Below are positions 1-64,000 of a stretch of 64,000 nt of DNA, one piece after another. Source of the stretch: an uncultured Candidatus Saccharibacteria bacterium. GTDB lineage: Bacteria; Patescibacteriota; Saccharimonadia; Saccharimonadales; CAIOMD01. How positions within the stretch are numbered: position 1 is the first letter of the stretch; every line of letters begins with the position of its first letter. The stretch spans positions 128,830 through 192,829 of the forward strand of contig OY970318.1 of NCBI GenBank assembly GCA_963716565.1. The letters are read 5' to 3'. The notes under the pieces were generated by a model. It did not search any database. It worked only from the letters and a program-made list of their open reading frames with translations, and was not told the DNA's origin. A program made the position numbers and the translations under genes.

Positions 1-103
1 GTAAAAGTTCTGGTTTAAGAAGTTTGCGCTTCGGCAATTGCCGGAAACCAAGTCTGAAAGGAACTGCCTCCAACTATAAAAACTCTAATTTAGGGGGCTT
101 TTT

Positions 104-1192
104 ATGTCGACCACGGCAATTTTGGCAATTATAGCAGTACTAGTAGTTTTAATTGGTTTTGCCTTGTATGTGATTTACCAAAAAATCGGCGGGCTAAAAA
201 ACGACACCGCCGCCGGCCTAATTAAACAAGACATGACTAATCTAAGCGAGAACATCGAAAAGCTCAAAGATAGCCTAAACACCTCTGTTAACGAACGGCT
301 AGATAAAAGCCAAACTTTAATGCGTGATTCCATTCAAAAACAGTTTGGCGAAAGCGCTAAATTGATTACCGAGGTCACACAGCGTTTAGCCAAATTAGAC
401 GAAACCAATCGCCGAGTGGTAGATGTTGCCGACGAACTTAAAACCTTGCAAAACGTACTGCAAAACCCCAAACAAAGGGGCGTTCTGGGTGAATATTACT
501 TACAAACCGTTTTAGAAAACGTTTTACCGCCAGAGAGGTTCCAATTGCAATATCGCTTTAAAGACGGCGAAACTGTAGATGCTGTAATCTTTTTAGATAA
601 AAATAAAATGCTGCCGGTAGATTCCAAATTCAGCCTAGAAAATTACAATCGTTTAGTAGAAGAAAAAGATAAAGCCACTCGCGAAAAGTTGGTTGCGGCC
701 TTTAAGGCCGATTTAAAAAACCGCATAGACGAAACTTCCAAATACATCCGCCCAGCTGAGGGCACTATGGATTTTGCTTTTATGTTTATACCTAGCGAAG
801 CAATTTATTACGACCTACTTATTAACAAAGTTGGCGTTACCAGTACCAGCGCGCGCGATCTAATTGAATACGCTTTTAGGGATAAAAAGGTGATAATTGT
901 GAGCCCAACCAGCTTTATGGCCTATTTGCAAACAGTCTTGCAAGGCTTGCGTGGTTTACAAATAGAAGAACAGGCCAAAGAAATCCAAATACGCGTTGGC
1001 CAGCTGGGTGAGCACTTAAAAAGCTACGATTCTTACATGCAAAAATTAGGGATGAGTTTAGGCACAACAGTTAACCACTTTAATACTGCTCACAAAGAAC
1101 TCAAAAAAGTCGATAAAGACGTGGTCAAAATTGCTGGTAGTACTCCGGCTATAGAACCATTGCTGATCGATAAACCGCAAGCCGACGATTAG
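104..1192 (+). CDS. rmuC: DNA recombination protein RmuC
   Basis: 362-aa ORF with an N-terminal TM helix, a long coiled coil and a C-terminal RmuC-type region (DFAFMFIPSEAIYYDLL, VIIVSPTSFMAYLQTV). Confidence 0.85.
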   Translation: MSTTAILAIIAVLVVLIGFALYVIYQKIGGLKNDTAAGLIKQDMTNLSENIEKLKDSLNTSVNERLDKSQTLMRDSIQKQFGESAKLITEVTQRLAKLDETNRRVVDVADELKTLQNVLQNPKQRGVLGEYYLQTVLENVLPPERFQLQYRFKDGETVDAVIFLDKNKMLPVDSKFSLENYNRLVEEKDKATREKLVAAFKADLKNRIDETSKYIRPAEGTMDFAFMFIPSEAIYYDLLINKVGVTSTSARDLIEYAFRDKKVIIVSPTSFMAYLQTVLQGLRGLQIEEQAKEIQIRVGQLGEHLKSYDSYMQKLGMSLGTTVNHFNTAHKELKKVDKDVVKIAGSTPAIEPLLIDKPQADD

Positions 1193-1258
1193 CTTTACAT
1201 AAGTAGCATAATATGTTAGAATAGTTCTTGTTGGCAATCTTCCAAAGAGGGGTGTGCA

Positions 1259-1609
1259 ATGAGCAAGTTTTCTACTATTGTCGTCGTGCTTGTCGTGCTT
1301 TTGATCCTGGCGCTTATCATCGTGCCAATCGTCAAGGCGACTCACAGGGCAGATGTCGTGATTACGATCGACAACCTGCAGCCAGTTGCTGAGGGCGATG
1401 ACGGCAACTACCTCATCTGGGCAACGCGCGAAGACGGCTCGCAAGAGGTGTTTGAGTGCACAGATAGCCTGTACTTGGGTAAGTTCAACTCTAGTGATGT
1501 CTACGGGCAGCTAGAAGTTGGCAGTACCTACAAGGTACAGGTAGCAGGTTTCCGTTGGCCGTTCAGGTCTTGGTACCGCAATATCATCAAGATCTACTCT
1601 GAAGAGTAA
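1259..1609 (+). CDS. hypothetical membrane-anchored protein (G/C-rich orphan)
   Basis: 116-aa ORF with an SD (agagggg) 6 nt upstream, an N-terminal TM helix and G/C-ending codons unlike its neighbours. A hairpin plus T-run follows at 1644-1669. Confidence 0.55.
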   Translation: MSKFSTIVVVLVVLLILALIIVPIVKATHRADVVITIDNLQPVAEGDDGNYLIWATREDGSQEVFECTDSLYLGKFNSSDVYGQLEVGSTYKVQVAGFRWPFRSWYRNIIKIYSEE

Positions 1610-1704
1610 CCGACAAAAGTCCATTCAATTTGAGTGGCTCGCCGACCGAGAACGGTCATTTTTCTTTTTACATGGTATTATTTATTTGAAGACAGGAGGG
1701 TGAT

Positions 1705-1923
1705 ATGAAGGAAAAAGTTAAGAGAGAGATGAAAATGGACATTAATTGTTGCACTGGCAAGCACAAAGATAAGGCTAGCTGTGGCGGAGCCTACTTTTTA
1801 GGCTTTTTAGGCGCCGTTATCTATTTTGTGCAGCAAATCGATGGTTTTTGGCCTGGTGTTTTAGCTTTTCTAAAAGCTATTGTTTGGCCAGTTTTTGTGG
1901 TTTACCACCTGTTAGGCCTCTAG
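1705..1923 (+). CDS. small membrane protein, hypothetical
   Basis: 72-aa ORF with a strong SD (aggaggg), a Cys-rich N-terminus and two hydrophobic helices. Confidence 0.5.
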   Translation: MKEKVKREMKMDINCCTGKHKDKASCGGAYFLGFLGAVIYFVQQIDGFWPGVLAFLKAIVWPVFVVYHLLGL

Positions 1924-2061
1924 CTTAACCAAATATCCAATATTTCTATACTCGGCTAAAATGCTCGAGTGCTATTGAATATTACCTACAAATATGATAT
2001 TATATGTGTGATACTGCCATCGTAACAAATAGCTCGATGAGCTAGGACGCAAGGAGTGGTA

Positions 2062-2367
2062 ATGGTGGCGTATGGAGATTTGCAGACCCAAATAGGGAAC
2101 TGCATCAAGGAGCACCGGTTCGCTGACTTGTGGGATATTTGTGCAAAGCACAGTATCTCGCAGGAAGAGGTCCGGGCTGCGGTTATAGCCTTGGAGGGCA
2201 ACCTGGATGCTGTGGCGTACTACGTCACAAAGAGGGCGCAAGACCAATGTAGCGAAAAGGCCGCCTTAGGGCTGGCCAGGGTCGAGCTCGAAAGCATCAA
2301 AGCCCGTTCGGGCAAAGACCGCCAAGACAAGGGCGACGCGGATCTTCTGATGACGCTCTTGGGCTGA
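2062..2367 (+). CDS. hypothetical protein (G/C-rich orphan)
   Basis: The ORF track gives 2056-2367. ATG 2062 sits 6 nt after SD aaggag. The promoter is TTGAAT-17-TATTAT at about 1974-2002. The ORF is followed by three abutting hairpins at 2398-2471. Confidence 0.5.
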   Translation: MVAYGDLQTQIGNCIKEHRFADLWDICAKHSISQEEVRAAVIALEGNLDAVAYYVTKRAQDQCSEKAALGLARVELESIKARSGKDRQDKGDADLLMTLLG

Positions 2368-2504
2368 CCCAAATGTTCTTGGATCGGCAAGCGTTTGCTG
2401 GGGAGTACATAAACCCCAGAGGCCAACTGTATAAGTTGGCCGCAGTTGCGGCGGGCGAGTGGGCTCGCCGCTATTTAATTTGTTTAAATTTAGTCTACAC
2501 ATAA

Positions 2505-2533
2505 TAGACAATAAGCATATTATCTGGTATAAT
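2505..2533 (+). promoter_or_regulatory. sigma70-type promoter with extended -10 (TAGACA-17-TGgTATAAT)
   Basis: The hexamers and 17-nt spacer were read directly. SD taggagg and GTG 2583 lie downstream. Confidence 0.55.
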
Positions 2534-2582
2534 ATACCTAATACACGTATTCGCCCTGGCAACTACACATTAGGAGGAAACA

Positions 2583-3023
2583 GTGGAGGAATCGTTGTAT
2601 AGCAAGTTGGTGGACGTAGTTCACGATGCTTTTGGGAAACAGCCACTACGTTCAACGGAGTGGCTACGGTTTCTTCAGCAGCATGGTGCGGGCATGTCGG
2701 ACTACTTCAACGCCTACTCGGTGTTAGAAGGTGCCGATGAGATTGCGCTCTACTTGGTGCTAATAGGTGCTGGCTGTTCTAGCGGCGCGGCTCTGGCCGT
2801 TGCACTGGATACTCACCTGTACGCCAAGCTGTACGCTGGCCTGGACGACAACGCCGCTCGGCGGGATAAGAAGTCCGCTAAGGCTTTCGAGCGATCGACA
2901 AGGGTGATCCTGTACGATGCCTTGGCAGCCAACAAGCGTGGCGAGTACGCCAAGCTGTCGGTGCAAGAGCGCCGTCAGTTTGTCACCGAGGTCCTGGCCG
3001 ACTGGGTATCTTCTCGCCAGTAA
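2583..3023 (+). CDS. hypothetical protein (G/C-rich orphan)
   Basis: 146-aa ORF with a GTG start after SD aggagg and strongly G/C-ending codons. No family was recognised. Confidence 0.55.
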   Translation: MEESLYSKLVDVVHDAFGKQPLRSTEWLRFLQQHGAGMSDYFNAYSVLEGADEIALYLVLIGAGCSSGAALAVALDTHLYAKLYAGLDDNAARRDKKSAKAFERSTRVILYDALAANKRGEYAKLSVQERRQFVTEVLADWVSSRQ

Positions 3024-3098
3024 AGGCATCAAGAAGTGCCCGATGCCCAATCTTGCATCACAGACATTTTGCCGGTTTAAGTCTTTAAAAAAACCGGT

Positions 3099-3150
3099 GT
3101 AGTCGTAGATTGTTTTATCTGCCTGACGAGCTCAAAAAGAGCGAAACTAC
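3099..3150 (+). ncRNA. hammerhead ribozyme, type III topology (cleavage predicted after C3104)
   Basis: Reads GUAGUC|GUAGAU-UGUUUU-AUCUGC-CUGACGA-GCUC-AAAAA-GAGC-GAA-ACUAC. The full core is present: CUGANGA, GAA, the A15.1-U16.1 pair and a GUC cleavage triplet. Stems I, II and III have 6, 4 and 5 bp. Confidence 0.85.
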
Positions 3151-3915
3151 CTACTTATGCGTCAAAATAAAGTTAACGGTATCAGAGTATTCTGTTTTTG
3201 CTTTAATTGGCTTTAGCGGCTTTTGGGCCTCTAAGCTAAATGTTAGGGCTGAATTTAAAGAATCTTGCTCGCTGTGTCTTTCTAGCCCCTTTAGCTCATC
3301 AATATTACTTTGTTTTTCTTTATAGCGTTTGATATTGTCAAAGCCCAGCGCTTTTACGGTTTCATCTAAGGCTTCAAAATCCCATAGGTATTTGTGGCCA
3401 AAACCAATGAAGCTGGTGTTTAAAAACTCCGAGCCTAACATTTTATGGCGTTTTTTGTAGATTGGCTTTTTTATATCCGGAACAATTCGCTGCTGGAGTT
3501 TTAAGAAACTTTCCAACACCCTTTTATCTTTATTCACATAGGCTTTACAAATTGCCTCTAAGTCTGGCATAGATATCCGTATTATGCCACCGGGCTTTAA
3601 TACCCTGTATATTTCGTGTAAGTGTTTTACGGTTTGTTCGTAGCTTAGGTGCTCTAAAAAATGTTCCGAAAAAGCGTAATCAATAGAGCTATTTTTAAAT
3701 GGCAACTTTTTTAGGGCGTTAAAATAAACATCACCAGTCCAGATATCTGCTGTTAGCCACCCCGGCTGCTTAACTGGCAGTTCGCCAGGGGCTAAGTGGA
3801 GTTTTCTGACAGCATTGCTGTTTAAATACTCTCTAATTTTAAAATATCTAACCAGATGCCCCTTTTTTAGTTGGTGCTTTATTCTGTTTGATCTATGTAG
3901 CCATTGCCCGGTCAT
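3151..3915 (-). CDS. class I SAM-dependent methyltransferase
   Basis: 254-aa ORF with a Methyltransf_11/23-like motif (LKPGGIIRISMPDLE) and the surrounding Rossmann pattern. Confidence 0.65.
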   Translation of the reverse strand: MTGQWLHRSNRIKHQLKKGHLVRYFKIREYLNSNAVRKLHLAPGELPVKQPGWLTADIWTGDVYFNALKKLPFKNSSIDYAFSEHFLEHLSYEQTVKHLHEIYRVLKPGGIIRISMPDLEAICKAYVNKDKRVLESFLKLQQRIVPDIKKPIYKKRHKMLGSEFLNTSFIGFGHKYLWDFEALDETVKALGFDNIKRYKEKQSNIDELKGLERHSEQDSLNSALTFSLEAQKPLKPIKAKTEYSDTVNFILTHK

Positions 3916-3919
3916 AGGT

Positions 3920-4420
3920 TTACCTATAATTCGTAAACCAGATAGGGAAGTCGTAGTTTTGGTTCCATAACAAGTCTATAACGGCCTGCAACTCATCTTT
4001 CTTAGAGCTCATAACTCGAATTTCTTCGCCTTGAATCTGGGTTTTGACTTTGGGGTATTTATCTCTGATTAAGCTAGTAATTTTTTTGGCTCTTTCTTGG
4101 TCTAATCCGCGTTTTAGGGGCACAATTTTAGTCGTTACAAAATTATTGGTAGTTGGCTCTTTGGATGTATCTAAAACTTTTTGACTTTGTTTTCGTAGAG
4201 CCAGTTTTTTACGCACAATGTCTAAAATGGCATCTAAGTGGAAGTCGTTTTCGCCGATTATTTTTAGAGCCGTTTTGGTATCGTCAACCCATTCTAGGCT
4301 GGATTTGGTATCTTTTAAATCGTATCTATTGGCAATTTCGCGCCGGGCTTGGTCTACCACATTATTAAGCTCGGCCTTATCATAATCACTTACTAAGTCG
4401 AAAGAAAATAAACTGCTCAT
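3920..4420 (-). CDS. yajQ: YajQ family nucleotide/cyclic-di-GMP-binding protein (UPF0234)
   Basis: 166 aa. N-terminal SFDLVSDYDKAELNNVVDQARREIANRYDLK and C-terminal FTNYR are typical of YajQ. Confidence 0.85.
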   Translation of the reverse strand: MSSLFSFDLVSDYDKAELNNVVDQARREIANRYDLKDTKSSLEWVDDTKTALKIIGENDFHLDAILDIVRKKLALRKQSQKVLDTSKEPTTNNFVTTKIVPLKRGLDQERAKKITSLIRDKYPKVKTQIQGEEIRVMSSKKDELQAVIDLLWNQNYDFPIWFTNYR

Positions 4421-4445
4421 ATTGCGATTATACAGGCAACGGCTA

Positions 4446-5960
4446 TTAAGGTGAATATACCGTTATGGTTAGATAGTTATCTTTGTCTCGCAGCTCATTA
4501 GCGGTGTAGGTTTTTGGCAACTCATCTTTCCAGCGGGAATCTTTATCGATGGCTAAAAAGGTGGCATCATCATTCAGGGTGCACGAAGGCGATAAATCAT
4601 TCTTCTGGCTGTAATATGCTATTTGTAAGGGTTTCTGGTTTGTCAAATAATCAATAGTCCACTTGGTATGAAACGTGCTACCTAACACGCAGTACTTATT
4701 TTGTGGATTTTCTAAAATATACTCAGCTGCCTCGCTGGCATTGTAAAAATAAGCTTCCTTGGTTTTATCTGCGACGGCCCATCTTTGAAAATAGCCTGTA
4801 TAGCTAGAATAGGCTGTAAAGAGGTATATAAGGCAGACTGCTGATGGTATCAAAATCTTGAGCATTCGTTGTTTGGCTTTGATATTTAACAGCAGGTTAA
4901 AACCGTAGGCTGTTATGGTGACCAAAAATGGCAAAGCCCCTATGTTTCTTAAATAATGCGGGGCATTATGGTAACCGATAAAGCCGGGCACTAACATTAG
5001 CAACAGCCAGCTGGCGCAAAAAAGAACTTTTTTATCTCGTTTTTTGTATGCCCATACCAAGGCGCCTACAAAAAATGGTGCCACCACGTAAGACAGAGCC
5101 GGTTGGGCAAAGGTATTGTGCCGAGGCTCACCATCGCCTTTTATAAAGAACATAGCTGCCGTTTTGGCAGAAGTAACCGCTACGGCTCTGGGTACAGAAG
5201 GGGCATTTAAGATGCTAATGTCTCCACGAGTTGCAAAATAATCGGGGTGTCTTAGATATGTAGTAGCTATTGGAACCAACACAATCAAGGTAGTTAGCGA
5301 AGCAAGAACTATTGCCTTACGAATTTTTGGACGCTTAAAGAATGCCCATGCGACAAACATCAAAACAAACAAAAAGTAGAATCTGTAAGAGGTGTAAGTA
5401 TAAGCGCCTAGGCCAAAGAATAATCCTGCTAACATTGGCCAAAGTACTAGGCGGGGCTTTTTGTATGCTATACCAGCCATCCATACGGATAGACAAACAA
5501 TTAGCGGAAATAAGTTAGCCCTAAAACCGTCCCGGCTTACGACAATGGCCCATGGCAAGAGGGCATATAACAGGGCCGCTAAAAAGCCGATTCTCTTGCC
5601 AAAAAAATGCTTTACGGCGCAATATAAAACGATTGTTGTAATAATGCCAATGATTGCTGGCGCGATACGTAAGCCAAAAATTGTATTACCAAAGATTAGT
5701 ACCCCGATTGATTGTAAATAAAAAAACAGCGCTTCGCGGTAGCCATTAAGAGGATAAATTGTCTGCCAGTTACCCTTAAATATATTTTGTAAAATATCCA
5801 GCCCATTAGCGGCCTCGTCGCCATATAGACCTGGGGGTGTGGTGTTAAGGTGGTATAACCTAAAAAAACCACTTACAAGCAATAGGACGAGGATAGCAAT
5901 AATTTCTATTTTATGTTTTTTAATATAGCTGTACATCTTTTGCACCTGACGCCCCTCCAA
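4446..5960 (-). CDS. ArnT/GT39-like membrane glycosyltransferase
   Basis: 504-aa polytopic membrane protein with the N-terminal pattern LYHLNTTPPGLYGDEAANG typical of the GT39/GT83 (PMT_2) family. The start is uncertain (5960, 5945 or 5936). Confidence 0.65.
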   Translation of the reverse strand: MEGRQVQKMYSYIKKHKIEIIAILVLLLVSGFFRLYHLNTTPPGLYGDEAANGLDILQNIFKGNWQTIYPLNGYREALFFYLQSIGVLIFGNTIFGLRIAPAIIGIITTIVLYCAVKHFFGKRIGFLAALLYALLPWAIVVSRDGFRANLFPLIVCLSVWMAGIAYKKPRLVLWPMLAGLFFGLGAYTYTSYRFYFLFVLMFVAWAFFKRPKIRKAIVLASLTTLIVLVPIATTYLRHPDYFATRGDISILNAPSVPRAVAVTSAKTAAMFFIKGDGEPRHNTFAQPALSYVVAPFFVGALVWAYKKRDKKVLFCASWLLLMLVPGFIGYHNAPHYLRNIGALPFLVTITAYGFNLLLNIKAKQRMLKILIPSAVCLIYLFTAYSSYTGYFQRWAVADKTKEAYFYNASEAAEYILENPQNKYCVLGSTFHTKWTIDYLTNQKPLQIAYYSQKNDLSPSCTLNDDATFLAIDKDSRWKDELPKTYTANELRDKDNYLTITVYSP

Positions 5961-6046
5961 TATGTAATAACTTTAGCATCTTTCATAAAATATATTAATT
6001 TGTCATTAAGCGGTTGGCATTCAACATTCTAAGCAATACAGGTATA

Positions 6047-7096
6047 ATGAATAAAAATATGGCCGCTACTTTTGCAGAAATCACCAAGACACAAGAATCG
6101 CTTAAGCTCAAGTTTGCCAAACTAGAAGATAAGTCGGCAATTTTAAAAGATGCCGAATTTAGAGCTTTGCTTAATGGTATTGCCAAACAACCAACCGAGC
6201 AGCGGGCGGCCTATGGGCGAGCAGTTAATGAACTAAAACAAGAGATTTTAAGTTGGCTAAACCAGGCTGGCAGTAGCGTGACGCACCTAACGCCAATCGA
6301 CATCACTGCGCCGTTTGATGTAAATAGCAAACCAGCCGACAGGCCACGTTTGCTGGGTAGCGACCAAGGCAGTACCCATCCGTTAATGGCCGAGCTAGAT
6401 AATATTTTAGATATTTTTTACCGAATGGGCTTTGAGGCGGTAGAGTCGCGTCAAATTGACGATGATTACCATATGTTCGAAGCCTTAAACTTCCCAGCTG
6501 GCCACCCCGCCCGCGACGATTATGATAGCTTTACGACTACCGATGGCTTAATCGCCCCGGCTCATACCAGCACTATGCAAAACAGGGTGTTAAAAGCCAA
6601 CAAAAAGAACCTAGAAAACGGTGAAGCTATCGCCACAGTTATACCGGGCCGAGTTTTTAGAAACGAAGATTTAGATGCTCGCCACGAGCATACTTTTTAC
6701 CAAATCGAAGGCGTTTATGTAGGTAGGGGCGTTAATACTGGTCACTTAATTGCTACCTTAAAAACTTTCTTGCAAGAATATTACCAACAAGAACTAGATG
6801 TTCGCACTCAGCCATTCTATTTCCCATTCACCGAACCTAGTTTTGAGTTTGCCTTAAGTTGCCCGTTCTGTAAAAAGAAGGGCTGTAACATTTGTGGCCA
6901 AGAGGGCTGGATAGAACTTATTGGCTGTGGCTTAATTCACCCCAACGTTCTAAAAGAAGCCGGCATTGACCCCAAAGTTTATACCGGCTTTGCCTTTGGG
7001 CTAGGGATTGATCGCTTGGTAATGATGAAATATAACATAGAAGACATCCGCCATTTTGAAAGTGGTAAGCTAGAATTTTTGAGGCAATTCAAATGA
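6047..7096 (+). CDS. pheS: phenylalanine--tRNA ligase alpha subunit
   Basis: Class II aaRS motifs (FPAGHPARD, GRVFRNE, GFAFGLGIDRL). ATGA overlap with pheT. The start is ambiguous (6014, 6047 or 6059); a TTCAAC-17-TATAAT promoter ends at 6048. Confidence 0.9.
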   Translation: MNKNMAATFAEITKTQESLKLKFAKLEDKSAILKDAEFRALLNGIAKQPTEQRAAYGRAVNELKQEILSWLNQAGSSVTHLTPIDITAPFDVNSKPADRPRLLGSDQGSTHPLMAELDNILDIFYRMGFEAVESRQIDDDYHMFEALNFPAGHPARDDYDSFTTTDGLIAPAHTSTMQNRVLKANKKNLENGEAIATVIPGRVFRNEDLDARHEHTFYQIEGVYVGRGVNTGHLIATLKTFLQEYYQQELDVRTQPFYFPFTEPSFEFALSCPFCKKKGCNICGQEGWIELIGCGLIHPNVLKEAGIDPKVYTGFAFGLGIDRLVMMKYNIEDIRHFESGKLEFLRQFK

Positions 7097-9591
7097 AAAT
7101 ATCGCTTAATTGGGTGAAGGAATTTACTTCGGTAAAAGTACCAAATGATGAGTTGTTGGCTAAAATTGGCGCCCAACTTGGGGCCGTAGAAGAAGTAACC
7201 GATCTGGGCAAAGCTTACAAAGGCATCGTGGTTGTGAAGGTTGTAAAAGTAAGCGAACATTCCAATGCCGACAAGCTTCATGTTTGCTTGGTTGATGATG
7301 GTGGAGTTAACAAAGATGTTAAGCGCGACGGGCAAGGCTTTGTGCAAGTTGTTTGTGGAGCGCCAAATGTGGCCGAGGGTCAGTTAGTTGCCTGGATTCC
7401 ACCTGGCTCAATTGTGCCATCTACCCATAAGTATTCCGAGCAGATGGTTATTGATTCTCGCGAGGTGCGCGGCGTAATAAGCTATGGCATGTTGGCCAGC
7501 GCCAAAGAACTGGCACTGGGCAGCGACCATAACGGCATTATGGTTATAGAAGACGACGTTAAGCCCGGTACATCGCTTATAGAGCACTATCGACTTAATG
7601 ATTTAATAATCGATATCGAAAATAAGATGTTCACTCATAGGCCAGATTGTTTTGGGATCTTGGGTGTAGCCCGCGAAATCGCCGGTATTCAAAATATTGA
7701 ATTCAAAAGTCCGACCCATTACCTAAAAGCCGATTTGCCTACTAACCCTAAAGAAACCACTTTGCCAATTGCTATTAAAAATGAATTGCCAGATTTATGC
7801 CCGCGCTTTATGGCAGTGGCTATGAGCGACATCAAAATTAAACCCAGCCCAGCCAAACTACAGGCTTATTTAACGCGTTTGGGTGTTAGGCCAGTAAATA
7901 ACGTGGTAGATATTACTAACTATGTAATGTTGCTAACTGGCCAACCGCTTCATGCTTACGACTACGATAAAGTTTTAGCAATGGATAAGGGTGCTAAAGT
8001 GGCCACGATAGGTGTTCGCTACCCTAAAAAAGACGAAGAGTTGTTACTGTTAAACGGCAAAAAAATTAAACCGCACGAAAAGGCCATGCTTATAACTTCT
8101 GAAACTACCGCTTTGGGCTTAGCTGGCGTTATGGGTGGCGGTGATACCGAAGTAAGCGATAGTACCAAAAATATTTTATTAGAATGCGCCGTTTTTGATT
8201 TATATAGCATCCGTAAAACTTCTATGCAAAACGGTGTATTTACCGATGCCGTAACTCGTTACAGCAAAGGCCAAAGCCCATTGCAGTGCCCTTGTGTGTT
8301 GGCTCACACCGTTGCAGTATTACAAGAATTGGCCGAAGCCAAAGTCGCTAGCCCAGTTATTGACGATGACCATTCCAAGGCCATTCCGGCCGTATCTGTA
8401 AAAGCTGATTTTATTAATCAAAGGCTAGGTTCTGGCCTAGAGCCAGCCGAACTTGCCCAATTATTAAAAAATGTGGAATTTAACGTTACGGTTAATGGCA
8501 ATAATTTAACCGTACAACCACCGTTTTGGCGCATGGATATTGCCATCGCCGAAGATGTTGTAGAAGAAATTGGTCGCTTGTATGGTTACGATAAGCTGCC
8601 ACAAGAATTGCCAGCCCGTACTCTAAAACCGGCTGAACGCAATGACATGTTTGAGCTTAAAGCGGCTGCCAGGAAAATCCTTAGCGCCGCCGGTGCCAAC
8701 GAAGTTCTAACTTATAGCTTCGTGCACGGTAATACCCTAAAAAAAGCTGGTCAAGATACCAATAAGGCCCTTGCTTTGGGTAATGCTTTGAGCCCAGATT
8801 TGCAGTATTACCGCCTTAGCTTACTGCCAAGCTTGCTAGAAAAAGTACACTCTAACATCAAAGCCGGTTTTGATAATTTTGCCTTGTTCGAAATGAACAA
8901 AGTGCACATTAAAGACTGGCTAGACGCTGAACATTTGCCCAAAGAAGAAAATCGCCTAGGCTTCGTTTATGTTGATAGCAATCAGCCAAAAGACCAATCA
9001 GCATATTATTGGGCATTAAATTATGTTGCGAATCTTTTAGGTCCAATCCGCATTAGTGCTGAACTTATTGATTTGCCAAGTAAAGCCGAGCTGGCCATTA
9101 ATGAACAATTGGTGGCGCCTTTTGCCAAAGGACGTACAGCTGTTATTGTCGCAGATAGTGGTGAGCTATTGGGTGCAATGGGCGAATTTAAGCCCCAAGT
9201 CGCTAAAGAATTTAAATTGCCACCTTTTTGTAGTGGTTTTGAGCTAGATTTAGATGTGTTGCTAAAACATCAAGAAAAAGTTTCTGATTACCGGTCTTTA
9301 GCCAAATACCCCAAAGTTGAGCAAGACATTACTCTGCAGGTTGATGCCGACTTGGCGTATATAAAAGTAATGCAGAATTTAGCGGATGCCATTTGGAAAC
9401 TGACGTGTGACCTTCGAAGAATAACAGTAACCGATATCTACCAGCCAGATGACGACAAAGCCCACAAAAATGTTACGTTTCACGTAACTGCCAGTTCCGA
9501 TGGAAAGACCCTAAAAGCCGAGGAAGTAAACGACTGGCTAGATAAAGCAGCCGAAAACTTAGGCAAACAAATTGGCGCTAAGCGCATCTAG
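7093..9591 (+). CDS. pheT: phenylalanine--tRNA ligase beta subunit
   Basis: 832 aa with N-terminal MKISLNWVKEF, tRNA-binding, B3/4, B5 and FDX-ACB-like regions. Confidence 0.9.
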   Translation: MKISLNWVKEFTSVKVPNDELLAKIGAQLGAVEEVTDLGKAYKGIVVVKVVKVSEHSNADKLHVCLVDDGGVNKDVKRDGQGFVQVVCGAPNVAEGQLVAWIPPGSIVPSTHKYSEQMVIDSREVRGVISYGMLASAKELALGSDHNGIMVIEDDVKPGTSLIEHYRLNDLIIDIENKMFTHRPDCFGILGVAREIAGIQNIEFKSPTHYLKADLPTNPKETTLPIAIKNELPDLCPRFMAVAMSDIKIKPSPAKLQAYLTRLGVRPVNNVVDITNYVMLLTGQPLHAYDYDKVLAMDKGAKVATIGVRYPKKDEELLLLNGKKIKPHEKAMLITSETTALGLAGVMGGGDTEVSDSTKNILLECAVFDLYSIRKTSMQNGVFTDAVTRYSKGQSPLQCPCVLAHTVAVLQELAEAKVASPVIDDDHSKAIPAVSVKADFINQRLGSGLEPAELAQLLKNVEFNVTVNGNNLTVQPPFWRMDIAIAEDVVEEIGRLYGYDKLPQELPARTLKPAERNDMFELKAAARKILSAAGANEVLTYSFVHGNTLKKAGQDTNKALALGNALSPDLQYYRLSLLPSLLEKVHSNIKAGFDNFALFEMNKVHIKDWLDAEHLPKEENRLGFVYVDSNQPKDQSAYYWALNYVANLLGPIRISAELIDLPSKAELAINEQLVAPFAKGRTAVIVADSGELLGAMGEFKPQVAKEFKLPPFCSGFELDLDVLLKHQEKVSDYRSLAKYPKVEQDITLQVDADLAYIKVMQNLADAIWKLTCDLRRITVTDIYQPDDDKAHKNVTFHVTASSDGKTLKAEEVNDWLDKAAENLGKQIGAKRI

Positions 9592-9593
9592 CG

Positions 9594-9622
9594 TTGTAAT
9601 TTACGCAAAATAAGTTTATAAT
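9594..9622 (+). promoter_or_regulatory. sigma70-type promoter (TTGTAA-17-TATAAT)
   Basis: Perfect -10 and 17-nt spacer, 3 nt after the pheT stop. It would drive the two small ORFs and possibly the tRNA cluster. Confidence 0.6.
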
Positions 9623-9729
9623 AGCCGTTCTGGAATTGCCCCCAAACAGCACGACTGTATTGTGTGAGGCAGGTCCTTTCACAATCAGGTGTTGTTGATT
9701 AGAAACCTACGAGGCCTGGAGGCCATAAT

Positions 9730-9897
9730 ATGTTCGAGGCTGTGCTTGCGTGTGTGATCTTGTTGGTGCAAGTAGTCGTACTGGTATACGTAGCTGTTCT
9801 TATGATCAGCTCGTCTAAGTTGCATTGTAGAATGATGCAGCGACCTGAGCAGTTTAGCCAAGATGGTGGACTATCAGAACCCAAAAGGAAGTGGTGA
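9730..9897 (+). CDS. small hydrophobic protein, 55 aa (below the ORF-track cutoff)
   Basis: My translation is MFEAVLACVILLVQVVVLVYVAVLMISSSKLHCRMMQRPEQFSQDGGLSEPKRKW. SD ggagg lies 9 nt upstream. One TM helix and a charged tail. Confidence 0.4.
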   Translation: MFEAVLACVILLVQVVVLVYVAVLMISSSKLHCRMMQRPEQFSQDGGLSEPKRKW

Positions 9898-9900
9898 GTG

Positions 9901-10050
9901 ATGAAACGGCAGCCAACTTGTCAGCACAAAGCCCAAGAGCCAGTGTATTCGCGCTTGTGGCGAAAACGCAAGATCGTTAGGTACCGATGTATCAATTGTG
10001 GCCAGAAGGTACGTGTTCGTAAGATCAGGCGCTATCGCTGCCAGACATAA
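9901..10050 (+). CDS. small basic Cys-containing (zinc-ribbon-like) protein, 49 aa
   Basis: My translation is MKRQPTCQHKAQEPVYSRLWRKRKIVRYRCINCGQKVRVRKIRRYRCQT. It starts 3 nt after the previous stop, preceded by SD aaggaag. It has a CxH...CxxC...C pattern. Confidence 0.4.
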   Translation: MKRQPTCQHKAQEPVYSRLWRKRKIVRYRCINCGQKVRVRKIRRYRCQT

Positions 10051-10059
10051 TTGGCAAGG

Positions 10060-10133
10060 GGCCGTATAGCTCAGTGGCAGAGCGGTCGGGGTAAGACTCG
10101 ATGTCGTCAGCGGTTCGAGCCCGCTTACGGCCA
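10060..10133 (+). tRNA. tRNA-like gene with irregular anticodon arm (identity undetermined)
   Basis: The acceptor (GGCCGUA/UACGGCC), D arm (GCUC-AGUGGCA-GAGC) and T arm (AGCGG-UUCGAGC-CCGCU) are canonical. The anticodon arm folds only as 6 bp with a 6-nt loop (GUAAGA), or as 5 bp with an 8-nt loop (GGUAAGAC). Confidence 0.5.
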
Positions 10134-10159
10134 CCTATGTGGCGGTTGTTTGTTTCGAA

Positions 10160-10232
10160 TGGCGCGTAGCTCAGCCCGGGAGAGCACCCCCTTACAGGGG
10201 GGAGGTCGATGGTTCAAACCCATCCGTGCCCA
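10160..10232 (+). tRNA. tRNA-Val(UAC)-like, with a register anomaly in the anticodon stem
   Basis: The D and T arms are canonical. The sequence GAGC-A-CCCCC-UUACA-GGGGGG-AGGUC resembles tRNA-Val (loop CUUACAG), but has 5 C against 6 G and a U1:C72 mismatch. Confidence 0.6.
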
Positions 10233-10244
10233 TTTTGTAACGTG

Positions 10245-10341
10245 GTGTCTGAAGCTCAGTATTGGCAGCGAGCAACCCAATCATATCCAATTAAAGGAGT
10301 GGAGGGGAAGGAGTTTGCGGGTTCAAGTCCCGCCAGACACA
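10245..10341 (+). tRNA. tRNA-like element or disrupted tRNA (97 nt) lacking a foldable anticodon arm
   Basis: Perfect 7-bp acceptor (GUGUCUG/CAGACAC), a D stem GCUC/GAGC and a T arm GCGGG-UUCAAGU-CCCGC. The 43-nt centre reads ACCCA-AUCAUAU followed by a purine-rich UAAAGGAGUGGAGGGGAAGGAGUUU, and I found no 5-bp stem with a 7-nt loop in it. Confidence 0.35.
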
Positions 10342-10548
10342 CTTTGGTGTTGGTTGTCAGATAAGGTTGAACCAATCTGGCGCCAAACACACCAGCACCA
10401 ACTCGTGGCAGTGACTTCACTAGCCAGCGCGTACTTCCAAGGTACGTAGGCGTTCCTAGCGCCGACCTCAAAGAGGGGGTTGCGCACACAGCGAATCCTA
10501 CCATTCCTATCGTTCGCAACCTTAGCTTACTAGTGATCACTGCCCCCG

Positions 10549-10621
10549 CTTCCTGTAGCTCAGTTGGCAGAGCGCCGCCTTTCTACGGCGGAAGTCGCTG
10601 GTTCGAGTCCAGCCAGGGAGA
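10549..10621 (+). tRNA. tRNA-Arg (anticodon UCU)
   Basis: Fully canonical cloverleaf: acceptor CUUCCUG/CAGGGAG, anticodon arm CCGCC-UUUCUAC-GGCGG, variable loop AAGUC, T arm GCUGG-UUCGAGU-CCAGC. Confidence 0.9.
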
Positions 10622-10912
10622 CCTCGGCGCGTGGGAGACCCCTTTCCTCCGAACAACACGTGTCGAATGCTGCTATGGGTGGCCAGCCCAATAGCAGCGG
10701 CTTCTTCAAGTCCGAGGTGGGCGCTGTTCTGATCTTTGTCCACGGTACAATGTGACAATCCAGACAGCGCCCCTTTGGGCTCAATCATACAACACCTGAT
10801 CTTTACCCTAAATCACGAACTTCGCGGTTTGAGGCAAAGAATCAATTTTTACTACATAAAATTATTTGCATAAATAAAAACATTGCTATAATTAGGTCCG
10901 AGAGAGGGATTT

Positions 10913-11428
10913 ATGCAAACATCAAAAACCCAGAGGATTGTATCGTTAATGTTGGCGTTAATTATCGCCGGCTCAGCTGTTGGCATTTTAGTTTATTATG
11001 TGGCTGCCAATAAACAGCAAGCTGCCGAAGAAGAACAGATTTCCGATATCCAATCCTTAATCGACACAGAGACGAGGTATATGGAAAATTATCAACCCCA
11101 AGCCAGTGTTAGCGCTTTGCAAACTATTGATTTAACAACTGGTACAGGCGAAGCTGTTCAGCCTGGTGCAACAGTAACAGTTAATTACACAGGTGCTTTA
11201 GCGGCCACTGGCGTAATTTTTGAAAGCTCCTACGACAGCGGGCAACCAGCAACTTTTCCGCTTGATGGAGTAATTGCTGGCTGGACGCAGGGCATCCCCG
11301 GCATGCAGGTTGGTGGTAAGCGTCGCTTAATTATTCCCGCTAGTTTAGCTTATGGCGAAAGGGCATCAGAAAAGATACCCGCGAACTCCGATTTAGTGTT
11401 TGATGTGGAGCTAGTATCAATCAACTAA
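10913..11428 (+). CDS. FKBP-type peptidyl-prolyl cis-trans isomerase, membrane-anchored
   Basis: FKBP_C signature (VNYTGALAATGVIFESSYDSGQPATFPLDGVIAGWTQGIPGMQVGGKRRLIIP...LVFDVELVSI) plus an N-terminal TM helix. Confidence 0.85.
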   Translation: MQTSKTQRIVSLMLALIIAGSAVGILVYYVAANKQQAAEEEQISDIQSLIDTETRYMENYQPQASVSALQTIDLTTGTGEAVQPGATVTVNYTGALAATGVIFESSYDSGQPATFPLDGVIAGWTQGIPGMQVGGKRRLIIPASLAYGERASEKIPANSDLVFDVELVSIN

Positions 11429-11495
11429 AACGCTACCTGTAGCGTTTGCAAAATAAAAGAAAGCACTATAAAATAATAAAAAGGAAAAGCAAAAA

Positions 11496-11744
11496 ATGGC
11501 CAAAAATATCACTATCTACACCACCAACAGTTGCGCGTACTGCGCAATGGTAAAAAAGTGGCTGACCCTAAAAGGTTATAGCTACGACGAAGTAAATATA
11601 GAAGAACATCCCGAGCGCGGCCAAGAAGCCATTGATGCCAGTGGGCAGATGACTGTGCCAATCACAATTGTCACTAAAGCCGACGATAGCCAAGTAGTTG
11701 TTGTTGGCTATAACCTGTCAAGATTAGCCCCAGCGGTGGCTTAA
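11496..11744 (+). CDS. glutaredoxin/NrdH-like redoxin
   Basis: 82 aa with a CAYC active-site motif in a thioredoxin-fold context (ITIYTTNSCAYCAMVKKWL). Adjacent to trxB. Confidence 0.75.
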   Translation: MAKNITIYTTNSCAYCAMVKKWLTLKGYSYDEVNIEEHPERGQEAIDASGQMTVPITIVTKADDSQVVVVGYNLSRLAPAVA

Positions 11745-11747
11745 AAC

Positions 11748-12755
11748 ATGTCTTCCGTTGCTGTTAAAAACCCGAACAAGCCAAAGGCTAAAGTTCAGCC
11801 CGGGCAATTTGATAAGAATAAAAAGATGCACGATTTGATAATTATTGGCTCCGGCCCAGCGGCTCTAGCGACGGCTATTTATACTGCCCGCGAAGACATT
11901 GAAACCCTTGTTTTAGAAAAAGGCATTTTAGGCGGAGTGCCAGCAACAGTAGACAAAATAGAAAATTACCCCGGCTTTCCCCAGGGCCTGCCCGGCCTAG
12001 ATTTGGCCACAAAGTTTCAAGAACAGGCCGAAAGGTTTGGCGTAAAGTTTGAGCTTACCGAGGCACTAGGCGTAGAATCCAGCGGCAGTTGTATAACCGT
12101 AAGAACCAGCGACGGCAGCTATGCCACTAAAGCGTTGTTAATCGCCAGCGGCTGCGATAACAAAAAATTAGGCATTCCTGGCGAAAAAGAATATTTTGCT
12201 AAGGGCGTACACTATTGTGCTACCTGTGATGGCCCCTTGTATCGCGATAAAAACCTACTTGTAATAGGCGGTGGCAACGCAGCGGTCCAAGAGGCCTTGT
12301 TTTTGACCACTTATGCCAAGCATGTAGATTTATTAGTGCGTAGTACCATTAAGGCTACCGATATCTTAGTCCAGCAATTATCCAAGAATAAAAAGATTAC
12401 CGTGCATTTGCACACTACTGCTAACGAAATTATTGGCGATGGTCAAACTGTAGCTAAAGTCGTTGGCACGGATTTAGCTACCAACAAAAAAGTGCAGTTT
12501 AGCACCGATGGAGTGTTTATATTTGCTGGGCAATTCCCCAATACCGCTTTTTTGGCCGGAACTGGCATTATTTTTGACGAGGTTGGCTATATTCAGACCG
12601 ATCAAAAACTCCAAACTGCTATAAAGGGTATATTTGCGGCCGGCGATGTACGCAGTGGTGCAACCAGGCAGATTGCTTGTGCTGCTGGCGAAGGCGCAGC
12701 AGTGGCCTTTAGTATTCGTGAATATTTGCGCCACGAAGCGGCTCCTTGTTACTAA
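11748..12755 (+). CDS. trxB: thioredoxin-disulfide reductase
   Basis: FAD motif IIIGSGPAALATAIYTAR, redox-active CATCDG and NAD(P) motif VIGGGNAAVQEA. Confidence 0.9.
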   Translation: MSSVAVKNPNKPKAKVQPGQFDKNKKMHDLIIIGSGPAALATAIYTAREDIETLVLEKGILGGVPATVDKIENYPGFPQGLPGLDLATKFQEQAERFGVKFELTEALGVESSGSCITVRTSDGSYATKALLIASGCDNKKLGIPGEKEYFAKGVHYCATCDGPLYRDKNLLVIGGGNAAVQEALFLTTYAKHVDLLVRSTIKATDILVQQLSKNKKITVHLHTTANEIIGDGQTVAKVVGTDLATNKKVQFSTDGVFIFAGQFPNTAFLAGTGIIFDEVGYIQTDQKLQTAIKGIFAAGDVRSGATRQIACAAGEGAAVAFSIREYLRHEAAPCY

Positions 12756-12801
12756 AGTGCTAGCGCTTAAGTTGCAGTTTGGTTTATACTTTTAGACAAC
12801 T

Positions 12802-13386
12802 ATGAGCAGAACTAAATGGTCTACCAAAAAGAAGATTATAGTTAATCTATTAATTGCCTTGGCTGTTATTGGCGCCGGTTTGGCGTTCTATGTTTTTTAC
12901 GGCTATAAGTATTTTGAAAACAAAGATGATGACGTAACTAGCGAGAGCCTTGTCATTACGGCTACCGACGATATCGTAACAATCGTAAGTAATAACGGTG
13001 CCTTGGCGAAATTCAATCAAATTGTTACAGCTTCGGGGTTAAATTTTACTTTGCAAGTAGCGGGTACTAGCTACTTAGTTTTAGCGCCTCGTAACACTGG
13101 CTTCGAGGGCCTGCCGGCTGGCTATTTTGACTCTTTGCTAACTGCCGAAAAACAAACTATTGCCCAGAATATTGCCAAATATCATATAGCTATTCTGCCA
13201 ACTGCCGAATTAACTGATGGCCAAAAAATTATGACTCTAGCTGGCCAAGAAGTTGTTGTAGGCGTAAACGATGGCCAATATACCTTTACAGATGCCAAAG
13301 GCAATGTGGCTAACGTGATGGGTGAAGCCCGCAAAGCTACCAACGGCACCATCTACGTTCTAGACACCGTGTTACTGCCCCAATAG
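12802..13386 (+). CDS. fasciclin (FAS1) domain protein, membrane-anchored
   Basis: N-terminal TM helix and FAS1 motifs (YLVLAPRNTGFEGLP, TNGTIYVLDTVLLP). A long hairpin follows at 13387-13424. Confidence 0.75.
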   Translation: MSRTKWSTKKKIIVNLLIALAVIGAGLAFYVFYGYKYFENKDDDVTSESLVITATDDIVTIVSNNGALAKFNQIVTASGLNFTLQVAGTSYLVLAPRNTGFEGLPAGYFDSLLTAEKQTIAQNIAKYHIAILPTAELTDGQKIMTLAGQEVVVGVNDGQYTFTDAKGNVANVMGEARKATNGTIYVLDTVLLPQ

Positions 13387-13499
13387 CTTCCTCTTACTTT
13401 TGACACCAAAAGTAGCAGAAGAAGGTTTTATGTATTCTGTATCCTATGTTAAAATAGGCCTAATCTGTAAATTTTAACTAAAAATAGAAGGGAGCTTAA

Positions 13500-15515
13500 G
13501 TGAACGGTTATATTATTTTTGCGCTTGTCGCATCCGTAATAGCCATTGCTTACGGTGTTTATTTAACTAAGTGGATTTTGGCTCGTAAGGCCGGCGATGA
13601 CAAAATGAAAGAAATTGCCAGCGCCATACAAGAAGGTGCTAAGGCTTACTTAAAGCGCCAATACCTAACAATCACAATTGTAGCTGTGCCAGTATTCGCA
13701 GTTTTGCTGTTTACTCTTGGGCTTGCTACAGCTATCGGCTTTTTAGTTGGTGCTATTGCTTCGGCCGCGGCCGGCTTTATTGGCATGAATGTTTCGGTTC
13801 GCGCTAATGTGCGTACCACCGAAGCTGCCAAAAAATCTATGAAGAGCGCTCTACTAGTCGCCGTTCGCGGTGGTAGCGTAACCGGTTTGATGGTAGTTGG
13901 CCTTGCCCTATTGGTGGTAACTCTATTCTGGTTCTTTACCGAAGATGCCAAGGCTTTAATTGGCTTGGGCTTTGGTGGCAGTTTGATTTCTATTTTTGCC
14001 CGTCTTGGCGGTGGTATCTTTACCAAGGGCGCCGACGTTGGTGCTGACTTGGTTGGTAAGGTAGAAGCTGGTATTCCAGAAGACGACCCTCGTAACCCAG
14101 CCGTAATCGCCGACAACATTGGCGATCACGTAGGCGACTGTGCTGGTATGGCAGCCGACTTGTTCGAAACTTACGCCGTTACCGCTGTCGCTGCTATATT
14201 GCTTGGTACTTTAGTTTTGGGCGACTTTAGCAATGCCGTTTTCTACCCATTAGTTTTGGGTGGCGTTTCGGCTATTGCCTCGGTTATTGGCACCTTTGTT
14301 ATTAAGCTAGGCAAAAAGAAGAACATTATGAATGCCTTGTACAAGGGCTTAATTGTCTCTGGTGTTTTATCGGCTGTTGTTTTTTACTTTGTTACTGACA
14401 CTATGATGGCTAACAATGGTTTGTATTCTACTAACCGTATATTTTTGGCCTCATTAGTTGGCTTGGCGATTACTGGTTTAATGGTAGTTATTACCGAATA
14501 TTACACCTCCACTAAGTACAAGCCAGTAAAAAGCATTGCCGAAGCTTCGCAATCTGGGCATGGTACCAACATCATTACTGGCTTGGCTGTTAGTATGAAG
14601 TCGACCGCTTTGCCGGTAATCGCTATTGCCGCCGCCATTATCGCCGCTTATTCGGCGGCCGGTATCTATGGCGTAGCCGTTGCGGCCATGAGCATGCTTT
14701 CTATGGCTGGCATAATTATCACTATTGATGCTTACGGTCCAATTACCGACAACGCTGGCGGTATTGCCGAAATGGCTAACTTGCCTGAAAAAGTTCGTAA
14801 AATTACCGACCCATTGGACGCCGTTGGCAATACTACCAAAGCCGTTACCAAAGGCTATGCTATTGCTTCGGCTGGCTTGGCGGCCATAGTATTGTTTGCT
14901 GCCTTTACCGAAGAACTAGCTGCCGGTGGTAAAATTGTTAGCTTTGAACTGTCTGACCCTTACGTTTTGGTTGGCCTGTTTATTGGTGGTTTGTTGCCAT
15001 ATCTGTTTGGAGCTTTAGCTATGCAAGCTGTTGGCAAGGCCGCTCAGGCTGTGGTAACCGAAGTTCGTCGCCAGTTTAAAGAAATCAAAGGCATTATGAC
15101 TGGTGAAGCTAAGCCCGAATACGGCCACGCTGTAGATATTGTTACTAAGGCTGCCATTAAGCGCATGATTGTTCCAGCCCTTTTGCCAGTATTAGCCCCA
15201 TTTGTAATCGTGCTTATCGGTTTAGCTTTGGGCAACGATGCAGCTCCCAAAATGATGGGCGGCTTACTAGTTGGTTCAATCGTAACGGGTATTTTTGTAG
15301 CTATTTCTATGACCAGTGGTGGTGGTGCTTGGGACAACGCTAAAAAGTATATCGAAGACGGCAACTATGGTGGCAAGGGTTCCTTTGCTCATCAAGCAGC
15401 TGTTACCGGTGATACTGTTGGCGACCCTTACAAGGATACTGCTGGCCCAGCCATTAACCCAATGATCAAAATCTTGAATATCGTTGCTCTGCTATTAGTT
15501 GGCCTGATGATATAA
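13500..15515 (+). CDS. hppA: membrane-bound proton/sodium-translocating pyrophosphatase
   Basis: 671 aa, about 16 TM helices, with H+-PPase signatures ([59 protein letters not shown]). GTG start after SD aagggag. Confidence 0.95.
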
Positions 15516-15536
15516 AAAACTAAAATTGTTAGCACT

Positions 15537-15567
15537 AAAAGCGCTCCACCCAAAGGAGCGCTTTTTT
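15537..15567 (+). terminator. rho-independent terminator after hppA
   Basis: GCGCUCC-ACCCAAA-GGAGCGC hairpin followed by U6. Confidence 0.85.
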
Positions 15568-15634
15568 AATTCTCTTGAGTCATTAAGCGTTAGCATATAC
15601 AATATAACCAAACCGTATTTTTCAAGGGGGTAGG

Positions 15635-16816
15635 ATGAAAGTTAGAGTAGCGATAAATGGCTTTGGCCGCATCGGGCGCGGAGCTTTTAAGGTTGCTTTA
15701 ACCCGCGACGATATTGAAGTTGTGGCTATTAACGATTTAGCCAATGCCCAAACTTTAGCGAATCTGTTAAAGCACGATAGTGTTTATGGTGCCTACGAAA
15801 AGCAAGTTACGGTCGATGGCGAAAACTTAACCGTTGATGGACAAACCATAAAAGTTTTAAATCAACCCAATCCAGCCGCTCTACCATGGGCCAGCCTGGG
15901 TGTGCAAGTTGTTATTGAAGCTACTGGGCAATTTTGTGAGCCTCAAAAAGCCATGGCCCATATTACAGCTGGTGCTAAAAAAGTTATTATCGCCGCCACA
16001 GCAAAAGGCGATGGCGCTCCGGCCATAATTATTGGCGCCAACGAAGACAAATTAAAAGAAACTGGCGGTTGCATAAGTACCGGTGGTAGTACCTCGGCTT
16101 GCATGGCGCCGGTACTGGACGTTCTAAACCAGAGCTTTGGCGTAGAAAAAGCTATGTTAACTACAGTGCATAGCTACACTTCCGGCCAAAAGCTGGTTGA
16201 TTCTGTGGATTCAGATAATCGCCAAGCTAGGGCGGCTGCGCATAACATCGTGCCGTTAAAAAGTACTAGCACTGCCACAAGCCAAGTTGTTCCAGAGCTA
16301 AACGGCAAGTTGGACAATTTAACTATAAAAGTTCCAAGCTTGGCTGTATCATTGGCCGATTTCACGGTAGTGCTAAAACGAAACGTGACGGTTGAGGAAG
16401 TTAATGAGGCCTTCAAAAAAGTGGCCGCCGAGCCATACTATCAGGGCATTTTAACAGTCACCGACGAAGAATTAGTAAGCAGCGATTTCATTGGCAACAG
16501 CCACTCGGCAATTATTGATAGCAAACTGACTAAAGTTGTAGCTGGCAATATGGTAAAAGTTGTCGCTTGGTACGATAACGAATGGGGTTTTTGTAATCGT
16601 TTAGTAGAATTAACGGCCGATGTTGGTAAGTCTTTAGGCGGTGAATATGTTGCGTCTCAACAACCCGTAGAACAACCAGTAGAACCAGCACCGTTAGAGC
16701 CGGTGCAGCCAGTAGTGTCGGCTCCCCCAACTGGGCCTATTAATCCAATGAACTATCCCAGCATGCCGCCAGTCCAAACCAACAGCCCCCAGCGGATAGA
16801 TATTGTGAACCGTTAA
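15635..16816 (+). CDS. gap: glyceraldehyde-3-phosphate dehydrogenase homolog (atypical active site, Pro-rich C-terminal tail)
   Basis: N-terminal NGFGRIGR, plus TTVHSYT and WYDNEWG. Where canonical enzymes read SNASCTTNCLAP, this protein reads STGGSTSACMAP. About 55 extra C-terminal residues are rich in P, Q and V. Confidence 0.8.
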   Translation: MKVRVAINGFGRIGRGAFKVALTRDDIEVVAINDLANAQTLANLLKHDSVYGAYEKQVTVDGENLTVDGQTIKVLNQPNPAALPWASLGVQVVIEATGQFCEPQKAMAHITAGAKKVIIAATAKGDGAPAIIIGANEDKLKETGGCISTGGSTSACMAPVLDVLNQSFGVEKAMLTTVHSYTSGQKLVDSVDSDNRQARAAAHNIVPLKSTSTATSQVVPELNGKLDNLTIKVPSLAVSLADFTVVLKRNVTVEEVNEAFKKVAAEPYYQGILTVTDEELVSSDFIGNSHSAIIDSKLTKVVAGNMVKVVAWYDNEWGFCNRLVELTADVGKSLGGEYVASQQPVEQPVEPAPLEPVQPVVSAPPTGPINPMNYPSMPPVQTNSPQRIDIVNR

Positions 16817-16818
16817 TT

Positions 16819-17277
16819 ATGAAGATATTTTTAGCTGCCGATCACCAGGGCTACGAGCTTAAAGAAGCGGTTGAGGCCTATCTAAAAAAGGCTGGCTACG
16901 ATGTTGAAGACGCCGGCGATACAGAATACAAGCCAGATGACGATTTCCCAATTTTTGCATCAAAAGCAGTGCACAAGTTATTGAGTAGTCACGATAATGA
17001 TGCACGGGCAATTTTGCTCTGTGGTAGCGGGCAGGGCATGGTAATGGCTGCCAATCGCTTTAAGGGCATCCGTGCTGGTTTAGGCTGGAGCCTAGCTGCA
17101 GCAAAATCATTACGTAACGACGAAGACAGTAATGTTTTAGCCGTGCCAGCTGTTTTGTTTAAGGGCGAACAATGCCAAGAGGCCTATGCCATTATTGAAG
17201 CTTGGCTAAATACGCCATTTGCCGCCGCCGCTCGTTACGTCCGCCGCAACCAAGAACTCGACCAGCTAGCTGGCTAG
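16819..17277 (+). CDS. rpiB: ribose-5-phosphate isomerase B
   Basis: RpiB/LacAB family pattern (MKIFLAADHQGYELKE...LLCGSGQGMVMAANRFKGIRA). Confidence 0.85.
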   Translation: MKIFLAADHQGYELKEAVEAYLKKAGYDVEDAGDTEYKPDDDFPIFASKAVHKLLSSHDNDARAILLCGSGQGMVMAANRFKGIRAGLGWSLAAAKSLRNDEDSNVLAVPAVLFKGEQCQEAYAIIEAWLNTPFAAAARYVRRNQELDQLAG

Positions 17278-17297
17278 GCTATAAATCTAAACCGCTA

Positions 17298-17326
17298 TTG
17301 CTTGCGTTTCTTGTAGTTGTTAAATA
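17298..17326 (+). promoter_or_regulatory. promoter TTGCTT-17-TAAATA, 11 nt before ATG 17338 (near-leaderless)
   Basis: Hexamers read directly. It contains the 16-mer GCTATTGCTTGCGTTT, which recurs at 23880-23895 in front of another orphan gene. Confidence 0.5.
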
Positions 17327-17337
17327 TATTTCCTTGC

Positions 17338-18468
17338 ATGGGAATAGAACAAGCACACTGGTTTCGGAGTGAAAGGTGTAATTTGGATAGATGCGCCTAC
17401 TGCTTTGGGCCGGTTGCTACTCGCGAGGTTGTTTGTAAAGAATCCGATGTTGATATTGCAAAAGAACTGGTAAGAAATAAAGTTAGAATGGTCGTTTTGG
17501 GCGGCGGAGAGCCGACCCTAGCGCGCAACCAGCTAGAAGTATTAGAAATATTAAAACAGGGTGGGATTTATACTAGCGTTCATACCAATGGGCTAACTTT
17601 AACCGAGAAGAAGCTGGATGCCTGGATGGGGCTGGTAGATGAGATCGCTTTGCCAATAGACTCTGCGGATAGGCAGACCCAATCTATTCTTCGGCCGGCG
17701 CCTTTCTTGAAGGTCTACGATAACTTGGGTAATTTGTCAGAACAGATTAACGAGAGAGGAATAAATTTAGGCTGGCATACCGTATTCACGGATCTGAATG
17801 CGCAGGGCATCCCAGCGTTGCATGATAAACTGTGCCAGCATGATTTTAAGTTCTGGCGAATTTATGAATACAACGAGGATCTGGCATTAAGGGGTTGGCT
17901 AGATCACTCTGGCACAACAGGCGAAGGAGTTCATCAGAGCTACAGCCTGGCCGAGTCATTAAGCAACCCTGGAACACCCGAACTTGGGCAAACCGACTGC
18001 TTACTGGCCGATTTTTTGCGGGCAGAAGAGGCTATGCAGCGGCTGGGAGACGATAGGGTATGTTTTGTAGCTCGTAAGAATGAGCAATCCGCCCCGTATT
18101 TCTTTATTCGTCCTGGTGGTGATGTCCATTATTACGATTGGTGCTCAACCAACCAACGTCGACGACTAGGTAACATGCTTAAAGCCAGCTTGCCGACTAT
18201 TCTATCCAAAATGGATGATTTATACCCCGAGTTTTCTCCAACTAGCGAAGATAGGAGTAAATATACAGAAGATTGGCTGGAGGCAACAGCCGATATGCCG
18301 GTTTGGGCTAGAATGTGGGACGGAATAGGCTTTATAGAAGAAGAGCTTGATGAAATTACCGACGAAAAGGTCGCTCGCGAAGTTATAAGGTTGGCAAACT
18401 TGTGGGCAAAAAGAAATGGCTGTACGGATGTCGACTTAAGGTTGGAAGATTATTTTGTATTAGATTAA
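17338..18468 (+). CDS. radical SAM domain protein with atypical Cx4Cx2C cluster motif and an uncharacterised C-terminal half
   Basis: Contains RCNLDRCAYCFGP and GGGEPTL (GGE SAM-binding motif). The ORF-track start at 17317 lies inside the promoter, so ATG 17338 is preferred. Confidence 0.65.
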   Translation: MGIEQAHWFRSERCNLDRCAYCFGPVATREVVCKESDVDIAKELVRNKVRMVVLGGGEPTLARNQLEVLEILKQGGIYTSVHTNGLTLTEKKLDAWMGLVDEIALPIDSADRQTQSILRPAPFLKVYDNLGNLSEQINERGINLGWHTVFTDLNAQGIPALHDKLCQHDFKFWRIYEYNEDLALRGWLDHSGTTGEGVHQSYSLAESLSNPGTPELGQTDCLLADFLRAEEAMQRLGDDRVCFVARKNEQSAPYFFIRPGGDVHYYDWCSTNQRRRLGNMLKASLPTILSKMDDLYPEFSPTSEDRSKYTEDWLEATADMPVWARMWDGIGFIEEELDEITDEKVAREVIRLANLWAKRNGCTDVDLRLEDYFVLD

Positions 18469-18547
18469 CTAGCAACAAGCTCTAGGGATCTTGTTTAGTG
18501 AAAAAGTCTTCACTGACTTGGGTTAACTCCAAGCCTAGTATGGGGGC

Positions 18548-19285
18548 ATGAAAACATTTACAAAATTCGATTTACCAACCCAACATCTAGAAGGTATAGG
18601 CGAACCCTACCTTCCACCCAAAGCCCGCGACGAGCTAGAAATTGCCCGCCGTACAGGCCGGGCGCCAGGCGTACTAATGGCCGAGATGCAGCTAAGGGGC
18701 ATCCGTATTGCCGAGGGCATTTTAGAATACATCTTAAACGAAGAAGACATTCTATTTGCTACTAAAACCTTAGGTGCGGCCGCTTTGAATACTGCTTGGT
18801 ATAACATTGGTCGCGGAGCCAAAGATGTGATGAGCCGCCAGCTAACACTGCCGATCTACAGCGAATATGGGCCGGATGCAAACCAGGCTTTTGTTATTGG
18901 CGAGGCCATAGGTGAAATGAGTGAGGCCGAAGTGGCCGCCACTCAAATGGTTAAAGAAGGCCGCGAAAAAGGTGAGCTATATGACGTACGTAAGAAGGCA
19001 ATAGGCGTTAAGCTGGGCGACTCGGCCCTAACTTTAGCCAGCGTGCCGTCTTGCGCCGAAATCATTGCCGTGAGTGACAAACCGGCCGTACAGCAATCAA
19101 TTGCCCGCCGCAGCGCTTCAGAGCTTTTAGAAAATTCACGCCTGCTCTACAGGCAAATGAACGATACCAATCCAACTCTGGCCCAATTGGCAGACCAAGA
19201 TAGTCCACTATCGGTTTACTGGCGCAAACAGGCCAACAATTTAGCCTATGATGCTCTAGAAATGGCCAAAGAATTTAAAGTTTAA
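18548..19285 (+). CDS. hypothetical protein
   Basis: 245-aa ORF 79 nt downstream of the radical SAM gene. No recognisable motif. Confidence 0.5.
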   Translation: MKTFTKFDLPTQHLEGIGEPYLPPKARDELEIARRTGRAPGVLMAEMQLRGIRIAEGILEYILNEEDILFATKTLGAAALNTAWYNIGRGAKDVMSRQLTLPIYSEYGPDANQAFVIGEAIGEMSEAEVAATQMVKEGREKGELYDVRKKAIGVKLGDSALTLASVPSCAEIIAVSDKPAVQQSIARRSASELLENSRLLYRQMNDTNPTLAQLADQDSPLSVYWRKQANNLAYDALEMAKEFKV

Positions 19286-19943
19286 AAGTCTTGTCTATAA
19301 AGAAGGGCTTACCAGTTTGGGAATACTTTAGTATTTCTTGTGCGGTGGGCAATAGCTGGTCTTTGATGCCACTTAAATCGGTAGCCCAAAAATATTCGCC
19401 CTTTTGGTTGGTAGCTTTCAACTCTCCGTTTAAGTCTTGGGTTGCTAGGGCTGTGAAATGTGTGAAACTTTCTAGTTCTTGGCCCTTAAACACCTTAAAA
19501 TAGCCTTCGCCGGCATATGTGAAAGTTGCTGTTAAGCCAGTAGTTTCACGCAATTCATCCTGGGCAGTTTCAATAATTTCTTTATTAGCTATCGGATTAA
19601 CATGTGGCAAACCAGCCTCATTTATTAGCGGATGGGTATGGCGTTTAAATAGCAACCAAGCCTTATCTTCTGGGCGCTGAACAAGCAAAAAGACAACCGA
19701 ATGAGCTCTATCTAAAGCTAAAAACTGCTTGTTGGCTACGCCAACACCGATGCGCCGACCTTTAGCGGTCAAACTATAAAGCCCATCATTGTTCTTTTGC
19801 GCTAAGCCATCCCGAACGACTAGTTTTAGGTGGTAGTCAAATAGCTTATTGTCTAGCTCATCTGGCTGAAGTTCGCTAAATCGCATAGCTTCGACAAAAG
19901 CTAACTTATAAATAATGGCTTGTTGAATATGATGCTCTAACAT
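19275..19943 (-). CDS. winged-helix plus NUDIX-like domain protein
   Basis: The N-terminus is wHTH-like (IIYKLAFVEAMRFSELQPDELDNKLFDYHLKLVVRDGL). The C-terminus has a degenerate Nudix box (GLPHVNPIANKEIIETAQDELRETTGL). Its 3' end overlaps that of the 18548 gene by 11 nt. Confidence 0.55.
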   Translation of the reverse strand: MLEHHIQQAIIYKLAFVEAMRFSELQPDELDNKLFDYHLKLVVRDGLAQKNNDGLYSLTAKGRRIGVGVANKQFLALDRAHSVVFLLVQRPEDKAWLLFKRHTHPLINEAGLPHVNPIANKEIIETAQDELRETTGLTATFTYAGEGYFKVFKGQELESFTHFTALATQDLNGELKATNQKGEYFWATDLSGIKDQLLPTAQEILKYSQTGKPFFIDKTFKL

Positions 19944-20036
19944 AATTTAAGTATAACCCCATTCTGTAGATTCTATCGCCTATCGTCCATTGTCCAACGT
20001 CTGATTATGTGTTAAAATAACAACCGAAGGCAAAGA

Positions 20037-20061
20037 CCCGCCATTTAAGCGGGCTATTTTT
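20037..20061 (+). promoter_or_regulatory. terminator-like hairpin plus U-run abutting the typA start codon (possible leader attenuator)
   Basis: CCCGC-CAUUUAA-GCGGG followed by CUAUUUUU, then ATG at 20062. The candidate promoter is TTGTCC-17-TAAAAT at 19990-20018. No SD is visible. Confidence 0.4.
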
Positions 20062-21885
20062 ATGATAGATACTACCCACATTCGAAACATTGCCATTATT
20101 GCGCACGTAGACCATGGTAAAACTACCATTGTTGATGCGCTTTTAAAGCAAAGCCACACTTTTAGAGCCAACCAGGCCGAAATGCAGGCCAATCTTATTT
20201 TAGACAGTGGCGACCAAGAACGAGAACGTGGCATTACTATTCGCGCCAAGCAAACGGCCATTAACTACAATGGTTACCATATTAATATTATCGATACTCC
20301 CGGCCACGCCGATTTTAGCGGTGAAGTGGAGCGGACTCTAAACATGGCTGATGGCTGTTTGCTGATTGTAGATGCCCAAGAAGGCCCTATGCCACAAACC
20401 AAATTCGTACTAAAAAAAGCTCTGCAAACCGGCCTAAAGCCCATCGTTATCATTAACAAAATAGATAAAAAAGACGCTCGTATTCATAAAGTAGAAGACG
20501 AAATCGCCGATTTATTTTTAGAACTTGCTAGCGACGAAAGCCAGTTGCATTACTCGGTATTTTACGCTGTTGGCCGTCAGGGCAAAGCTTGGGACACTAA
20601 GCCAGACGATATGGATTCTAAGGCTGATATGAGCGTTATTTTTGACGCTGTAATTGCCGAAATCCCTTGCCCCAGCGGCGAGCTAGATAAACCATTCCAA
20701 ATGTTAATTACGGCCCTAGCCTGGGACAGTTTTTTGGGTAAATACGCTATTGGCCGTATTGCTAGGGGCAGTTTAAAAAGTGGCCAACAATTAAAACTTA
20801 TTAAAAAAGACGGGCGAGTAGTTAATACCAAAGCCGATAAGATTTTTATTAATCAAGGTTTAGCCAAAGCCGAAGTTGGCGAAGCCACCACCGGCGACAT
20901 TATATCTGTTACGGGCATAGCCGATGCTCAAATTGGCGAAACCATTGCCGATTATGATAACCCTGAAGCCTTGCCGGTAATTTTGGTAGAAGAGCCAACC
21001 CTAAAGATCACGCTTTTACCCAATAGTTCGCCATTTAAGGGTCAGGAGGGTGAATTCACTACTTCGCGCCAGATAGATAACCGGCTTAAACAAGAACTAG
21101 AAACTAACGTTGGGTTGCGTGTTGAACCGGATGGAGTAGGCTTTTTGGTGAGTGGCCGTGGCGAATTGCACTTAAGCGTGCTAATAGAAGCTATGCGCCG
21201 TGAGGGATTTGAATTCGAAGTTGGTAAGCCACACGTTGTTTTAAAAGAAGTCGATGGTAAAACTTGCGAGCCAGTAGAAGAGCTAACCATAGAAGTGCCA
21301 GACGATTACGTGGGCACTGTTCAGCAACAGCTTGGAGCCCGTAGGGCAGAGTTTATTCGCCAAGATGCTACTGGCACGGGTATTGCTCGCTTAGAATATA
21401 AAATCACTACTCGTTCATTGCTTGGTTTGCGTAACATTTTGCTGACCGCTACAAGAGGCACAGTTAATATGTATAGCTTAATGCTTGGCTACCAGCCAGT
21501 GGGCTCTAATTTAGCTAGCTCGCGCAACGGTGCCCTAATTGCCTGGGAAACCGGTGTTGCCACGGCTTACGCTCTGCAAACGGCCGAACAAAGAGGTATT
21601 TGTTTTATTGCTCCTGGCGTAAAAGTCTACGCCGGTCAAGTAGTTGGCTTAAATAGCCGAGCCGACGATATGGACATTAACGTGGTAAAAGAAAAACACC
21701 TAACTAATATGCGCTCTTCAAGCAGCGATGGTACCGTGCAGCTAACTCCGCCAGTAACGTTTAGCCTAGAGCAATCCCTAGATTTTATAGAAGATGACGA
21801 GTATTTAGAAGTTACGCCTAAATCTTTACGTATTCGTAAAAAGATTTTAGACCCCAACATGCGCAAGCGTGCCCCGAAGCAATAA
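20062..21885 (+). CDS. typA: translational GTPase TypA/BipA
   Basis: G-domain motifs [17 protein letters not shown] and NKID, plus EF-G-like domains and a BipA-type C-terminus. Confidence 0.95.
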
Positions 21886-21955
21886 AAGTATTTAAAAAAT
21901 GCACTTCCTGCCTTGTCGCTAACGGTTTAATGGCTTTTGTGCCATAATAGATTTT

Positions 21956-22477
21956 ATGCTTACACCAAAAACTATTTTGCTAATTATCAATATTATAGGT
22001 GGCATCGCTGTTGTTGGCAGCTATATCTGGGTGCTAACTAAAAGTGGCAAGGGAGCCACAGCTTTTTGGGGTGGTACACCGAAGAATGTAATATCAATCT
22101 ATACGTTATCGATGATTTTATCAGCACTGTCTTATTTTGCCTTTATCTTCTTTACGCTGTTTAAGCTTGATTTATCGGCTGTAAATCTGGCAGTTTTATA
22201 CAGTGCTTTTGTAGGTATATTAGCAATTTCGGCTTTTTGGATGCCATTAACAAATATGTATTTGGCGCATGCTTCCACCTTACTGTGGATCTGCGTAAGA
22301 TTGGTATTAGTTTTCGTTGGATTGGCCTCAATTTTGTTGGCTGGCTTCTTAATAAGCCTACATTCCCAGCAATCAGGAGCCGCTTATTGGGCGGCGCTTG
22401 CTGGCGCTTGCTACTTTGCTTTCCATACGGCAGTATTAGATGCCATATTTTGGCCGGTATTATTTAGGTCTGTTTAG
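21956..22477 (+). CDS. hypothetical polytopic membrane protein
   Basis: 173 aa with about 5 TM helices. No family was recognised. Confidence 0.5.
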   Translation: MLTPKTILLIINIIGGIAVVGSYIWVLTKSGKGATAFWGGTPKNVISIYTLSMILSALSYFAFIFFTLFKLDLSAVNLAVLYSAFVGILAISAFWMPLTNMYLAHASTLLWICVRLVLVFVGLASILLAGFLISLHSQQSGAAYWAALAGACYFAFHTAVLDAIFWPVLFRSV

Positions 22478-22565
22478 TACGCACTCCAAGGGGTAGACAA
22501 AAGGGCTACAATGTGTAATAATAGCTTTGTTCATTGTTGGCAAAAAATGCACCCAAGGGGGTCTC

Positions 22566-22814
22566 GTGAACGACTTAATAGAGGTCAGTCACATCCTGTT
22601 CGCCATAGCTCTGATCGCGCTTGGCCTCGTCGTTTTTCTTAGTTTTGCCTGGCTTGTTGGCAAGTTCATCTCCAAGATATCGGGCGATGAGGAGAATGAC
22701 AAGAGAGAGCGCAGGGTCGCAGCCAAGGTGATCGTCGCCTGTGCGCTAGTGTTTGCGGTGTCTCTTGGCTTGGGCTGGCTACTGTACTACCTAGGTGGTG
22801 GTACGGCAACATAG
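22566..22814 (+). CDS. hypothetical two-TM membrane protein (G/C-rich orphan)
   Basis: The in-frame GTG at 22566 follows SD aaggggg; the ORF track starts at 22527. Codons are G/C-ending. Confidence 0.45.
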   Translation: MNDLIEVSHILFAIALIALGLVVFLSFAWLVGKFISKISGDEENDKRERRVAAKVIVACALVFAVSLGLGWLLYYLGGGTAT

Positions 22815-22873
22815 CTGGCAGTGCCACTGGGCACCACCAAACTTCTGAGCTTTGGGCGACCAATGAACAAAAG

Positions 22874-22936
22874 GGCGGGAGATTGGGTGAATAACTCAAT
22901 CTCCCGCCTGTAGCACACCCCAAAAGGGTGTTTTTT
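22874..22936. terminator. bidirectional terminator pair between convergent genes
   Basis: A 12-bp hairpin GGCGGGAGAUUG/CAAUCUCCCGCC at 22874-22908 is T-rich on the minus-strand side. A hairpin ACACCC/GGGUGU followed by U6 at 22915-22936 serves the plus strand. Confidence 0.75.
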
Positions 22937-22938
22937 AT

Positions 22939-23739
22939 TTAGTCATGCTTTACATAAACTTGGGTTGGGCTAGTACCGGCAAAATGTAACTGGCCATTGC
23001 TAAAGGTAGCACTGCCGGCATTCAATCCGTATGTACCATTCATAGCGTTAACCACACCGCTATTTAAGACTTTACCGGCAATATCTAGCGGGGCATTAAA
23101 GCGCCCGATTTGAACTTGTTCAACTTGCATATTTAAAACGTTATTAACTACCTCGGCAGCAGCTCGTACGTAGATTGGCGGGCTACCTGCTAAACGTTTG
23201 CCCCAGCCTAGGGCTTTATCGATATCGGACTGGCTATAGCCAACTCCGCCTATAAAATTAACAAAGCTAGAGATTTGATCCATTTTAATGTTGCCACTAA
23301 TTTCTACGGTACCATCGCCAAAACGAACTTGGGTATTAGTAATTGGCATTTGCGACCAGCCAACCGAGTTAATGGTGGCGGTAATTTCTTCTTGAGTTAA
23401 GTTAACATCCATATATTTCGGGTTAGCAAAAATTGTCTTTTTAGCAGGATTGATAGCGCTAACTGGTGCGGTGGCGAAGTCTAAAAATTGGCCACCAGTC
23501 TTGGTTTGGTAACTAACGTAATCGGCCTCACTGTAACGTACGCCTAGGTCGCGGGCTTTGGTGGCGCCCATTAGGCTAGATAAACCAGGTATAAAACCCA
23601 GATACCCTAAGACGATCACTGGGGCCACAATAAATACTAAAACTAGAACGCTGACTACCCATGGCCACTTACGTCGTTTTTTGGGTTCTGGCTTGATGTT
23701 GGTCTCTTCCACCTCTGTCGGTTTGCTGTTTTCGTCCAT
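22939..23739 (-). CDS. hypothetical membrane-anchored extracytoplasmic protein
   Basis: 266 aa with a charged N-terminus, one TM helix and a large C-terminal domain. No family was recognised. Confidence 0.55.
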   Translation of the reverse strand: MDENSKPTEVEETNIKPEPKKRRKWPWVVSVLVLVFIVAPVIVLGYLGFIPGLSSLMGATKARDLGVRYSEADYVSYQTKTGGQFLDFATAPVSAINPAKKTIFANPKYMDVNLTQEEITATINSVGWSQMPITNTQVRFGDGTVEISGNIKMDQISSFVNFIGGVGYSQSDIDKALGWGKRLAGSPPIYVRAAAEVVNNVLNMQVEQVQIGRFNAPLDIAGKVLNSGVVNAMNGTYGLNAGSATFSNGQLHFAGTSPTQVYVKHD

Positions 23740-23798
23740 GGCTCCCTCACTGTTATTTAGCTGTATATTAGTATATATCTTTGGTTTAGTTATGAGAA

Positions 23799-23867
23799 TT
23801 CTATGGGCTTAGTAAAGAGTTCGGCGTTGTGCCTAAGCTGACGAGGCCAAAAGGCTTAAAAAACAGA
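23799..23867 (+). repeat. degenerate hammerhead copy, a direct repeat of the 26015-26073 ribozyme
   Basis: Positions 23827-23867 (ttgtgcctaagCTGACGAggccaaaaggctTAAaaaacaga) align with 26031-26071. G12 is changed to U, the nucleotide at the H17 position is G, the 5' strand of stem III has diverged, and loop I carries an insertion. Confidence 0.6.
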
Positions 23868-23923
23868 AAAAACCAAATTGCTATTGCTTGCGTTTTTAAA
23901 TTATTGGCTAATAATACAGCTTA

Positions 23924-24238
23924 ATGGAAACACTCGAACAAGAGAAAACTAACCAGTATCGTCGAGCAAGCGCCTTTTGTATGCTTGGCTGTGACGCTTG
24001 CGATGCAATGCTAGGCAAAGAATGTAAGCCAACACTGAGTCTGGATGGTAGTGGTATTTACTGCCACAGGCAAAGCAAAGAGGTCACATTCACGGCCCTA
24101 GATGCTCATCAACAAGTTTTTGGTAAGCCAGCTAGATTGCTAGAAGAAAAAGCCCAACTTATAAGTAGGATATTCGGCCACCTAGAAATGCCCAAAGAAC
24201 CCGAAGCGCCAAAAGATTCGACAGAGCAAGTTTTATAA
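23924..24238 (+). CDS. hypothetical Cys-rich protein
   Basis: 104 aa containing CMLGCDACDAMLGKEC...YCH. Preceded by the TTGCTT promoter motif at 23884, with an AT-rich -10 about 8-10 nt before the ATG. Confidence 0.5.
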   Translation: METLEQEKTNQYRRASAFCMLGCDACDAMLGKECKPTLSLDGSGIYCHRQSKEVTFTALDAHQQVFGKPARLLEEKAQLISRIFGHLEMPKEPEAPKDSTEQVL

Positions 24239-24309
24239 CAACACTATTTAGTATTTTTATCTCTAAGACGTACATCAATAAAACATTAAAGAGGTTATAA
24301 TGGCCGTAG

Positions 24310-24945
24310 ATGACAGGCCAAACCAAATCAACAATAAAAATCGTAGAAGAAATCTTTAACAGTATTTTGCATGGGCTAGGGGCCATCGCCGGCATTGTTG
24401 GCTTGGTTCTGGGCATAGTTACAATCACTGCCGACTTGTCTTATAAAGTTGGCTTTATCATTTATTGTGCCACTCTAATCTTATTGATGTTAATGTCTTG
24501 CTTGTACCATGCCTTAAAATTCACCAAAGCCACAAAAGTTTTTAGGGCGTTAGATCATAGCAGCATCTTTTTGCTAATAGCCGGCAGTTTTACGCCGTTT
24601 ATTATTCAGCTATATTCTGGCTGGGTGCAAATAGTGTTATTAAGTGTTACTTGGGTGATTGCTACTGCTGGCGTAAGCCTAACCCCAACTGTAATTTTGC
24701 CCAAAGACCTCAAAAAAACTAACGCTATATTTTACATTGCCTTTGGCTGGCTGGCTCTAATCTTTATTCCAAAAATTCATACCTTTTCGGCGACGGTGTT
24801 GTGGTTATTAGTAGCCGGCGGGGCTTTATATACGGTTGGCGTAATTTTATATGCTAGTAAAAAGCCATTTATGCATCTTGGTTGGCACGCATTTGTTATC
24901 GCTGCCGCAACCTTGCACTTCTTTGCCATTATAAAGCTCCCCTAG
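24310..24945 (+). CDS. hemolysin III / PAQR family membrane protein
   Basis: 211 aa, 7 TM helices, with conserved HLGAI, YHAL, DHSSIFLLIAGSFTPF and HAFV motifs of the HlyIII family. Confidence 0.85.
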   Translation: MTGQTKSTIKIVEEIFNSILHGLGAIAGIVGLVLGIVTITADLSYKVGFIIYCATLILLMLMSCLYHALKFTKATKVFRALDHSSIFLLIAGSFTPFIIQLYSGWVQIVLLSVTWVIATAGVSLTPTVILPKDLKKTNAIFYIAFGWLALIFIPKIHTFSATVLWLLVAGGALYTVGVILYASKKPFMHLGWHAFVIAAATLHFFAIIKLP

Positions 24946-24981
24946 CATAGACAGAAACATAATAAAGTGGTAATATATGCG

Positions 24982-25015
24982 CACTTTCGTTGAGATTACT
25001 CCGAAGGTGTTTTTT
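24982..25015 (+). terminator. rho-independent terminator after the hlyIII-family gene (or first hairpin of the downstream leader)
   Basis: CACUUUCG-12 nt-CGAAGGUG hairpin followed by U6. Confidence 0.7.
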
Positions 25016-25146
25016 GACAAGTAGGAAACGCAAAATGAGAGGCAAGGGCTTGGTTGCAAGCTTTTGCTCCTCATTTTGCGCTTCTCATAGGGAGAGGCCA
25101 ATAAGCTAAGGCTTGGGCGCTCGCCCAGTGAGGAGAAGGGGAAAAT

Positions 25147-25689
25147 ATGAATCTGCTATTGGACGTCAAAGGTGAGATGGTGGTTTTCGGCAAAAGCCTA
25201 GGCGACACCTTTCCTGAATGGGTGAAGGACGCCAAGGCGCTGGCCTATACCCAAGGGCATCAGTACGCGATGTTCGTGTATGAGGGCATCATAGTACGGG
25301 CGAGCCTGGGCTCAAGTTCCGAGCTCTTACTGCGCGATGTGCGGCGAGCGCGGTATGGTCATCTTGGTAACGCGGTGGGGCCGAAGTGCTGTGAGCATCT
25401 CACCGACGAGGACCTGCAGGAGGACGAGCTGGCCAGGGCTGCGTACGACGTCAACCATATCTTCACCTTGCTCATGGGCCTCATCAGTGAAGAGGTCCGT
25501 GCGGAATTGGATCGGGAGAACGTCGTGGCGTCCGGTATCAAAGGTGAACGGATCAAGCAGACGACTCGCCTAGTCCTTTCTATGAAGGACTTGGCCCGGC
25601 TCAGCATCCGGCTCGAAAGAGCGCAAGCAGGCGCCCAAGCCCAAGAGGTGGCTAAAGCCGAACCGGTCGCCGAAACGGTGGCGTCTTGA
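25147..25689 (+). CDS. hypothetical protein (G/C-rich orphan)
   Basis: 180 aa with SD gaggag and strongly G/C-ending codons. No family was recognised. Confidence 0.55.
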   Translation: MNLLLDVKGEMVVFGKSLGDTFPEWVKDAKALAYTQGHQYAMFVYEGIIVRASLGSSSELLLRDVRRARYGHLGNAVGPKCCEHLTDEDLQEDELARAAYDVNHIFTLLMGLISEEVRAELDRENVVASGIKGERIKQTTRLVLSMKDLARLSIRLERAQAGAQAQEVAKAEPVAETVAS

Positions 25690-25943
25690 ACGCCAAGCCA
25701 AAGTCGGCGTTGGTAACGGCCGGCTACAACGCGTTCTACGTACGTGCTGGTGTTCGGCTCGAAGACGCTCTGCGTGAAGCGGCGTCTGTGTCGGCCCAAG
25801 TGTGCAATCTGGTGACTGTTGTGTTCAACAATCGACCGCTTGCGATCGATACGACGACTGACGTCGAGAAGCTTCTAATAGCCGAAGGCCTAGACGGCAA
25901 TGCCGTTTCTTCGGACGTTTCTCGACGAAACGCTCACGCCTGA
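25686..25943 (+). CDS. hypothetical protein (G/C-rich orphan)
   Basis: 85 aa. The TTG start overlaps the upstream stop (TTGA), suggesting translational coupling. An 11-bp hairpin follows at about 25965-25994. Confidence 0.45.
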   Translation: MNAKPKSALVTAGYNAFYVRAGVRLEDALREAASVSAQVCNLVTVVFNNRPLAIDTTTDVEKLLIAEGLDGNAVSSDVSRRNAHA

Positions 25944-26014
25944 CCCCTCCCGGTTTTCAAAAGGGCGTAGTGGCCACCAACCACTACGCCCTATGCCGGT
26001 CTCCTACTTGTCAA

Positions 26015-26073
26015 TATCTGTTTACTTAAGTGTGCGCTTAAGCTGACGAGGTCAAAAGGCCGAAAAACAGATA
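26015..26073 (+). ncRNA. hammerhead ribozyme, type III topology (cleavage predicted after A26024)
   Basis: Reads UAUCUGUUUA|CUUAAG-UGUGCG-CUUAAG-CUGACGA-GGUC-AAAA-GGCC-GAA-AAACAGAUA. The full core is present. Stems I, II and III have 6, 4 and 9 bp, and all three covary with the 3099 copy. Confidence 0.85.
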
Positions 26074-26113
26074 GCAGTTTATTAAGTAGCAAAAACAATC
26101 TATTATTAATGTT

Positions 26114-26752
26114 ATGAGCATTATTTGTCCCACAATCCTAGCCAAAGATGAAGCCGATTTTAAAATTCAAATAGATAAAGTGGCTGGCTTTGCCAAGCGT
26201 ATTCAGATTGATTTAGAAGATGGTGTATTTGCTCCTAGCCAAAGTATTCCACTGGCCAAAGTTTGGTGGCCCAATGGTATCGAAGCCGACATTCACGTAA
26301 TGTACCAAAACCCCCAAGACTATCTAGAAACACTCATAAAACTTAAACCCAGCATGGTAATTGTGCACGCCGAAAGCACCTGTGATATTCCCAAACTGGC
26401 TGCCGATTTAAGAGTCGCCGGAATTAAAACGGGCCTAGCAATTTTGCAGCCAACTACTATTGATTCGGTAAAGTATATATTCCCGCACGTTCAGCATCTA
26501 TTAATCTTTAGTGGTGATTTGGGCCATTTCGGCGGCGTAGTCGACATGAGTTTAACCAGTAAAATCACCGAAGCTAAAACCGCTCACCAATATCTAGAGA
26601 TCGGTTGGGATGGTGGTATCACCGCCGAAAACGCCAAAGAGCTGGCCGAAGCCGGCGTAGATGTTCTAAATGTAGGCGGTGCCATCCAGAATGCTGATAA
26701 TCCACAAGAGGCTTATGCTAAAATAGTATCAAGTCTAAGTGGGCAAAAATAA
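26114..26752 (+). CDS. rpe: ribulose-phosphate 3-epimerase
   Basis: 212-aa TIM-barrel Rpe pattern (ICPTILA...IQIDLEDG...VIVHAES...GWDGGI). Confidence 0.8.
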   Translation: MSIICPTILAKDEADFKIQIDKVAGFAKRIQIDLEDGVFAPSQSIPLAKVWWPNGIEADIHVMYQNPQDYLETLIKLKPSMVIVHAESTCDIPKLAADLRVAGIKTGLAILQPTTIDSVKYIFPHVQHLLIFSGDLGHFGGVVDMSLTSKITEAKTAHQYLEIGWDGGITAENAKELAEAGVDVLNVGGAIQNADNPQEAYAKIVSSLSGQK

Positions 26753-26754
26753 TA

Positions 26755-27609
26755 TTGAAACAATATTCGCTTGAAGAATTAGAACAAATGGCCTGCGTCG
26801 TTCGGCGCGATGTTATTGATATGCTTGAACGTGCTGGCAGCGGCCACAGTGCCGGCTCGCTTGGTATGGCCGACATTTTTACAGCCCTATACTTTAGCGT
26901 GCTAAGGCACGATCCTAAAAAGCCCAACTGGGATGAGCGTGACATTTTAGTTATGAGCAATGGCCACCTAGCACCGGTGCGCTACGCCGCTATGGCCGAA
27001 GCCGGTTATTTTGATAAGAAAGAACTAGAAACTTTGCGCAAGTTAGGTTCTCGTTTACAAGGTCACCCCGAACGCACCAAATTGCCCGGGCTAGAAACTA
27101 CCAGTGGCCCCTTGGGCTCTGGCTTAAGCCAAGCTATTGGCATGGCCTTAGCGCTACGCCTAAACAAGCAGCCGCATCGCTGGATTTATGTAACTATGGG
27201 TGATGGCGAGCTGGATGAAGGCAATGTTTGGGAAGCGGCTATGCTGGCGCCTAAGTATAAGTTAAGCAACATTATTGGCATTATCGATCGTAACAACATT
27301 CAAATTGATGGCCCTACCGAAGAGGTTATGCCGCTAGAAGATTTGAAGGCCAAGTGGGAAGCTTTTGGCTGGCACGTAATAGAAGTTGATGGCAATAACA
27401 TAGAATCATTCATTGATGCTTGCGCCATGGCCAAAGCCATCACCGAAAAGCCAGTTATGATAATTGCCCACACCGTACCTGGCAAGGGCGTGGATTTTAT
27501 GGAATACGATTTTAAATGGCACGGCGTAGCACCCAATCACGAACAAGCCATGGAAGCTATAAAAGAGATACGAACTTTGCAGGGTAAAATAAGGGATGAA
27601 CATGAATAG
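26755..27609 (+). CDS. transketolase, N-terminal subunit
   Basis: ThDP-binding motifs GSGHSAGSLGMADI and GDGELDEGNVWEA. Split-type transketolase. Confidence 0.9.
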   Translation: MKQYSLEELEQMACVVRRDVIDMLERAGSGHSAGSLGMADIFTALYFSVLRHDPKKPNWDERDILVMSNGHLAPVRYAAMAEAGYFDKKELETLRKLGSRLQGHPERTKLPGLETTSGPLGSGLSQAIGMALALRLNKQPHRWIYVTMGDGELDEGNVWEAAMLAPKYKLSNIIGIIDRNNIQIDGPTEEVMPLEDLKAKWEAFGWHVIEVDGNNIESFIDACAMAKAITEKPVMIIAHTVPGKGVDFMEYDFKWHGVAPNHEQAMEAIKEIRTLQGKIRDEHE

Positions 27610-27622
27610 CGCTCATACATTA

Positions 27623-27693
27623 CTTTTTGTTGTGCGCTCTTTCGCCGAGAAGCCACGAACTTCTCGGGAAGCGCTAGCAAACCCAACAAAAAG
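27623..27693 (+). other. 71-nt extended stem-loop in the spacer between the two transketolase subunit genes
   Basis: Nested helices: a 10-bp helix CUUUUUGUUG/CAACAAAAAG, a 5-bp helix GCGCU/AGCGC and an 8-bp helix CCGAGAAG/CUUCUCGG with a 7-nt loop. The sequence is confirmed by the antisense ORF translation. Confidence 0.6.
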
Positions 27694-27733
27694 CAACATA
27701 TTCGCTGGTTATTATGGAAGGAATAATAATTAA

Positions 27734-28723
27734 ATGGGCAACCCAGAATTACATTTAACCGATTATTTATCCGACAAGGTCGAAATGGTGCCAATCCGCA
27801 AAGGTTTTGGTACGGGCCTTAAAAAAGCTGGCGAACTTAACGAAGACGTAGTTGGTTTATGCGCCGACTTAACCGAAAGCGTGCAGTTCCATGTTTTTAA
27901 AGAAGCCTTCCCAGATAGATTCTTCCAAGTTGGTATTGCCGAACAAAACTTAGTAACGGTTGGTTCTGGTTTGGCCGCCATGGGCAAAATCCCTTTTGTG
28001 GGCAGCTATGCCGCTTTTAGCCCAGGGCGCAACTGGGAGCAAATCCGCACTACCATTTGTTTGAATAATCAGCCCGTTAAAATTATTGGCGGTCATGCCG
28101 GTATTTACACTGGCGAAGACGGCGCCACTCACCAAATGCTAGAAGACATAACGTTAATGCGAGTATTGCCCAACATGGTAGTAATAGTGCCTGGCGATAG
28201 TGTGGAGGCCGAAAAGGCCACGCTAGCCATAGCGGCCCATAAACAGCCTTGCTACTTACGATTAGCCCGAGTAGCTTCACCGGTTTTTACGACCGAAAAA
28301 ACACCTTTTGAAATCGGCAAAGCCTACGTTTTAGAAAAGGGCCAAGATATCACTATTATTGCCTGTGGCACCATGACGCACCCCGCTCTAGTGGCAGCCG
28401 ATAAACTATTTAAAGAAGGTATTGATGCCGAAGTTATACATTGCCCAACCATTAAACCGCTAGATGCGGTTACCATTTTGCAAAGTGCCGGCAAAACCAA
28501 AGCTGTAATAACCGTAGAAGAAGGCCAAATTGCTGGTGGTTTAGGTGGAGCTGTGGCCGAACTATTAGGCGAAGAATTGCCAACCCCATTAAAGCGTGTG
28601 GGCATTCGCGATAGATTTGGCGAAAGCGGCCATCCGGATGAATTATTAGAACACCTAGGCCTAACCGCTAAACATATTGTTAGGGCTGCTCATCAATTAT
28701 TAACTTCGATAGGTAGGGAATAA
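27734..28723 (+). CDS. transketolase, C-terminal subunit
   Basis: Pyrimidine-binding and C-terminal domains (FQVGIAEQNLVTVGSGLA, GEDGATHQMLEDI). Confidence 0.9.
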   Translation: MGNPELHLTDYLSDKVEMVPIRKGFGTGLKKAGELNEDVVGLCADLTESVQFHVFKEAFPDRFFQVGIAEQNLVTVGSGLAAMGKIPFVGSYAAFSPGRNWEQIRTTICLNNQPVKIIGGHAGIYTGEDGATHQMLEDITLMRVLPNMVVIVPGDSVEAEKATLAIAAHKQPCYLRLARVASPVFTTEKTPFEIGKAYVLEKGQDITIIACGTMTHPALVAADKLFKEGIDAEVIHCPTIKPLDAVTILQSAGKTKAVITVEEGQIAGGLGGAVAELLGEELPTPLKRVGIRDRFGESGHPDELLEHLGLTAKHIVRAAHQLLTSIGRE

Positions 28724-28724
28724 T

Positions 28725-29636
28725 ATGGCTCGCAATTTAAAACAAATTCGTGAAGGTTGTGCCAAAGCTCGCGAAGCCATGGCTCGGTCTCGCCAAGAAC
28801 ACTTTGCTATCGGGGCTTTTAATATCGATAACCAAGAAACTTTAATTGCCGTGGCTAAAGCCGCTCAAAAGTTGCAGGCGCCGGTAATGGTAGAAGTTAG
28901 CGATACCGAAGTTAAAGCTATGGGCTTTGATAACATCCTAGACATGGTAGATAACTACAAAAGAGATTTTGACATAGAAATGTACATAAACATGGATCAC
29001 TGCCCAACAGTTGAAATGGCCAAAGAAGCCATCGATACTGGTTATGAATTCGTACACATTGATGTGTCTCAAGCTCAGCATGATGCTCCAGATTCCGAAA
29101 TTATCGAAGCCACCAAGCAAATTGTTGAATATGCCAAAACCACCGGCGCCCAGGTAGAAGGCGAGCTGCATTATTTTAGGGGTGGTTCCAACGTATTTAA
29201 AGAAGCCTTTAACTACGAAGAAATCAAAAAAACTTTTAGCACGCCCGAAGAGGCCAAGATGTTTGTTACTGCTACTGGCATAGATACTTACGCGGCGGCT
29301 ATTGGCAACTTGCACGGCTACTATCCGGTACCTAAAATTTTAGATTTAGATTTACTAGAGCAAATTCGCAAAGTTATAGATTGTAACATTAGCTTGCATG
29401 GCGGCAGCGACACGCCGGCCCATTATTTTGAAGGTGCCGTACACATTGGTGTGAGCAAGGTAAATGTTAATAGCGATTTGCGTAAAGCCTTTCGTGAGAC
29501 TCTAGAAAAAGTGCTACGCGAAAACCCCGATGAATACGCCATAGTTAAGCTAATGCCCGAAGTTTACGGGGCGGTGCGGGCGGTGGTGGAGAGCAAAATC
29601 CAGTGGTTTAACGCCGTGGGTAAGGCGAAGCCTTAG
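28725..29636 (+). CDS. fba: class II fructose-bisphosphate aldolase
   Basis: 303 aa, FBA class II pattern (FNIDNQETL, MDHCP, LHGGSDTP, VNVNSDLR). Confidence 0.85.
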   Translation: MARNLKQIREGCAKAREAMARSRQEHFAIGAFNIDNQETLIAVAKAAQKLQAPVMVEVSDTEVKAMGFDNILDMVDNYKRDFDIEMYINMDHCPTVEMAKEAIDTGYEFVHIDVSQAQHDAPDSEIIEATKQIVEYAKTTGAQVEGELHYFRGGSNVFKEAFNYEEIKKTFSTPEEAKMFVTATGIDTYAAAIGNLHGYYPVPKILDLDLLEQIRKVIDCNISLHGGSDTPAHYFEGAVHIGVSKVNVNSDLRKAFRETLEKVLRENPDEYAIVKLMPEVYGAVRAVVESKIQWFNAVGKAKP

Positions 29637-29733
29637 CCTTTACTTTGTAAAGTAACAAACTATTCTTTGCTACTTTTGCTGTCAAAAGTAGCCAAAACCA
29701 CTGGGCTGCTTTTTGGCCTTGGTATAACCTGTA

Positions 29734-29842
29734 GCCAAGCGCTACAACAGCTTGCGGGACTCCCTTAAGGTCGGCCAAACTTTTGTTCATTCTTCATAGA
29801 AGAAGTTTGGCAAGTCCTCAGCTTCCATGTTGTAGCTTTGGC
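29734..29842. repeat. long imperfect palindrome (about 109 nt) at the start of an accessory islet
   Basis: Paired blocks are GCUACAACA/UGUUGUAGC (9 bp), GGAC/GUCC, and CCAAACUU/AAGUUUGG (8 bp) around a UCUUC-AUA-GAAGA centre. The sequence is confirmed by the overlapping ORF translation. Confidence 0.6.
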
Positions 29843-29914
29843 CAGTTTATCCAGGCCCAAAAAGATGCCCAGACCCTTTTAATAGCAATATATCAGGCGT
29901 ACAATCCCTATATA

Positions 29915-30652
29915 ATGGATACGATAAGGTTCAGGATTTTTAATGGCGACTTAAACCTAAATATCAAGAAGGGTTATTGCGAAAAATTAAATAAAAAGGC
30001 TATAGCATATTTTCAAAACAATGGTATAGATGTTGAGTTGATGCCACCTCCGTGCAAAGGCGGCGCTGGTGCAGAGATGTCGTTACTTATAAAAATAATC
30101 CTTGTAATTAAAAGACTTTTTAGGCAGGTAGACAAGATTGTTGCTAAGCGTCTGGAAAAAGATGTTGATGGGGTAGCGCCCAAATATAATATTTATATGG
30201 AAATGAACAACAATATAGATATTATTTATGACTATGATTTTCAGCCAGGAACGTACATTGCTAGACTAGTGTTTAATTGCTACTGTCTGCAGAAGTTTCT
30301 TGTTATGAGCTATCCAGAATATAATTTTAATTTTTCATGCAGCATCCATTATCCAAAATTTGGCTATTCATTGACTGCAACAAGTCTGATTTACAATGCA
30401 AAAAAACATGAAATTGGAGCATTTATTAGAGTTATAAAAAAGATATTACTGAAAGCGAATCAGTCGGAATGCATACTACAAGCAAGCTGGTTGCGCTATA
30501 AGCAAGAGATAAGCTATTTTAAGGATAATTATTTGTATAAAACAAAAACTCGAAGATTGTTCATAAGAAATGGGTCTTTGATAAGGCGAGGCATTCATAA
30601 AAAATCATGCCCCAAGACGGGGGGAATTGCTTATGAGCCACTTAATAGATAA
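29915..30652 (+). CDS. hypothetical protein (AT-rich orphan)
   Basis: The ORF track gives 29783-30652, but its first 44 codons lie in the palindrome, so in-frame ATG 29915 is preferred. Composition is K/N/I/Y-rich. No family was recognised. Confidence 0.4.
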   Translation: MDTIRFRIFNGDLNLNIKKGYCEKLNKKAIAYFQNNGIDVELMPPPCKGGAGAEMSLLIKIILVIKRLFRQVDKIVAKRLEKDVDGVAPKYNIYMEMNNNIDIIYDYDFQPGTYIARLVFNCYCLQKFLVMSYPEYNFNFSCSIHYPKFGYSLTATSLIYNAKKHEIGAFIRVIKKILLKANQSECILQASWLRYKQEISYFKDNYLYKTKTRRLFIRNGSLIRRGIHKKSCPKTGGIAYEPLNR

Positions 30653-30661
30653 TACGCACTT

Positions 30662-30691
30662 CATCATCTAACCTGCTGGAAGAAAATGTTG
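30662..30691 (+). repeat. 30-nt direct repeat, copy A
   Basis: catcatctaacctgctggaagaaaatgttg matches 31550-31579 (caacatctaaactgctggaagaaaacgttg) at 27 of 30 positions. Confidence 0.7.
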
Positions 30692-30790
30692 CGCTAAAAG
30701 GGAAGTAGCGTGTGACGCCATTGATTAATAGCAAAGTTGGATTTTTATGTTTTTATAAAAAGCTAAAGGTTAATTAGTCTTAACATAAAA

Positions 30791-30819
30791 TTGACTTAGT
30801 AGCATATTACGGTTAAAGT
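30791..30819 (+). promoter_or_regulatory. sigma70-type promoter (TTGACT-17-TAAAGT)
   Basis: Hexamers read directly. SD aggagg and TTG 30868 lie downstream. Confidence 0.55.
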
Positions 30820-30867
30820 AATCTAATCTGGGTTATTGTACAAGCGTTCTTTAGTTAGGAGGCAGGG

Positions 30868-31440
30868 TTGAAAACGTCAACACTTGAAGCACTAATGGGC
30901 AAGATGGACGAGAACCCAAAGGTCTACCGGGTCGGGTCTACCGTTCCCAGTAGGCTTACGTGGGGTGACACCCGTGTGTTCGGGCAGGTGTTTGTTGCAC
31001 CGCAGCACTGTGGTGCTGGTGCGGCAGATGGTCTGTACAAGGTCGAGGCCTTGAATGGCTTCATGAAGGGCCTCATCCCGACCGATCACAGGCCTGTGGA
31101 AGAGATGCCCTTTATCGAAGAGGGCGGGAGTCTGTCGTTTGGCTGGATGGAGTTCGTTCAGGTTGTAGCACGGTCTCGCCGCGAGCTAACTCTCGTCCAA
31201 CTGACCAAGGACTTGGCACTTCCCGTGTTCAAAGCGGGCGACGAGAAGGGCAAGGAAGAAGGCAACGATCTGGTCAAGTCCTCTGAGGCCACTGACGTCG
31301 AGCTGGTTGTAAGGGTTTGCTGCTTTCCGGACGTGACTCTGGCCAAGAAGGCCATCAAGACCGACAAGACGAGCATCCAAAGCGCCTCTCTCTTTCGGTA
31401 CCAGCAACGGCTCGATAACGTCCTCAAGGGCCTCTTCTAG
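30868..31440 (+). CDS. hypothetical protein (G/C-rich orphan)
   Basis: 190 aa. TTG start 7 nt after SD aggagg. G/C-ending codons. No family was recognised. Confidence 0.55.
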   Translation: MKTSTLEALMGKMDENPKVYRVGSTVPSRLTWGDTRVFGQVFVAPQHCGAGAADGLYKVEALNGFMKGLIPTDHRPVEEMPFIEEGGSLSFGWMEFVQVVARSRRELTLVQLTKDLALPVFKAGDEKGKEEGNDLVKSSEATDVELVVRVCCFPDVTLAKKAIKTDKTSIQSASLFRYQQRLDNVLKGLF

Positions 31441-31476
31441 CCCACTGCGGCCACCGCCAAGAACCACCCGGAGTTG

Positions 31477-31516
31477 CCCGGTACGTCTAAAAAACGTACC
31501 GGGCTCTTCATTTTTA
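31477..31516 (+). terminator. rho-independent terminator
   Basis: 10-bp hairpin CCCGGUACGU/ACGUACCGGG followed by a U-rich tract (CUCUUCAUUUUUA). Confidence 0.8.
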
Positions 31517-31549
31517 TGGCCCAAAATCCACCATCTAACGTCTATCGTC

Positions 31550-31579
31550 CAACATCTAAACTGCTGGAAGAAAACGTTG
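31550..31579 (+). repeat. 30-nt direct repeat, copy B
   Basis: See copy A. It lies immediately upstream of the pfkB-family gene promoter (TTGAAT-17/18-TATACT at 31586-31615). Confidence 0.7.
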
Positions 31580-31622
31580 TTAAAATTGAATAAGTAAAAA
31601 CATTAGTGCTATACTTTAGTAA

Positions 31623-32606
31623 ATGATGGGCGAATATCAAAAACGGGCAGATATAAAGATTTTGTGTATTGGCGCGGCCGTGCAAGATGTATTTTTGCAG
31701 GGCAAGATATTTAAGCCCCACAAAGAAGACGGCGAGCTAGTTGAAGAATTCAAACTTGGCTCTAAAAACGATATTGAAGGCGTAACAATTAGTACCGGTG
31801 GTGGTGCAACCAACGGCGCGGTAACGTTTGCTAGGCAGGGCTTGCATGCCATGTTTATGGGCAAGATTGGCAACGATATTGCCGGCAGAATCGTATTAGA
31901 CGATTTACACCAAAACGGCGTAGATACCAGCTTGGTTGAAAAATTAGACGACGTTGGCACTGGCTATTCCTGTTTACTGTTAGCCCCAAATGGCGAAAGA
32001 ACCATTTTAACTTATCGCGGCGCCAGCACACATATGGACTTTTTAAGAGAGAGCTTTCATGATGTCGAAGCCGACTGGCTGTTTTTATCATCATTCGCTG
32101 GCGACTTTGAAGCTCTAGAAACAATCTTTGCTTATGCCAAAAGCAAAGGCATCAAGATTGCCATGATTCCGGGTAAAGATGAGCTGCAACACAAAGAAAA
32201 AATCCAAGAGCTAATCCCACAAGTAGAAATATTAATTGCCAATAAAGAAGAATTGGCTATGGTATTTTGCGGTGATACCTTAGAAGAATTAGTACGTGAT
32301 GCTAATAAAGTCGTTCATTACGTAGTTGGTACCGACGGGCCCAAGGGGGCTGTTGCGGCGGACAGGTGGCATATTATAAACGCTGGTATGTATAAAGACG
32401 TAGAAGTAGTTGATCGTACCGGTGCGGGCGATGCTTTTGCCAGTGGCTTTGTGGCTATGATTGCAGTTGGTGAGCCGTTAGAAAAAGCTATAACCCTAGC
32501 CAGTGCAAACTCCACCAGCGTGGTTACCAAAATTGGTGCCAAAGCCGGCATTTTAAGCGCACACGATCACATCCATGAAATGCCATTAGAAGTTAAAGAA
32601 TTATAA
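31623..32606 (+). CDS. PfkB-family carbohydrate/nucleoside kinase (ribokinase-like)
   Basis: Motifs GGGATNGAV and DRTGAGDAFASGF. The ATG lies 8 nt after the -10 box. Confidence 0.8.
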   Translation: MMGEYQKRADIKILCIGAAVQDVFLQGKIFKPHKEDGELVEEFKLGSKNDIEGVTISTGGGATNGAVTFARQGLHAMFMGKIGNDIAGRIVLDDLHQNGVDTSLVEKLDDVGTGYSCLLLAPNGERTILTYRGASTHMDFLRESFHDVEADWLFLSSFAGDFEALETIFAYAKSKGIKIAMIPGKDELQHKEKIQELIPQVEILIANKEELAMVFCGDTLEELVRDANKVVHYVVGTDGPKGAVAADRWHIINAGMYKDVEVVDRTGAGDAFASGFVAMIAVGEPLEKAITLASANSTSVVTKIGAKAGILSAHDHIHEMPLEVKEL

Positions 32607-32614
32607 GGGGTAAA

Positions 32615-33871
32615 ATGTCTAGATTAATTTCAAAATTACTAGGTGCCAGCGAACCAGCTTTTAGTATGGCCATTAAGCAGTTAGAGCAAATTACTAATCG
32701 CCAAGGAATTGATATCCGTTTAACGGCCGAAATCAGCAACAAAGTACGTTACACTGTTGGGCAATTTGGCCTAGACCCTTACGACACCACCGCCAAAGAA
32801 CTGTATCACTGCCTAATGAATAAAATTAAGGTAGACGATGAACGTTTTGTACGGCTAATTGGCGCCCAAGCTAGTGATAGCCCTACCGATTTAATTGAGC
32901 CGGTTATAAAAACTTTAGGCAACCTAAACTTATCTAAAAAATGCTGGGTTATCAAAAAGAGTGTGGCCAAAGAGTTGCTAAAGCAAAATCCACCTAAAAA
33001 TGTTATGAAGCAGCTGCGCTATAAGAGTATTGATAGCATGCTTAAAAACGAAAACATCTTTGAACTATATGGCGCTATTCGGTTTGCCGAAACGGCGGCT
33101 TGGCAAAGAAAGCTTATAAAGTCGTATAAAGTTTTAGGCCCATCCGATTTTGAAGTACGCAACATTGAAGTCTTTGTGATGCCAAAAGATCGCTGGGAGC
33201 AACTTAGCCACTCAGCAGTCAAGGCCAAAGGCCACTTTGTAACTAACTTAAAAGAATTAGGCGCCATTATTGTTTTACCGCCGGCGCATTCAAACCAAGT
33301 TGGCTATGCCACCTTGTTAGCGCTACTTATAATCCACTATATTAACGAAATTAGAACCTACAGTAGCTTCTTTAAGCTACATCAAGTTAAGCCGGATTTT
33401 GCAGCCATATTGTCTGGGGCGCTAAGCCACGACAAAGCTCATGTGGCGGTTGTTGGCGGCCATTCGGTACATTGGCGGGCGGTGCATCACCATTATGGCC
33501 AGCAAAGCAATGCCCAGCCAGAAATGTTTGAGCCGTTAATTCAATGGGAAGATTTGCAGTGGCACAAAGCCGAAAAAGCTTTGAGCAAAATCGACCAAGA
33601 CTATAGCTGGTGGTGTGATTTGGATTACGTTGGTTTGATTGCTACAAAAAATAATGTAAGCTTAAGCCTTATGGACGTCGTGAATAACTGTTACCTTGGC
33701 AAAGAATACGAAGAAGCTAGCAACAACTTTTTAAAGTTTAATCTGTGGAATGAATTATTTGCCCGTTATATGGGCGAAAAGGTTGTAGAGCAACAAGTAA
33801 TCAGACAATTAGATATTGAAATGATAGAAGGCGAAATGTTATTTGAGAGCCTAGAGCCGGGGGATATATAA
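32615..33871 (+). CDS. hypothetical protein
   Basis: 418-aa ORF tightly packed between the kinase and the LOG-like gene. No family was recognised. Confidence 0.55.
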   Translation: MSRLISKLLGASEPAFSMAIKQLEQITNRQGIDIRLTAEISNKVRYTVGQFGLDPYDTTAKELYHCLMNKIKVDDERFVRLIGAQASDSPTDLIEPVIKTLGNLNLSKKCWVIKKSVAKELLKQNPPKNVMKQLRYKSIDSMLKNENIFELYGAIRFAETAAWQRKLIKSYKVLGPSDFEVRNIEVFVMPKDRWEQLSHSAVKAKGHFVTNLKELGAIIVLPPAHSNQVGYATLLALLIIHYINEIRTYSSFFKLHQVKPDFAAILSGALSHDKAHVAVVGGHSVHWRAVHHHYGQQSNAQPEMFEPLIQWEDLQWHKAEKALSKIDQDYSWWCDLDYVGLIATKNNVSLSLMDVVNNCYLGKEYEEASNNFLKFNLWNELFARYMGEKVVEQQVIRQLDIEMIEGEMLFESLEPGDI

Positions 33872-33873
33872 GT

Positions 33874-34485
33874 ATGCAATATAGCATTTGTTTATCTGGA
33901 GCTTCTTCGGGCGAAACAGTCAATGCTTCGCGTGATTTAGCCGAAAGAATCGGAACGGCTATTGCCAAGTCGGGCCATACTTTAACGACCGGAGCGACTA
34001 CCGGATTACCATTTTTTGGTGCCAAGGCTGCTCATGAAGCTGGTGGTATGAGCATTGGTTTTTCGCCAGCTAGTAGTCTAAGGGAGCACATGTATAAATA
34101 TCGCCTACCAATTGGGGTTTATGACTTTATAAACTTTACTGGCCTAAACTATGTGGGGCGCGATGTTTACTTAGTGCAATCCAGCGATGCTGTTATTACA
34201 GTTGGCGGTCGTTTTGGCAGTTTGCATGAATTTACTTCGGCACTTGAAGACGGAAAGTTATGTGGTGTGCTACTAGGTAGTGGTGGTACGGCCGATTTGA
34301 TCCCAGAGCTATTCGAAAAACTAGAGAAGCCCCACCAGGATTTAGTAATCACCGATGACAATCCCGAGCGGCTAGTTGATAAAATCGTTAAAAGATTAGA
34401 TGTGCAGTTTAAAGACATCGATACCAGCGCTGTTGCTAACCGCTGGTTTTTAGAAAAACCCCCAATCCCTCGCCACGAGGGTTAA
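33874..34485 (+). CDS. TIGR00725/LOG-like (SLOG superfamily) Rossmann-fold protein
   Basis: Pattern LTTGATTGLPFFGAKAA...AVITVGGRFGSLHEFTSAL resembles the LOG-family PGGxGTxxE region. It starts 2 nt after the upstream stop. Confidence 0.6.
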   Translation: MQYSICLSGASSGETVNASRDLAERIGTAIAKSGHTLTTGATTGLPFFGAKAAHEAGGMSIGFSPASSLREHMYKYRLPIGVYDFINFTGLNYVGRDVYLVQSSDAVITVGGRFGSLHEFTSALEDGKLCGVLLGSGGTADLIPELFEKLEKPHQDLVITDDNPERLVDKIVKRLDVQFKDIDTSAVANRWFLEKPPIPRHEG

Positions 34486-34508
34486 GAATAAGTAGGAAGG
34501 GAAAGAAA

Positions 34509-35192
34509 ATGAAGAGACAGTTAAATCAAAGAGGGTTTCACATATACTTTATACCGCTAATAATCGTCCTTTTGGGTGCCGTTGGCTTTACGGGTTGGTA
34601 TGTATGGGATGCTCAAAAAGATAAGGAGACCGGAGCTGCTGTTACCGATAATGCTGCAATAACTCCTACGCCAACACCTACACCGACAACCACACCTACT
34701 CCCGCTTTAGATGTAACAGCTGGTTGGTCAACATATACAAATACGCAGTACCATTTTTCTCTTAAATATCCTACCGATTGGGCATACGGTGGTACGTCTG
34801 GGGATGCCCAGTATCCATATTTTACAAAAGGTGGCAACAACGAACTAACCGTCCATGTGGAAAATTATAGTTACACTCTAGAAAATCGCCGCATAGCGAT
34901 TGAAGCCGACGGGAAATCAATAGATACTATCTCTTTCGATGATTTAGTCAGGAACTACAATAAACAGTCAGAAGGCGTAGAGACATCTAACGAAATTATC
35001 AATTCGGGACTGGGAAACGTTTACTTTAGGTCCTACACGTTCAATTGGTTCGGCAGGACTATTTTGCAATACAATGGTTGTCTTAAGGATGATAGGCAGC
35101 AGTTTTATGGTTTATTCTTTAAGGACGATGCTACACCAGATGAAATTAGCACATATAAGCTAGTTATTGCGTCTTTACAACCAATTAACTAA
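34509..35192 (+). CDS. hypothetical secreted or membrane-anchored protein with TP-repeat linker
   Basis: N-terminal TM or signal anchor, then TPTPTPTPTTTPTP, then a globular domain. Confidence 0.55.
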   Translation: MKRQLNQRGFHIYFIPLIIVLLGAVGFTGWYVWDAQKDKETGAAVTDNAAITPTPTPTPTTTPTPALDVTAGWSTYTNTQYHFSLKYPTDWAYGGTSGDAQYPYFTKGGNNELTVHVENYSYTLENRRIAIEADGKSIDTISFDDLVRNYNKQSEGVETSNEIINSGLGNVYFRSYTFNWFGRTILQYNGCLKDDRQQFYGLFFKDDATPDEISTYKLVIASLQPIN

Positions 35193-35231
35193 TCTTACCC
35201 CGAATCTTAGTTCGCAGGTTATAATTCATAT

Positions 35232-37205
35232 GTGCAAAAGTTTGAGTTAGTTACAAAATATCAGCCCACTGGTGATCAGCCGGCGGCTATTGCTCAATTG
35301 AGCAAAGGGCTAAGGGCTGGCGAAAAAAACCAAGTACTTTTAGGTGTGACTGGTTCTGGCAAAACTTTTACTTTGGCCAATATAGTTGCCGAAATCCAAA
35401 GACCAACGCTGGTGCTAGCTCACAACAAAACTTTGGCCGCTCAGCTATATAACGAGTTTAAAAACTATTTCCCTAATAACGCGGTGCACTATTTTGTATC
35501 TTATTTTGATTACTATCAGCCCGAGGCCTACATTCCGCGAAGTGACACCTACATAGAAAAAGATAGCGCTATAAACGAAGAAATTGATCGCTTGCGCCAC
35601 GCCGCCACTAGTTCGCTTTTAAGTCGTCGTGATGTATTGATTGTGGCTAGCGTAAGTTGTATTTACGGTATGGGCTCGGTAGAAGATTATGGCGCCATGG
35701 CCGTAAAAGTAGCTGCCGGCGATAGGCGAGTGCGCGATAAATTACTGCGCCAGCTAAGTGATATTCAGTTGCATCGCAACGATGTAGCTTTTAGCCGCAA
35801 CAACTTTAGAGTTCACGGCGATGTGGTAGATATTTATCCAGCCGGTTCCGAAGTAGCTTACCGTTTAGAATTCGATGGCGACATTATTGAGCGCATTGTC
35901 CAAATTAACCCCTTAACCGGCGAAATCGAAGCCAAGCTAGACCAAGTAACAATCTACCCCAGCAGCCATTACGTAACGCCACACGAAAAGTTGCAAACAG
36001 CGCTAATAAAGATCCGCCAAGAGTTTGACGACCGCTTAAAGTATTTTAAAAAGCACGGCAAGTTGCTAGAAGCCCAGCGCCTAGAACAGCGCACCAAGTT
36101 CGACCTAGAAATGTTAGAAGAAACTGGCTTTGTAAAAGGCATAGAAAACTATAGCCGTTATTTGACCGACCGCGAAGAGGGTGAACAGCCAGCCACGTTA
36201 CTGGATTATTACCCTGATGATTTTTTGCTGGTAATAGACGAAAGCCACATGACCATTCCGCAAGTTCGGGGCATGTACAACGGCGATAGAGCGCGCAAAG
36301 AAGTTTTGGTAGAACACGGCTTTAGATTGCCCAGTGCCCTAGATAACCGCCCCTTAACATTCCCAGAATTCGAACGCCATATTAACCAAGTTATTTACAT
36401 GTCGGCTACGCCGGCCGAATACGAACTTAGTCGCTCGCCAAAACCGGTCGAGCAGGTTATTAGGCCAACCGGCTTGCTAGATCCCGAAATTGAAGTTCGG
36501 CCAATTGACGGCCAAGTAGATGATTTAATCAATGAAATCCGCGAGCGCATAAAGAAACATCAGCGAGTACTAGTGACCACCTTAACTAAACGCATGGCTG
36601 AAGATTTAACAGAGTATTTAAAAGATATAAACATTAAAGTTCAGTACTTACACAGTGATGTTGAAACACTGGAGCGCACCGACATTTTGCGTGATTTGCG
36701 CCTTGGTATTTACGACGTTTTGGTAGGCATTAACTTGCTGCGTGAAGGTTTGGATTTGCCAGAAGTTAGCTTAGTAGCCATTTTAGACGCTGATAAAGAA
36801 GGTTTTTTGCGTAGCGAAGCCGCCCTAGTGCAAACCATTGGCCGAGCTGCCAGGCATCAAGAAGGCCGAGTTATTATGTACGCCGACCGCATTACCGGTA
36901 GCATGCAAAAAGCTATAGACGAAACTAACCGCCGCCGAGCCATCCAGCAAAAGCACAATCAAGAGCATGACATTACGCCTACCAGCATTTCAAAACTAAT
37001 TGACGAATCTTTGCGGGCCGAAGTTGGCGCTGAAAGCGAAGAGGCTAAAACAGTCAGGCATAGTCTTAAGCACATTCCTAAAGATGAATACGAGCCAGTT
37101 ATTAAAGATTTAACCGCTCAGATGGAATTAGCTGCCGCCAACCTAGAGTTCGAAAAAGCCGCCGACTTGCGCGACCTCATCGCCGAGATGAAAGCTAAAA
37201 TTTAG
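35232..37205 (+). CDS. uvrB: excinuclease ABC subunit B
   Basis: [11 protein letters not shown], Walker [13 protein letters not shown] box and a C-terminal UVR motif ([11 protein letters not shown]). Confidence 0.95.
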
Positions 37206-37254
37206 CACTTTTATTTTTTTTATTTGCTAAACTAAGCTTAAGGTTACGCTACAG

Positions 37255-39216
37255 ATGAAGATATTCGAACTGATACTTCAAAAAAACCAAATCACAGCCG
37301 AAGAATGGCAAAAGTTGGTGGCGACTATTGCTAGGCACACCAAGGGCTTTAAACCGTTTAGTGTAGCCGTGGTTTTTAAAGAAAACATTATTAGGTATTT
37401 TTTGATTTCTAAAAAGGACTTATCCCAGTTATCAACTGGTCTAGAAGGCGTTATTATAGGTAGCGCTAGCGAAGAAGATCGTAAACTATTGGAACTGCCC
37501 GAGTCGCCTGACAAGATTCGTTTTTTGAAGGTTCCTGCCGGCGGCACACTAACTGACATAAGAGAGAACTATAAACTGCACGAATCTCTGAGCCTTTATT
37601 TAGCGATTATTGACGTTCAGCGGGTTGGTAAGCGGTTGGCAGCCAAGTTGCATGCTTATTTTTCTTTTAGTGGCGTACGTAAAGTTTGGCACCAGCAACT
37701 CACAACATTCCCCAGCCATTTGCTAAAGATGGATTTTAATACCAATTCTACATACATAAAAAAATCAGCGCCCAAGTATCTGAGCATCGAAAAAACGCTG
37801 CACATCTTAGATAGCGAGGATACCAACGCTATTTTTTCGGTCGACGCCTTCCCATATTTTTCACATAACTATTATTTGAATATTAACTCCTACGAGTTCG
37901 ATAAACATTCATTTATTTTGGGAGCCACAGGCACCGGCAAGTCTAAGCTTATAAGTCTAATTATTGATCGCCTGGCCCGCACTGACACCTTGGGCCAGTA
38001 TCGTATTGTGGTCATCGATCCGCACGCTTCGATCGGGGCAGACTTAGAAAACATTCCCAAGAGTCGAATAATCAATTTTAGTGGTGAGTCGACCGAGTTA
38101 TTCCCCGACGCCTCAGCTGACATATCGGCCGCTACGGAACTAACTACCACCCTATTTAAATCTTTGATTGCCGAACAGTATAATCCCAGATTAGAGCGAG
38201 TTTTAAGATACACTTTGTTTATTTTGCTTACCGCTCAAACTATGTCATTAGACATGCTAAAAACATTTTTAGTAGACATCGATACCAGAAACAGGGTAAT
38301 TGAGCATGTTAAAGGCTATGTACCAGTCAATGTAGTTAAATTTTTTGGCGGCGACTACAACGAAATTAGAACTAACTATTATAACGAAGCCGTGTTGCCA
38401 ATCATTTCATTAGTAGACGAGATGCAAATGCAGCCGGCCCTAGTTGGCGATACCGATTTATCACTCGCCAAAACTATCCAAGATAATTTCTTAACAGTTT
38501 TCTCACTGAATAAAGTAAGTATGGGGGACAAAGTAGTTAAGACGGTTGCTGGATTACTTATTCAGCAGATTTTCTTATTGGCTCAGGCCAGAGTTTTTGG
38601 CCAAAAAATTATTTTGTTTGTCGACGAAGTGTCTATCGTCCAGAATCCAGCCTTGGCTTCAATCTTGGCCGAAGCCCGCAAGTTTAACTTGTCTATAATC
38701 CTAACGCAGCAGTACTTTGGGCAAATCGAAAAAGACTTACGTGACGCTATACTAAGCAACGTCTATAACTACTATGTATTTAAAGTGTCCGAAGAAGATG
38801 CTCGTTCGCTAGAAGGCAATCTAGAAATAGATGTACCAAGCGAGATACTCGCCGAGGCCAAAGAAAAGGGCTTAAAGGAAGCCGATATTAGGGCCAAAAT
38901 TATGGTGGGGCTAGATCCAAGGGAGTGCCTAATAAGAGTATATGCCGGTGGCCAGTTGTTGCCGTGCATTATTGGGCGTACGGTGGATGCTCCGGCCATA
39001 AAAGACCAGCCTAGAAAAACTGGCACCGAAAGCCTTGAACCCTTTAAGCAATCTAAGCTACCGTCAAAGTTTAATCCCGATGAGTCTAGTGAATTGCCAC
39101 AGTTAGCAACCCTAGAGGCTATTAAAGGGCCCAAGCGCAGCATTGATGAGATTATCAAAGACCTAGGCGCCAAAGCGACAGATACCAGCATTAATTCCAA
39201 AGATGATATAAAATGA
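37255..39216 (+). CDS. HerA/DUF87-like P-loop ATPase with a unique N-terminal domain of about 210 aa
   Basis: Walker A ILGATGTGKSKL, VVIDPHASIG (compare HerA IDPHGEY), Walker B ILFVDEVS and ARKFNLSIILTQQ. Confidence 0.65.
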   Translation: MKIFELILQKNQITAEEWQKLVATIARHTKGFKPFSVAVVFKENIIRYFLISKKDLSQLSTGLEGVIIGSASEEDRKLLELPESPDKIRFLKVPAGGTLTDIRENYKLHESLSLYLAIIDVQRVGKRLAAKLHAYFSFSGVRKVWHQQLTTFPSHLLKMDFNTNSTYIKKSAPKYLSIEKTLHILDSEDTNAIFSVDAFPYFSHNYYLNINSYEFDKHSFILGATGTGKSKLISLIIDRLARTDTLGQYRIVVIDPHASIGADLENIPKSRIINFSGESTELFPDASADISAATELTTTLFKSLIAEQYNPRLERVLRYTLFILLTAQTMSLDMLKTFLVDIDTRNRVIEHVKGYVPVNVVKFFGGDYNEIRTNYYNEAVLPIISLVDEMQMQPALVGDTDLSLAKTIQDNFLTVFSLNKVSMGDKVVKTVAGLLIQQIFLLAQARVFGQKIILFVDEVSIVQNPALASILAEARKFNLSIILTQQYFGQIEKDLRDAILSNVYNYYVFKVSEEDARSLEGNLEIDVPSEILAEAKEKGLKEADIRAKIMVGLDPRECLIRVYAGGQLLPCIIGRTVDAPAIKDQPRKTGTESLEPFKQSKLPSKFNPDESSELPQLATLEAIKGPKRSIDEIIKDLGAKATDTSINSKDDIK

Positions 39217-39232
39217 TAAAAGGAGCAAACCA

Positions 39233-39931
39233 GTGACCGAAAAACAAGCACAAGAAATTCTGGATAAAATTGTAGGCCAAGTTTTTGGCTATAAAAATCC
39301 TTTTACCATAGATCAATTTGCTAAAAAGTTTGCCTATGATGTACGCGTGCCGGTGGAGGTTAGTGATACGACAACCGGTGAGGCTACCTGGACTCAAATT
39401 CCCAAACCCACCAAATATATGGCCGAAAAAAACGTTCACAAAATCTTTCAAGAAGGTGGTTTTGAGCTACCGAAACAGCCAATAAATAATATGGATGATT
39501 TGTTGAAAATCTGGGAGAAAACCAACTACATGACTGCCGAACGTACGTTTGAAGCCATAAATACTTCCAAAAGCGACGGCGTTGTAGAATCCGAAAATGT
39601 TTATAAGTCTATGGATATTAGAAAATCTAAAAACATTGTGTTGTGTGACGGGCTGGGCCATTGCGAATATGTTGCCGCTTCACAAAGGAATGGCTCGGTA
39701 GAATATTGTATTAGGGCAGAGGACTGCAAAACTTGCAGTAACTGCTACTCGGTCGCCTGGGGTGTTAAGGTAATCAATTCGATGTTTATCAATGACTGTT
39801 ATGATTTATACGAGTGCCTGTTTTGTTCTCACCTAGTTTCAAAAAAATTCTGGATTGCCAATATGCCTTTTGAAGAAGCTGAGTACTACAAAATTAAAAA
39901 TATGGTTGTTAAGTGGATTTTATCGCAATAA
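39233..39931 (+). CDS. hypothetical protein with Cys-rich C-terminal region
   Basis: GTG start after SD aaaggag, 16 nt after the ATPase stop. The C-terminal 90 aa contain 11 Cys (CDGLGHCEY...CIRAEDCKTCSNCY...CYDLYECLFCSH). Confidence 0.55.
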   Translation: MTEKQAQEILDKIVGQVFGYKNPFTIDQFAKKFAYDVRVPVEVSDTTTGEATWTQIPKPTKYMAEKNVHKIFQEGGFELPKQPINNMDDLLKIWEKTNYMTAERTFEAINTSKSDGVVESENVYKSMDIRKSKNIVLCDGLGHCEYVAASQRNGSVEYCIRAEDCKTCSNCYSVAWGVKVINSMFINDCYDLYECLFCSHLVSKKFWIANMPFEEAEYYKIKNMVVKWILSQ

Positions 39932-39984
39932 ATCATCAATCGGATATTGAATAACAGATTAGATAAGGGTTATACTAAGCTGTA

Positions 39985-40278
39985 ATGACAAAAATTTCTG
40001 TGGCGGATGTAAAAAAACTAGCTAAGCTTAGCCGATTAAAGCTGAACGATAAAGAGGTTGCCAAGTATCAGGATGAACTGAGCGCTATTTTAAGCTATGT
40101 CGAAAAGTTGCAAAAAGTGGATACCAAGGGCCTAGAGCCAACTAGCCAAGTGACCGGCTTAAAAAACGTTGTTAGGCCGGACGAGTTGATGGATTATGGC
40201 ACTACCCCAGATGAGTTGCTAAAAAATGCCCCAGCGGTTGAAGCCCACCAATTCAAGGTGAAAAGGATTATTCAATGA
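39985..40278 (+). CDS. gatC: Asp/Glu-tRNA amidotransferase subunit C
   Basis: 97 aa with the GatC pattern (VKKLAKLSRLKL...EPTSQV). Confidence 0.9.
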   Translation: MTKISVADVKKLAKLSRLKLNDKEVAKYQDELSAILSYVEKLQKVDTKGLEPTSQVTGLKNVVRPDELMDYGTTPDELLKNAPAVEAHQFKVKRIIQ

Positions 40279-41708
40279 GCTGGGACAAAATAGCCAAACT
40301 AGCCAGCGATGTTCAGTCTGGCAAGGTAAAAGCGGTTGATTTAGTCAAAAAATCAATTGAACTTATCGATAAAAACGAAGAGTTTCACGCACTACTCACA
40401 ACCACCAAGAACTCAGCAATTATTGAAGCAGCGTTAGCCAAGGCCAAAGAAATCGACGAAAAGGTAAAAAAAGGCCAAAAAGTCGGGCGTTTAGCCGGCG
40501 TACCCTTTGTAGCTAAGGATAATTTCTTGGTAAAGAATGGTTATACCACGGCTGGCAGTTTGATGTTGGCGCCTTTTGAAGCGCCCTACCAAGCTACGGC
40601 CATAAATAAGTTAGAGGCCGAAGGGGCAATTTTAGTTGGCAAGGCCAATTTGGATTCTTTTGCTCACGGTAGTAGCACCGAAAACAGCGCCTTTGGGCCA
40701 ACGTTAAACCCGCACGATAAAACTAGGGTTCCTGGCGGTTCATCTGGTGGTTCGGGCGCGTCCGTGGCACTAGATATGGTGCCATTCGCCCTAGGTACCG
40801 ACACGGGGGGTTCTATACGTTTACCGGCTAGCTTTTGTGGTGTAGTTGGCTATAAACCAACCTATGGTTTAGTGTCGCGTTATGGGGTAGTAGCTATGGC
40901 CAGTTCTACAGACGTGATTGGGCCACTTACTAAGAACGTCGAAGATGCCGCCTTGGTTTTAGATGTAATGAGTGGCCGCGATATCTTTGACGGCACTACT
41001 ATTGAGCGCGATAAACAAAACTACGCAGATTTAGATGATTCCATAAAAGGTAAAAAGATCGCTGTTATTAAAGAATATATGGGCGAAGGTTTAGACACCG
41101 GAGTTCGTAAATGCATTGAATTGTCTATTGAAAAGCTTAAAAAAGCTGGCGCTGATGTACAAGAAATAAGTTTGCCATCGCTTGATTTAGCTCTGGCCTG
41201 CTATTACATAATTGTGCCAGCCGAAATAAGCAGCAACCTTTGCCGCTACGATGGCCAGCGTTACGGCATTTACAGTGAGGAAGCAAAAGATATCTTTGAA
41301 AGCTACGAACAAGCCCGCGAAAAGGGCTTTACCGATGAAAATAAGCGCCGAATTATGATTGGTACCTATGTTCTAAGCAGTGGCTATTACGATGCTTATT
41401 ATCGGCAGGCTCAAACTGTTCGAACGAAACTAATAAAGGAATTTGAAACGGCCTTTAAAAAGTTTGATTTTTTGGTTGGCCCGGTAGCACCCACAACTGC
41501 CTTCAAGCTAGGTGAAAACGCTAATGACCCGCTTAAGATGTATCTAGCCGACATTATGACTGTGGCTGTGAACTTGGTTGGCATACCAGCCATTAGCTTG
41601 CCGGCTGGCTTAGCAGATAAATTGCCAGTTGGTTTACAAATAATGGCGCCTCAAAAAGCTGACAAAAAACTGTTAAATTTGGCCAAAGCGCTAGAGGGAG
41701 TCTTATAA
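40275..41708 (+). CDS. gatA: Asp/Glu-tRNA amidotransferase subunit A
   Basis: Amidase signature (GGSSGGSGASVA, GTDTGGSIRLPASFCG). Confidence 0.95.
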   Translation: MSWDKIAKLASDVQSGKVKAVDLVKKSIELIDKNEEFHALLTTTKNSAIIEAALAKAKEIDEKVKKGQKVGRLAGVPFVAKDNFLVKNGYTTAGSLMLAPFEAPYQATAINKLEAEGAILVGKANLDSFAHGSSTENSAFGPTLNPHDKTRVPGGSSGGSGASVALDMVPFALGTDTGGSIRLPASFCGVVGYKPTYGLVSRYGVVAMASSTDVIGPLTKNVEDAALVLDVMSGRDIFDGTTIERDKQNYADLDDSIKGKKIAVIKEYMGEGLDTGVRKCIELSIEKLKKAGADVQEISLPSLDLALACYYIIVPAEISSNLCRYDGQRYGIYSEEAKDIFESYEQAREKGFTDENKRRIMIGTYVLSSGYYDAYYRQAQTVRTKLIKEFETAFKKFDFLVGPVAPTTAFKLGENANDPLKMYLADIMTVAVNLVGIPAISLPAGLADKLPVGLQIMAPQKADKKLLNLAKALEGVL

Positions 41709-42116
41709 ATGGGTATTGCCGGTATTATCTTAATAATCGTTGGGGCTGTGATTATACTAGCCCTACTTAACCTTATTAATAGAACGCCCCCTAAGGGCAT
41801 AGATAAGCCGTATTTTCAGAACGAGTGGAACGACATTTTAAAAATGGTTGAAGACCCCAAAACTAGGCCCTTAAGTATCATCCATGCCGACAAATTGCTG
41901 GATGAAGCTCTAAAATGCTGTGGCTTCCACGGCGATACCATGGGCGAGCGTTTAGTATCAGCTAAAAAGTCTTTGAGCAATCGTGATAGTGTGTGGGGTG
42001 CTCATAAATTACGAAATCGCCTAGTGCATGAAAAGTTTGCTGAACCATCCGAAAGAGATGCTAAGACAGCTCTAAAGGGTTACTCCCAAGCCTTTAGGGA
42101 TTTGAGGGTTTTTTAA
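41709..42116 (+). CDS. membrane-anchored protein with HEPN-like RNxLVHE motif, embedded between gatA and gatB
   Basis: 135 aa with an N-terminal TM helix and a helical domain carrying AHKLRNRLVHEKF (Rx4H). The start abuts the gatA stop and the stop abuts the gatB ATG. Confidence 0.5.
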   Translation: MGIAGIILIIVGAVIILALLNLINRTPPKGIDKPYFQNEWNDILKMVEDPKTRPLSIIHADKLLDEALKCCGFHGDTMGERLVSAKKSLSNRDSVWGAHKLRNRLVHEKFAEPSERDAKTALKGYSQAFRDLRVF

Positions 42117-43580
42117 ATGAGCGCCGAGAACTATCTAGTAAGGGGTAAATATTACCCAACAATTGGTATTGAATGCCATGTACAGCTTAAGACTAAAACT
42201 AAGCTGTTCGCTGGTATAGATAACGATGCCCGCGAAGCCAAGCCCAACACCTTAATTTCACCTTTGTGTATAGGCATGCCCGGTACTTTGCCGGTTTTAA
42301 ATGCTCAAGCCGTTAAACTAACTATTAGGGCTGGCCTGGCCTTGCATGCCGAAATCGCCCAAGTGAGTCATTTTGATCGTAAACATTACTTTTACCCAGA
42401 TTTACCCAAGGGTTATCAAATCAGCCAGTTCGAAAAACCGCTAGTTGGCAAGGGTGCCATAGATGTGCCTTTAGAAGACGGCAGTAGTTTTACAGTTGGG
42501 ATAACCAGAGCCCACCTAGAAGAAGATGCTGGCAAAAACATCCATCCTGCAAACGGCGACTATTCGCTTGTCGACCTAAACCGTAGTGGTACGCCACTAC
42601 TCGAAATAGTTTCGGAACCCGACATTCATAGCCCGGCCCAAGCCAAAGCCTGCGCTAAAGAGCTGTATCTGCTGATGAAATATGCTGATGTATCAGATGT
42701 AGATTTGTACCATGGCAATATGCGTTTTGATGTTAACGTTAGCGTCAGTGATGACCCCCAAAAATTAGGTACCCGTTCTGAGACTAAAAACTTGAACAGT
42801 TTTAAGAGTGTTGAAAAGGCTGTGGAATTCGAAATTAATCGCCAAATTGAATTACTCGAAAAAGGCCAGCCAATCGTACAAGAAACTAGGGGCTGGGATG
42901 AGGCCAAGCAAAGAACCACTAGCCAGCGATCTAAAGAAGATGCTCACGATTACCGATATTTCCCAGAACCAGACATCCCGCCACTAGAAATCAGCAAAGA
43001 CCTAGTTAGTGAAATAGCCAAAGAAATGCCCCTGTTGCCACCGGCTTTAAGAGAACGATTTGCTGGCCTAGGCTTAAGTTTTGCCCAAATCAGCACCATT
43101 CTAGAAGAGCCGGAACTAGCCGGGATAATTCTTTATGTTAGTGATTCCCGCGATGCTAAGACTGCCAAGACTATAGCTAACTGGTGCTTGGTAATAATTC
43201 AAAAGTTGGTTGGCCAGAAATCTTTAAGCTGGCAGCAAGTGACAAGCAGCGTTGATAATTTAGCGCAGTTGGCCTCACTGCAAGATGGCGGGGTTATTAG
43301 TTCAACGGCGGCCAAAGAACTAATTGAGGATATGATTGGCAAGAACAAAGACCCAGAAGAGCTGGCTAAGCAACGGGGCTTGATTCAAGTTTCTGATGAA
43401 GGCGAACTGGCCATTATTATTGAGGGCGTATTAGCCGAAAACCCAAAAGCTGTTACAGACATTCGTGATGGCCAGCTAAAAGCGTTGGGCTTTTTAGTGG
43501 GCCAAGTTATGAAGGTTAGCCAAGGGCGGGCAAACCCAGCCAAGGTACAAGAATTAATAAAAAAACAGTTAGGAGCATAA
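42117..43580 (+). CDS. gatB: Asp/Glu-tRNA amidotransferase subunit B
   Basis: GatB pattern (IGIECHVQL, DRKHYFYPDLPKGYQISQ, HLEEDAGK) and a C-terminal YqeY-like domain. Confidence 0.95.
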   Translation: MSAENYLVRGKYYPTIGIECHVQLKTKTKLFAGIDNDAREAKPNTLISPLCIGMPGTLPVLNAQAVKLTIRAGLALHAEIAQVSHFDRKHYFYPDLPKGYQISQFEKPLVGKGAIDVPLEDGSSFTVGITRAHLEEDAGKNIHPANGDYSLVDLNRSGTPLLEIVSEPDIHSPAQAKACAKELYLLMKYADVSDVDLYHGNMRFDVNVSVSDDPQKLGTRSETKNLNSFKSVEKAVEFEINRQIELLEKGQPIVQETRGWDEAKQRTTSQRSKEDAHDYRYFPEPDIPPLEISKDLVSEIAKEMPLLPPALRERFAGLGLSFAQISTILEEPELAGIILYVSDSRDAKTAKTIANWCLVIIQKLVGQKSLSWQQVTSSVDNLAQLASLQDGGVISSTAAKELIEDMIGKNKDPEELAKQRGLIQVSDEGELAIIIEGVLAENPKAVTDIRDGQLKALGFLVGQVMKVSQGRANPAKVQELIKKQLGA

Positions 43581-43583
43581 ATA

Positions 43584-44462
43584 ATGGGCGCTTTATTAAG
43601 GAGGCCAACAAAGGCCATCATAACCGATGCGGGTTACGCTAGCCGCTTTTTGCCAATTACCAAAACAATCCCTAAGGCTATGCTGCCGCTTGGCGCCAAA
43701 CCAATTATCCAGTATGCCGTAGAAGAATGTTTGGCGGCGGGAATAAACGAAATCATTATTGTGGTTACACCAGAGGGCAAGCCGATTTACGAGGATTACT
43801 TTTTTGACTCGGCCAACCATATCCATGAGTTACTGCAAGCGCAAGGTAAAGAGGATCGCTATAAACCCGTGCAAGAAGTGCTAGACTTTCCCAAAATACA
43901 TATTGTTGTTCAGGGCCGCGAATTGCCGTATGGCAACGGAACGCCAATAGTTTGTGCTAGGGACTATATAGCAGACGATGAAGCTTTTGTGGTGATATAT
44001 AGCGACGATTTAATATTTGGTTCATCAGATGTGCAGACGATGATGGAAGTTTACGATAAACATCCTGACGCTAAAGGTGTAATTACTGCTCAAGAGATGC
44101 CACCAGAAGTGTTGCACAGGTACGGCATAATTTCATTAAAAGACGGCGATAAACTAGATAACATAGTAGAAAAACCGCCAACTGGCCAAGCTCCTTCTAC
44201 CTTGGCTTCTTACGGTCGCTATCTGCTCACCCCAGAAGTCTTTGACTATCTAAAATTTGATAATCTTGGCTTAGACAACGAATTATGGACAGTTGATGCT
44301 GTTACTAAACTAGCCGAGATAGGTGATGTTTATGTGGAAAAAACTAGGGGCGAATGGGTAACCACCGGCGACCCCAAAAACTACTTCTTGGCATGTTTGC
44401 GCTATGTGCTCGCCAAAGAAGATTATGCCGACGCCGTTCGGGATGTGGTATCAAAAGCATAA
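43584..44462 (+). CDS. galU: UTP--glucose-1-phosphate uridylyltransferase
   Basis: Nucleotidyltransferase pattern (AIITDAGYASRFLPITKTIPKAMLPL) typical of GalU. Confidence 0.8.
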   Translation: MGALLRRPTKAIITDAGYASRFLPITKTIPKAMLPLGAKPIIQYAVEECLAAGINEIIIVVTPEGKPIYEDYFFDSANHIHELLQAQGKEDRYKPVQEVLDFPKIHIVVQGRELPYGNGTPIVCARDYIADDEAFVVIYSDDLIFGSSDVQTMMEVYDKHPDAKGVITAQEMPPEVLHRYGIISLKDGDKLDNIVEKPPTGQAPSTLASYGRYLLTPEVFDYLKFDNLGLDNELWTVDAVTKLAEIGDVYVEKTRGEWVTTGDPKNYFLACLRYVLAKEDYADAVRDVVSKA

Positions 44463-44577
44463 AAGTTTTGCAAAAAGATCTAGATTTAAGGAACTTGGTA
44501 GATTTTACAGCGTTTTTATTGCCTTAATGGTAATATTTTTCTCTATAATGTAGAGATAATATGAGGGTAAACCAGTA

Positions 44578-47500
44578 ATGCCTAGCGGCTTAAAACCGGC
44601 TGATTATGTGCATTTGCACAATCATACTCAATATAGCCTGTTAGACGGGTTAACCAAGCTGGCTCCGCTAGTTGATTTTGTTAAAGAACAAGGCATGTAC
44701 GGCGTGGCCAAGACCGATCACGGTACGCTTTCGGGTACCATCGAGTTTTATAAAGAAGCTAGGTCAAAAGGTATCGAACCACTAATCGGTATCGAAATGT
44801 ATGTAGCCAATCGCAAACATACCGATAAAGACCCCAGTAAAGATCGCAGTCGCTTCCACTTAATCTTAATAGCCATGAATAACGCCGGCTACCAGAACTT
44901 AATGCGCCTTTCCACTTTAGCAAACCTCGAAGGGTTCTATTACCAGCCACGCATCGATCACGATTTATTAGAAAAATATAATGATGGTGTAATTGCCATG
45001 AGTGCCTGTATGGGCGGCGAAATTGGCGAGGCCTTTAATAGCAACCAAGACGAAGAGGCTAAAAAAATAGCCAGCTGGTACAAGCAAGTCTTTGGTGATC
45101 GTTTTTATTTAGAAGTCCAAGACCATGGCCATCCCAAGAACCCTTTGTTCAACAAAGAACAGCAGAGAGTTAACAACAAAATTATAAAACTTGGCCAAGA
45201 GCTAGATATTCCTGTCGTAGTTACCTGTGATGCGCATTATCTAAAAAAGGAAGACCAAGAAGCCCACGAAGTTCTGTTGTGTGTTGGTACCGCCTCGTAT
45301 TTGAATGACGAAAAACGGATGAGCCTAAAAGACTACCCTTTGCATGTCGAAGATCCGCAAGCCATTATCGACCGTTGGGGTAAAGAACACCCAGAGTTCA
45401 TCACCAATACCCTAAAATTAGCCAAGCGTTGCCATGTTGAAATCGAACTAGGCAAGATTTTGATCCCCAAATTTCCAGTGCCCCAAGGTGAGACCGAAAA
45501 AAGCTATTTAGATGTATTGGTTTATCAGGGCTTGGCTCATCGCTATGGTGTAGCCACCCCTAAAAAAGCCAAAGAACTTTCTAAGGCCAAGATTGTTAAG
45601 TTGTTGCCCAGAGACGTTATAAAAAGGGTTGATTACGAGTTAGAGATTGTTGATTCTATGAACTTTAATGGCTATTTTTTGATTATCTGGGATTTTGTTA
45701 ATTGGGGCAAAGACCATGGTATAGTTTTTGGCCCAGGGCGTGGTAGCGCGGCCGGTTCGATTATTTCTTATGCCTTGCGCATTACAGACCTAGACCCCCT
45801 AAAGTACGATCTGTTATTTGAGCGTTTTCTAAACCCCGATCGTATTAGCATGCCCGATATCGACATTGATATCCAGGATTCTAGGCGAGACGAAGTTATT
45901 CAGTATTGCGTTGAAAAGTACGGCAAAGACCGAGTGGCCAATATTGTAACCTTTGGTCGTATGGCCGCCAGAGCGGCAGTGCGCGATGTTGGCCGAGTGA
46001 TGCAGGTGCCTTATGGTGACGTGGATAGAATAGCTAAGCTTATTCCACCACCGGTGCAAGGGCGGCATACCCCACTGGATCAAACTGTTAAAACTGCGGG
46101 CGAGCTAAAGGACGAATATGACTCTAACCCGATAGCCAAAGAGGTTATTGATATGGCCATAAAGCTGGAAGGTACGGTGCGCAGCCACGGCGTGCATGCC
46201 GCCGGTGTGGTTATTGCCCCCGATGACATTGTCAAATATGTACCTTTAGAAATGGCTCAAAAAGGCGTAATTGCCACCCAATACCCAATGGGTCCAATCG
46301 AAGATATTGGCCTGCTTAAGATGGACTTTTTGGGTTTATCTAACCTAACAACCATCAAGAATGCCTTAAGAATTATCAAAAGAGTCTATGGCAAAAATCT
46401 CGATATTGGTAATTTACCTTTGGATGATAAGAAAACTTTTGGGTTGCTCGGCCGAGGCGATACCACTGGCGTGTTCCAGCTAGAATCGGCCGGCATGAAG
46501 CGTTATTTAAAAGAGCTTAAACCTAATGTCTTTGACGATATTATTGCCATGGTGGCTCTGTACCGCCCTGGTCCGATGCAGTTTTTAGATGATTTTATAG
46601 CTCGCAAGCACGGCCTTAAAGAAATTGAATATTTTCACCCCAAAATGGAAAATGCTCTAAAAAACACTTATGGTGTGTTGATCTATCAAGAACAAGTTAT
46701 GCAAATTAGCAAAGATTTGTGTGGCTTTACCGGCGGCCAAGCCGACGTTTTACGCAAGGGTATTGGTAAAAAGATTCCCGAAGTTTTGGCCAAAATGAAA
46801 GTCGATTTTATAGAAGGGGCCATTAAAAACTCTAAGGCCGATCGTGATCGAATGGAAGTGTTTTGGAAGCAGATAGAAGAATTTGCCGCTTACTGTTTTA
46901 ACAAGAGCCACGCCGCTTGCTACGCCATGATTGCCTACTGGACTGCTTACTTAAAAGCCCATTTTCCGGCGGCTTTTATGGCGGCCCTAATGACTACCGA
47001 TTTTGACGACATCGACAGATTAGCAATAGAAATTAGTGAATGCCGGCGCATGGGCATAAAAGTGTTGCCTCCAGACGTGAACCAATCGTTCCACGAGTTT
47101 GCCGTTGTGCCGCATAAAGAGGGCGAACAAGTAGAAGTTCGTTTTGGTATGGATGCTGTTAAAAATGTTGGCCATGGCGCTGTGGCAGAAATAATTCGTT
47201 TGCGCGACCAAGAGGGGCCATACCAATCGATTAGTGACTTTGTGTCTAAGGTTGATAGCCATTTGGTTAATCGCAAAACCTGGGAAAGTCTAATAAAAAC
47301 TGGCGGTTTTGACCGCTTCGCCGAAAGAGGCGTGTTGTTAGAAAGCTTAGATTTAATACTGAACTCCGCGGCTAAACTAAACAAAGACCGCTTAAAAGGG
47401 CAGACAGATTTATTCGGCAACGACGAAAATGTAAAAAACAGCGCTTTCAAGATAGATATTGCTAAAAAGAGCCAATATTCTGAGCACGATTATTTATTGT

Positions 47501-48207
47501 GGGAAAGAGAGCTGATGGGCCTGTATTTATCTAGCCACCCACTGGAAAGTTTTGACAGCATGCTCACTGAACAGGCCGTTCCATTGGCCGAAATAACCAA
47601 AGAACAAGATGGCAAAACAGCTCAGGTTGGTGGCATGATTAGTGCTATTAGGCAGATAACCACTAAAAACGGCCAGCCTATGGCCTTTGTGAAACTAGAA
47701 GACGTGGTGGGTGACGAACGAGAATTAGTAGTGTTTCCGTCGGTATATAAAGATACCAGTGATATTTGGCAGACTCAAAAAGTAATATTGGCTAGCGGAC
47801 GTATTAGTACTGCAGATAAAAATGGCAATAATTTAGATGAGCCTAAAATATTGGTTTCTAAGGCTCAGGTTATTGATATAGCTGATGCCAAGGCTTATTC
47901 TCCGTCTGGCCGTAAGCAGCAAGTCAAACAAAAAGTTAGTAGCAAAAAAGCCAGCAATGAGAAGTTTGCCGACGAGCCCAAGGAACCTATTAAAAGGCTG
48001 TACCTTAGGTTAAATGACGCTTCCGACCATGAAGTTTTGCAACAGATAAAACAATTATTAGATGTTAGCTTAGGAGCAAACGAGGCGGTATTGGTTTTAG
48101 GTCCAGATAAACAAATCATCAAACTGCCACAACTTGTTAAAGTCGAAGACGATTTGGTAGACAAGTTAAAGGCAATCTTAGGTAGCGATAAAGTAAAGTT
48201 CCAGTAA
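44578..48207 (+). CDS. dnaE: DNA polymerase III subunit alpha
   Basis: 1209 aa with a PHP domain (HLHNHTQYSLLDG), a palm/fingers region (PDIDIDI, GLLKMDFLGL) and an OB fold. Confidence 0.95.
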   Translation: MPSGLKPADYVHLHNHTQYSLLDGLTKLAPLVDFVKEQGMYGVAKTDHGTLSGTIEFYKEARSKGIEPLIGIEMYVANRKHTDKDPSKDRSRFHLILIAMNNAGYQNLMRLSTLANLEGFYYQPRIDHDLLEKYNDGVIAMSACMGGEIGEAFNSNQDEEAKKIASWYKQVFGDRFYLEVQDHGHPKNPLFNKEQQRVNNKIIKLGQELDIPVVVTCDAHYLKKEDQEAHEVLLCVGTASYLNDEKRMSLKDYPLHVEDPQAIIDRWGKEHPEFITNTLKLAKRCHVEIELGKILIPKFPVPQGETEKSYLDVLVYQGLAHRYGVATPKKAKELSKAKIVKLLPRDVIKRVDYELEIVDSMNFNGYFLIIWDFVNWGKDHGIVFGPGRGSAAGSIISYALRITDLDPLKYDLLFERFLNPDRISMPDIDIDIQDSRRDEVIQYCVEKYGKDRVANIVTFGRMAARAAVRDVGRVMQVPYGDVDRIAKLIPPPVQGRHTPLDQTVKTAGELKDEYDSNPIAKEVIDMAIKLEGTVRSHGVHAAGVVIAPDDIVKYVPLEMAQKGVIATQYPMGPIEDIGLLKMDFLGLSNLTTIKNALRIIKRVYGKNLDIGNLPLDDKKTFGLLGRGDTTGVFQLESAGMKRYLKELKPNVFDDIIAMVALYRPGPMQFLDDFIARKHGLKEIEYFHPKMENALKNTYGVLIYQEQVMQISKDLCGFTGGQADVLRKGIGKKIPEVLAKMKVDFIEGAIKNSKADRDRMEVFWKQIEEFAAYCFNKSHAACYAMIAYWTAYLKAHFPAAFMAALMTTDFDDIDRLAIEISECRRMGIKVLPPDVNQSFHEFAVVPHKEGEQVEVRFGMDAVKNVGHGAVAEIIRLRDQEGPYQSISDFVSKVDSHLVNRKTWESLIKTGGFDRFAERGVLLESLDLILNSAAKLNKDRLKGQTDLFGNDENVKNSAFKIDIAKKSQYSEHDYLLWERELMGLYLSSHPLESFDSMLTEQAVPLAEITKEQDGKTAQVGGMISAIRQITTKNGQPMAFVKLEDVVGDERELVVFPSVYKDTSDIWQTQKVILASGRISTADKNGNNLDEPKILVSKAQVIDIADAKAYSPSGRKQQVKQKVSSKKASNEKFADEPKEPIKRLYLRLNDASDHEVLQQIKQLLDVSLGANEAVLVLGPDKQIIKLPQLVKVEDDLVDKLKAILGSDKVKFQ

Positions 48208-48208
48208 A

Positions 48209-48916
48209 TTACCCAAACAAGGGCATTCTATGGAGGCGCTTGATGTGTTTTAGTTCCAAAACAATACCCACAAGGGCAAGCACGCCGGCGATCACGCCAA
48301 TAACTAGTGGCGAGCCAGATAATAGTTGGGGCTTAAGGGAAGTGCTTATACCAGCCGGTACGGTAGCGGCGGTTAAAACTTGGACTGCTGCCGACTTTCC
48401 ATATAGGGCTACTATCACGTAGGTGCCGGTGTGACTTTTATAATCACCAAAATAGGCCAAGCCAATACCAAAATCGGCGTAATCGGTACTCAAAAGATTA
48501 TCACGGTGAGTTGGGCTATTTAGCCAGCCATTAACTACCGCTTGGGCATCTTCGTTAGTAATCGCTAAATTTTCACCGGCCTTGGAGTATTTATAGCCGA
48601 CATCGTTAAGATAATCCCAAGCTACAGTGCCATCGGGGGCGGTGTGGGCAAAATAATGTTGGGCAGCCATATCTTCGGCCTTCATCTGAGCAGCGTTCAT
48701 TAGGGCGGTGTTTATTTGCAAGGGATCTAGTCCAAAGCTGTCACGCGATTGGTTGGATAAATCAATAATGTCGCTAACGCCAAAAGCCTTAGTGATTGTG
48801 GCGCTCATTGGCGCCAACAAAGTAATGCCTACCAGCGCAAAAAAGACGGCAACTACAAAAAAGAAATGGCCGACGTGTTTTTGGGTTTTTATTTGCTGGA
48901 GCATTTGTTCTTTCAA
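48209..48916 (-). CDS. CAP/SCP-domain protein with N- and C-terminal TM segments
   Basis: CAP motifs (YFAHTAPDG, GENLA, GWLNSPTHRDNLL). Confidence 0.75.
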   Translation of the reverse strand: MKEQMLQQIKTQKHVGHFFFVVAVFFALVGITLLAPMSATITKAFGVSDIIDLSNQSRDSFGLDPLQINTALMNAAQMKAEDMAAQHYFAHTAPDGTVAWDYLNDVGYKYSKAGENLAITNEDAQAVVNGWLNSPTHRDNLLSTDYADFGIGLAYFGDYKSHTGTYVIVALYGKSAAVQVLTAATVPAGISTSLKPQLLSGSPLVIGVIAGVLALVGIVLELKHIKRLHRMPLFG

Positions 48917-49428
48917 GTTTTTATTCTTAACGAATACAGAGCTATAGCTGCCGCAGTTGATACATTTAAGGATTCTTTTTTACCGAACTGTGGTATCTCT
49001 AATATTTTATCACAAGCATTAAGGATTTGTGTTGGCAAACCGGTTACTTCATTGCCTAGTAACAAAGCCGTAGGCTGTTTTAGGGTAAACTCCGATAACT
49101 TTATACTGCTGGGCGATTGTTCTATAGCGGCTATTTGGTAGCCTCTTTGTTTTAAGGACTCAATTGCTTCATGGATGCCAGTAATTACGGCCATTGGTAG
49201 ATTAGTTTCTGCGCCTAGGGCGGTTTTATGGATACTGTTTGTAATTTTATTTACCAGATGGGGTAAGCGCTTATCGCCAGGCATTTTAGGGTACGGCGTG
49301 TAGCCGGTAAATATAACTTGCTCAGCGCCAAAGCAGTCGGCTAACCTTAGCAAACTACCAACATTGTGAGTGCTGCGGATGTCGACTAAAACTAGAATAA
49401 TTGGAGTCATATGAAGATATAATAACAA
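48913..49428 (-). CDS. SpoU/TrmH-family RNA 2'-O-methyltransferase
   Basis: 171 aa with SPOUT motifs (HNVGSLLRLAD, LLLGNEVTGL, IPQFGKKESLNVSTAAAIALY). Confidence 0.8.
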   Translation of the reverse strand: MLLYLHMTPIILVLVDIRSTHNVGSLLRLADCFGAEQVIFTGYTPYPKMPGDKRLPHLVNKITNSIHKTALGAETNLPMAVITGIHEAIESLKQRGYQIAAIEQSPSSIKLSEFTLKQPTALLLGNEVTGLPTQILNACDKILEIPQFGKKESLNVSTAAAIALYSLRIKT

Positions 49429-49471
49429 AATGCGTTCTAGTGCTTATGCTTAAGCTATAATATAGCTAACT

Positions 49472-51070
49472 ATGATAGACGAAGGCCGTAGAATTGACGA
49501 ACAAAATGCTGAGCGCCGTGCTCGAATTCTTAATATACCTTACGTCGACACTTCGGCAACAGAGTTTGAATTGTACCACGATATTCTGCCACTCAACGAA
49601 CTTTACTCCTTAAAAATCATTCCACTAGTGGCCGATCAGCATAATATTCAATTTGGTATTACCAACAATACTTCGCAAGAACATATGACTGCTTTAAAGC
49701 AGCGCTTTTCTGATCAGCAAGTTGGTTTTGCCATGATTTCAGACACTGGCTACCGGGATCTAATGCGTCGCTATGACCCGCCTAAACAGGTTGTTTACCA
49801 AGACATAACTTTAACTAAAACAGACAATGCTAGCCAATTAGCAGCAGTTTCGGAAACTTTAAATAGCGTTCGGGCCGACGATATGCTGGCCTATATTGTT
49901 CAGCAAGCCTACAATTTAAAAGCTTCGGACATTCATTTAGAAAATACCGATGAGGCAATTCGTATTCGTTATAGGGTAGACGGTGTATTGCACCCGGTAG
50001 CGCAGTTGTCTAAAGAGAAATATCGTTTATTACTGTCTAGCTTGGCGTCGGCTGCCAATATTTCTACCAATGTAGCTGAGTCCCAAACAGGGCATATTAA
50101 TCAAACTGCTACCATGGCCGATGGCAGCAAGGTGGGCATTAACTTAAGAGTAGAGTCAGTCCCAGCCTTATATGGTATGGACATGGTCTTAAGGCTGTTT
50201 AACTTGCAACCCGAACTGATGCGTTTAGACAAGTTAGATTTAAACGATACCGAACGCGAAATTATTTATGATATTATTCGCCATCCAACTGGCTTGGTGT
50301 TAGCAGTTGGCCCTACCGGTTCCGGTAAAACTACCACTTTATATAGCATCATTAACGAGCTTAACACGCCCGAAAGAAAAATAATTACCCTAGAAGACCC
50401 AGTTGAATACTACATAAAGGGCATAACTCAGATTCCAGTTAGTTCTAATAACAATCCTACGGCCTTTGCTGATGGTTTTAGGGCGGTTCTAAGGCTTGAC
50501 CCAGATGTCATAATGGTTGGCGAAATAAGGGATAACGACACCGCTAAAACCGCTTTGCAATCGGCCCTAACGGGGCATTTGGTGCTATCTACTTATCACG
50601 CTAGTTCAGCCTGCGCGGCCTTAACCAGAATGCTTGATGCTATTGGTGAGAATCCACTATTTACCTCGGCTATCAGGCTAGTTGCAGCCCAAAGGCTGGT
50701 ACGCCGGCTAGATGACAGCACTAAAAAGACCTATGCCCCGGACGAAAAAACAAAACAGTGGCTAAGAGGTGTTATTGATACCCTACCACCGCACATTGAA
50801 AAGCCAAATATTGATGGTGTTGAGCTTTATGAACCGGGCGCTTCAGAAACTAATCCGTTTGGCTATACCGGCCAATTTGCGATTAGAGAATTGCTAATAA
50901 TGACACCGGCCTTGCAACAAGAGCTACAAAAGCCAGCTAACGCTATAACTACCGATAATCTCCAACAAATTGCCGTCGAAGCTGGCATGCTAACTATGCT
51001 CCAAGACGGAGTGCTTAGAGTATTGAATGGCGATACTAGTTTGCAAGAAGTATTAAGAGTAATCGGGTAA
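49472..51070 (+). CDS. type II/IV secretion-system ATPase (PilB/GspE family)
   Basis: Walker A GPTGSGKTTT, Asp box, Walker B, and His box (LVLSTYHA). Confidence 0.9.
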   Translation: MIDEGRRIDEQNAERRARILNIPYVDTSATEFELYHDILPLNELYSLKIIPLVADQHNIQFGITNNTSQEHMTALKQRFSDQQVGFAMISDTGYRDLMRRYDPPKQVVYQDITLTKTDNASQLAAVSETLNSVRADDMLAYIVQQAYNLKASDIHLENTDEAIRIRYRVDGVLHPVAQLSKEKYRLLLSSLASAANISTNVAESQTGHINQTATMADGSKVGINLRVESVPALYGMDMVLRLFNLQPELMRLDKLDLNDTEREIIYDIIRHPTGLVLAVGPTGSGKTTTLYSIINELNTPERKIITLEDPVEYYIKGITQIPVSSNNNPTAFADGFRAVLRLDPDVIMVGEIRDNDTAKTALQSALTGHLVLSTYHASSACAALTRMLDAIGENPLFTSAIRLVAAQRLVRRLDDSTKKTYAPDEKTKQWLRGVIDTLPPHIEKPNIDGVELYEPGASETNPFGYTGQFAIRELLIMTPALQQELQKPANAITTDNLQQIAVEAGMLTMLQDGVLRVLNGDTSLQEVLRVIG

Positions 51071-51158
51071 CTTCTTTGCAGTGTAAATTAACTCTTTGAA
51101 ATTATTACAAGATATGTTACAGTGTTGGCTGACTAAATTTTAAAAGTATCTAAAATAT

Positions 51159-51710
51159 ATGCCTAGTCCAATCCAGATTATCGAAGCCAAGTATAAAAAG
51201 CGCCAGATTATAGGTGTGCGCAGCGGTGATACTGTTGCTATCCACCAAAAAATTAAAGAAGGTGCCAAAGAGCGCGTTCAGGTTTATGAAGGCATGGTTA
51301 TTAACACCAGCCGAATGGGCAGTTTAACTGCCAGCATTACCGTTAGGCGCATCGCTAGTGGTGTTGGTGTAGAAAAATCCTTCATGCTGCATCACCCTAA
51401 TATTCTTAAAGTTATTATCAAAAAGCGCGGTAAAGTCCGTCGCAATTATTTGAGCTATATGCGTCAGCGTCGTGGCAAGAGCAGCCGTTTAACTGGTTTA
51501 GATTTTGATGCCCGAGCGGTTAATAAAGTTGCCGATCACGAGGCCGAAAAAGAAGAAGAAAAATTACGCGAAGAAGCTGCTGCTTTGCACGAAGCCGAAA
51601 TGAAGGCCGAGGCCGAAAAAGCTGCCGCCGAAGAAAAAGCCCACGAAGCCGAGTTCAAAGCTCACGAAGAGATTGCCGAAGAGCTAGCCGAAGAAGCTCC
51701 CCAAAAATAG
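51159..51710 (+). CDS. rplS: 50S ribosomal protein L19 with E/A/K-rich C-terminal extension
   Basis: L19 core (GDTVAIHQKIKEGAKERVQVYEGMVI...RRNYLSYMRQRRGK) plus a charged low-complexity tail of about 65 aa. Confidence 0.9.
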   Translation: MPSPIQIIEAKYKKRQIIGVRSGDTVAIHQKIKEGAKERVQVYEGMVINTSRMGSLTASITVRRIASGVGVEKSFMLHHPNILKVIIKKRGKVRRNYLSYMRQRRGKSSRLTGLDFDARAVNKVADHEAEKEEEKLREEAAALHEAEMKAEAEKAAAEEKAHEAEFKAHEEIAEELAEEAPQK

Positions 51711-51758
51711 CCTTTTCAAACTTATTACTTACAACTTAATACTTTATACTTAACCCAT

Positions 51759-52295
51759 ATGGTTGGTATTGATGAAGTTGGGAGGGGGGCGTGGGCTGGG
51801 CCGTTGCTGGTCTGTGCTGCTCGTTTAGGCAAATCAATCGACGGACTAAAAGATTCCAAATTATTAAGCGCTAAAAAGCGTGAAACATTTACAGAAGTCA
51901 TTTTAGGCGTAGCTGATATTGGGTATGGTTGGGTGAGCGCCAAAGAAATTGACGATATTGGCTTGTCGGCAGCCTTAAAACTAGCCGCTACTAAAGCTTT
52001 ACAAGATATAAATTATCAAACTAATGAAGAATTAGTAATTGATGGCACAGTTAACTTTGTGCCAGATTTAAAAGCCACTTGTATGCCCAGGGCCGATAAT
52101 TTAGTGCCCGCATGTAGTGCTGCCAGTATTGTAGCCAAAGTTACGCGCGACAAGCACATGGCCGAACTGGCCCAAAAATATCCTAATTATGGTTTTGAAA
52201 AACACGTAGGCTACGGTGCTAAGGGCCACCTAGAGGCTATCAAAAAACACGGCTATTGCACCGAACATCGCCGTAGTTTTAAGATTAAGATATGA
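51759..52295 (+). CDS. rnhB: ribonuclease HII
   Basis: GIDEVGRGAWAGPL and DSKLLS motifs. Confidence 0.85.
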   Translation: MVGIDEVGRGAWAGPLLVCAARLGKSIDGLKDSKLLSAKKRETFTEVILGVADIGYGWVSAKEIDDIGLSAALKLAATKALQDINYQTNEELVIDGTVNFVPDLKATCMPRADNLVPACSAASIVAKVTRDKHMAELAQKYPNYGFEKHVGYGAKGHLEAIKKHGYCTEHRRSFKIKI

Positions 52296-52630
52296 GTACG
52301 ACTTCAACTGGGCGTCAGGCCGAGAAAGCGGCCGCTAAATATTTAAAAAAGCTAGGTTACAAAATACTAGTCTTTAATTGGCGGACTCGCTGGTGCGAAG
52401 TTGACGTTGTGGCTACCAAAAACGGGGTGGTCTTTTTTGTAGAAGTAAAATATCGTGCTCAGAGTAATTGGGGCGATGGCTTAGAGGTGATTACTGCCAA
52501 AAAGCTAAAACAGATGGAATTTGCGGCTCAAAATTGGGTAAACGATAACGACTGGACTGGCGACTACCGCTTAGCAGTAGTTAGTGTTAGCGGTGACCCT
52601 GAAAAAGTTTTAGATTTTATTGAGCTTTGA
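52292..52630 (+). CDS. yraN: YraN-family endonuclease (UPF0102)
   Basis: 112 aa with the pattern G+QAEKAAAKYLKKLGYKIL..NWR....EVDVVA......FVEVKYR. Confidence 0.85.
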   Translation: MSTTSTGRQAEKAAAKYLKKLGYKILVFNWRTRWCEVDVVATKNGVVFFVEVKYRAQSNWGDGLEVITAKKLKQMEFAAQNWVNDNDWTGDYRLAVVSVSGDPEKVLDFIEL

Positions 52631-55127
52631 AATTTTTGAGCCACTTTAGTAGTCTTGCTTCGTCGCGCTGCCGCCACTCAATCTGATTATGGAGTGTTTC
52701 GATACCTTGCTTAATAGAGCGTTTTAGGCCCGGTTCAGAAACCTTGGCAAAGAATTGCTTATATTCTGGCAAGAAGCTGGGCTCGCTATAACATCTGGCA
52801 ATAAAAACCGGTATACGCGGGTAGCTAATGTCGCCACTCAAGCTAGTTGTTAGCCACGACCAGTTAACTTTAATCCACTTCCAGGCCATGTCTCGGGAAT
52901 AGGGGTTAGAAAAAGCCCCGATTATCCAATGTATGGCGTCTTGCACGCGAACGTCGTCGGATTTAATTAGGTCTAGTGAGCGCTTAATCAATTCTGGTTT
53001 GCGGAAGTCGGTTAGGGCATCGGCCAGAGTATTCTTTTCTTCGGCGGAAGTTGTTGCTCGGTACATAGCCAACATTTTGTCGAAGTCATTTTGATCGCCT
53101 CGGCGCGAAACACTAATAAGTATCATACCGCGGAGGTTCTTATCTAAATCTTCTACTTGTTTAGCGACATCAAAACGCTTTCGGGCTTCTTTAATTATTG
53201 CTGGGTTATCAGACATGTCGGATAGGGCTAATATAAGAGGCCGTAGCATCTTGTCGTAGTAGCTATCGGTTACTTTCTCTCTCCAGCCTAATCGCTTGGC
53301 CTGTTTGGCAGTCAAGTAGTTAACTAATGGTTTTGTGGCTTCGCGTACATCGAGTCCTAACACTCGGCGGATGTCACCCAGAGTAATGGCTATACTATCC
53401 CACACCGGCGAGCTACGACTATGGCGATAATATGGCAACAGATCAAATAGCAGTTCTATTGGTAGGCGATCTATTTTTATTACGGCCAGCAGGTCCGATA
53501 TCAAACCCAAGCTATCGTTTTCGGACAACTTGCCGTTAGCAACTAGTGTCCCAAGTTTTTGATAATGCTCGGGCCAGTATTTAGTAACGTAAAAGCCGGT
53601 GTGATTATGATTAATATAAAATTTGTCATCTATCAGATTCTTAGACGTTAGTTTAAGAGTATTCAACATTTCAGCGTCAAGGCTGGGCGATAATAATGGC
53701 ACTGGCCATTTTTGCTTGTTATCCGGGCTATGCTTACTGACAAATCGGCCCTGTTTTACCGTTAACTGATTCTTGGTTAGCTTTGCTTCTAAAAGCGGGA
53801 AGCCGGGCGTAGAGGTCCAGGTTAGCATGAATTCTTTGATTGATTTTGAGCTGACAGAGCCAAAACTATTGCACAAATCGGTTGTAGAGCTGCACGAATA
53901 GGCGTAATCGGTTAAATAATTGTTTAGCCCTTTTCTAAAATCCTTATCGCCCAAGAAATCGTGTAGCATATGAACAACGCAGGCGGCTTTGTTGTAACTG
54001 ATAGCATCGAATACCGAACGAATTTCGTCTGGGTGGGAAATTTTAACTTCAATGGGGTGCGTATTGTCTAAAGCATCTAGGCGCAGGGCTGGCAGTTGTT
54101 CCGAAACTAAAAACTGGGTCCACATATGCCATTTGGGGAACATGTGGTCGACTGCTAAGTATTCTAACCAGCTAGCGAAGCCTTCATTAAGCCACAAATC
54201 ATTCCACCACTTCATAGTAACCAAGTCGCCAAACCACTGGTGGGCAATTTCGTGAGCTACCACACTGGCCACCCACTGTTTAACGTCTAGGCTAGAGTTA
54301 GCCCTATCAATTAGCATGCAGGATTCCCTAAAAGTCATTAAGCCCCAGTTTTCCATTGCTCCAGCACCAAAGTCGGGCAAGGCTACTAAATCTAATTTTT
54401 TCAACGGGTAGGGGAAGTCCAAGTAACTGTTAAGGAAGTCTACTGTTTTTTTAGCTGCCTTAAGGCTGTAATCAACTTGGTTAATCTTGTCTGGGGCGGC
54501 CCAGGCCCTTATTAGGGTGTCATTTTTAGTTTTAACTCTTCGGCAACGGAGCTTGCCTATTACAAAAGCCAGCAAGTAGGTAGACATTAACGGGGTATCG
54601 CTAAATTGAACAATTTGTTGGCTAGACTTATATGTTTTGGATAGTTTTGGAGTGTTAGAAATTACAGCTTCGTTTTTGGGGGCACTTAAAGTTAAAGAAA
54701 AAATGGCCTTAGCGGCTGGTTCGTCAATACACGGAAAAGCTTCGCGGGCGTGATGGCTTTCGAACTGAGTAACAATAAAAATTTCTTTTTTAGAACTGTA
54801 ACAAGGGTAGATGCCATGCAGCTGAGGGGTGATTGGTGCCTTAAAGTTAACATCGGCCGTGATCTCGCTCCTGCAACAATCTTTTGTAAGGCTAATCTGT
54901 AACTCATCGATGGCTTTAACTAGTTTAAATTTAGCAGGCTGGCCATTTATTTTTACAGATAGTATTTCTAAGCCTTTGGCGTGCAAGCGTAGAACTTTTT
55001 GGTTGCCAACAAGCTCCCCAAGAATTTTTACATTACCCGTAAACAGCAACTGTTTCTTGTCGGGCCTTAAAAATAGCTCATAACGAGCTGGTTTAAAAAA
55101 ACGCAGTAAACGCACTACCTCAGTCAT
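52617..55127 (-). CDS. pepN: M1-family aminopeptidase N
   Basis: GAMENWG exopeptidase motif and the zinc site HEIAHQWFG...WLNEGFA. 836 aa with an ERAP1-like C-terminal domain. Confidence 0.9.
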   Translation of the reverse strand: MTEVVRLLRFFKPARYELFLRPDKKQLLFTGNVKILGELVGNQKVLRLHAKGLEILSVKINGQPAKFKLVKAIDELQISLTKDCCRSEITADVNFKAPITPQLHGIYPCYSSKKEIFIVTQFESHHAREAFPCIDEPAAKAIFSLTLSAPKNEAVISNTPKLSKTYKSSQQIVQFSDTPLMSTYLLAFVIGKLRCRRVKTKNDTLIRAWAAPDKINQVDYSLKAAKKTVDFLNSYLDFPYPLKKLDLVALPDFGAGAMENWGLMTFRESCMLIDRANSSLDVKQWVASVVAHEIAHQWFGDLVTMKWWNDLWLNEGFASWLEYLAVDHMFPKWHMWTQFLVSEQLPALRLDALDNTHPIEVKISHPDEIRSVFDAISYNKAACVVHMLHDFLGDKDFRKGLNNYLTDYAYSCSSTTDLCNSFGSVSSKSIKEFMLTWTSTPGFPLLEAKLTKNQLTVKQGRFVSKHSPDNKQKWPVPLLSPSLDAEMLNTLKLTSKNLIDDKFYINHNHTGFYVTKYWPEHYQKLGTLVANGKLSENDSLGLISDLLAVIKIDRLPIELLFDLLPYYRHSRSSPVWDSIAITLGDIRRVLGLDVREATKPLVNYLTAKQAKRLGWREKVTDSYYDKMLRPLILALSDMSDNPAIIKEARKRFDVAKQVEDLDKNLRGMILISVSRRGDQNDFDKMLAMYRATTSAEEKNTLADALTDFRKPELIKRSLDLIKSDDVRVQDAIHWIIGAFSNPYSRDMAWKWIKVNWSWLTTSLSGDISYPRIPVFIARCYSEPSFLPEYKQFFAKVSEPGLKRSIKQGIETLHNQIEWRQRDEARLLKWLKNFKAQ

Positions 55128-55242
55128 ATGGCTGTAGAATAATTAATTGATTTGATGATATCAAGTATGATACCATTAATTTGTTGTTGAATCCGTCCGA
55201 AAGGCGGATTTTTTCATTAAAACCCATCAACCAGGAGAAACC

Positions 55243-56418
55243 ATGGAACTAGAGACAAAACAATTAGTACTAGCAGTAAAAACTATATCCGAAGAAAAGA
55301 ATCTGCCAGAAACAGTCGTGCAGGAAGCCATAGAAATGGCTTTGGCGGCTGCTTGGCGTCGTGACTTTGGCGACCGCGAACAAGAAGTGCGCGCCCAAAT
55401 TAACGTTAATACCGGTAGTGTATTAGTATATGTAACCAAAGAAGTTGTCGCCGAAGTAGAAAACGAACATGTCCAAATTAAACTAGAAGACGCCAAGAAG
55501 ATTAAAAAAGATGTAAAAGTTGGCGAGACCGTAGAAATCGAGCACAAAGTTGAAAGTTTTGGTCGCGTAGCTGCCCAAACTGCCAAACAAGTTATTTTAC
55601 AGCGCCTGCGTGAAGCCGAGCGCGAAATTGTTATGGCCGAGTTCGAAGATAAGATTAACTCGATAGTAAATGGTACGGTTACCAGAATTGAAGGCCGATT
55701 AATCCGCCTAGAGCTCAACAAAGCTCAAGGAATTATGCCAGCTAGCGAACAAATCCAAGGGGAGCGTTACTATCCTGGCCAAAGGCTAAAAGTGTACTTA
55801 AAAGAAGTTGAGCGTGGTGTTAGAGGCGCTCAATTGATTGTTAGCCGTGGTTGTGGGGAATTTGTAGAGGGTCTGTTTAAGAACGAAGTGCCAGAAATGG
55901 AAAACGGAGCTGTTTCTATAAAAGATATCGCTCGCGAACCTGGTGTTCGCAGTAAAATTGCCGTGGTCAGCAACGTACAAGGAGTAGATGCGGTAGGAAC
56001 TTTTGTAGGCGGTCACGGTACTAGAGTCCAAGCCGTTATGAGCGAAATTGGTGAGCAAGAAAAAATCGATATTGTAGTCTGGGCCGATAAGCCAGCCGAA
56101 TATATTACTAACGCTCTAAGCCCTACTGAAGTAACCAAAGTAGAAATTGATGAAGCTAATAAAAGAGCCAGAGTAACCGTACCAGACGATCAGCTATCTA
56201 TTGCCATTGGCAAAAATGGCCAAAATGTTCGCCTGGCCAGCAAATTAACCGGTTATGAGCTTGATATTGAAGGTACTAGCGGTGACGGCGGTATTAAATC
56301 AGAAGTTGTACAACCGGCTAATGTGGTGCCTAAATTAAAGAAAAAGAGCGAACTAGAAAGCAAGCTACTAGAAGCTATCGAAGAACATGGTGAGGATGTA
56401 GAAAAACCTCAAGAATAA
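55243..56418 (+). CDS. nusA: transcription termination/antitermination factor NusA
   Basis: NusA N-terminal domain, S1 domain and two KH domains (QLSIAIGKNGQNVRLASKLTG). Confidence 0.9.
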   Translation: MELETKQLVLAVKTISEEKNLPETVVQEAIEMALAAAWRRDFGDREQEVRAQINVNTGSVLVYVTKEVVAEVENEHVQIKLEDAKKIKKDVKVGETVEIEHKVESFGRVAAQTAKQVILQRLREAEREIVMAEFEDKINSIVNGTVTRIEGRLIRLELNKAQGIMPASEQIQGERYYPGQRLKVYLKEVERGVRGAQLIVSRGCGEFVEGLFKNEVPEMENGAVSIKDIAREPGVRSKIAVVSNVQGVDAVGTFVGGHGTRVQAVMSEIGEQEKIDIVVWADKPAEYITNALSPTEVTKVEIDEANKRARVTVPDDQLSIAIGKNGQNVRLASKLTGYELDIEGTSGDGGIKSEVVQPANVVPKLKKKSELESKLLEAIEEHGEDVEKPQE

Positions 56419-56422
56419 GACC

Positions 56423-56638
56423 ATGGAAGGATTCAAGCCACAACTAAGATGCCCCAGGGGTGAAGAGAAGTGTCTTTGTATGGGTTGTCTCCACTTGGAT
56501 ATTGAGTACAACAAGAAAACTTTTCCCACAGAAGAGCAATTTTGTCGGCCATGCAATGAGTGCAGTATAGATGACCGCAAACCGGTAGAAATCCCAGACG
56601 ATTGCACATTTTATTTATCAGAAGAAGATATCAAGTAG
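56423..56638 (+). CDS. small Cys-rich protein, hypothetical
   Basis: 71 aa with 8 Cys (CPRGEEKCLCMGC...CRPCNEC...C). It starts 4 nt after the nusA stop. It does not resemble YlxR. Confidence 0.45.
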   Translation: MEGFKPQLRCPRGEEKCLCMGCLHLDIEYNKKTFPTEEQFCRPCNECSIDDRKPVEIPDDCTFYLSEEDIK

Positions 56639-56647
56639 GCATTTAAA

Positions 56648-56674
56648 TTAGCACTCTTGCATCGTGAGTGCCAG
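56648..56674 (+). promoter_or_regulatory. CIRCE-like inverted repeat (HrcA operator) overlapping the clpC promoter
   Basis: TTAGCACTC-N9-GAGTGCCAG compared with the consensus TTAGCACTC-N9-GAGTGCTAA. The -35 TTGCAT lies in the N9 spacer, -10 TATACT is at 56681-56686, and the ATG is at 56694. Confidence 0.7.
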
Positions 56675-56693
56675 CTGGGCTATACTGGTATAT

Positions 56694-59171
56694 ATGCCAG
56701 AAATACCAGAGTTGCATGAACTCTTTAACCACTTAACAGAAAACGCCATAATGAGCCTTAGGCAGGCCGACCAAATTGCTCGGGCCCAAGGTTCTGCCTA
56801 TGTTGGCACAGAGCATGTTTTGCTTGGTGTTTTGGCTCAAGAGTCATCAGTGGCTTCCAAAATTTTAAACGAATCCGGCGTTAACTACGAAAGGGCTCAA
56901 CTAGCCCTAAACCTTACTCCTAAAACCCTAAACTTAAATATTGGTGTTAAGGGCTTGAGCGAAACTGCCAAGCTGGCCTTAAAGCTAAGCTGGGAATACG
57001 CCCAAGACTTTAACCAAGATATGTGTGGTACGGAGCACATTTTGTATAGCTTGCTCTGCCAAAAGAATGCCCGGGCCTCAACACTTCTAAAAGATATGAA
57101 TATTGATACCGACAGGTTAACCGACCATTTAGAAGAATATCTACAGCGTCAGCAATTCGAGAGCGAACAAGGCAGCATTAAACGGACGGCTACCAAGATG
57201 CGCCGTAAAAACGGCAAAACGGCCTTGGATATTTTTGGCACCGATTTAACCGAACTAGCGGCCAATAATAAACTAGATCCAGTTGTGGGGCGCGACGAAG
57301 TTATTAGGCGAGTAATTACTATCTTAAATCGCCGTACCAAAAACAACCCAGTTTTGATTGGCGAACCAGGCGTTGGTAAAACGGCCGTAGTAGAGGGCTT
57401 GGCCCAGCGGATTATCAGTGAAGACGTACCAGACAGTTTGCTAGATAAAAGAATTATTATGCTTGATTTGGCCGGTATGATTGCCGGTACCAAATATCGT
57501 GGCGAGTTCGAAGAACGGCTCAAAAAGGTCATGGAAGAAATAAAAAATGAGCCCAAAATTATACTGTTCATCGACGAAATGCATTTACTGGTTGGAGCCG
57601 GCGCGGCCGAAGGCGCCATAGACGCTGGCAATATCTTAAAGCCCGCTTTGGCTAGGGGCCAAATACAAGTGATTGGGGCTACAACCATTGCCGAATATCA
57701 CAAACACATCGAAAAAGACGCCGCTTTAGAGCGCCGTTTTCAGCCGGTAGTGGTGCCCGAAACCACCTTGCCCGAAACTCTCGCTATCTTAAAAGGCCTT
57801 AAGAGTTATTATGAGCAATTCCACGGTGTAGTTATAAGTGACGAAGTGGTAGAAGACGCTGTATATTTTGCCGATAGGTACATTAACGATCGGTTCATGC
57901 CCGATAAAGCTATCGACTTACTAGACGAAGCCGCCGCTTTATTGCGCGTTGATAAGGGTAAAACTCCTAGCGAATACCGCACACTGTTAAAAGAAATAAA
58001 GCTATTAACTCTAAAACGAGATGACGCCGTAGAACTAGAAAACTACGAAAAAGCCGCTGAATTTAAGCAAAAAATTAGCACTGCCCAAAAACAGCTAGAT
58101 GAACTTAAAGAAAAGAACGCCATTAATAAGCGATTGCATTTAACCAGCGATGATGTGGCCGCCGTGGTTGCCCAAGCCACCGGTATTCCGGTAAGAAAGC
58201 TGGTTAGGCAAGAAGCCAATAATTTATTAAAGCTAGAACAACAAATATCCAAACATCTAATTGGCCAAGCTGAAGCTGTAGAAGCCGTGTCTAAAGCCAT
58301 TAGGCGTAATCGGGCTGGCATAGGCAACGAAAACCGTCCCATTGGCTCGTTTGTTTTTATGGGTCCTACCGGCGTTGGCAAAACCGAACTAGCCAGAATC
58401 TTAGCCAAAGAATTTTTTGGCCGTGAAGATTCGCTGGTAAAAATAGATATGAGTGAGTTTGGTGAAAAACACACTGTAGCTCGCTTAATTGGCGCTCCGG
58501 CTGGCTATATCGGTTACGAAGATGGTGGCCAGCTTACCGATAAGATTCGCCGTCAGCCATATAGCCTAGTTTTGTTTGATGAAATAGAAAAAGCCCACTC
58601 CGAAGTCTTTAATATGCTTTTGCAAATATTCGAAGACGGCACGCTAACTGATGCCAAAGGCCGCAAAGTAGATTTTAAAAATACTATCGTTATTCTAACC
58701 AGCAATATTGGCGCCGAATTATTACAAAAAGAAGCTAACTTGGGCTTTAGGGTTGATAAAGATGAAGATAAGAACTTAGAAACTTTGCATCAAGAAAATA
58801 AAGAGAAAGTACTAGGCCAGCTAAAAAGATACATGCGCCCAGAACTCATTAACCGAATAGATAAAATAGTTGTTTTTAGGGCCTTGTCAGAGGCCGACGT
58901 GCGCAAAATAGTCGAAGTTCAAATTGCCGACTTGCAAACTCGTCTGCAGCGCAAAAAGTTGGGGATTAGTTTAACTAAAAGCGCCAAAGAGTGGTTGTTA
59001 AAAAAAGGCTACGATAAGCATAATGGCGTAAGGCCCTTAAGGCGTGTTATCCAAGATCATATAGAAGATAACCTGGCCGAAGGCTTGCTAGGCGGTGATT
59101 ACCAAGAGGGTGATGTTGTTCAAATTAAAGCCCAAAAAGATAAGTTAAGCTTTTCTGTCGTCAAAGAATAG
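56694..59171 (+). CDS. clpC: ATP-dependent Clp protease ATP-binding subunit ClpC-like (class I AAA+)
   Basis: Clp_N repeats, two AAA+ modules ([16 protein letters not shown]) and a UVR-like linker ([13 protein letters not shown]). The ORF-track start at 56664 lies inside CIRCE, so ATG 56694 is preferred. Confidence 0.9.
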
Positions 59172-59209
59172 ATTACAGTTAACATTTGTGATTAACTTAA
59201 GCGTATAAA

Positions 59210-60172
59210 ATGACTAAAAAACGCGTTGTTTCGGTAATTTTAACTTTAGTACTTATCGGCGGTTTAGCGTTGGGCTGGCTAAGGCGCTGGGATATTCATG
59301 ATTTTATAAAACTTATCAATTACGTTGCGCCTGCCGATGTAGCCCAATTAGCAGCCGATGGTGGTTTTACTGATTATGGCAAAAGGCTGTTCTACGTAAA
59401 TAATCCAACAGTTTCAAACAAAGAAACCTTTAATACTCAATGCACTAATAGGGAGCAGACTATTGTGCTCGGTTGCTACACAGGTGGAAATATCTACGTA
59501 TTCAATGTCGAAGACACTAAGCTGGATGGAGTCGAACAAGTTACCGCAGCTCACGAAATGTTGCATGTGGCCTATAGTCGGTTGGGGGCGAGCGAAAAGA
59601 GTAGGATAGACAAGCTTACACAAGACTTCTTTAGCACTACAACAGACGAACGGTTGTTATCTGTCGCAGCCAGCTATGAGCAGGATGACCCCAGTGTATT
59701 GCCAAATGAGTTACATTCTATTATCGCTACCGAAGTAACAGATATTGGTGCCGAACTAGAAGAGTATTACAGTAAATATTTTATAAATCGCTTAGCGGTT
59801 GTTGATTTTGCCAGGTCTTACGAGCAGGTGTTTGAAGATTTGCAGAACCAGTTAGAAGAGTACGATGCTAATCTTAACGTCCGTCGTAGCGAAATAACCA
59901 GCCGCGAAGCTAGCTTAGCCGAAAAAGAGATTCAAGCCAGGCAATTATATGTCCAGTTACAGCAGCTACTAAGCAGCGGACAGGTGACAGCTTATAATGC
60001 CCAAGTTAATCGTTACAATTCGATGGTCAAAGACTACAACCAGGAAGTTCAAAACATCCAGGCGTTGATCGAAGAATATAACAGCTTAGTAATAGCCAGA
60101 AACCAGATAGTGATATTACAGCAAGACTTAGCTCAAAGCATCGATAGCCGCCCCAGTGCTATAGAGCAATAA
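59210..60172 (+). CDS. membrane-anchored protein with HExxH motif and C-terminal coiled coil
   Basis: N-terminal TM helix, AAHEMLHVAY (HExxH) and a long Q/E/L-rich coiled coil. Confidence 0.5.
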   Translation: MTKKRVVSVILTLVLIGGLALGWLRRWDIHDFIKLINYVAPADVAQLAADGGFTDYGKRLFYVNNPTVSNKETFNTQCTNREQTIVLGCYTGGNIYVFNVEDTKLDGVEQVTAAHEMLHVAYSRLGASEKSRIDKLTQDFFSTTTDERLLSVAASYEQDDPSVLPNELHSIIATEVTDIGAELEEYYSKYFINRLAVVDFARSYEQVFEDLQNQLEEYDANLNVRRSEITSREASLAEKEIQARQLYVQLQQLLSSGQVTAYNAQVNRYNSMVKDYNQEVQNIQALIEEYNSLVIARNQIVILQQDLAQSIDSRPSAIEQ

Positions 60173-60190
60173 TCCTGCTAAACTAAAGTT

Positions 60191-61559
60191 ATGGCAAAAT
60201 CAAAAGTAACCTACATCTGCAATGCTTGCGGGGCTGTTCATAATGGCTGGTCGGGTCGTTGCGATGCCTGTGGTGCCTGGAATACCATTGAACAGCAAAT
60301 TGATGTTACTAGCCCAACCAAGGCCGCCCAAGCGCTTAAAAGCGGTAGAGTTATAGATACCATAGAGCTGGGTTCGAAAGTTGCTAAACCCAAAAATCGA
60401 TTACTAGTTGGCATAAAAGAGATTAACGATGTGCTAGGTGGCGGCATAGTTGAAGGCAGCGTTATTTTAATTGCTGGGCAACCAGGTATTGGCAAAAGTA
60501 CAATTATGATGCAGCTGGCCAATGAAATCGCCCGCCAAGAAAAAGTTTTATACATAAGTGGCGAAGAATCACCTCAGCAGGTGGCTATGCGGGGTCAGCG
60601 TTTAAAAACTAGCAGTCAAAATCTTAAATTAGCTAGCAGCACTAGTGCCAACGATATTGCAGCCACTATTAGCACCGGCCAGCATAAGTTAGTGGTGGTG
60701 GATTCTATCCAAACTATTGCCGCCGAAGAAATAGCCGGTGTACCAGGCAGTGTTAGCCAAGTAACCAATAGCACGCAGCTAATCAGTTTAGCGGCCAAAC
60801 AAAGCGATACGGCGGTAATTTTGGTAGGGCACGTTACCAAAGAAGGAAATATTGCTGGGCCGAAGGTACTTAGAACACGTTGTGGATGTGGTACTTGAAT
60901 TTAGAAGGCGAACGATATGGCGGTTTTAGGGTACTACGAGCTATTAAGAATCGTTTTGGCTCTACCAACGAAGCTGCCATTTTAGAGATGATGGACAGAC
61001 GGTCTACAGATTGTTCAAAACCCATCGGCTGCCTTGCTGGCGGAACGTCAAAAAAGCGATGGTTCAGTTGTTTTAGCCACTCTAGAAGGTACTCAGGCCA
61101 ATCTTGGTAGAAGTTCAAGCACTGGTTAATCCACATCTTATGGCTATCCTAAAACGGGCTAGCGCCGGCTTTGATATTAATCGCTTAAATTTGCTAGTGG
61201 CCATGCTGGAACGTCGAACTAAACTGCACTTAAGCGATAAAGATATTTATATAAATATTGTTGGGGGAGTTAAGATTAGCGAACCGGCCGCCGATTTGGC
61301 AGTTTGTATGGCTATTGCTTCCGCCGATCGTGGCATGCAACTAAAAGATGATGCGGTGGTATTTGGTGAGGTTGGATTAAGTGGCGAAATCCGCCATGTG
61401 CCTTGGCTAGAAAAACGCTTAAGTGAAGCCGAAAAAATGGGCTTTAAGTCGGCCATTGGGCCAAAACCTTTGGGAAATGTAAAGGCGCCAACCTGGTTAA
61501 ATAAGATGCCCGATGTTCGAACAGCTTTAAATACATTTTTAACAAAAGAAGGGAAGTAG
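60191..61559 (+). pseudogene. radA: DNA repair protein RadA/Sms, interrupted by four +1 frameshifts
   Basis: Zn ribbon CNACGAVHNGWSGRCDACGAW, Walker A GQPGIGKST, then the reading frame moves 2>0>1>2>0 at about 60872, 60903, 61000 and 61100. All conserved segments (LEHVVDVVLEF, EGERYGGFRVLRAIKNRFGSTNE, Lon-like C-terminus) are recoverable. Confidence 0.85.
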
Positions 61560-61563
61560 ATTG

Positions 61564-62413
61564 ATGCTCGATGTAATCCAGTTAATACTAATTGTAGTCT
61601 TAGCCTTATTTGTAATTTATAAGAGTTACCCGGCCAGACAAAAAAAGATCTAGCAAAGAGAAAGTTATTCTGTTAGATAGTTGTGCTGTTATTGATGGAC
61701 GCATTATTGAACTGGCCAAAGCTGGGTTCTTGCCGGGCAGACTTGTAGTGCCGGAATTTATTGTAGCCGAATTGCAACTTTTGGCCGATGGCAATGATGC
61801 CCATAAGACGAGAACGCGCTCGATTTGGGTTAGAAGTTATTAGGCAGTTACAAGACGATCCGAATGTATTATTTGCAGATAGAACATCAATTAATTACGG
61901 CCACCACAACCGATGATAAATTGGTAAAACTGGCCAAAAAAATTAGGTGCCGATTTGTTTACGACAGATTTTAATCTAAACCAAGTGGCTAGCATTGAAG
62001 GCGTAAGGGTGCTTAACGTTAACGAGTTAGCTCATGCCTTAAGGCCAGTTGCTTTACCGGGTGATAGTTTTGAGGTAAAAGTTTTACAGGTTGGCCAAAA
62101 CCGCGACCAAGGCGTAGGTTATTTAGAAGACGGCACTATGATTGTTGTTGATAACGCTCGCAAAGACATTGGTAAAAAAGTGCGCGTACATGTAACTCGT
62201 ACCCACCAAACGGTGGCCGGCAAAATGCTGTTTGCTCAAAAGGTTAATGCCGTAGCTCCTGTTGCTCGGCAGCAGTCTAAAGCAGTTAATTTAGAGTCAA
62301 ATTATCGAAAGGCTCCTAGCCCGCAGAGAAACAGTAATTATAGACACTCAGCCAATAACACTAGAGTTACACCAGGCGAAAAGTCACTATTCAAAGCCAT
62401 TGATGAATCTTAG
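61564..62413 (+). pseudogene. PIN/TRAM-domain protein (YacL-like), interrupted by four +1 frameshifts
   Basis: N-terminal TM, PIN (VILLDSCAVIDGRIIELAKAGFLPGRLVVPEFIVAELQLLAD) and TRAM (ORF 61955-62413) segments lie in four frames. The shifts are at about 61640-46 (A7), 61805, 61870-80 and 61936-42 (A7). Confidence 0.8.
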
Positions 62414-62420
62414 TTAAGGC

Positions 62421-62716
62421 TCAATATTGGGTCTTAAGCACAATCTTTGGGTTGGAGGTGTTGCCATATAAGACGCTATCGGTGATTTCGGCGGTGACGG
62501 TAAATGTAGCGGTGCCCGGGGCTGGCTCATAGGTAGCTTTAACGCTATCATTTTCTGTAACGGTAAACGAACCACCAGCTATGATTGAGCCGTCTACTTT
62601 TATGTTAACCGTGGATGTTCGGCCATTGTAACTTAATGGGTACTTACCCTGCGTGAAGCTAACAGTAATCTCGTACTTACCACGAGCTCTTAGGTTTTCG
62701 TTACGGAGTCGATGCT
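62421..62716 (-). other. start-less ORF continuing the PBP C-terminus in another frame (beta-rich domain)
   Basis: The minus-strand frame is open from about 62716 to the TGA at 62421 (…LRARGKYEITVSFTQGKYPLSYNGRTSTVNIKVDG…). It has no ATG, GTG or TTG start and overlaps the PBP stop. Confidence 0.5.
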
Positions 62717-64000
62717 AATACTTGGCAAATCAGAATCATCACAAGTGTGAATGTCATCATTAACAGTAGGCACTAAGCCACCGACTGTGGCGCCGTAACG
62801 AGTCATTATTGGCTGTAGCCAGTTATTGTAGTAAGGATCGCTGGTGGGCAACTCCGATAATATGCCTCCGCCAGTAATTTCTTTTTTGGCAGCTTCGGGT
62901 GTGCATTCAGTAGCCAATTTGTTAGAGATAATATCGACTGTTGCTTTCTGTGAAGCATCGGGGGTGCGGGGAATGTACCAGCTGGGGAATATGTCGCATT
63001 CGCCACCGGTAGTTGCTACGTAACCGCTGACCCTATCAATACAGACTGTCTTTATGCCACTGGGCTGTGTCCAGCGGGCGTCCGAGCCGGCAACACCCTG
63101 ATGAGCCTTCTTCATATATTCGGCTAACATAGGGCCGGTTTTGCCCTCCATACAACCGTTGCGGCCACACCACATAGGTGTATTCTCGTGGTTGCCAATC
63201 CAAACACCGGCAGCGTACTTTGTGGAATACATCATTAGCCAGCCATTATCCATGTTGTTGGTGGTTCCGGTTTTTAAGGCCGTAGTAATACCAGGCAGAT
63301 TAAAGTTACTGCTACCCCTGATATATCGGGCGCTATCGTCGGAAAGCATATTGTTTATAATGTAGGCTACTTGCGGATCTAAAACTTGTTCGCCTGCGGA
63401 ATCCTTCCACTCCTTTAGCACTTTTCCGTGGGAGTCTTCGACCTTTAAGACGTACGTTAAAGGCTTGTAAACACCCATTCTAGAGAATGTGGCAAAGCCA
63501 TTTACGTGCTCATCAAGCCGTATTTCGCTACCGTCACCGATGGCCGAAGACAAGCCGCAATTTGGCTCACAAGATGTACCACTAACAACTCCAACTTTGT
63601 GCACTAGTTCTAGGGTTTTTTCTACGCCGGCAATATACATAGCCTTAATGGCGGGGATGTTTCTAGAACCGCCCAAAGCATTACGTACCGACATCGCGCC
63701 AGGCTCCTTAAAGTCATAATCGCGTGGCATATAAGATGGGTAGCCTCCAAAGTTTGTTACTAAATCATAGATAGTACTACCGGCGCCCCAGTTTTGAGTG
63801 TTAGTGAATAACGAAGCGTAATCGTAGGGCTTAAACGAAGAGCCTGGGCTCCTTGCTGAGGTTGCCATATTCAATTCACCAAAATCTGGGTAATAAAAGT
63901 CACGGCTGCCTACCTGAGCGACTACTTGTCCTGTAGCAACTTCTACAGAGCTAAGTGCGGCGTTGTCGCCACCGTCTGTATCTACTCGGTACACATTATT
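62690..64000 (-). CDS. penicillin-binding protein, transpeptidase domain (5'-partial, continues beyond the window)
   Basis: SxxK active site (PGSSFKPY), plus SSN- and KTGT-like motifs (LKTGTTNN). The frame is open to the window edge. Confidence 0.85.
   Translation of the reverse strand, partial: NNVYRVDTDGGDNAALSSVEVATGQVVAQVGSRDFYYPDFGELNMATSARSPGSSFKPYDYASLFTNTQNWGAGSTIYDLVTNFGGYPSYMPRDYDFKEPGAMSVRNALGGSRNIPAIKAMYIAGVEKTLELVHKVGVVSGTSCEPNCGLSSAIGDGSEIRLDEHVNGFATFSRMGVYKPLTYVLKVEDSHGKVLKEWKDSAGEQVLDPQVAYIINNMLSDDSARYIRGSSNFNLPGITTALKTGTTNNMDNGWLMMYSTKYAAGVWIGNHENTPMWCGRNGCMEGKTGPMLAEYMKKAHQGVAGSDARWTQPSGIKTVCIDRVSGYVATTGGECDIFPSWYIPRTPDASQKATVDIISNKLATECTPEAAKKEITGGGILSELPTSDPYYNNWLQPIMTRYGATVGGLVPTVNDDIHTCDDSDLPSISIDSVTKT

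What the first reader, a model, noticed from the sequence alone, without database searches (positions are those of the whole stretch)
10245..10341. tRNA-shaped RNA whose anticodon arm is replaced by a purine-rich, SD-like tract
The element has a perfect 7-bp acceptor stem, a GCUC/GAGC D stem and a GCGGG-UUCAAGU-CCCGC T arm, so it should be recognised by tRNA-processing enzymes. After the D arm the sequence reads A-ACCCA-AUCAUAU, which looks like the 5' strand of an anticodon stem followed by a U33-CAU-A37-like loop. No complementary 3' strand follows. Instead there is UAAAGGAGUGGAGGGGAAGGAGUUU, which contains three GGAG-type motifs. I tested every 5-bp stem/7-nt loop register across 10263-10316 and none pairs. 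It may be a disrupted tRNA(CAU), a tRNA with an unconventional insertion, or a tRNA-like RNA with another role. An anti-SD-complementary tract on a tRNA scaffold is one speculative possibility.
Basis: partly seen in the sequence, partly recalled or inferred. Interest (0 to 1): 0.6.

Follow-up and report, generated by a model that had tools for sequence, protein, structure and literature searches.

The report
Non-decoding tRNA-like module in modular RNA locus
The element is a real tRNA-shaped RNA that keeps the upper half of a tRNA but has an ordinary hairpin in place of the anticodon arm, and it is one of several such modules inside an apparently undescribed, fast-changing non-coding RNA locus of Saccharibacteria whose leader resembles that of a ribosomal RNA operon.

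Summary
The described features are present at 10245-10341 (+): a 7-bp acceptor stem, a GCUC/GAGC D stem, a canonical T arm, and no 5-bp/7-nt anticodon arm. The purine-rich "SD-like" tract is not unpaired. It forms the 3' strand of a 10-bp interrupted hairpin, and an ortholog keeps this hairpin with compensatory changes.

The window is a Saccharimonadales (CPR/TM7) chromosome. The element is one of four tRNA-like modules in a 1.25-kb transcription unit just after pheT. That unit has a sigma-70 promoter, a hairpin, a boxA-like GUCCUUUCACA, and a 12-bp long-range helix enclosing a variable, strongly structured interior, followed by a terminal hairpin. At least 25 related loci share this framework, and the helix arms covary. 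No Rfam family matches it.

Across 15 modules the acceptor, D and T pairs are 97.5% paired, and 13 of 16 pairs show double changes. The central arm, in contrast, can be any hairpin of 5-13 bp. Positional orthologs do not keep an anticodon.

So this is not a disrupted tRNA(CAU), not an intron-bearing tRNA, and not a conserved anti-SD sponge. It is most likely a non-decoding tRNA mimic that marks RNase P/Z processing sites in an rrn-style precursor. That function is inferred, not shown.

The parts
9594..9622 (+). Sigma-70-type promoter TTGTAA-17-TATAAT of the RNA locus, starting 3 nt after the pheT stop codon
   Evidence: Promoter scan gives 10 of 12 matches. The promoter is conserved in L001-L004, L173 and L174.
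9632..9676 (+). P1 leader hairpin (boxB-like): GGAAUUGCC...GGCAGGUCC, with an inner ACAG/CUGU hairpin
   Evidence: RNAfold of the leaders of 22 loci gives a hairpin at this position in nearly all, with different sequences.
9673..9683 (+). boxA-like element GUCCUUUCACA
   Evidence: It matches the gamma-proteobacterial boxA consensus GYTCTTTAANA at 9 of 11 positions, including the critical C4 (consensus from bioRxiv 10.1101/091223). 19 of 26 leaders score at least 9 of 11, against 1.6% of random 30-mers.
9684..9695 (+). P2 5' arm AUCAGGUGUUGU of the long-range closing helix (boxC-like / processing-stem-like)
   Evidence: It is perfectly complementary to 10789-10800. In 22 loci the arms are 10-16 bp, perfectly paired, and differ in sequence. 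MFE folds of whole RNAs keep this helix.
9730..9897 (+). Micro-ORF 1: 55 aa, very hydrophobic, with a GGAGG SD (optional cargo)
   Evidence: No significant Pfam match.
9901..10050 (+). Micro-ORF 2: 49 aa, basic, CxH...CxxC zinc-ribbon-like, with an SD (optional cargo)
   Evidence: Fast-evolving homologs occur in L001, L173 (shared C-terminus RKIRRYRCQT) and L174.
10060..10132 (+). tRNA-like module T1, with a 6-bp central stem and a 6-nt loop
   Evidence: Rfam tRNA 45.3 bits. ARAGORN calls 'tRNA-???'. The L174 ortholog keeps the 6-bp/6-nt arm with two compensatory pairs.
10160..10231 (+). tRNA-like module T2, with arm CCCCC-UUACAG-GGGGG (6-nt loop) and a U1-C72 mismatch
   Evidence: Orthologs are present in L173 and L004.
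10245..10341 (+). The focal element: tRNA-like module T3 (B type).
- acceptor stem 10245-51 / 10334-40
- A8 A9 at 10252-53
- D arm 10254-73
- extended central arm 10276-10306 (loop 10289-95)
- variable-loop region 10307-16
- T arm 10317-33
- A73 at 10341
10342..10548 (+). Inter-module domain of long hairpins
   Evidence: MFE -86.9 kcal/mol, z = -6.2, with 0 of 200 shuffles as stable.
10549..10620 (+). tRNA-like module T4. It looks like a canonical tRNA-Arg(UCU).
   Evidence: Rfam 66.8 bits. The positional orthologs read Val(AAC), Ile(AAU), a 6-nt loop, or are truncated.
10621..10788 (+). 3' interior domain: three hairpins, including GGGCGCUGU...ACAGCGCCC
   Evidence: z = -6.2. It aligns in part with L001-L004.
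10789..10800 (+). P2 3' arm ACAACACCUGAU
10801..10851 (+). P3 three-tier terminal hairpin (10801-10839) followed by AAUCAAUUUUUA
   Evidence: The hairpin is conserved in 22 loci with covarying stems. It is followed by a U-run, making an intrinsic terminator, in L007, L033 and L171.

Best explanation
The element is a non-decoding tRNA mimic. It keeps the tRNA "top half": the 7-bp acceptor stem, the T arm with a UUCAAGU loop, and the D arm with GG, which together form the elbow. The anticodon arm has been replaced by a sequence-unconstrained hairpin.

It is one of four such modules, together with stable hairpin domains and two micro-ORFs, in a single transcription unit downstream of pheT. That unit is built like an rRNA operon without rRNA. 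It has a promoter, a leader hairpin, a boxA-like antitermination signal, and a long-range stem that pairs the leader with the trailer, followed by a terminal or terminator hairpin.

Proposed mechanism, all of it inferred:
1. Nus factors load at boxA and carry RNA polymerase through the long, mostly untranslated, structured RNA without Rho termination.
2. The closing stem is an RNase III-type site, or a stabilising clamp.
3. The tRNA-like modules are recognised by RNase P at the 5' side and RNase Z or exonucleases at the 3' side.
4. This cuts the precursor into separate stable pieces and leaves a tRNA-like RNA of about 96 nt.

What is shown: the anatomy, its conservation, its covariation, and the lack of constraint on the anticodon region. 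What is not shown: transcription, Nus binding, cleavage, and any trans function.
For: - **Taxon.** PheT homologs are Saccharimonadales.
- **tRNA-like body.** Rfam tRNA scores 34.1 bits. My model R1 scores the element 54.6 bits without having been trained on it, and it finds 15-16 modules, all on the + strand and all inside framework interiors.
- **Selection on the top half.** 97.5% of 240 pair cells are paired, 13 of 16 pairs have double changes, and 0 of 500 shuffles reach these values; slid controls give 35-46%. GG in the D loop and UUCRA in the T loop are present in all 13 parsed modules.
- **No anticodon constraint.** Central arms have 5-13 bp with loops of 3-8 nt, and only 4 of 13 have a 7-nt loop. 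B-type orthologs in L002, L003 and L174 have 7 bp + 5 nt with unrelated sequences. The L004 ortholog keeps the long arm, with CCC/GGG changed to CCU/AGG and UCAU/GUGG changed to UCGU/AUGG.
- **Framework.** The promoter is found. P2 arms are perfect and covary in 22 loci. P1 and P3 hairpins are conserved. Terminators appear. There is a single copy per locus, always after pheT on the same strand.
- **boxA.** 19 of 26 leaders match the consensus at 9 or more of 11 positions, against 1.6% of random sequences (consensus). The rrn order boxB-boxA-boxC, with boxC inside the RNase III stem, is described in PMC8632103. boxA protects other long non-coding arrays from Rho (PMC7665894).
- **Structured interior.** The non-tRNA interior segments have z = -6.2.
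Against: - No expression or end-mapping data are available.
- Single modules are dispensable. L173 (FKBP 97% identical) and L001 lack the focal module, and 13 of about 25 framework loci have no tRNA-like module at all.
- The -1 and +74 nucleotides show no conserved RNase P or RNase Z signature.
- A8 replaces the near-universal U8 here and in L003.
- The boxA-like element could not be compared with the same genomes' own rrn leaders, because no rRNA gene is in any held locus.
- P2 has very few G-U pairs (6 in about 280 bp). This would also fit a DNA-level inverted repeat.
- The focal arm alone is not more stable than shuffles.
Confidence: 0.5

Rival explanations
1. Decaying relic. The modules are tRNA pseudogenes, for example leftovers of spacer tRNAs from a degenerate rRNA or tRNA operon. 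They drift neutrally in a transcribed spacer that boxA protects from Rho, and the focal element has no function.
For: - Modules are present or absent even between very close relatives.
- L001 and L173 carry a truncated module that lacks the D arm and the central arm.
- Module bodies resemble tRNA-Ile and tRNA-Ala spacer tRNAs (own knowledge).
- A8 replaces U8.
- Many framework loci have no module.
Against: - A neutral relic should lose helices. Instead 97.5% of top-half pairs hold, with 13 of 16 pairs compensated.
- The elbow nucleotides are invariant.
- The replaced arms are themselves always clean hairpins, kept by compensatory changes: T1 between the window and L174, and B type between the window and L004.
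- Neighbouring segments are extremely structured.
Confidence: 0.2
2. A stable tRNA-like small RNA that acts in trans after release. Possible roles are a decoy or sponge for tRNA-binding enzymes or tRNA-targeting toxins, a partner of the co-encoded basic zinc-ribbon microprotein, or an amino-acid carrier for a non-ribosomal reaction.
For: - An intact acceptor/T minihelix and elbow are what such proteins read (own knowledge).
- Cys-rich or zinc-ribbon micro-ORFs recur in the same loci.
- Fast turnover would fit a conflict-type role.
- The L171 module has G3-U70, the AlaRS determinant (own knowledge).
Against: - No conserved identity elements are shared across modules.
- The micro-ORFs are not homologous between clades, and 10 of 17 loci examined have none.
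- The focal module is missing from close relatives.
Confidence: 0.15
3. A functional but unconventional decoding tRNA. It could be an intron-containing tRNA(CAU), or a suppressor that reads UAA with the UUA in the 7-nt loop AAUUAAA.
For: - The body scores as a tRNA.
- The distal loop has 7 nt with a central UUA.
Against: - Position 33 of that loop is A, not U.
- The arm would have 10 bp plus an internal loop and a bulge.
- Orthologs have 5-nt loops and unrelated sequences.
- The CAU triplet is not conserved.
- No 3' strand for a normal anticodon stem follows the insert.
- ARAGORN, which models introns, finds nothing.
- Close relatives lack the module.
Confidence: 0.04
4. SD mimic. The purine-rich GGAG x3 tract pairs with the 16S rRNA anti-SD (a ribosome sponge on a tRNA scaffold), or serves as the RBS of an ORF starting at TTG 10316.
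For: - The tract has three GGAG motifs.
- Two of the ten arm pairs are G-U, so the arm could open.
- A 44-codon ORF follows.
Against: - The tract is absent from all orthologs except for the shared GGAAGG junction.
- It is paired in the MFE and centroid structures.
- The ORF is not conserved and runs through the T arm and acceptor stem.
- The spacing of AAGGAG to the TTG is 1-2 nt.
Confidence: 0.03
5. The flanking 12-bp inverted repeats are DNA-level sites, such as MITE ends or an invertible segment. On this reading the tRNA-like genes are cargo of a mobile or invertible element rather than parts of one RNA.
For: The repeats are perfect and have almost no G-U pairs. The interior is variable.
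Against: - There is a single copy per locus and none elsewhere in the 64-kb window.
- The position after pheT is constant down to about 50% PheT identity.
- All interiors have the same orientation relative to the promoter.
- The repeat sequences covary between species while sitting inside a conserved leader and trailer with a promoter and a terminator.
- No recombinase gene lies nearby.
Confidence: 0.05

Closest known systems
Canonical bacterial tRNA (Rfam RF00005)
   Same: A 7-bp acceptor stem, a 4-bp D stem with GG in the loop, a 5-bp T stem with a UUCAAGU loop, an A73 discriminator, and a 5-nt-type AAGGN variable region. The Rfam score is above the gathering threshold.
   Different: There is no 5-bp anticodon stem or 7-nt loop with U33. 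A8 replaces U8. No anticodon is conserved among orthologs. ARAGORN does not call it. It lies inside a larger structured transcript together with similar defective modules.
tRNA-like processing modules in long non-coding RNAs: mascRNA of MALAT1, menRNA of NEAT1 (PMC8457004, PMC9777231), and the GUT15 tRNA-like RNA of Arabidopsis (PMC6152437)
   Same: These are tRNA mimics embedded in a long non-coding transcript. They are not used for decoding, and tRNA-processing enzymes use their shape to define RNA ends.
   Different: Those are eukaryotic, single modules, and experimentally shown to be cut by RNase P and RNase Z. Here the organism is a bacterium, there are up to four modules per RNA, and cleavage is only inferred.
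rRNA operon leader (boxB-boxA-boxC) with the RNase III processing stem and spacer tRNAs (PMC8632103; boxA consensus in PMC5725501 / bioRxiv 10.1101/091223)
   Same: The order is hairpin, then a boxA-like sequence, then a GU-rich strand that pairs with a distant downstream strand to enclose the product. tRNA-shaped units sit inside the transcript.
   Different: The enclosed RNA is not rRNA. It is a 350-1100-nt variable array. The boxA match is 9 of 11 here and 10 of 11 in three other leaders. Nus binding and RNase III cleavage are untested, and the organism's own rrn boxA is unknown.
boxA-protected CRISPR arrays (PMC7665894)
   Same: A long, modular, untranslated array preceded by a boxA that would prevent Rho termination.
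   Different: There are no repeats or spacers and no cas genes. The modules are tRNA-like RNAs and hairpins.
YrlA / bacterial Y RNA tRNA-like domain (Rfam RF02553)
   Same: A non-coding RNA with a closing stem formed by its two ends and a domain that mimics the tRNA D and T arms.
   Different: The Rfam score is 16.4 bits against a gathering score of 69. In YrlA the RNA ends lie on the anticodon-stem side and the acceptor is closed (own knowledge). Here each module has an open acceptor stem and a closed central arm. The presence of an rsr (Ro) gene was not tested.
GOLLD and ROOL large ornate RNAs (PMC5737381)
   Same: Large structured bacterial RNAs that are often found next to tRNAs, possibly co-transcribed with them.
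   Different: Neither family matches at gathering or at E up to 5-10. This locus is chromosomal and syntenic, and its interior is variable rather than conserved and ornate.

Membership tests
Canonical decoding tRNA | 7-bp acceptor stem, 4-bp D stem with G18 G19, and 5-bp T stem with a T-Psi-C-R-A loop | tested here: met
   Direct reading and parsing; pair counts across modules.
Canonical decoding tRNA | 5-bp anticodon stem with a 7-nt loop, U33 and a purine at position 37 | tested here: not met
   The central region is a 10-bp interrupted arm with loop AAUUAAA, which has A at position 33. Rfam aligns it only by skipping 37 nt.
Canonical decoding tRNA | U8 (forms the U8-A14 tertiary pair) | tested here: not met
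   Positions 8-9 are AA at 10252-10253. The role of U8 is own knowledge.
Canonical decoding tRNA | The anticodon or identity is conserved among orthologs | tested here: not met
   B-type orthologs in L002, L003, L004 and L174 have unrelated central arms. ARAGORN labels them Asn(att), Thr(cgt) or nothing.
Canonical decoding tRNA | Detected by standard tRNA finders | tested here: inconclusive
   Rfam RF00005 scores 34.1 bits against 29, but ARAGORN gives no call.
Canonical decoding tRNA | Aminoacylated and used on the ribosome | not testable with these tools
   This needs acid-gel northern blots or tRNA-seq.
Intron-containing tRNA | An intact anticodon stem-loop is restored once the insert is removed (bulge-helix-bulge motif or group I core) | tested here: not met
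   No UGGGU-type 3' strand follows the insert. ARAGORN with intron models finds nothing. No group I hit in Rfam.
tmRNA / tRNA-like domain of tmRNA | An acceptor + T arm formed by the two RNA ends, enclosing a tag ORF and pseudoknots | tested here: not met
   ARAGORN's tmRNA search and Rfam are both negative.
YrlA / bacterial Y RNA | Match to RF02553 | tested here: not met
   16.4 bits against a gathering score of 69, and the match lies over T1-T2, not the focal element.
YrlA / bacterial Y RNA | An adjacent rsr (Ro / TROVE) gene | not tested
   Only 27 of about 50 window ORFs were scanned; none of them is TROVE.
rrn-type antitermination leader | boxA sequence (GYTCTTTAANA, with the critical C4) | tested here: inconclusive
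   The window matches at 9 of 11 with C4. L002, L033 and L175 match at 10 of 11. 19 of 26 leaders reach 9 or more, against 1.6% of random 30-mers. The consensus is from a distant phylum.
rrn-type antitermination leader | A hairpin (boxB) upstream, and a downstream strand (boxC) that pairs with a distant 3' strand | tested here: met
   P1 and P2 are present in 22 loci. The rrn architecture is described in PMC8632103.
rrn-type antitermination leader | The leader encloses an rRNA gene | tested here: not met
   No rRNA is found by Rfam or by conserved rRNA motifs.
rrn-type antitermination leader | NusB/NusE binding, and the same boxA as the genome's own rrn operons | not testable with these tools
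Known large ncRNA families (GOLLD, ROOL, RNase P, 6S, others in Rfam 15) | A covariance-model match | tested here: not met
   No hits other than tRNA in the window or in 22 related loci.

The most novel reading that the evidence does not exclude
The pheT-downstream locus is a previously undescribed class of "orphan rrn-like" operon in Saccharibacteria. It would be a boxA-antiterminated, stem-enclosed precursor that is cut at tRNA-top-half modules into a changing set of stable structured RNAs and zinc-ribbon microprotein mRNAs. The released tRNA mimics would act in trans, for example as decoys for tRNA-targeting nucleases or tRNA-modifying toxins in phage or host conflict, or as parts of a small RNP.
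Probability: 0.25. Interest if true: 0.8.

Novelty: new variant of a known kind. Interest (0 to 1): 0.6.

Why it matters
- **Annotation.** The several "tRNAs" with impossible anticodons (A34 Asn/Val/Ile/Phe/Asp, or 6-nt loops) that tRNA finders report next to pheT in Saccharibacteria would be modules of a non-coding RNA, not decoders. This matters for tRNA-set and codon-usage inferences in these reduced genomes.
- **A bacterial counterpart to a eukaryotic principle.** It would be the bacterial equivalent of the mascRNA/MALAT1 arrangement, in which tRNA shape is used as a processing or stability signal inside a long non-coding RNA.
- **A third use of boxA.** It would be a third kind of transcript, after rRNA and CRISPR arrays, that appears to use boxA antitermination.
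- **Testability.** The framework (P1, boxA, P2, P3) is conserved and easy to model, so its distribution and expression can be tested directly in public CPR transcriptomes.

Tried and rejected
- **Phage tRNA cluster (my first guess).** Rejected. The neighbours are pheS, pheT, FKBP, glutaredoxin, thioredoxin reductase and H+-PPase. Megablast against phages finds nothing. Distant blastn against phages and plasmids hits only generic tRNAs, and only over T4.
- **Metagenome and viral scans with the 3' trailer pattern.** These gave 83 + 1 hits, all chance or unrelated (plant and fungal DNA, groEL trailers).
- **Exact look-ups of the window's own FKBP and PheT.** Neither is on record.
- **Known RNA family for the framework.** None found. 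A passing resemblance of interior sequences to the RNase P P4 strand was not backed by any Rfam hit.
- **MITE or inverton reading of the flanking repeats.** Rejected on single copy, synteny, fixed orientation and covariation.
- **The SD tract as an RBS.** The downstream 44-codon ORF is not conserved and the spacing is wrong.
- **Comparison with real rrn leaders.** Not possible, because no rRNA gene is in any of 172 held loci.
- **Thermodynamic support for the focal arm alone.** Not significant (z = -1.26).
- **Pfam on the micro-ORFs.** Only generic zinc-ribbon or DnaJ-CR/Anti-TRAP-like matches in some.
Full report
**1. What is at the coordinates**

Window 10245-10341 (+) reads GUGUCUG-AA-GCUC-AGUAUUGGCAGC-GAGC-AACCCAAUCAUAUCCAAUUAAAGGAGUGGAGGGGAAGGAGUUU-GCGGG-UUCAAGU-CCCGC-CAGACAC-A.

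Rfam's tRNA model reaches 34.1 bits (gathering score 29) by treating 37 central nucleotides as a local skip. ARAGORN does not call it.

The MFE and centroid folds (whole element z = -3.1) keep the cloverleaf frame. They turn the centre into one long interrupted arm:
- CCC/GGG
- an AA/A internal loop
- UCAU/GUGG, with two G-U pairs
- a bulged A
- UCC/GGA
- the loop AAUUAAA

The "purine-rich SD-like tract" is therefore the 3' strand of that arm plus an AAGGAGUUU variable-loop region. On its own the arm is weak (-8.7 kcal/mol, z = -1.26).

**2. Where it sits**

The window is a chromosome of Saccharimonadales (CPR/TM7). The 832-aa protein upstream is PheT, and its closest named homologs are from Candidatus Saccharimonadales. 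The genes further along the window are ordinary housekeeping genes.

The 1.3-kb gap between pheT and an FKBP gene holds four tRNA-like genes:
- T1, 10060-10132, with a 6-nt loop
- T2, 10160-10231, with a 6-nt loop
- T3, the focal element
- T4, 10549-10620, which looks like tRNA-Arg(UCU)

Two micro-ORFs with SD sequences lie upstream of them. No other tRNA-like sequence occurs in the 64 kb.

**3. The surrounding transcription unit is conserved; its content is not**

I fetched the same region from relatives. The DNA right after the pheT stop and the DNA just before the next gene's promoter are conserved. What lies between them differs.

The conserved frame, in window coordinates, is:
- a promoter TTGTAA-17-TATAAT at 9594-9622
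- a hairpin P1 at 9632-9676
- the sequence GUCCUUUCACA at 9673-9683
- a 12-nt strand AUCAGGUGUUGU at 9684-9695, perfectly complementary to ACAACACCUGAU at 10789-10800
- a three-tier hairpin P3 at 10801-10839, followed by a short U-run

In 22 loci the two long-range strands are 10-16 nt and perfectly complementary, yet differ in sequence. Examples are GACAGGCGUGAU, GACAGAUAUGAUGAU, AGGCAGAUAAUA and UAGCAGGUAUAG. P1 and P3 are hairpins everywhere. In L007, L033 and L171, P3 is followed by a U-run, which makes it an intrinsic terminator.

HMM searches find one copy per locus, always downstream of pheT on the same strand, sometimes after one inserted gene. At least 25 of about 90 loci examined have the frame. 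Rfam has no family for it.

**4. The leader looks like an rRNA-operon leader**

The most conserved leader segment is G-N-N-C-U-U-U-N-A-C-A. Against the gamma-proteobacterial boxA consensus GYTCTTTAANA (Baniulyte et al., bioRxiv 10.1101/091223 = PMC5725501):
- the window matches at 9 of 11 positions, including the critical C4
- L002, L033 and L175 match at 10 of 11
- 19 of 26 leaders reach 9 or more, against 1.6% of random 30-mers of the same composition

In rrn operons the order is boxB hairpin, boxA, then boxC. boxC takes part in the long-range duplex around 16S rRNA that RNase III cuts (PMC8632103). The order here is the same: hairpin, boxA-like element, GU-rich strand of a long-range duplex.

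boxA is also used to protect long untranslated CRISPR arrays from Rho (PMC7665894).

**5. The interior**

Interiors are 311-1093 nt long and richer in G+C than the genome (0.46-0.63 against about 0.44). MFE folds show a string of independent long hairpins inside the closing helix. In the window, the two non-tRNA interior segments fold with z = -6.2 each, and 0 of 200 shuffles are as stable.

Seven of the 17 loci examined carry a small Cys-rich or zinc-ribbon ORF with a strong SD. These ORFs are of unrelated types in different clades.

tRNA-like modules occur in the window's clade (L001-L005, L171, L173-L175) and in L050, L055, L016 (a mini form) and L057. They are absent from many other frames.

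Content turns over quickly. L173, whose FKBP is 97% identical to the window's, lacks T1, T3 and T4, and has different micro-ORFs.

**6. The modules are selected as tRNA top halves, not as decoders**

I built a covariance model from five modules, without the focal one. It finds 15-16 modules, all on the + strand and all inside frames. The focal element scores 54.6 bits.

On the resulting alignment:
- 97.5% of 240 pair cells form standard pairs, against 74% in shuffles and 35-46% when the partners are slid
- 13 of 16 pairs show changes on both sides
- 0 of 500 shuffles reach any of the measures

One caveat applies: the alignment was fitted to the model, and it mixes paralogs with orthologs.

All 13 parsed modules keep GG in the D loop and UUCRA in the T loop.

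The central arm, in contrast, is any hairpin of 5-13 bp with a loop of 3-8 nt, and only 4 of 13 have a 7-nt loop. ARAGORN's labels for these modules are Asn(att), Val(aac), Ile(aat), Phe(aaa), Asp(atc) and Thr(cgt). A34 anticodons of this kind are essentially not used by bacteria (own knowledge).

Positional orthologs change "identity". T4 reads Arg(UCU) in the window, Val(AAC) in L002 and Ile(AAU) in L004. It has a 6-nt loop in L003 and is truncated in L001 and L173.

**7. Orthologs of the focal element**

The alignments identify B-type orthologs with the same acceptor/T frame:

| Locus | Coordinates | Central arm |
|---|---|---|
| L002 | 6604-6678 | UCUUUGC-CAUUC-GCAAAGA |
| L003 | 2921-2995 | CCCUGCC-GCGUA-GGUAGGG |
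| L174 | 3020-3094 | CCUUGUC-AUCAA-GACAAGG |
| L004 | 4681-4769 | long arm |

Three orthologs thus have a 7-bp stem and a 5-nt loop with unrelated sequences.

L004 has the long form, CCUA-A-UCGU-A-UCCC-GUUUA-GGGA-AUGG-C-UAGG. This is the window's architecture with these changes:
- one double compensatory change (C-G to U-A)
- two one-sided changes that keep pairing (A-U to G-U, and U-G to U-A)
- no disruptive change

Acceptor and T stems also covary among the five: G3-C70 to A-U, U4-A69 to C-G, and 49-65 as G-C, A-U or G-U.

Independent assemblies from different samples carry the long arm or its short forms, so an assembly artefact is unlikely, although reads were not checked. L001 and L173 lack the module.

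**8. Interpretation**

The element is not a recently broken tRNA(CAU), not an intron-bearing tRNA, and not a conserved SD mimic. It is a tRNA mimic whose upper half is under selection and whose lower half only needs to be a helix.

The acceptor/T minihelix plus the elbow is what RNase P, RNase Z and the CCA-adding enzyme recognise (own knowledge). The module lies in a long, mostly untranslated, boxA-led and stem-enclosed precursor. The most economical mechanism is therefore punctuation: cleavage at module borders separates the hairpin domains and micro-ORF mRNAs, as spacer tRNAs do in rrn operons and as mascRNA does for MALAT1 (PMC8457004).

I hold the identity statement (a non-decoding module of a conserved modular RNA locus) at about 0.85, and the processing mechanism at about 0.45.

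The rival explanations are:
- a neutral relic, at 0.2; it is weakened by the covariation
- a trans-acting tRNA-like sRNA or RNP component, at 0.15; this is compatible with processing
- DNA-level repeats, at 0.05
- an unconventional decoder, at 0.04
- an SD sponge or RBS, at 0.03

**9. Novelty**

No Rfam family matches the framework. Full-text searches for Saccharibacteria or Patescibacteria with "tRNA-like", and the 224-motif survey (PMC5737381), turned up no description of it.

tRNA mimicry, boxA leaders and leader-trailer stems are each known. Their combination around a variable array in CPR bacteria appears to be new. Hence the rating "new variant of a known kind", with a moderately high interest score that rests on the locus as much as on the single element.

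Noticed in passing
window 10549-10620 (+): The only canonical-looking tRNA in the window, Arg(UCU) at 66.8 bits, is probably another module. Its positional orthologs read Val(AAC) in L002 and Ile(AAU) in L004, have a 6-nt loop in L003, and are truncated in L001 and L173. Its D loop has C where bacterial tRNA-Arg normally has A20 (own knowledge).
   Followed up: partly
window 10060-10132 and 10160-10231 (+): Two more tRNA-like genes have 6-nt "anticodon" loops, and ARAGORN labels them tRNA-???. The 6-bp/6-nt arm of T1 is kept in L174 with two compensatory pairs. T2 has a U1-C72 mismatch and is conserved in L173.
   Followed up: partly
window 9730-9897 and 9901-10050 (+): Two micro-ORFs with SD sequences lie inside the RNA locus. 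One is a 55-aa, very hydrophobic peptide. The other is a 49-aa, basic CxH...CxxC zinc-ribbon-like protein. Its relatives in L001, L173 and L174 evolve very fast. Other clades carry unrelated Cys-rich micro-ORFs (DnaJ-CXXCXGXG/Anti-TRAP-like in L005 and L171, an L37ae-like ribbon in L036).
   Followed up: partly
window 10342-10548 and 10621-10788 (+): These interior segments, which have no tRNA shape, fold far better than shuffles (z = -6.2 each). They are long hairpin domains of unknown role.
   Followed up: partly
window 10651-10661 and 10342-10360 (+): AACAACACGUG is a 9 of 11 near-copy of the 3' closing-helix strand, so it could form an alternative closing helix. The stretch right after the focal element (CUUUGGUGUUGGUUG) resembles the leader's CUUUCACAAUCAGGUGUUGUUG.
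   Followed up: no
L175 2440-3110 and 4096-4710: This relative has two tandem leaders (boxA-like GAUCUUUAACA and GAUCUUUGACA, each followed by AUCAGGUGUUG) with a 139-aa ORF and a terminator between them. A NYN-domain (nuclease-fold) gene is inserted between the RNA locus and the FKBP gene. Its 105-nt module (3147-3251) has a branched central arm.
   Followed up: partly
L172 position 1; L001 3376-4004; L002 3535-3936: The contig of L172 starts exactly at the FKBP gene, so the assembly broke inside the RNA locus. The pheS-pheT junction is also variable: the genes overlap in the window, two small ORFs sit there in L001, and a 23S_rRNA_IVP-family ORF sits there in L002.
   Followed up: no
L002 6577-7269 (-): A gene caller placed a 230-aa minus-strand ORF, with no Pfam hit on record, over the structured RNA interior. 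It is probably a spurious call caused by the G+C-rich RNA.
   Followed up: no

Follow-up and report, generated by a model that had tools for sequence, protein, structure and literature searches.

The hemolysin-III family gene (HlyIII) of the locus described here is probably flanked by two independent accessory inserts, each containing a copy of a hammerhead ribozyme, and the sequence of the right copy suggests that it serves as the functional 3' boundary of a cassette. The locus was analysed within a stretch of 64,000 nucleotides (the window), for which an earlier note had claimed that a decayed and an intact hammerhead copy form direct repeats around a single block of four genes. The coordinates of all features are collected in Table 1.

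Table 1. Features of the locus in window coordinates, with the evidence used to assign them.
Feature	Position	Strand	Evidence
Decayed hammerhead copy (left copy)	23808..23866	+	R1 match, repeat identity, direct reading
ORF104, Cys-rich orphan, motif LGCxxC...C...YC	23924..24238	+	inside left window-specific insert
Hemolysin-III family gene (HlyIII)	24310..24945	+	Pfam PF03006, E 2e-35
Promoter-like site TAGACA-N17-TAATAT, extended -10 TG	24948..24976	+	consensus scan
Leader hairpin 1, TTGAG motif (ACUUUCGUUGAG...CCGAAGGU)	24983..25008	+	alignment, MFE fold
IR-L (TTGACAAGTAGGA), 5' arm of closing helix	25014..25026	+	inverted repeat I7, fold, covariation
Structured leader	25029..25140	+	fold z-score -7.2, Rfam RAGATH-10, RNAalifold
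ORF180, first cargo gene	25147..25689	+	profile search, AF2
ORF85, second cargo gene	25686..25943	+	ORF list; GC 56-62%
GC-rich hairpin GGGCGTAGTGG/CCACTACGCCC, no T-run	25963..25991	+	direct reading, fold
IR-R (TCCTACTTGTCAA), 3' arm of closing helix	26002..26014	+	inverted repeat, fold, covariation
Type III hammerhead, core intact (right copy)	26015..26073	+	R1 59.4 bits, family stereotype, direct reading

The two hammerhead copies

Direct reading of the right copy yielded every position of the conserved hammerhead core (C3 U4 G5 A6 N7 G8 A9, G12 A13 A14, A15.1-U16.1, H17), with CUGACGA at 26043-26049 and GAA at 26062-26064. Stem I (CUUAAGU-GUGC-GCUUAAG; 7 bp, 4-nt loop) and stem II (GGUC-AAAA-GGCC; 4 bp, AAAA loop, followed by GAA-A) are capped by loops, and stem III (UAUCUGUU/AACAGAUA; 8 bp plus an A-U pair) is open. 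The core-adjacent pairs are C-G (1.1-2.1) and G-C (10.1-11.1), and no mispair lies beside the core. Because U16.1 (26023, paired with A26065) is followed by A26024 at position 17, cleavage is predicted between 26024 and 26025. The cleavage triplet UUA represents the less common UA site, which occurs in 39 of 231 family members among the matches listed. The Rfam model Hammerhead_3 (RF00008, gathering score 48.5 bits) did not report the right copy at E ≤ 10 in searches of 2.9 kb and 131 nt around it, the sole hammerhead match in the 131-nt search being Hammerhead_HH9 with 14.1 bits; other members of the same compact family likewise stay below the Rfam threshold (24-43 bits). We call the right copy intact because of the hand-checked core rules and a family-specific model, and its activity is inferred from these sequence rules.

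Phage and metagenome DNA contains this compact type III family in great abundance, the pattern CTGANGAGNNCAAAAN{0,1}GNNCGAAA giving at least 120 matches in IMG/VR and at least 120 in a metagenome collection. Its stereotype consists of a stem I of 7 bp with a 4-nt loop and a stem II of 4 bp with an AAAA loop. Among the matches listed, 222 of 257 show the type III fold with a 7-bp/4-nt-loop stem I, and all three helices covary (98.6% of cells paired vs. 32-44% in slid controls). Most of these listed members are intergenic (213 of 255) and co-oriented with the upstream gene (160 of 193), with median gaps of 35 nt past the upstream stop codon and 27.5 nt to the next start codon.

For the covariance model R1 we used 100 family members, all from other contigs and none from the window; the search with this model, with filters off, extended over the entire window (128 kb of searched sequence). 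It recovered the right copy (26017-26071) with E 4.5e-15, a third copy at 3097-3152 (46.4 bits, E 3.5e-11) and, as the third-best match in the window, the left copy at 23824-23866 (18.4 bits, E 0.0079 by rough calibration). The next match reached only 10.3 bits (E 2.1), which places the left copy 8 bits above noise. A repeat search aligned 23828-23862 with 26033-26067 at 86% identity over 35 nt, on the same strand and 2205 bp apart, in good agreement with the roughly 85% estimated by eye in the earlier note; with gaps allowed, the match extends over about 42 columns, and the longest exact common run is only 13 nt. Among 251 listed family members, the best pairwise match of the left copy is the right copy (score 26), followed by scores of 22, 20 and 19 (mean 11.9, sd 3.2), and within this sample neither copy has a nearer relative than the other. 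Since the runner-up scores lie near that of the right copy, much of the 86% identity reflects family-level conservation of core and loops.

It appears very improbable that the left element is merely a chance likeness and that the locus holds a single hammerhead. The E-value is admittedly modest, and half of the bases common to both copies belong to the family-invariant core. However, besides its rank in the R1 scan, the left copy has non-core features in common with the right one (N7 = C, the stem I 3' strand, the UGUGC loop motif, stem II and the stem III 3' strand AACAG), and a 24-nt pattern with up to 3 mismatches was found three times in the window vs. 0.07 expected. The kinship of the left element with the right hammerhead, in the same polarity, was thus upheld when put to proper statistics.

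The defects listed for the left copy in the earlier note (G12, the cleavage position, the 5' strand of stem III and an insertion in loop I) were all confirmed by direct reading. The core CTGACGA (23838-23844) and stem II (GGCC-AAAA-GGCT) are retained. Of stem I, the remnants CTTAG (23808-23812) and CTAAG (23833-23837) are separated by 20 nt vs. 4-6 nt in the family, corresponding to about 15 extra nt in loop I. The change of CGAAA to TTAAA turns both C11.1 and G12 into U (23856-23857); G occupies both position 16.1 and position 17 (23806-23807), so the U16.1/H17 site is gone, and the 5' strand CTATG of stem III pairs with the retained AACAG at only 3 of 5 positions. The left copy thus breaks the core rules at G12, U16.1 and H17 as well as in stem III; it is a relic rather than a hammerhead ribozyme in its own right. 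Judged by these rules, it is a dead remnant of a related hammerhead in a neighbouring variable site and is predicted to be catalytically inactive.

Synteny of the locus

The gene content between the copies, namely a Cys-rich orphan, a hemolysin-III gene and two GC-rich orphans, was confirmed by the ORF list and Pfam. The surrounding genes include typA, membrane proteins, rpe, transketolase and aldolase, and no integrase or phage structural gene was found among the ORFs listed from 20000 to 29000 or in the subset searched against Pfam or PHROGs. HlyIII orthologues with 76-91% amino acid identity are located upstream of rpe in the closest available relatives, five Saccharibacteria-like contigs (L002, L003, L004, L248 and L249); in L002 and L004, HlyIII also adjoins the 266-aa minus-strand gene. 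None of the five carries a hammerhead on either side of HlyIII, and ORF104, ORF180 and ORF85 are absent from all of them. On this sequence comparison, HlyIII is a resident backbone gene and not cargo.

Both spacers flanking HlyIII vary in content across the five relatives. In the window, the left insert (23778-24291) has a host-like GC content of 40-45%, whereas the right insert (24946-26083 by synteny) has 55-62% vs. about 42% in the surrounding DNA. Because the HlyIII site of the relatives contains neither hammerheads nor these orphan ORFs, the copies are located in two separate variable intergenic sites. ORF104 in the left insert is missing at the same site in L002 and has no Pfam, PHROGs or phage tblastn match; L248 and L004 carry a different small Cys-rich ORF (89/90 aa) beside HlyIII, which resembles ORF104 only weakly (BLASTP E 9.7, hhalign E 0.021). 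Upstream of the left copy there is no IR-R, leader or cargo, because the resident minus-strand gene starts 85 nt away, and a consensus scan found no promoter-like site on the plus strand. As an alternative origin, the left relic may once have been part of the 5' UTR of ORF104; the minus-plus gene context proposed for this past occurs in 16 of 164 family members among the matches listed.

The earlier note had proposed that cassettes were added next to a resident ribozyme by duplication or recombination. Local duplication or recombination of a resident ribozyme, creating direct repeats that could mobilise the block, would agree with the shared polarity of the copies and with the right copy being nearest to the left one among the 251 listed members, but we consider it quite unlikely. 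RecA needs a minimal homology above 13 nt, so the longest exact run is too short for homologous recombination, and the copies are altogether too short and too divergent to serve as recombination repeats. Unrelated family members score almost as high against the left copy as the right copy does, the loss of one base pair of stem I on both strands fits independent members better than a recent copy, and the flanks outside the ribozyme are not duplicated. Furthermore, the relatives contain no ribozyme, so none can be called resident. Cassettes were indeed added at this locus, but the ribozyme came with the GC-rich cassette, and a block arising by duplication or recombination at the ribozymes does not agree with these observations.

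The cassette and its recurrence

A self-contained cassette, acquired horizontally, ends at its 3' side with the right hammerhead. This unit of 1.13 kb (24946-26073) comprises, in this order, a promoter, a structured leader, two orphan ORFs, a hairpin and the hammerhead. Other cassettes carry TTGACx-N17-TATAAT sites at the position equivalent to its promoter-like site. The TTGAG motif of hairpin 1 and its flanks are invariant in a leader alignment of four loci, and the hairpin is also present in L154, L156, L165, L178 and L217. A terminator scan called no intrinsic terminator at the 3' end of the cassette, including the GC-rich hairpin preceding IR-R.

At least ten metagenomic contigs contain units built in the same way around other cargo. 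Homologues of the leader are present in L194, L246 and L247, and an nhmmer search with a leader profile located it 0.5-1.1 kb upstream of hammerheads on the same strand in L156, L165, L178, L154 and L234. The cargo varies between 112 and 317 aa, and nothing is conserved downstream of the ribozyme among the compared cassettes. They occur at unrelated chromosomal sites, two of them directly adjoining a tRNA or tmRNA gene.

The earlier note had alternatively regarded the block as a former ribozyme-bounded RNA unit with a decayed left ribozyme, i.e., four genes in a single RNA with two active hammerheads that was processed or circularised. Ribozyme-bounded genes are a real and recurrent arrangement in this family: same-strand copies (two or more) 0.4-1.4 kb apart, enclosing ORFs of 90-331 aa, were present in 14 fetched contigs among the matches listed, and L173 and L244 contain identical hammerheads 1116 and 1181 nt apart, as expected of a tandem or circular unit. 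Hammerheads flanking prophage genes have been known since 2011 and were proposed to cut gene-length mRNAs out of long transcripts (Perreault et al. 2011, PMC3088659). Moreover, each of the two copies at the present locus finds its best match in the other within the sample. Nevertheless, such an origin of the present locus has in our view little probability. HlyIII is a resident gene that occupies this position in five relatives, none of which has a hammerhead there, the inserts differ in GC content, the plus strand upstream of the left copy lacks a promoter-like site, and the spacing of 2.2 kb exceeds that of every pair in the family sample (listed matches). The GC-rich unit is complete, having a promoter and a leader of its own, and where it recurs it has one hammerhead, at the 3' end. 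Because the intact copy is the tail of a cassette and HlyIII an old resident, the copies do not bound a four-gene unit, and the genes between them cannot be treated as one block. With the catalytic G12 and the cleavage site missing from the left copy, a ribozyme-bounded RNA of 2.1 kb is excluded today. The earlier note had proposed a comparison of relatives from typA to rpe; around HlyIII and rpe, the five relatives keep HlyIII without the repeats, the orphans of the window are missing there, and an intact left copy was found in none of the five.

Leader and long-range helix

IR-L of the leader is 94% complementary to 25999-26014 (inverted repeat I7). The paired leader segment comprises 13 nt, and IR-R ends one base short of stem III of the ribozyme. 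When the cleaved transcript of 1040 nt was folded, the MFE and centroid structures were both closed by a helix of these two arms. Across eight cassettes, all of which had been found through the ribozyme itself, 77.9% of the cells are paired vs. 34-44% in slid controls, and 11 pairs show compensatory changes vs. 1-5. In all eight, the IR-R anchor and the ribozyme core are a constant 28-31 nt apart. Among the matches listed, 12 of 257 have an IR-R-like motif at the fixed position, and TTGACAAG is present 0.5-1.2 kb upstream in 11 of these 12 vs. 19 of the 245 others.

Two overlapping structures make up the leader: a long conserved hairpin (25029-25081) and a RAGATH-10-like element (25065-25140). 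The outer helix of the latter includes the Shine-Dalgarno sequence of ORF180. The Rfam model RAGATH-10 (RF03147) matched this element with 29.0 bits (E 0.011), and sub-threshold matches at the same place were obtained in L194 (24.8 bits) and L156 (29.1 bits), all three remaining under the gathering score of 41.2. In each of these three independent cassettes, the element lies 0.5-1.1 kb upstream of a same-strand hammerhead, and both the outer helix CUCAUCUUG...GAUGAGGAGAAAG and the inner hairpins of the element can be aligned with the model. As in RAGATH-10, a structured element directly precedes a small ORF at a hammerhead-associated locus. The conserved cassette leader is, however, about twice as long as the Rfam model and adds an upstream hairpin, the IR-L arm and the long hairpin, which competes with the RAGATH-10 fold. 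RNAalifold analysis of the leaders of five cassettes gave 12 pairs with compensatory changes.

The core of the inverted repeats (ACAAG/CTTG) is invariant in sequence and not merely in pairing, which would likewise be compatible with a protein-binding or recombination site, and the long-range helix could act in single-stranded DNA instead of RNA. We also considered a mobile element at the DNA level, be it MITE-like, integron-cassette-like or a cassette recombined via its flanks, with the hammerhead as incidental cargo. Conserved ends with variable cargo, the invariant repeat core, the absence of the insert from the relatives and the unrelated chromosomal sites, two of them beside tRNA or tmRNA genes, which are classic integration sites, would agree with such an element, which nevertheless seems doubtful. 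Conserved parts extend beyond both repeats, namely the promoter and hairpin 1 beyond IR-L and the ribozyme beyond IR-R, so the repeats are internal and not terminal, and the insert boundaries defined by synteny (24946 and 26083) do not coincide with them. No recombinase is present, neither a transposase nor an integrase occurs in or beside the window cassette, and a target-site duplication was not observed. The constant spacing of the ribozyme core from IR-R points to a joint function in RNA, although the mobile-element and RNA readings are not mutually exclusive.

Cargo genes

The start of ORF85 overlaps the stop of ORF180 (TTGA). The ORF180 protein comprises an N-terminal beta-beta-alpha-beta-beta-alpha domain of about 95 aa followed by two long helices (AF2 model, pLDDT 73), and this domain resembles small uncharacterised phage proteins (best E 2e-3). 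ORF180 was an orphan in a search of 5.8 billion proteins and gave one weak match (P0122, E 5e-4) among 1.84 billion representatives; a profile search yielded four relatives. One of these (P0124) is fused to the Pfam domain Tad4 (PF25186, 83.6 bits), and another (P0125, in L247) is immediately preceded by a Tad4 ORF (55 bits), both belonging to the same kind of leader-cargo(-hammerhead) cassette. Tad4 is a phage anti-defence gene product inhibiting Type I Thoeris (bioRxiv 10.1101/2025.06.06.658234). In contrast, neither ORF180 nor ORF85 itself matches any Pfam family at E ≤ 0.1, including Tad4, and ORF85 also has no PHROGs family. Because ORF180 lacks a Tad4 domain, the anti-defence reading is guilt by association from two of four relatives. 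Given the fusion to, or position beside, Thoeris-inhibitor domains of this type, our guess is that the cassette probably carries an accessory or anti-defence protein of phage type as its cargo.

Discussion

If two separate inserts flank a resident HlyIII gene, as we consider probable, the right one would be transcribed from its own sigma-70-type promoter. The hammerhead would cut after A26024 and provide the cassette mRNA with a defined 3' end carrying a 2',3'-cyclic phosphate, which would uncouple it from the downstream rpe operon. Pairing of IR-L with IR-R would close the 5' UTR and the 3' end into a panhandle that should protect the mRNA, while the leader of about 170 nt would alternate between the long hairpin and the RAGATH-10-like fold sequestering the ribosome-binding site. 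As such a switch would hide the ribosome-binding site, translation would probably be regulated.

Ribozyme insulators such as RiboJ are engineered elements at the 5' side of genes, which fix an RNA end and thereby make expression independent of flanking transcription. The cassette resembles them in the predicted use of a self-cleaving ribozyme to fix an RNA end of a gene unit, but it is natural, its ribozyme is located at the 3' end, and the ribozyme is coupled to a long-range helix that involves the 5' UTR. Type III hammerheads and unit lengths of about 1 kb are also found in retrozymes and viroid-like circular RNAs, Obelisk-sized units measuring about 1.1 kb. In contrast to these, the cassette contains a single ribozyme of predicted active type, the left copy being dead and 2.2 kb away; it is chromosomal DNA with a promoter, its encoded proteins are unrelated to anything found, and circularisation would need a 5'-OH end.

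The closest precedent is represented by the hammerhead clusters of Perreault et al. 2011 (PMC3088659), which share the ribozyme class, the intergenic location, the orientation matching the neighbouring genes and the bracketing of single genes or short blocks of variable identity. Here, however, one of the two copies is dead and only the right core is intact, the enclosed DNA includes a resident chromosomal gene with no integrase or phage gene nearby, and the host genome, about 0.8 Mb in size, is Saccharibacteria-like. A promoter, leader and 5'-3' closing helix belonging to the cassette are not described in PMC3088659. Gene-flanking hammerheads are thus already known, and the cassette architecture appears to be the new detail.

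We tentatively suggest, as a possibility, that the unit from promoter to hammerhead represents an undescribed class of self-contained, horizontally exchanged expression cassettes in Saccharibacteria-like (Patescibacteria) chromosomes, in which a freely exchangeable small cargo of phage or anti-defence type would be expressed from a ribozyme-freed, panhandle-closed mRNA. The conserved ends of such a cassette would be the promoter with its switchable RAGATH-10-like leader and, opposite, the type III hammerhead. If this is true, it would provide the first concrete joint function for RAGATH-10 and an abundant hammerhead class, and the locus would be a natural analogue of ribozyme-insulated synthetic gene cassettes.

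Two related hammerhead copies of unequal state

The earlier note had described, by eye, a decayed and an intact hammerhead copy as direct repeats, and this repeat exists: 35 nt align without gaps at 86% identity on the same strand (see the table below). Read by hand, the right copy has all parts of a type III hammerhead, with UAUCUGUU/AACAGAUA as stem III, U16.1 at 26023, A17 at 26024, CUUAAGU-GUGC-GCUUAAG as stem I, the core CUGACGA, GGUC-AAAA-GGCC as stem II and GAA-A thereafter. Searches with Rfam at gathering scores detected only tRNAs in the window, a 2.9-kb search at E ≤ 10 did not report the right copy, and the sole match of a 131-nt search around it was Hammerhead_HH9 with 14 bits. Because the E-value mode of Rfam misses the right copy, we built a family-specific covariance model (R1) from 100 family sequences, none of them from the window. 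The right copy belongs to this hammerhead family and scored 59.4 bits (E 4.5e-15). Because the next best score in the window was 10.3 bits, the left copy, with 18.4 bits (E 0.0079), is a true but degenerate relative. It is decayed, and its defects are precisely those listed in the earlier note (U at G12, G at the cleavage position, an unpaired 5' strand of stem III and an insertion in loop I), with C11.1 to U and U16.1 to G in addition. Compared with 251 family members among the matches listed, it matches the right copy best by a modest margin (26 vs. 22, 20 and 19), the longest exact run common to both being 13 nt.

The left copy is best read as a relic of another hammerhead-bearing insert, and it may have ended a lost cassette or preceded the Cys-rich ORF104. 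A consensus scan revealed no promoter-like site upstream of it on the + strand, and a resemblance of 23789–23805 to the start of rpe was judged to be chance. For the right ribozyme, a type I reading via the downstream CAGUUUAUUAAG was rejected, since it leaves stems I and III badly paired and reaches no more than 14 bits with HH9. Just 3' of this ribozyme, CAGTTTATTAAG repeats the substrate strand CTGTTTACTTAAG, which accounts for the weak type I (HH9) alignment of the region by Rfam. This repeat may mark an insertion junction; homology to the relatives restarts at 26084.

Features of the window and their positions
Feature	Position	Strand	Remark
Island of four small orphan ORFs	1259–3023
Island ORF	2056–2367		promoter-like site, by eye
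High-GC orphan island ORF	2583–3023		promoter-like site, by eye; then hairpin
Third hammerhead	3097–3152	+	GUC site
tRNA gene	10245–10341	+	97 nt; one of four clustered; 34.1 bits
Left insert	23778–24291		relic and ORF104
Left hammerhead copy	23808–23866		decayed
Left repeat arm	23828–23862		same strand as right arm
ORF104	23924–24238		Cys-rich
HlyIII (hemolysin-III gene)	24310–24945
Right insert	24946–26083
Cassette	24946–26073
Promoter-like site	24948–24976		TAGACA-N17-TAATAT
IR-L arm	25014–25026
Leader hairpin	25029–25081
IR-R arm	26002–26014
Right hammerhead copy	26015–26073		type III
Substrate strand	26019–26031		CTGTTTACTTAAG
Right repeat arm	26033–26067		same strand as left arm
Repeat of substrate strand	26079–26090	+	CAGTTTATTAAG

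A resident hemolysin gene between two inserts

The window represents a Saccharibacteria-like chromosome of about 42% GC, and the protein relatives of HlyIII come from Saccharibacteria or Saccharimonadales. Homologues with 76–91% identity were traced to the contigs L002, L003, L004, L248 and L249, in all five of which HlyIII lies upstream of rpe, with different HlyIII neighbours in L003 and L249. The backbone order in L002 is a 266-aa minus-strand gene, HlyIII, a spacer, rpe, tkt, tkt and fba. When the window was compared by BLAST with the contigs L001–L004, homology stopped at 23777, returned over HlyIII (24292–24944) and returned again with rpe at 26084. The contents of both spacers vary from genome to genome among these relatives: in L002, the left one is empty and the right one holds 660 bp of tandem repeats, L004 and L248 contain other small ORFs, L003 two minus-strand genes and L249 thyX. 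No hammerhead was found in the five contigs, Rfam gave no match on the syntenic relatives, and an rpe-based scan of genome contigs yielded one distant relative (58% identity). Because the synteny holds without a hammerhead in the relatives and the spacers are variable, HlyIII is resident; the insert to its left has host-like GC, and the one to its right 55–62% GC.

The earlier note had treated everything between the two copies as one four-gene block, a view to be given up if relatives had the block without flanking repeats or if the left copy proved unrelated. The single block falls on the first count, HlyIII being resident beside two separate inserts, and the relatedness of the copies stands on the second; the note as written was therefore half right.

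ORF104 had no match in the phage collection, exact-sequence look-ups of ORF104 and of protein P0001 returned nothing on record, and the resemblance of ORF104 to the Cys-rich ORFs of L004 and L248 is weak (BLASTP E 9.7; hhalign E 0.021). An element of about 40 nt (GGTCCGAACATTTTGGAGTTTCTTATTTAAAAGTGTCAATCC) precedes an 89/90-aa Cys-rich ORF in L248 (95–135) and L004 (2550–2600), and this ORF lies on the left side of HlyIII in L248 and on its right side in L004. A diverged second copy of the element follows HlyIII in L248 (1170–1212), so that in this other genome, too, HlyIII stands between direct repeats, though not of the kind seen in the window. The HlyIII-rpe spacer of L002 (6640–7000) consists of short tandem arrays (CGGTATA, TTTCAATT, CTATCT and CTAA units) without genes.

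A stereotyped hammerhead family

The family pattern CTGANGAGNNCAAAAN{0,1}GNNCGAAA gave at least 120 matches in IMG/VR and at least 120 in the metagenome collection. Among the matches listed, the form is strikingly stereotyped: 222 of 257 show the type III fold, with a stem I of 7 bp and a 4-nt loop (consensus N6-UGWGYR-N6), a stem II of 4 bp with an AAAA loop, a stem III of 3–8 bp, and UC (167), UA (39) or UU (25) as the cleavage dinucleotide. All three helices covary strongly. Pairing was found in 98.6% of cells in the real register vs. 32–44% with the partner slid, a figure which is partly built in because the sequences were pre-filtered for pairing, whereas the covariation itself is not. 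Based on crude ORF calling and among the matches listed, 213 of 255 members fall between genes. They share the orientation of the upstream gene in 160 of 193 cases and that of the downstream gene in 132 of 182; the median distance from the preceding stop codon to the hammerhead is 35 nt, and from the hammerhead to the following start codon it is 27.5 nt. At least 14 contigs carry two or three same-strand copies 0.4–1.4 kb apart, which are usually non-identical and enclose an ORF of 90–331 aa.

Both the ribozyme class and its habit of bracketing genes, the general idea of the earlier note, were already established (cf. PMC3088659). Perreault et al. (2011) proposed a processing of long phage transcripts and detected no spliced or circular product (PMC3088659). 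Two contigs carry two 100% identical hammerheads each, at a distance of 1116 nt in L173 (1176 nt) and of 1181 nt in L244 (1993 nt), where the downstream flank is identical as well. They look like tandem or circular units of about 1.1–1.2 kb with this hammerhead type; either viroid-like or other small circular elements, or the outcome of assembling such elements, could account for them. In many members from phage contigs (loci such as L008, L010, L012 and L014), stem III is directly preceded on its 5' side by a CUCC/CCUC tract rich in pyrimidines, which resembles an anti-Shine-Dalgarno sequence.

A recurrent cassette ending in the hammerhead

The right insert is one instance of a recurrent cassette architecture. 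A weak tblastn match to its first cargo gene, ORF180, led to L194, a contig retrieved solely through its hammerhead, in which a 116-aa ORF with the N-terminal domain of ORF180 lies between a RAGATH-10-like element and the hammerhead. About 200 nt upstream of ORF180-type ORFs align along their full length, and a profile of this leader matched L156, L165, L178, L154 and L234 on the same strand, 0.5–1.1 kb upstream of the hammerhead. The order of elements was identical in every cassette compared: a strong sigma-70-type promoter, a hairpin with a conserved UUGAG, the arm IR-L (TTGACAAGNA...), a long hairpin, a fold resembling RAGATH-10 and ending in a Shine-Dalgarno sequence, a variable cargo of mutually unrelated proteins (112–317 aa), the complementary arm IR-R (...TNCTTGTCA) and the hammerhead. 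IR-R is anchored at a fixed 28–31 nt from the ribozyme core, and no conservation was found 3' of the ribozyme among the cassettes. Among the matches listed, 12 of 257 carry the IR-R motif at the fixed position; TTGACAAG occurs 0.5–1.2 kb upstream in 11 of these 12 vs. 19 of the 245 others, and besides the window's own all IR-R-bearing matches are metagenome contigs, with none from IMG/VR.

Where long enough, the cassette flanks contain type IV pilus genes, a conjugative coupling protein, tuf/rpsJ, and tRNA or tmRNA genes. These cassette-bearing contigs are cellular chromosomes, and their gene content, typical of Patescibacteria, suggests that they belong to this group. We rejected a derivation from an Obelisk or a viroid-like element, since the 1-kb cassette has a single ribozyme, lies in chromosomal DNA with a promoter and lacks protein relatives. 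The terminator scan called none of the intrinsic type at the cassette's 3' end. A tRNA gene and the 3' end of a tmRNA gene lie upstream of sibling cassettes (L234, 558–629, and L178, 10044–10137), which begin about 15–200 nt downstream of them. Such genes are classic integration sites of mobile elements; on the short flanks of these two cassettes, we saw no integrase. When aligned to Rfam, the tRNA gene at 10245–10341 of the window has 37 extra nt in the region of the anticodon arm and could be intron-bearing or otherwise unusual.

Long-range helix and leader

The arms IR-L and IR-R form a closing helix which covaries. Across eight cassettes, they are paired in 77.9% of cells vs. 34–44% when slid, changes on both sides affect 11 pairs vs. 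1–5, and no shuffle attained the observed values. In both MFE and centroid folds of the 1040-nt RNA bounded by the predicted start and cleavage sites, they constitute the closing helix. The leader hairpin is also conserved, with 12 compensated pairs in five cassettes. Its 3' strand (CCUCAUUUUG; CUCAUCUUG in other cassettes) doubles as the 5' side of the outer helix of RAGATH-10, where the strand opposite contains the ribosome-binding site. Because this strand is common to both, leader hairpin and RAGATH-10 fold are mutually exclusive; by analogy, the two predicted folds would resemble those of a translational switch. Rfam lists RAGATH-10 as a motif without an assigned function, drawn from the neighbourhoods of hammerheads and twisters, and all matches obtained here were under the Rfam threshold.

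Cargo genes

ORF180 appeared as an orphan in a word-indexed protein search, which placed it on a single 799-kb contig, and gave one weak match in a full HMMER scan, at a locus (L005) where a hammerhead is absent. A profile search for relatives added two proteins, P0124, in which an ORF180-type domain is fused to Pfam Tad4 (83.6 bits), and P0125, which is preceded by a separate Tad4 ORF. Tad4 is an inhibitor of type I Thoeris. The AlphaFold model of ORF180 (pLDDT 73) contains an N-domain weakly resembling small uncharacterised phage proteins (E ~2e-3), and a fold search with the model gave no PDB match. Together, the Tad4 association and the modelled N-domain suggest that the cargo may be of phage or anti-defence type. 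The window cassette is GC-rich within an epibiont genome of low GC, which suggests that it was transferred from a high-GC donor; the contig coding for the Tad4 fusion (L246) has 60% GC.

A third hammerhead in the window

A simple core pattern revealed a third copy, which scored 46.4 bits with R1 and 36.5 bits with Rfam Hammerhead_3, under the gathering score. Judged by its sequence, it is apparently an intact type III hammerhead. It terminates the island of small orphan ORFs, and the gene after it is on the opposite strand. Neither a RAGATH-10-like leader nor an IR pair was found when sought for this copy.

Proposed function and significance

We propose that the ribozyme would cleave after A26024, giving the cassette mRNA a defined 3' end uncoupled from rpe. 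The 5'-3' helix would then stabilise the cleaved product, and the leader would gate its translation. Thousands of bacterial and phage hammerheads have been listed since 2011; to our knowledge, a biological role is established for none, and the function of nearly all RAGATH motifs is likewise unknown. In the searchable literature, we found neither a fixed promoter-leader-cargo-IR-hammerhead cassette nor a covarying helix from the 5' UTR to the ribozyme-proximal 3' end nor hammerheads in Saccharibacteria, and RAGATH-10 was unmentioned. With regard to the earlier note, the value of these results is corrective: its four genes do not make up one unit, and its decayed copy is a relic. Beyond this, the locus and at least 10 sibling cassettes join a RAGATH-10-like leader, a covarying long-range helix and a compact type III hammerhead in a fixed architecture around variable small genes, some with a known anti-defence domain. 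This leads to the testable hypothesis that a portable gene cassette has its 3' end set and insulated by the ribozyme. It also shows cassettes of this kind in very small genomes, those of Saccharibacteria-like epibionts, in which foreign DNA of high GC is conspicuous.

Follow-up and report, generated by a model that had tools for sequence, protein, structure and literature searches.

A hammerhead motif upstream of rpe

The stretch of DNA analyzed here (64,000 nt, hereafter the window) is part of a Saccharibacteria-like chromosome, and a GTDB relative of its rpe gene lies in a Candidatus Saccharibacteria MAG. On the upstream side of rpe, which is followed by a split transketolase and a class II aldolase, the plus strand carries in succession two overlapping G+C-rich open reading frames (ORFs), a G+C-rich hairpin, and a hammerhead ribozyme motif, copy 2 (Table 1). 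The flanking genes are housekeeping genes, and no recognizable phage genes or integrase were found near copy 2. A second intact hammerhead, copy 1, lies 23 kb away, with unrelated sequence between the two. A preliminary description of this DNA had placed copy 2 in a 40-nt spacer arrangement ahead of an rpe-tkt-fba gene order and behind a strong hairpin that lacks a U-run; the spacer and gene order were recovered, with the ATG of rpe at 26114, and so was the hairpin, at 25962-25992.

Table 1. Positions of the ribozyme, cassette, and rpe features within the window
Feature	Position	Strand	Remarks
Type III hammerhead, copy 1 (paralog)	3099-3150	+	RF00008, 36.5 bits; R1, 48.2 bits
Parts upstream of copy 1 (island 1)	hairpin, 3071-3098; G+C-rich ORF, 2583-3023	+	
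Decayed paralog of copy 2	23824-23866	+	R1, 19 bits; 2.2 kb from copy 2
Inverted repeat, 16 nt	25014-25029 and 25999-26014	+	15/16 complementary; brackets island 2
Two overlapping G+C-rich orphan ORFs (180 aa and 85 aa)	25147-25943	+	coding periodicity; cassette cargo
G+C-rich hairpin, 12-bp arms, no U-run	25962-25992	+	-23.3 kcal/mol, z -5.2; 22 nt upstream of copy 2
Type III hammerhead, copy 2	26015-26073	+	sequence, descriptor scan, fold, covariance model
Copy 2, stem III	26015-26023 / 26065-26073	+	9 bp; 5' strand UAUCUGUUU, 3' strand AAACAGAUA
Copy 2, first pair of stem III	U26023-A26065	+	U16.1-A15.1
Copy 2, cleavage-site H17	A26024	+	predicted cut between 26024 and 26025
Copy 2, stem I	26025-26031 / 26036-26042	+	CUUAAG(U) / (G)CUUAAG; C26025-G26042 is the 1.1-2.1 pair
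Copy 2, loop 1	26032-26035	+	GUGC
Copy 2, core C3-A9	26043-26049	+	CUGACGA
Copy 2, stem II	26050-26053 / 26058-26061	+	GGUC/GGCC; G26050-C26061 is G10.1-C11.1; one U-G pair
Copy 2, loop 2	26054-26057	+	AAAA
Copy 2, G12-A14	26062-26064	+	GAA
rpe, first gene of rpe-tktN-tktC-fba	26114-26752	+	40 nt downstream of copy 2

The sequence at 26015-26073 of the plus strand reads exactly as first given, and its earlier reading as a type III hammerhead agrees with core positions, fold, shuffle controls, and score against a viral model alike. Positions C3-U4-G5-A6-N7-G8-A9 and G12-A13-A14 stand in the correct order around a three-way junction; stems I and II are closed by loops, stem III is open, and H17 is not G, which together define the type III topology. 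Stem I had been described as 6 bp with a 6-nt loop; the letters stand, but the helix can be drawn as 7 bp with a U-G closing pair and a GUGC tetraloop, the form that is the subfamily consensus and is adopted here. Both loops (GUGC with its U-G closing pair, and AAAA) match that consensus, and loop 1 was left unconstrained in the viral search described below. The minimum free energy (MFE) fold predicted by ViennaRNA is the canonical junction for the isolated 59-mer (z -2.7), and the same junction is retained as the MFE structure in a 150-nt context and in the putative 1.1-kb cassette transcript. The cleavage triplet is UUA, one of the rarer types in the subfamily, and stem III, at 9 bp, is near the top of the family range (4 to 7 bp, with one of 10), a length that could slow product release.

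When both strands of the window were scanned with a descriptor, only copy 2 and the element at 3099-3150 were found. In 400 dinucleotide-preserving shuffles, a lax descriptor gave 0.0175 matches per window, and the observed stem lengths were reached in none of the 400. Since the scan and the shuffles differ to this degree, we exclude a chance origin of copy 2. From its sequence and predicted fold, we consider it very likely that copy 2 is a genuine type III hammerhead that is predicted to cleave itself.

A covarying type III subfamily

No ribozyme of any class was called in the window by Rfam at gathering thresholds. Copy 2 was not matched by RF00008 (Hammerhead_3) even at an E value of 10 or below, and at permissive Rfam thresholds it produced only a mis-registered alignment to HH9 (14.1 bits). 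The RF00008 gathering threshold of 48.5 bits was thus not reached by copy 2, nor was it reached by copy 1 (36.5 bits) or by any of nine viral members of the same subfamily (37.8 to 45.4 bits). Since the nine viral members fall short too, the cut-off is conservative for this subfamily. We used a second covariance model, R1, made from 18 viral hammerheads with the window sequences excluded. Against R1, whose E values are rough owing to a shortened calibration, copy 2 scored 54.9 bits (E of ~3e-12) over its full length (26017-26071) and copy 1 scored 48.2 bits (3097-3152), while the third-best match within the window, at 23824-23866, scored 19 bits. The cmsearch comparison proposed in the preliminary description was therefore negative for copy 2 with RF00008 and positive with the viral-built model.

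Members of the subfamily were collected by pattern. An exact-pattern scan of IMG/VR, with specified bases limited to the core, the stem II ends, and the A4 loop, gave 24 loci, and a complete hammerhead surrounded the match in 22 of them. The subfamily is characterized by a 7-bp stem I closed by a U-R pair, a GNGY loop 1, the CUGACGA core, a 4-bp stem II with an AAAA loop, and, in the viral examples, a stem III of 4 to 6 bp. Across 18 aligned viral type III sequences, 98.3% of helix cells are paired and double changes occur at 13 of 16 pairs, versus only 29 to 50% of cells paired when the partners were slid as a control. A stricter pattern with 23 specified bases, for which the chance expectation is far below 1, matched at least 120 metagenome loci; the matches listed include 85 distinct type III ribozymes in 80 metagenome loci. 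Among these listed matches, the cleavage triplets are GUC (23), CUC (15), CUU (11), UUC (9), GUA (8), UUA (3), and others.

A model-fitted alignment, A5, of 139 matches among those listed (122 distinct) has 97.9% of cells paired and double changes at 13 of its 16 pairs. The search patterns had specified the core and loop 2, and loop 1 in part, and had left stem positions free (N). The pairs that are essentially invariant in A5, again among the matches listed, are A15.1-U16.1 and G10.1-C11.1, as expected for hammerheads. The unusual features of copy 2 recur in other members, a UUA triplet in 3 and an A-U pair at 15.2-16.2 in 14. The preliminary description had argued for compensated helix variation by comparing the two window paralogs. 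That comparison is insufficient in itself, and the evidence comes from wider alignment and orthologs: the 122-sequence alignment, the ortholog of copy 1, and orthologous pairs at other loci all uphold the claim. The matches listed are intergenic and on the coding strand, the median distance being 73 nt from the preceding stop codon and 56 nt to the next start codon, and the type III members on viral contigs are mostly 20 to 30 nt ahead of the next start codon.

Reports of hammerheads in bacterial and phage DNA date back to 2010 to 2011, and copy 2 adds no ribozyme class; it is a known kind in a new host and setting. It shares with RF00008 (clan CL00010) the type III topology, the core, and the G10.1-C11.1 and A15.1-U16.1 pairs, and it differs from the RF00008 consensus (GUC / GAAAC) in its UUA triplet and its A/U-rich, 9-bp stem III. 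With at least 120 metagenome loci and every tested member below the cut-off, the subfamily represents a very common environmental group that the Rfam type III model misses. Hundreds of bacterial hammerheads have been reported, many near integrases or prophages, and those in prophages often flank single genes or short blocks of varying identity (Perreault et al. 2011, PMC3088659). Three tandem arrangements tested in that study cleaved during in vitro transcription, the one from A. tumefaciens also in vivo, and its authors proposed that long transcripts are processed into gene-length mRNAs (PMC3088659). Our literature search found no paper linking hammerheads with Saccharibacteria. The window elements resemble those of Perreault et al. 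2011 in their canonical core, their intergenic position on the coding strand, their variable and unrelated neighbor genes, and the proposed cutting of longer transcripts to gene-length mRNAs. Unlike the clusters of that study, there is one ribozyme per island, with intact copies 23 kb apart and a relic 2.2 kb upstream of copy 2; the window lacks recognizable phage genes or an integrase, the host has a small Saccharibacteria-like genome, and the island lies directly against a core metabolic operon.

The upstream cassette and its junctions

The ORFs upstream of both hammerheads have normal coding periodicity and a foreign composition, with a GC3 of 0.59 to 0.70 versus 0.39 to 0.48 in the neighboring host genes. 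We considered whether the G+C-rich islands might be noncoding structured RNA and rejected this reading on the basis of clear GC1/GC2/GC3 periodicity and Shine-Dalgarno (SD) sequences. No significant match to Pfam, PHROG, PADLOC, or NCBIfam was found for the island ORFs. The 180-aa ORF had no relative but itself among 5.8e9 proteins, an exhaustive search giving a single match at E = 5e-4, and tblastn and blastn searches of the cargo against 50,697 phage records returned no match. Family-library searches found no recombinase linked to the window islands.

Copy 2 starts 71 nt after the cassette stop codon. The intervening hairpin at 25962-25992 is followed by AUGCCGGUCUCC, which contains no U-run; no terminator-like site was called there, and we reject the hairpin as an intrinsic (Rho-independent) terminator since the U-run is missing. 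As modeled, it is likely a 3'-protective structure of the cleaved cassette mRNA. At z < -2, a strong hairpin lies directly upstream of 14 of the 18 non-redundant type III members from viruses, and the mean z of the upstream hairpin is -3.4 for type III hammerheads (both window copies included) versus -0.8 for type I. In type I hammerheads, the upstream cleavage product retains most of the ribozyme fold. A universal hairpin-hammerhead composite was rejected: it holds for most viral examples, but a hairpin is directly upstream in only 39% of the metagenome members among the matches listed. Given this 39%, the protective-hairpin idea is not general.

The right arm of the inverted repeat that brackets island 2 ends one base before copy 2, and when the putative cassette transcript is folded, the two arms pair with each other in the MFE structure. 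An equal repeat arose in 4 of 200 block shuffles, which is a modest significance, and there is no counterpart at copy 1. An insertion sequence or MITE with terminal inverted repeats was rejected for these reasons and for want of a transposase, and an IS200/IS605-like element with end hairpins was rejected because the two hairpins are unrelated in sequence. It is possible that the repeat serves in 5'-3' pairing of the RNA and is not a transposon end.

Comparison with relatives indicates that the block was inserted. The hammerhead is absent from one GTDB relative, L001 (rpe 58% identical), and from four metagenome relatives, L026 to L029 (rpe 81 to 92% identical). The latter four retain the rpe-tkt locus, give no match to the ribozyme model, and lack the cassette and hairpin too. 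HlyIII is visible upstream of rpe in L027 to L029, the three relatives whose contigs extend far enough, and the HlyIII-rpe spacer is just 93 nt in the closest relative, L026. Because the relatives lack the block of cassette, hairpin, and hammerhead, it is an insertion, or at minimum did not belong to the rpe leader ancestrally. A comparison with homologous intergenic regions, as proposed in the preliminary description, could thus be made at the rpe locus but met the element in none of the five relatives, and no ortholog of copy 2 was found through rpe synteny among them.

Neither the window rpe nor those of L001 and L026 to L029 have an SD sequence, and a -10-like hexamer (TATTAT, TATAGT, or TATACT) precedes the rpe ATG by 6 to 8 nt in the window and all five relatives; in the window it is TATTAT at 26101-26106, 7 nt before the ATG. 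This pattern suggests that rpe has its own, possibly leaderless, promoter and that a leaderless rpe-tkt-fba mRNA may be made in this clade. As a separate observation, L027 (3720-3900) and L029 (1160-1380) share a conserved element of ~180 nt upstream of rpe, with no Rfam match, in which a long-range helix seems to covary (GUCAAACAAACAAC/GUUGUUUGGAUUGAC versus GUCAAUCAAACAAU/AUUGUUUUAUUUGAC). The window retains only a fragment of it, UUGACAAGUAGG, at 25014.

Copy 1 had been described as lying in the same context as copy 2, which the sequence does not support. Its 3' end (3150) abuts the stop codon (3151) of a convergent methyltransferase gene, and there is no co-directional gene downstream. The third, decayed element at 23824-23866 is in a divergent intergenic region upstream of an orphan ORF (23924-24238). 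It keeps CUGACGA and an intact stem II with its AAAA loop; stem I is disrupted, 8 nt have been inserted in loop 1, and G12 is mutated, with UAA in place of GAA. The presence of such a relic 2.2 kb from copy 2 shows that these motifs can be dispensable. The cargo ORF of island 1 has one partial homolog, on contig L150, where positions 1-400 correspond to window positions 2755-3155 and contain an orthologous ORF, hairpin, and hammerhead. DNA identity is ~80% in the ORF and ~93% in the hairpin and hammerhead, so the RNA part is better kept. Between L150 and copy 1, N7 changes from C to U, two one-sided changes in stem I keep their pairs, and stem II has a double change from C-G to U-A. The homology ends 4 nt past the ribozyme, and another gene follows.

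The same break recurs elsewhere. In L015/L042/L051, L069/L085, and L078/L109, homology runs through the gene, the hairpin, and the ribozyme and is then lost. In these three independent groups of phage and metagenome contigs, the upstream gene, hairpin, and ribozyme are 90 to 97% identical, compensatory changes included, and the downstream sequences are unrelated. Homology between related contigs repeatedly breaks off 4 to 15 nt past the ribozyme. The 95 positions that bear a ribozyme include 7 pairs with homology on the upstream side alone and 2 with homology on the downstream side alone. Because these breakpoints fall just 3' of the ribozyme, the ribozyme is tied to the upstream gene or cassette. 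Base composition changes at the same edge: in the metagenome loci listed, the 600 nt upstream exceed the 600 nt downstream by an average of 2.4 G+C points (Wilcoxon p = 0.03), and G+C drops by more than 8 points downstream in 10 of 49 of these loci versus 1 in the opposite direction. Viral contigs showed no upstream/downstream G+C asymmetry. A G+C-rich gene followed by a hammerhead and an abrupt drop to A+T-rich DNA is seen in L030, L040, L046, L101, and L104, and in such loci the A+T-rich DNA sometimes abuts a convergent gene. The junction behavior of the module and the G+C asymmetry are, as far as we checked and in a limited sample, apparently undescribed before.

Two of these contigs, L030 and L040, are syntenic, with a G+C-rich CBS-domain gene beside an AddA-like helicase-nuclease gene. 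Both contigs have kept the CBS-domain gene together with the hammerhead in its 3' untranslated region (UTR), in which a G-C pair of stem I is replaced by A-U. As at copy 1, a convergent gene has its stop codon close to the 3' end of the ribozyme, at a distance of 1 to 2 nt. Contig L055 (693,815 bp) carries a hammerhead of the subfamily between rpsP and trmD (4011-5600), on a locally G+C-richer segment of a small A+T-rich genome, and is a second case of the module in or next to a core operon.

A proposed cassette 3' end and alternative readings

The best-supported reading is that copy 2 forms the 3' end of a horizontally acquired cassette, and on the sequence evidence we give this reading a probability of about 0.6. 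The cassette would be a foreign block of ~1.1 kb, comprising a 5' UTR, the two G+C-rich orphan ORFs, the hairpin, and the hammerhead, set between a HlyIII-family gene and rpe. With no intrinsic terminator, RNA polymerase would run through the hairpin and copy 2, and copy 2 would fold and cut after A26024. The cassette mRNA would thereby be set free with a 2',3'-cyclic phosphate end just past the 12-bp hairpin, which would be expected to block 3' exonucleases, and the inverted repeat could pair the 5' UTR with the extreme 3' end of the cleaved mRNA. The read-through RNA would keep a 5'-OH and the remaining 49 nt of copy 2 at its 5' end. Such a module would act as a portable 3'-end former and insulator that needs no terminator and moves together with its upstream gene. 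A broader proposal, which we put forward tentatively, is that gene-hairpin-type III hammerhead units may be discrete exchangeable cassettes that move between phages and CPR-like bacteria of small genome size, with the ribozyme as a 3'-end former and insulator that works independently of the host and the 3' edge of the ribozyme as the junction.

If this broader proposal is true, foreign genes could be placed beside or inside essential operons, such as rpe-tkt-fba here and rpsP-trmD in L055, without a terminator. If the cassette reading is true, bacterial hammerheads would gain a concrete function, and a compact insulator for synthetic operons might also be possible. The comparative evidence has the ribozyme going with its upstream gene and marking the 3' edge of an exchangeable module, and the window offers a natural test case, with a ribozyme-ended foreign cassette against a core pentose-phosphate/glycolysis operon in a reduced genome. 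Known systems are similar in part. Twister and other self-cleaving ribozymes in 3' UTRs and polycistronic mRNAs are likewise proposed to process mRNA ends or intercistronic regions and so alter stability (PMC6765202), but copy 2 belongs to a different ribozyme class. Phage 'moron' cassettes, autonomous genes set between other genes with a promoter and a terminator of their own, are also small genes of foreign composition with promoter-like and SD sequences between host genes, and island 3 (30868-31440) likewise has an ordinary terminator at its end; unlike them, islands 1 and 2 end in a hairpin and ribozyme instead of an intrinsic terminator.

A serious rival, although in our estimate an improbable one, is that copy 2 is a real, possibly still active hammerhead of phage type that came in with foreign DNA and serves no function in this host. 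The orphan status and foreign composition of the cargo ORFs would fit a neutral hitch-hiker, as would the lack of the block in the closest relatives and the decayed paralog nearby, and the function of bacterial hammerheads is generally unknown, being still listed as open in a 2019 review (PMC6765202). Copy 2, however, is wholly intact, with no disabling change. Against this rival also stand L150, in which the RNA of the sister cassette has changed less than the ORF and includes a compensatory change, and the orthologous hammerheads of L030/L040 and L015/L042/L051, which keep their pairing through double changes.

In the preliminary description, cleavage was proposed to divide the cassette transcript from the rpe-tkt-fba mRNA. 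As a main role, processing of a cassette-rpe cotranscript that makes the 5' end of the rpe-tkt-fba mRNA seems to us unlikely. Copy 2 is on the same strand as rpe and 40 nt ahead of it with no terminator between, the viral type III members usually precede a start codon by 20 to 30 nt, and the L055 member is inside the rpsP-trmD operon, all of which would suit such processing. Yet the relatives have no such element ahead of rpe, and cleavage would give an 89-nt leader instead of the leaderless mRNA to which the missing SD sequence and the -10-like hexamer 7 nt before the ATG, shared with five relatives, seem to point. Because of these promoter features, the solely convergent gene downstream of copy 1, and the homology breakpoints that link the ribozyme with the upstream gene, we rank this role below 3'-end formation for the cassette.

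A role at the level of DNA, in which the ~55-bp hammerhead is a recombination junction for module exchange and its RNA activity is secondary, is quite improbable. It would account for the repeated stop of homology 4 to 15 nt after the ribozyme and for the abrupt drop in G+C at the ribozyme, which the window shares with 10 of the 49 metagenome loci listed, versus 1 opposite. The helices covary rather than keep their sequence, however, as selection on RNA structure would have it, and this leaves little sequence identity for homologous recombination, and no recombinase is linked to the window islands.

We find it hardly credible that copy 2 matches by chance or belongs to a circular-RNA, retrozyme-like, or viroid-like element: nothing but the type III topology, typical also of eukaryotic retrozymes and many viroids, speaks for it, whereas the observed stringency was reached in 0 of 400 shuffles (model E of ~3e-12), and, in place of the two cleavage sites per unit and the RNA replication or retrotransposition cycle of those elements, there is a single ribozyme per island, with no flanking second cleavage site or motif repeat, encoded after a protein-coding cassette in chromosomal DNA between housekeeping genes.

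Other parts of the window also have foreign-looking composition. A third G+C-rich island (30662-31579) contains a 190-aa orphan ORF (30868-31440; GC3, 0.70) and ends in an ordinary hairpin with a U-run (31476-31504) and no hammerhead. Direct repeats of 30 nt (30662-30691 and 31550-31579), 90% identical to each other, border the island on both sides, and a similar CATCTAACGTCTATC motif is found upstream of rpe in L027. Two small ORFs, at 1259-1609 and 22527-22814, have a foreign-looking GC3 (0.66 and 0.62, respectively) and no ribozyme nearby. Finally, a cluster of tRNA-like genes with abnormal anticodon regions is present at 10060-10341 on the plus strand. Two of them are called 'tRNA-???' with two-base anticodons by ARAGORN, and a third (10245-10341) needs a 37-nt insertion to align to the Rfam model; the tRNA-Arg(TCT) gene that comes next, at 10549, is normal.
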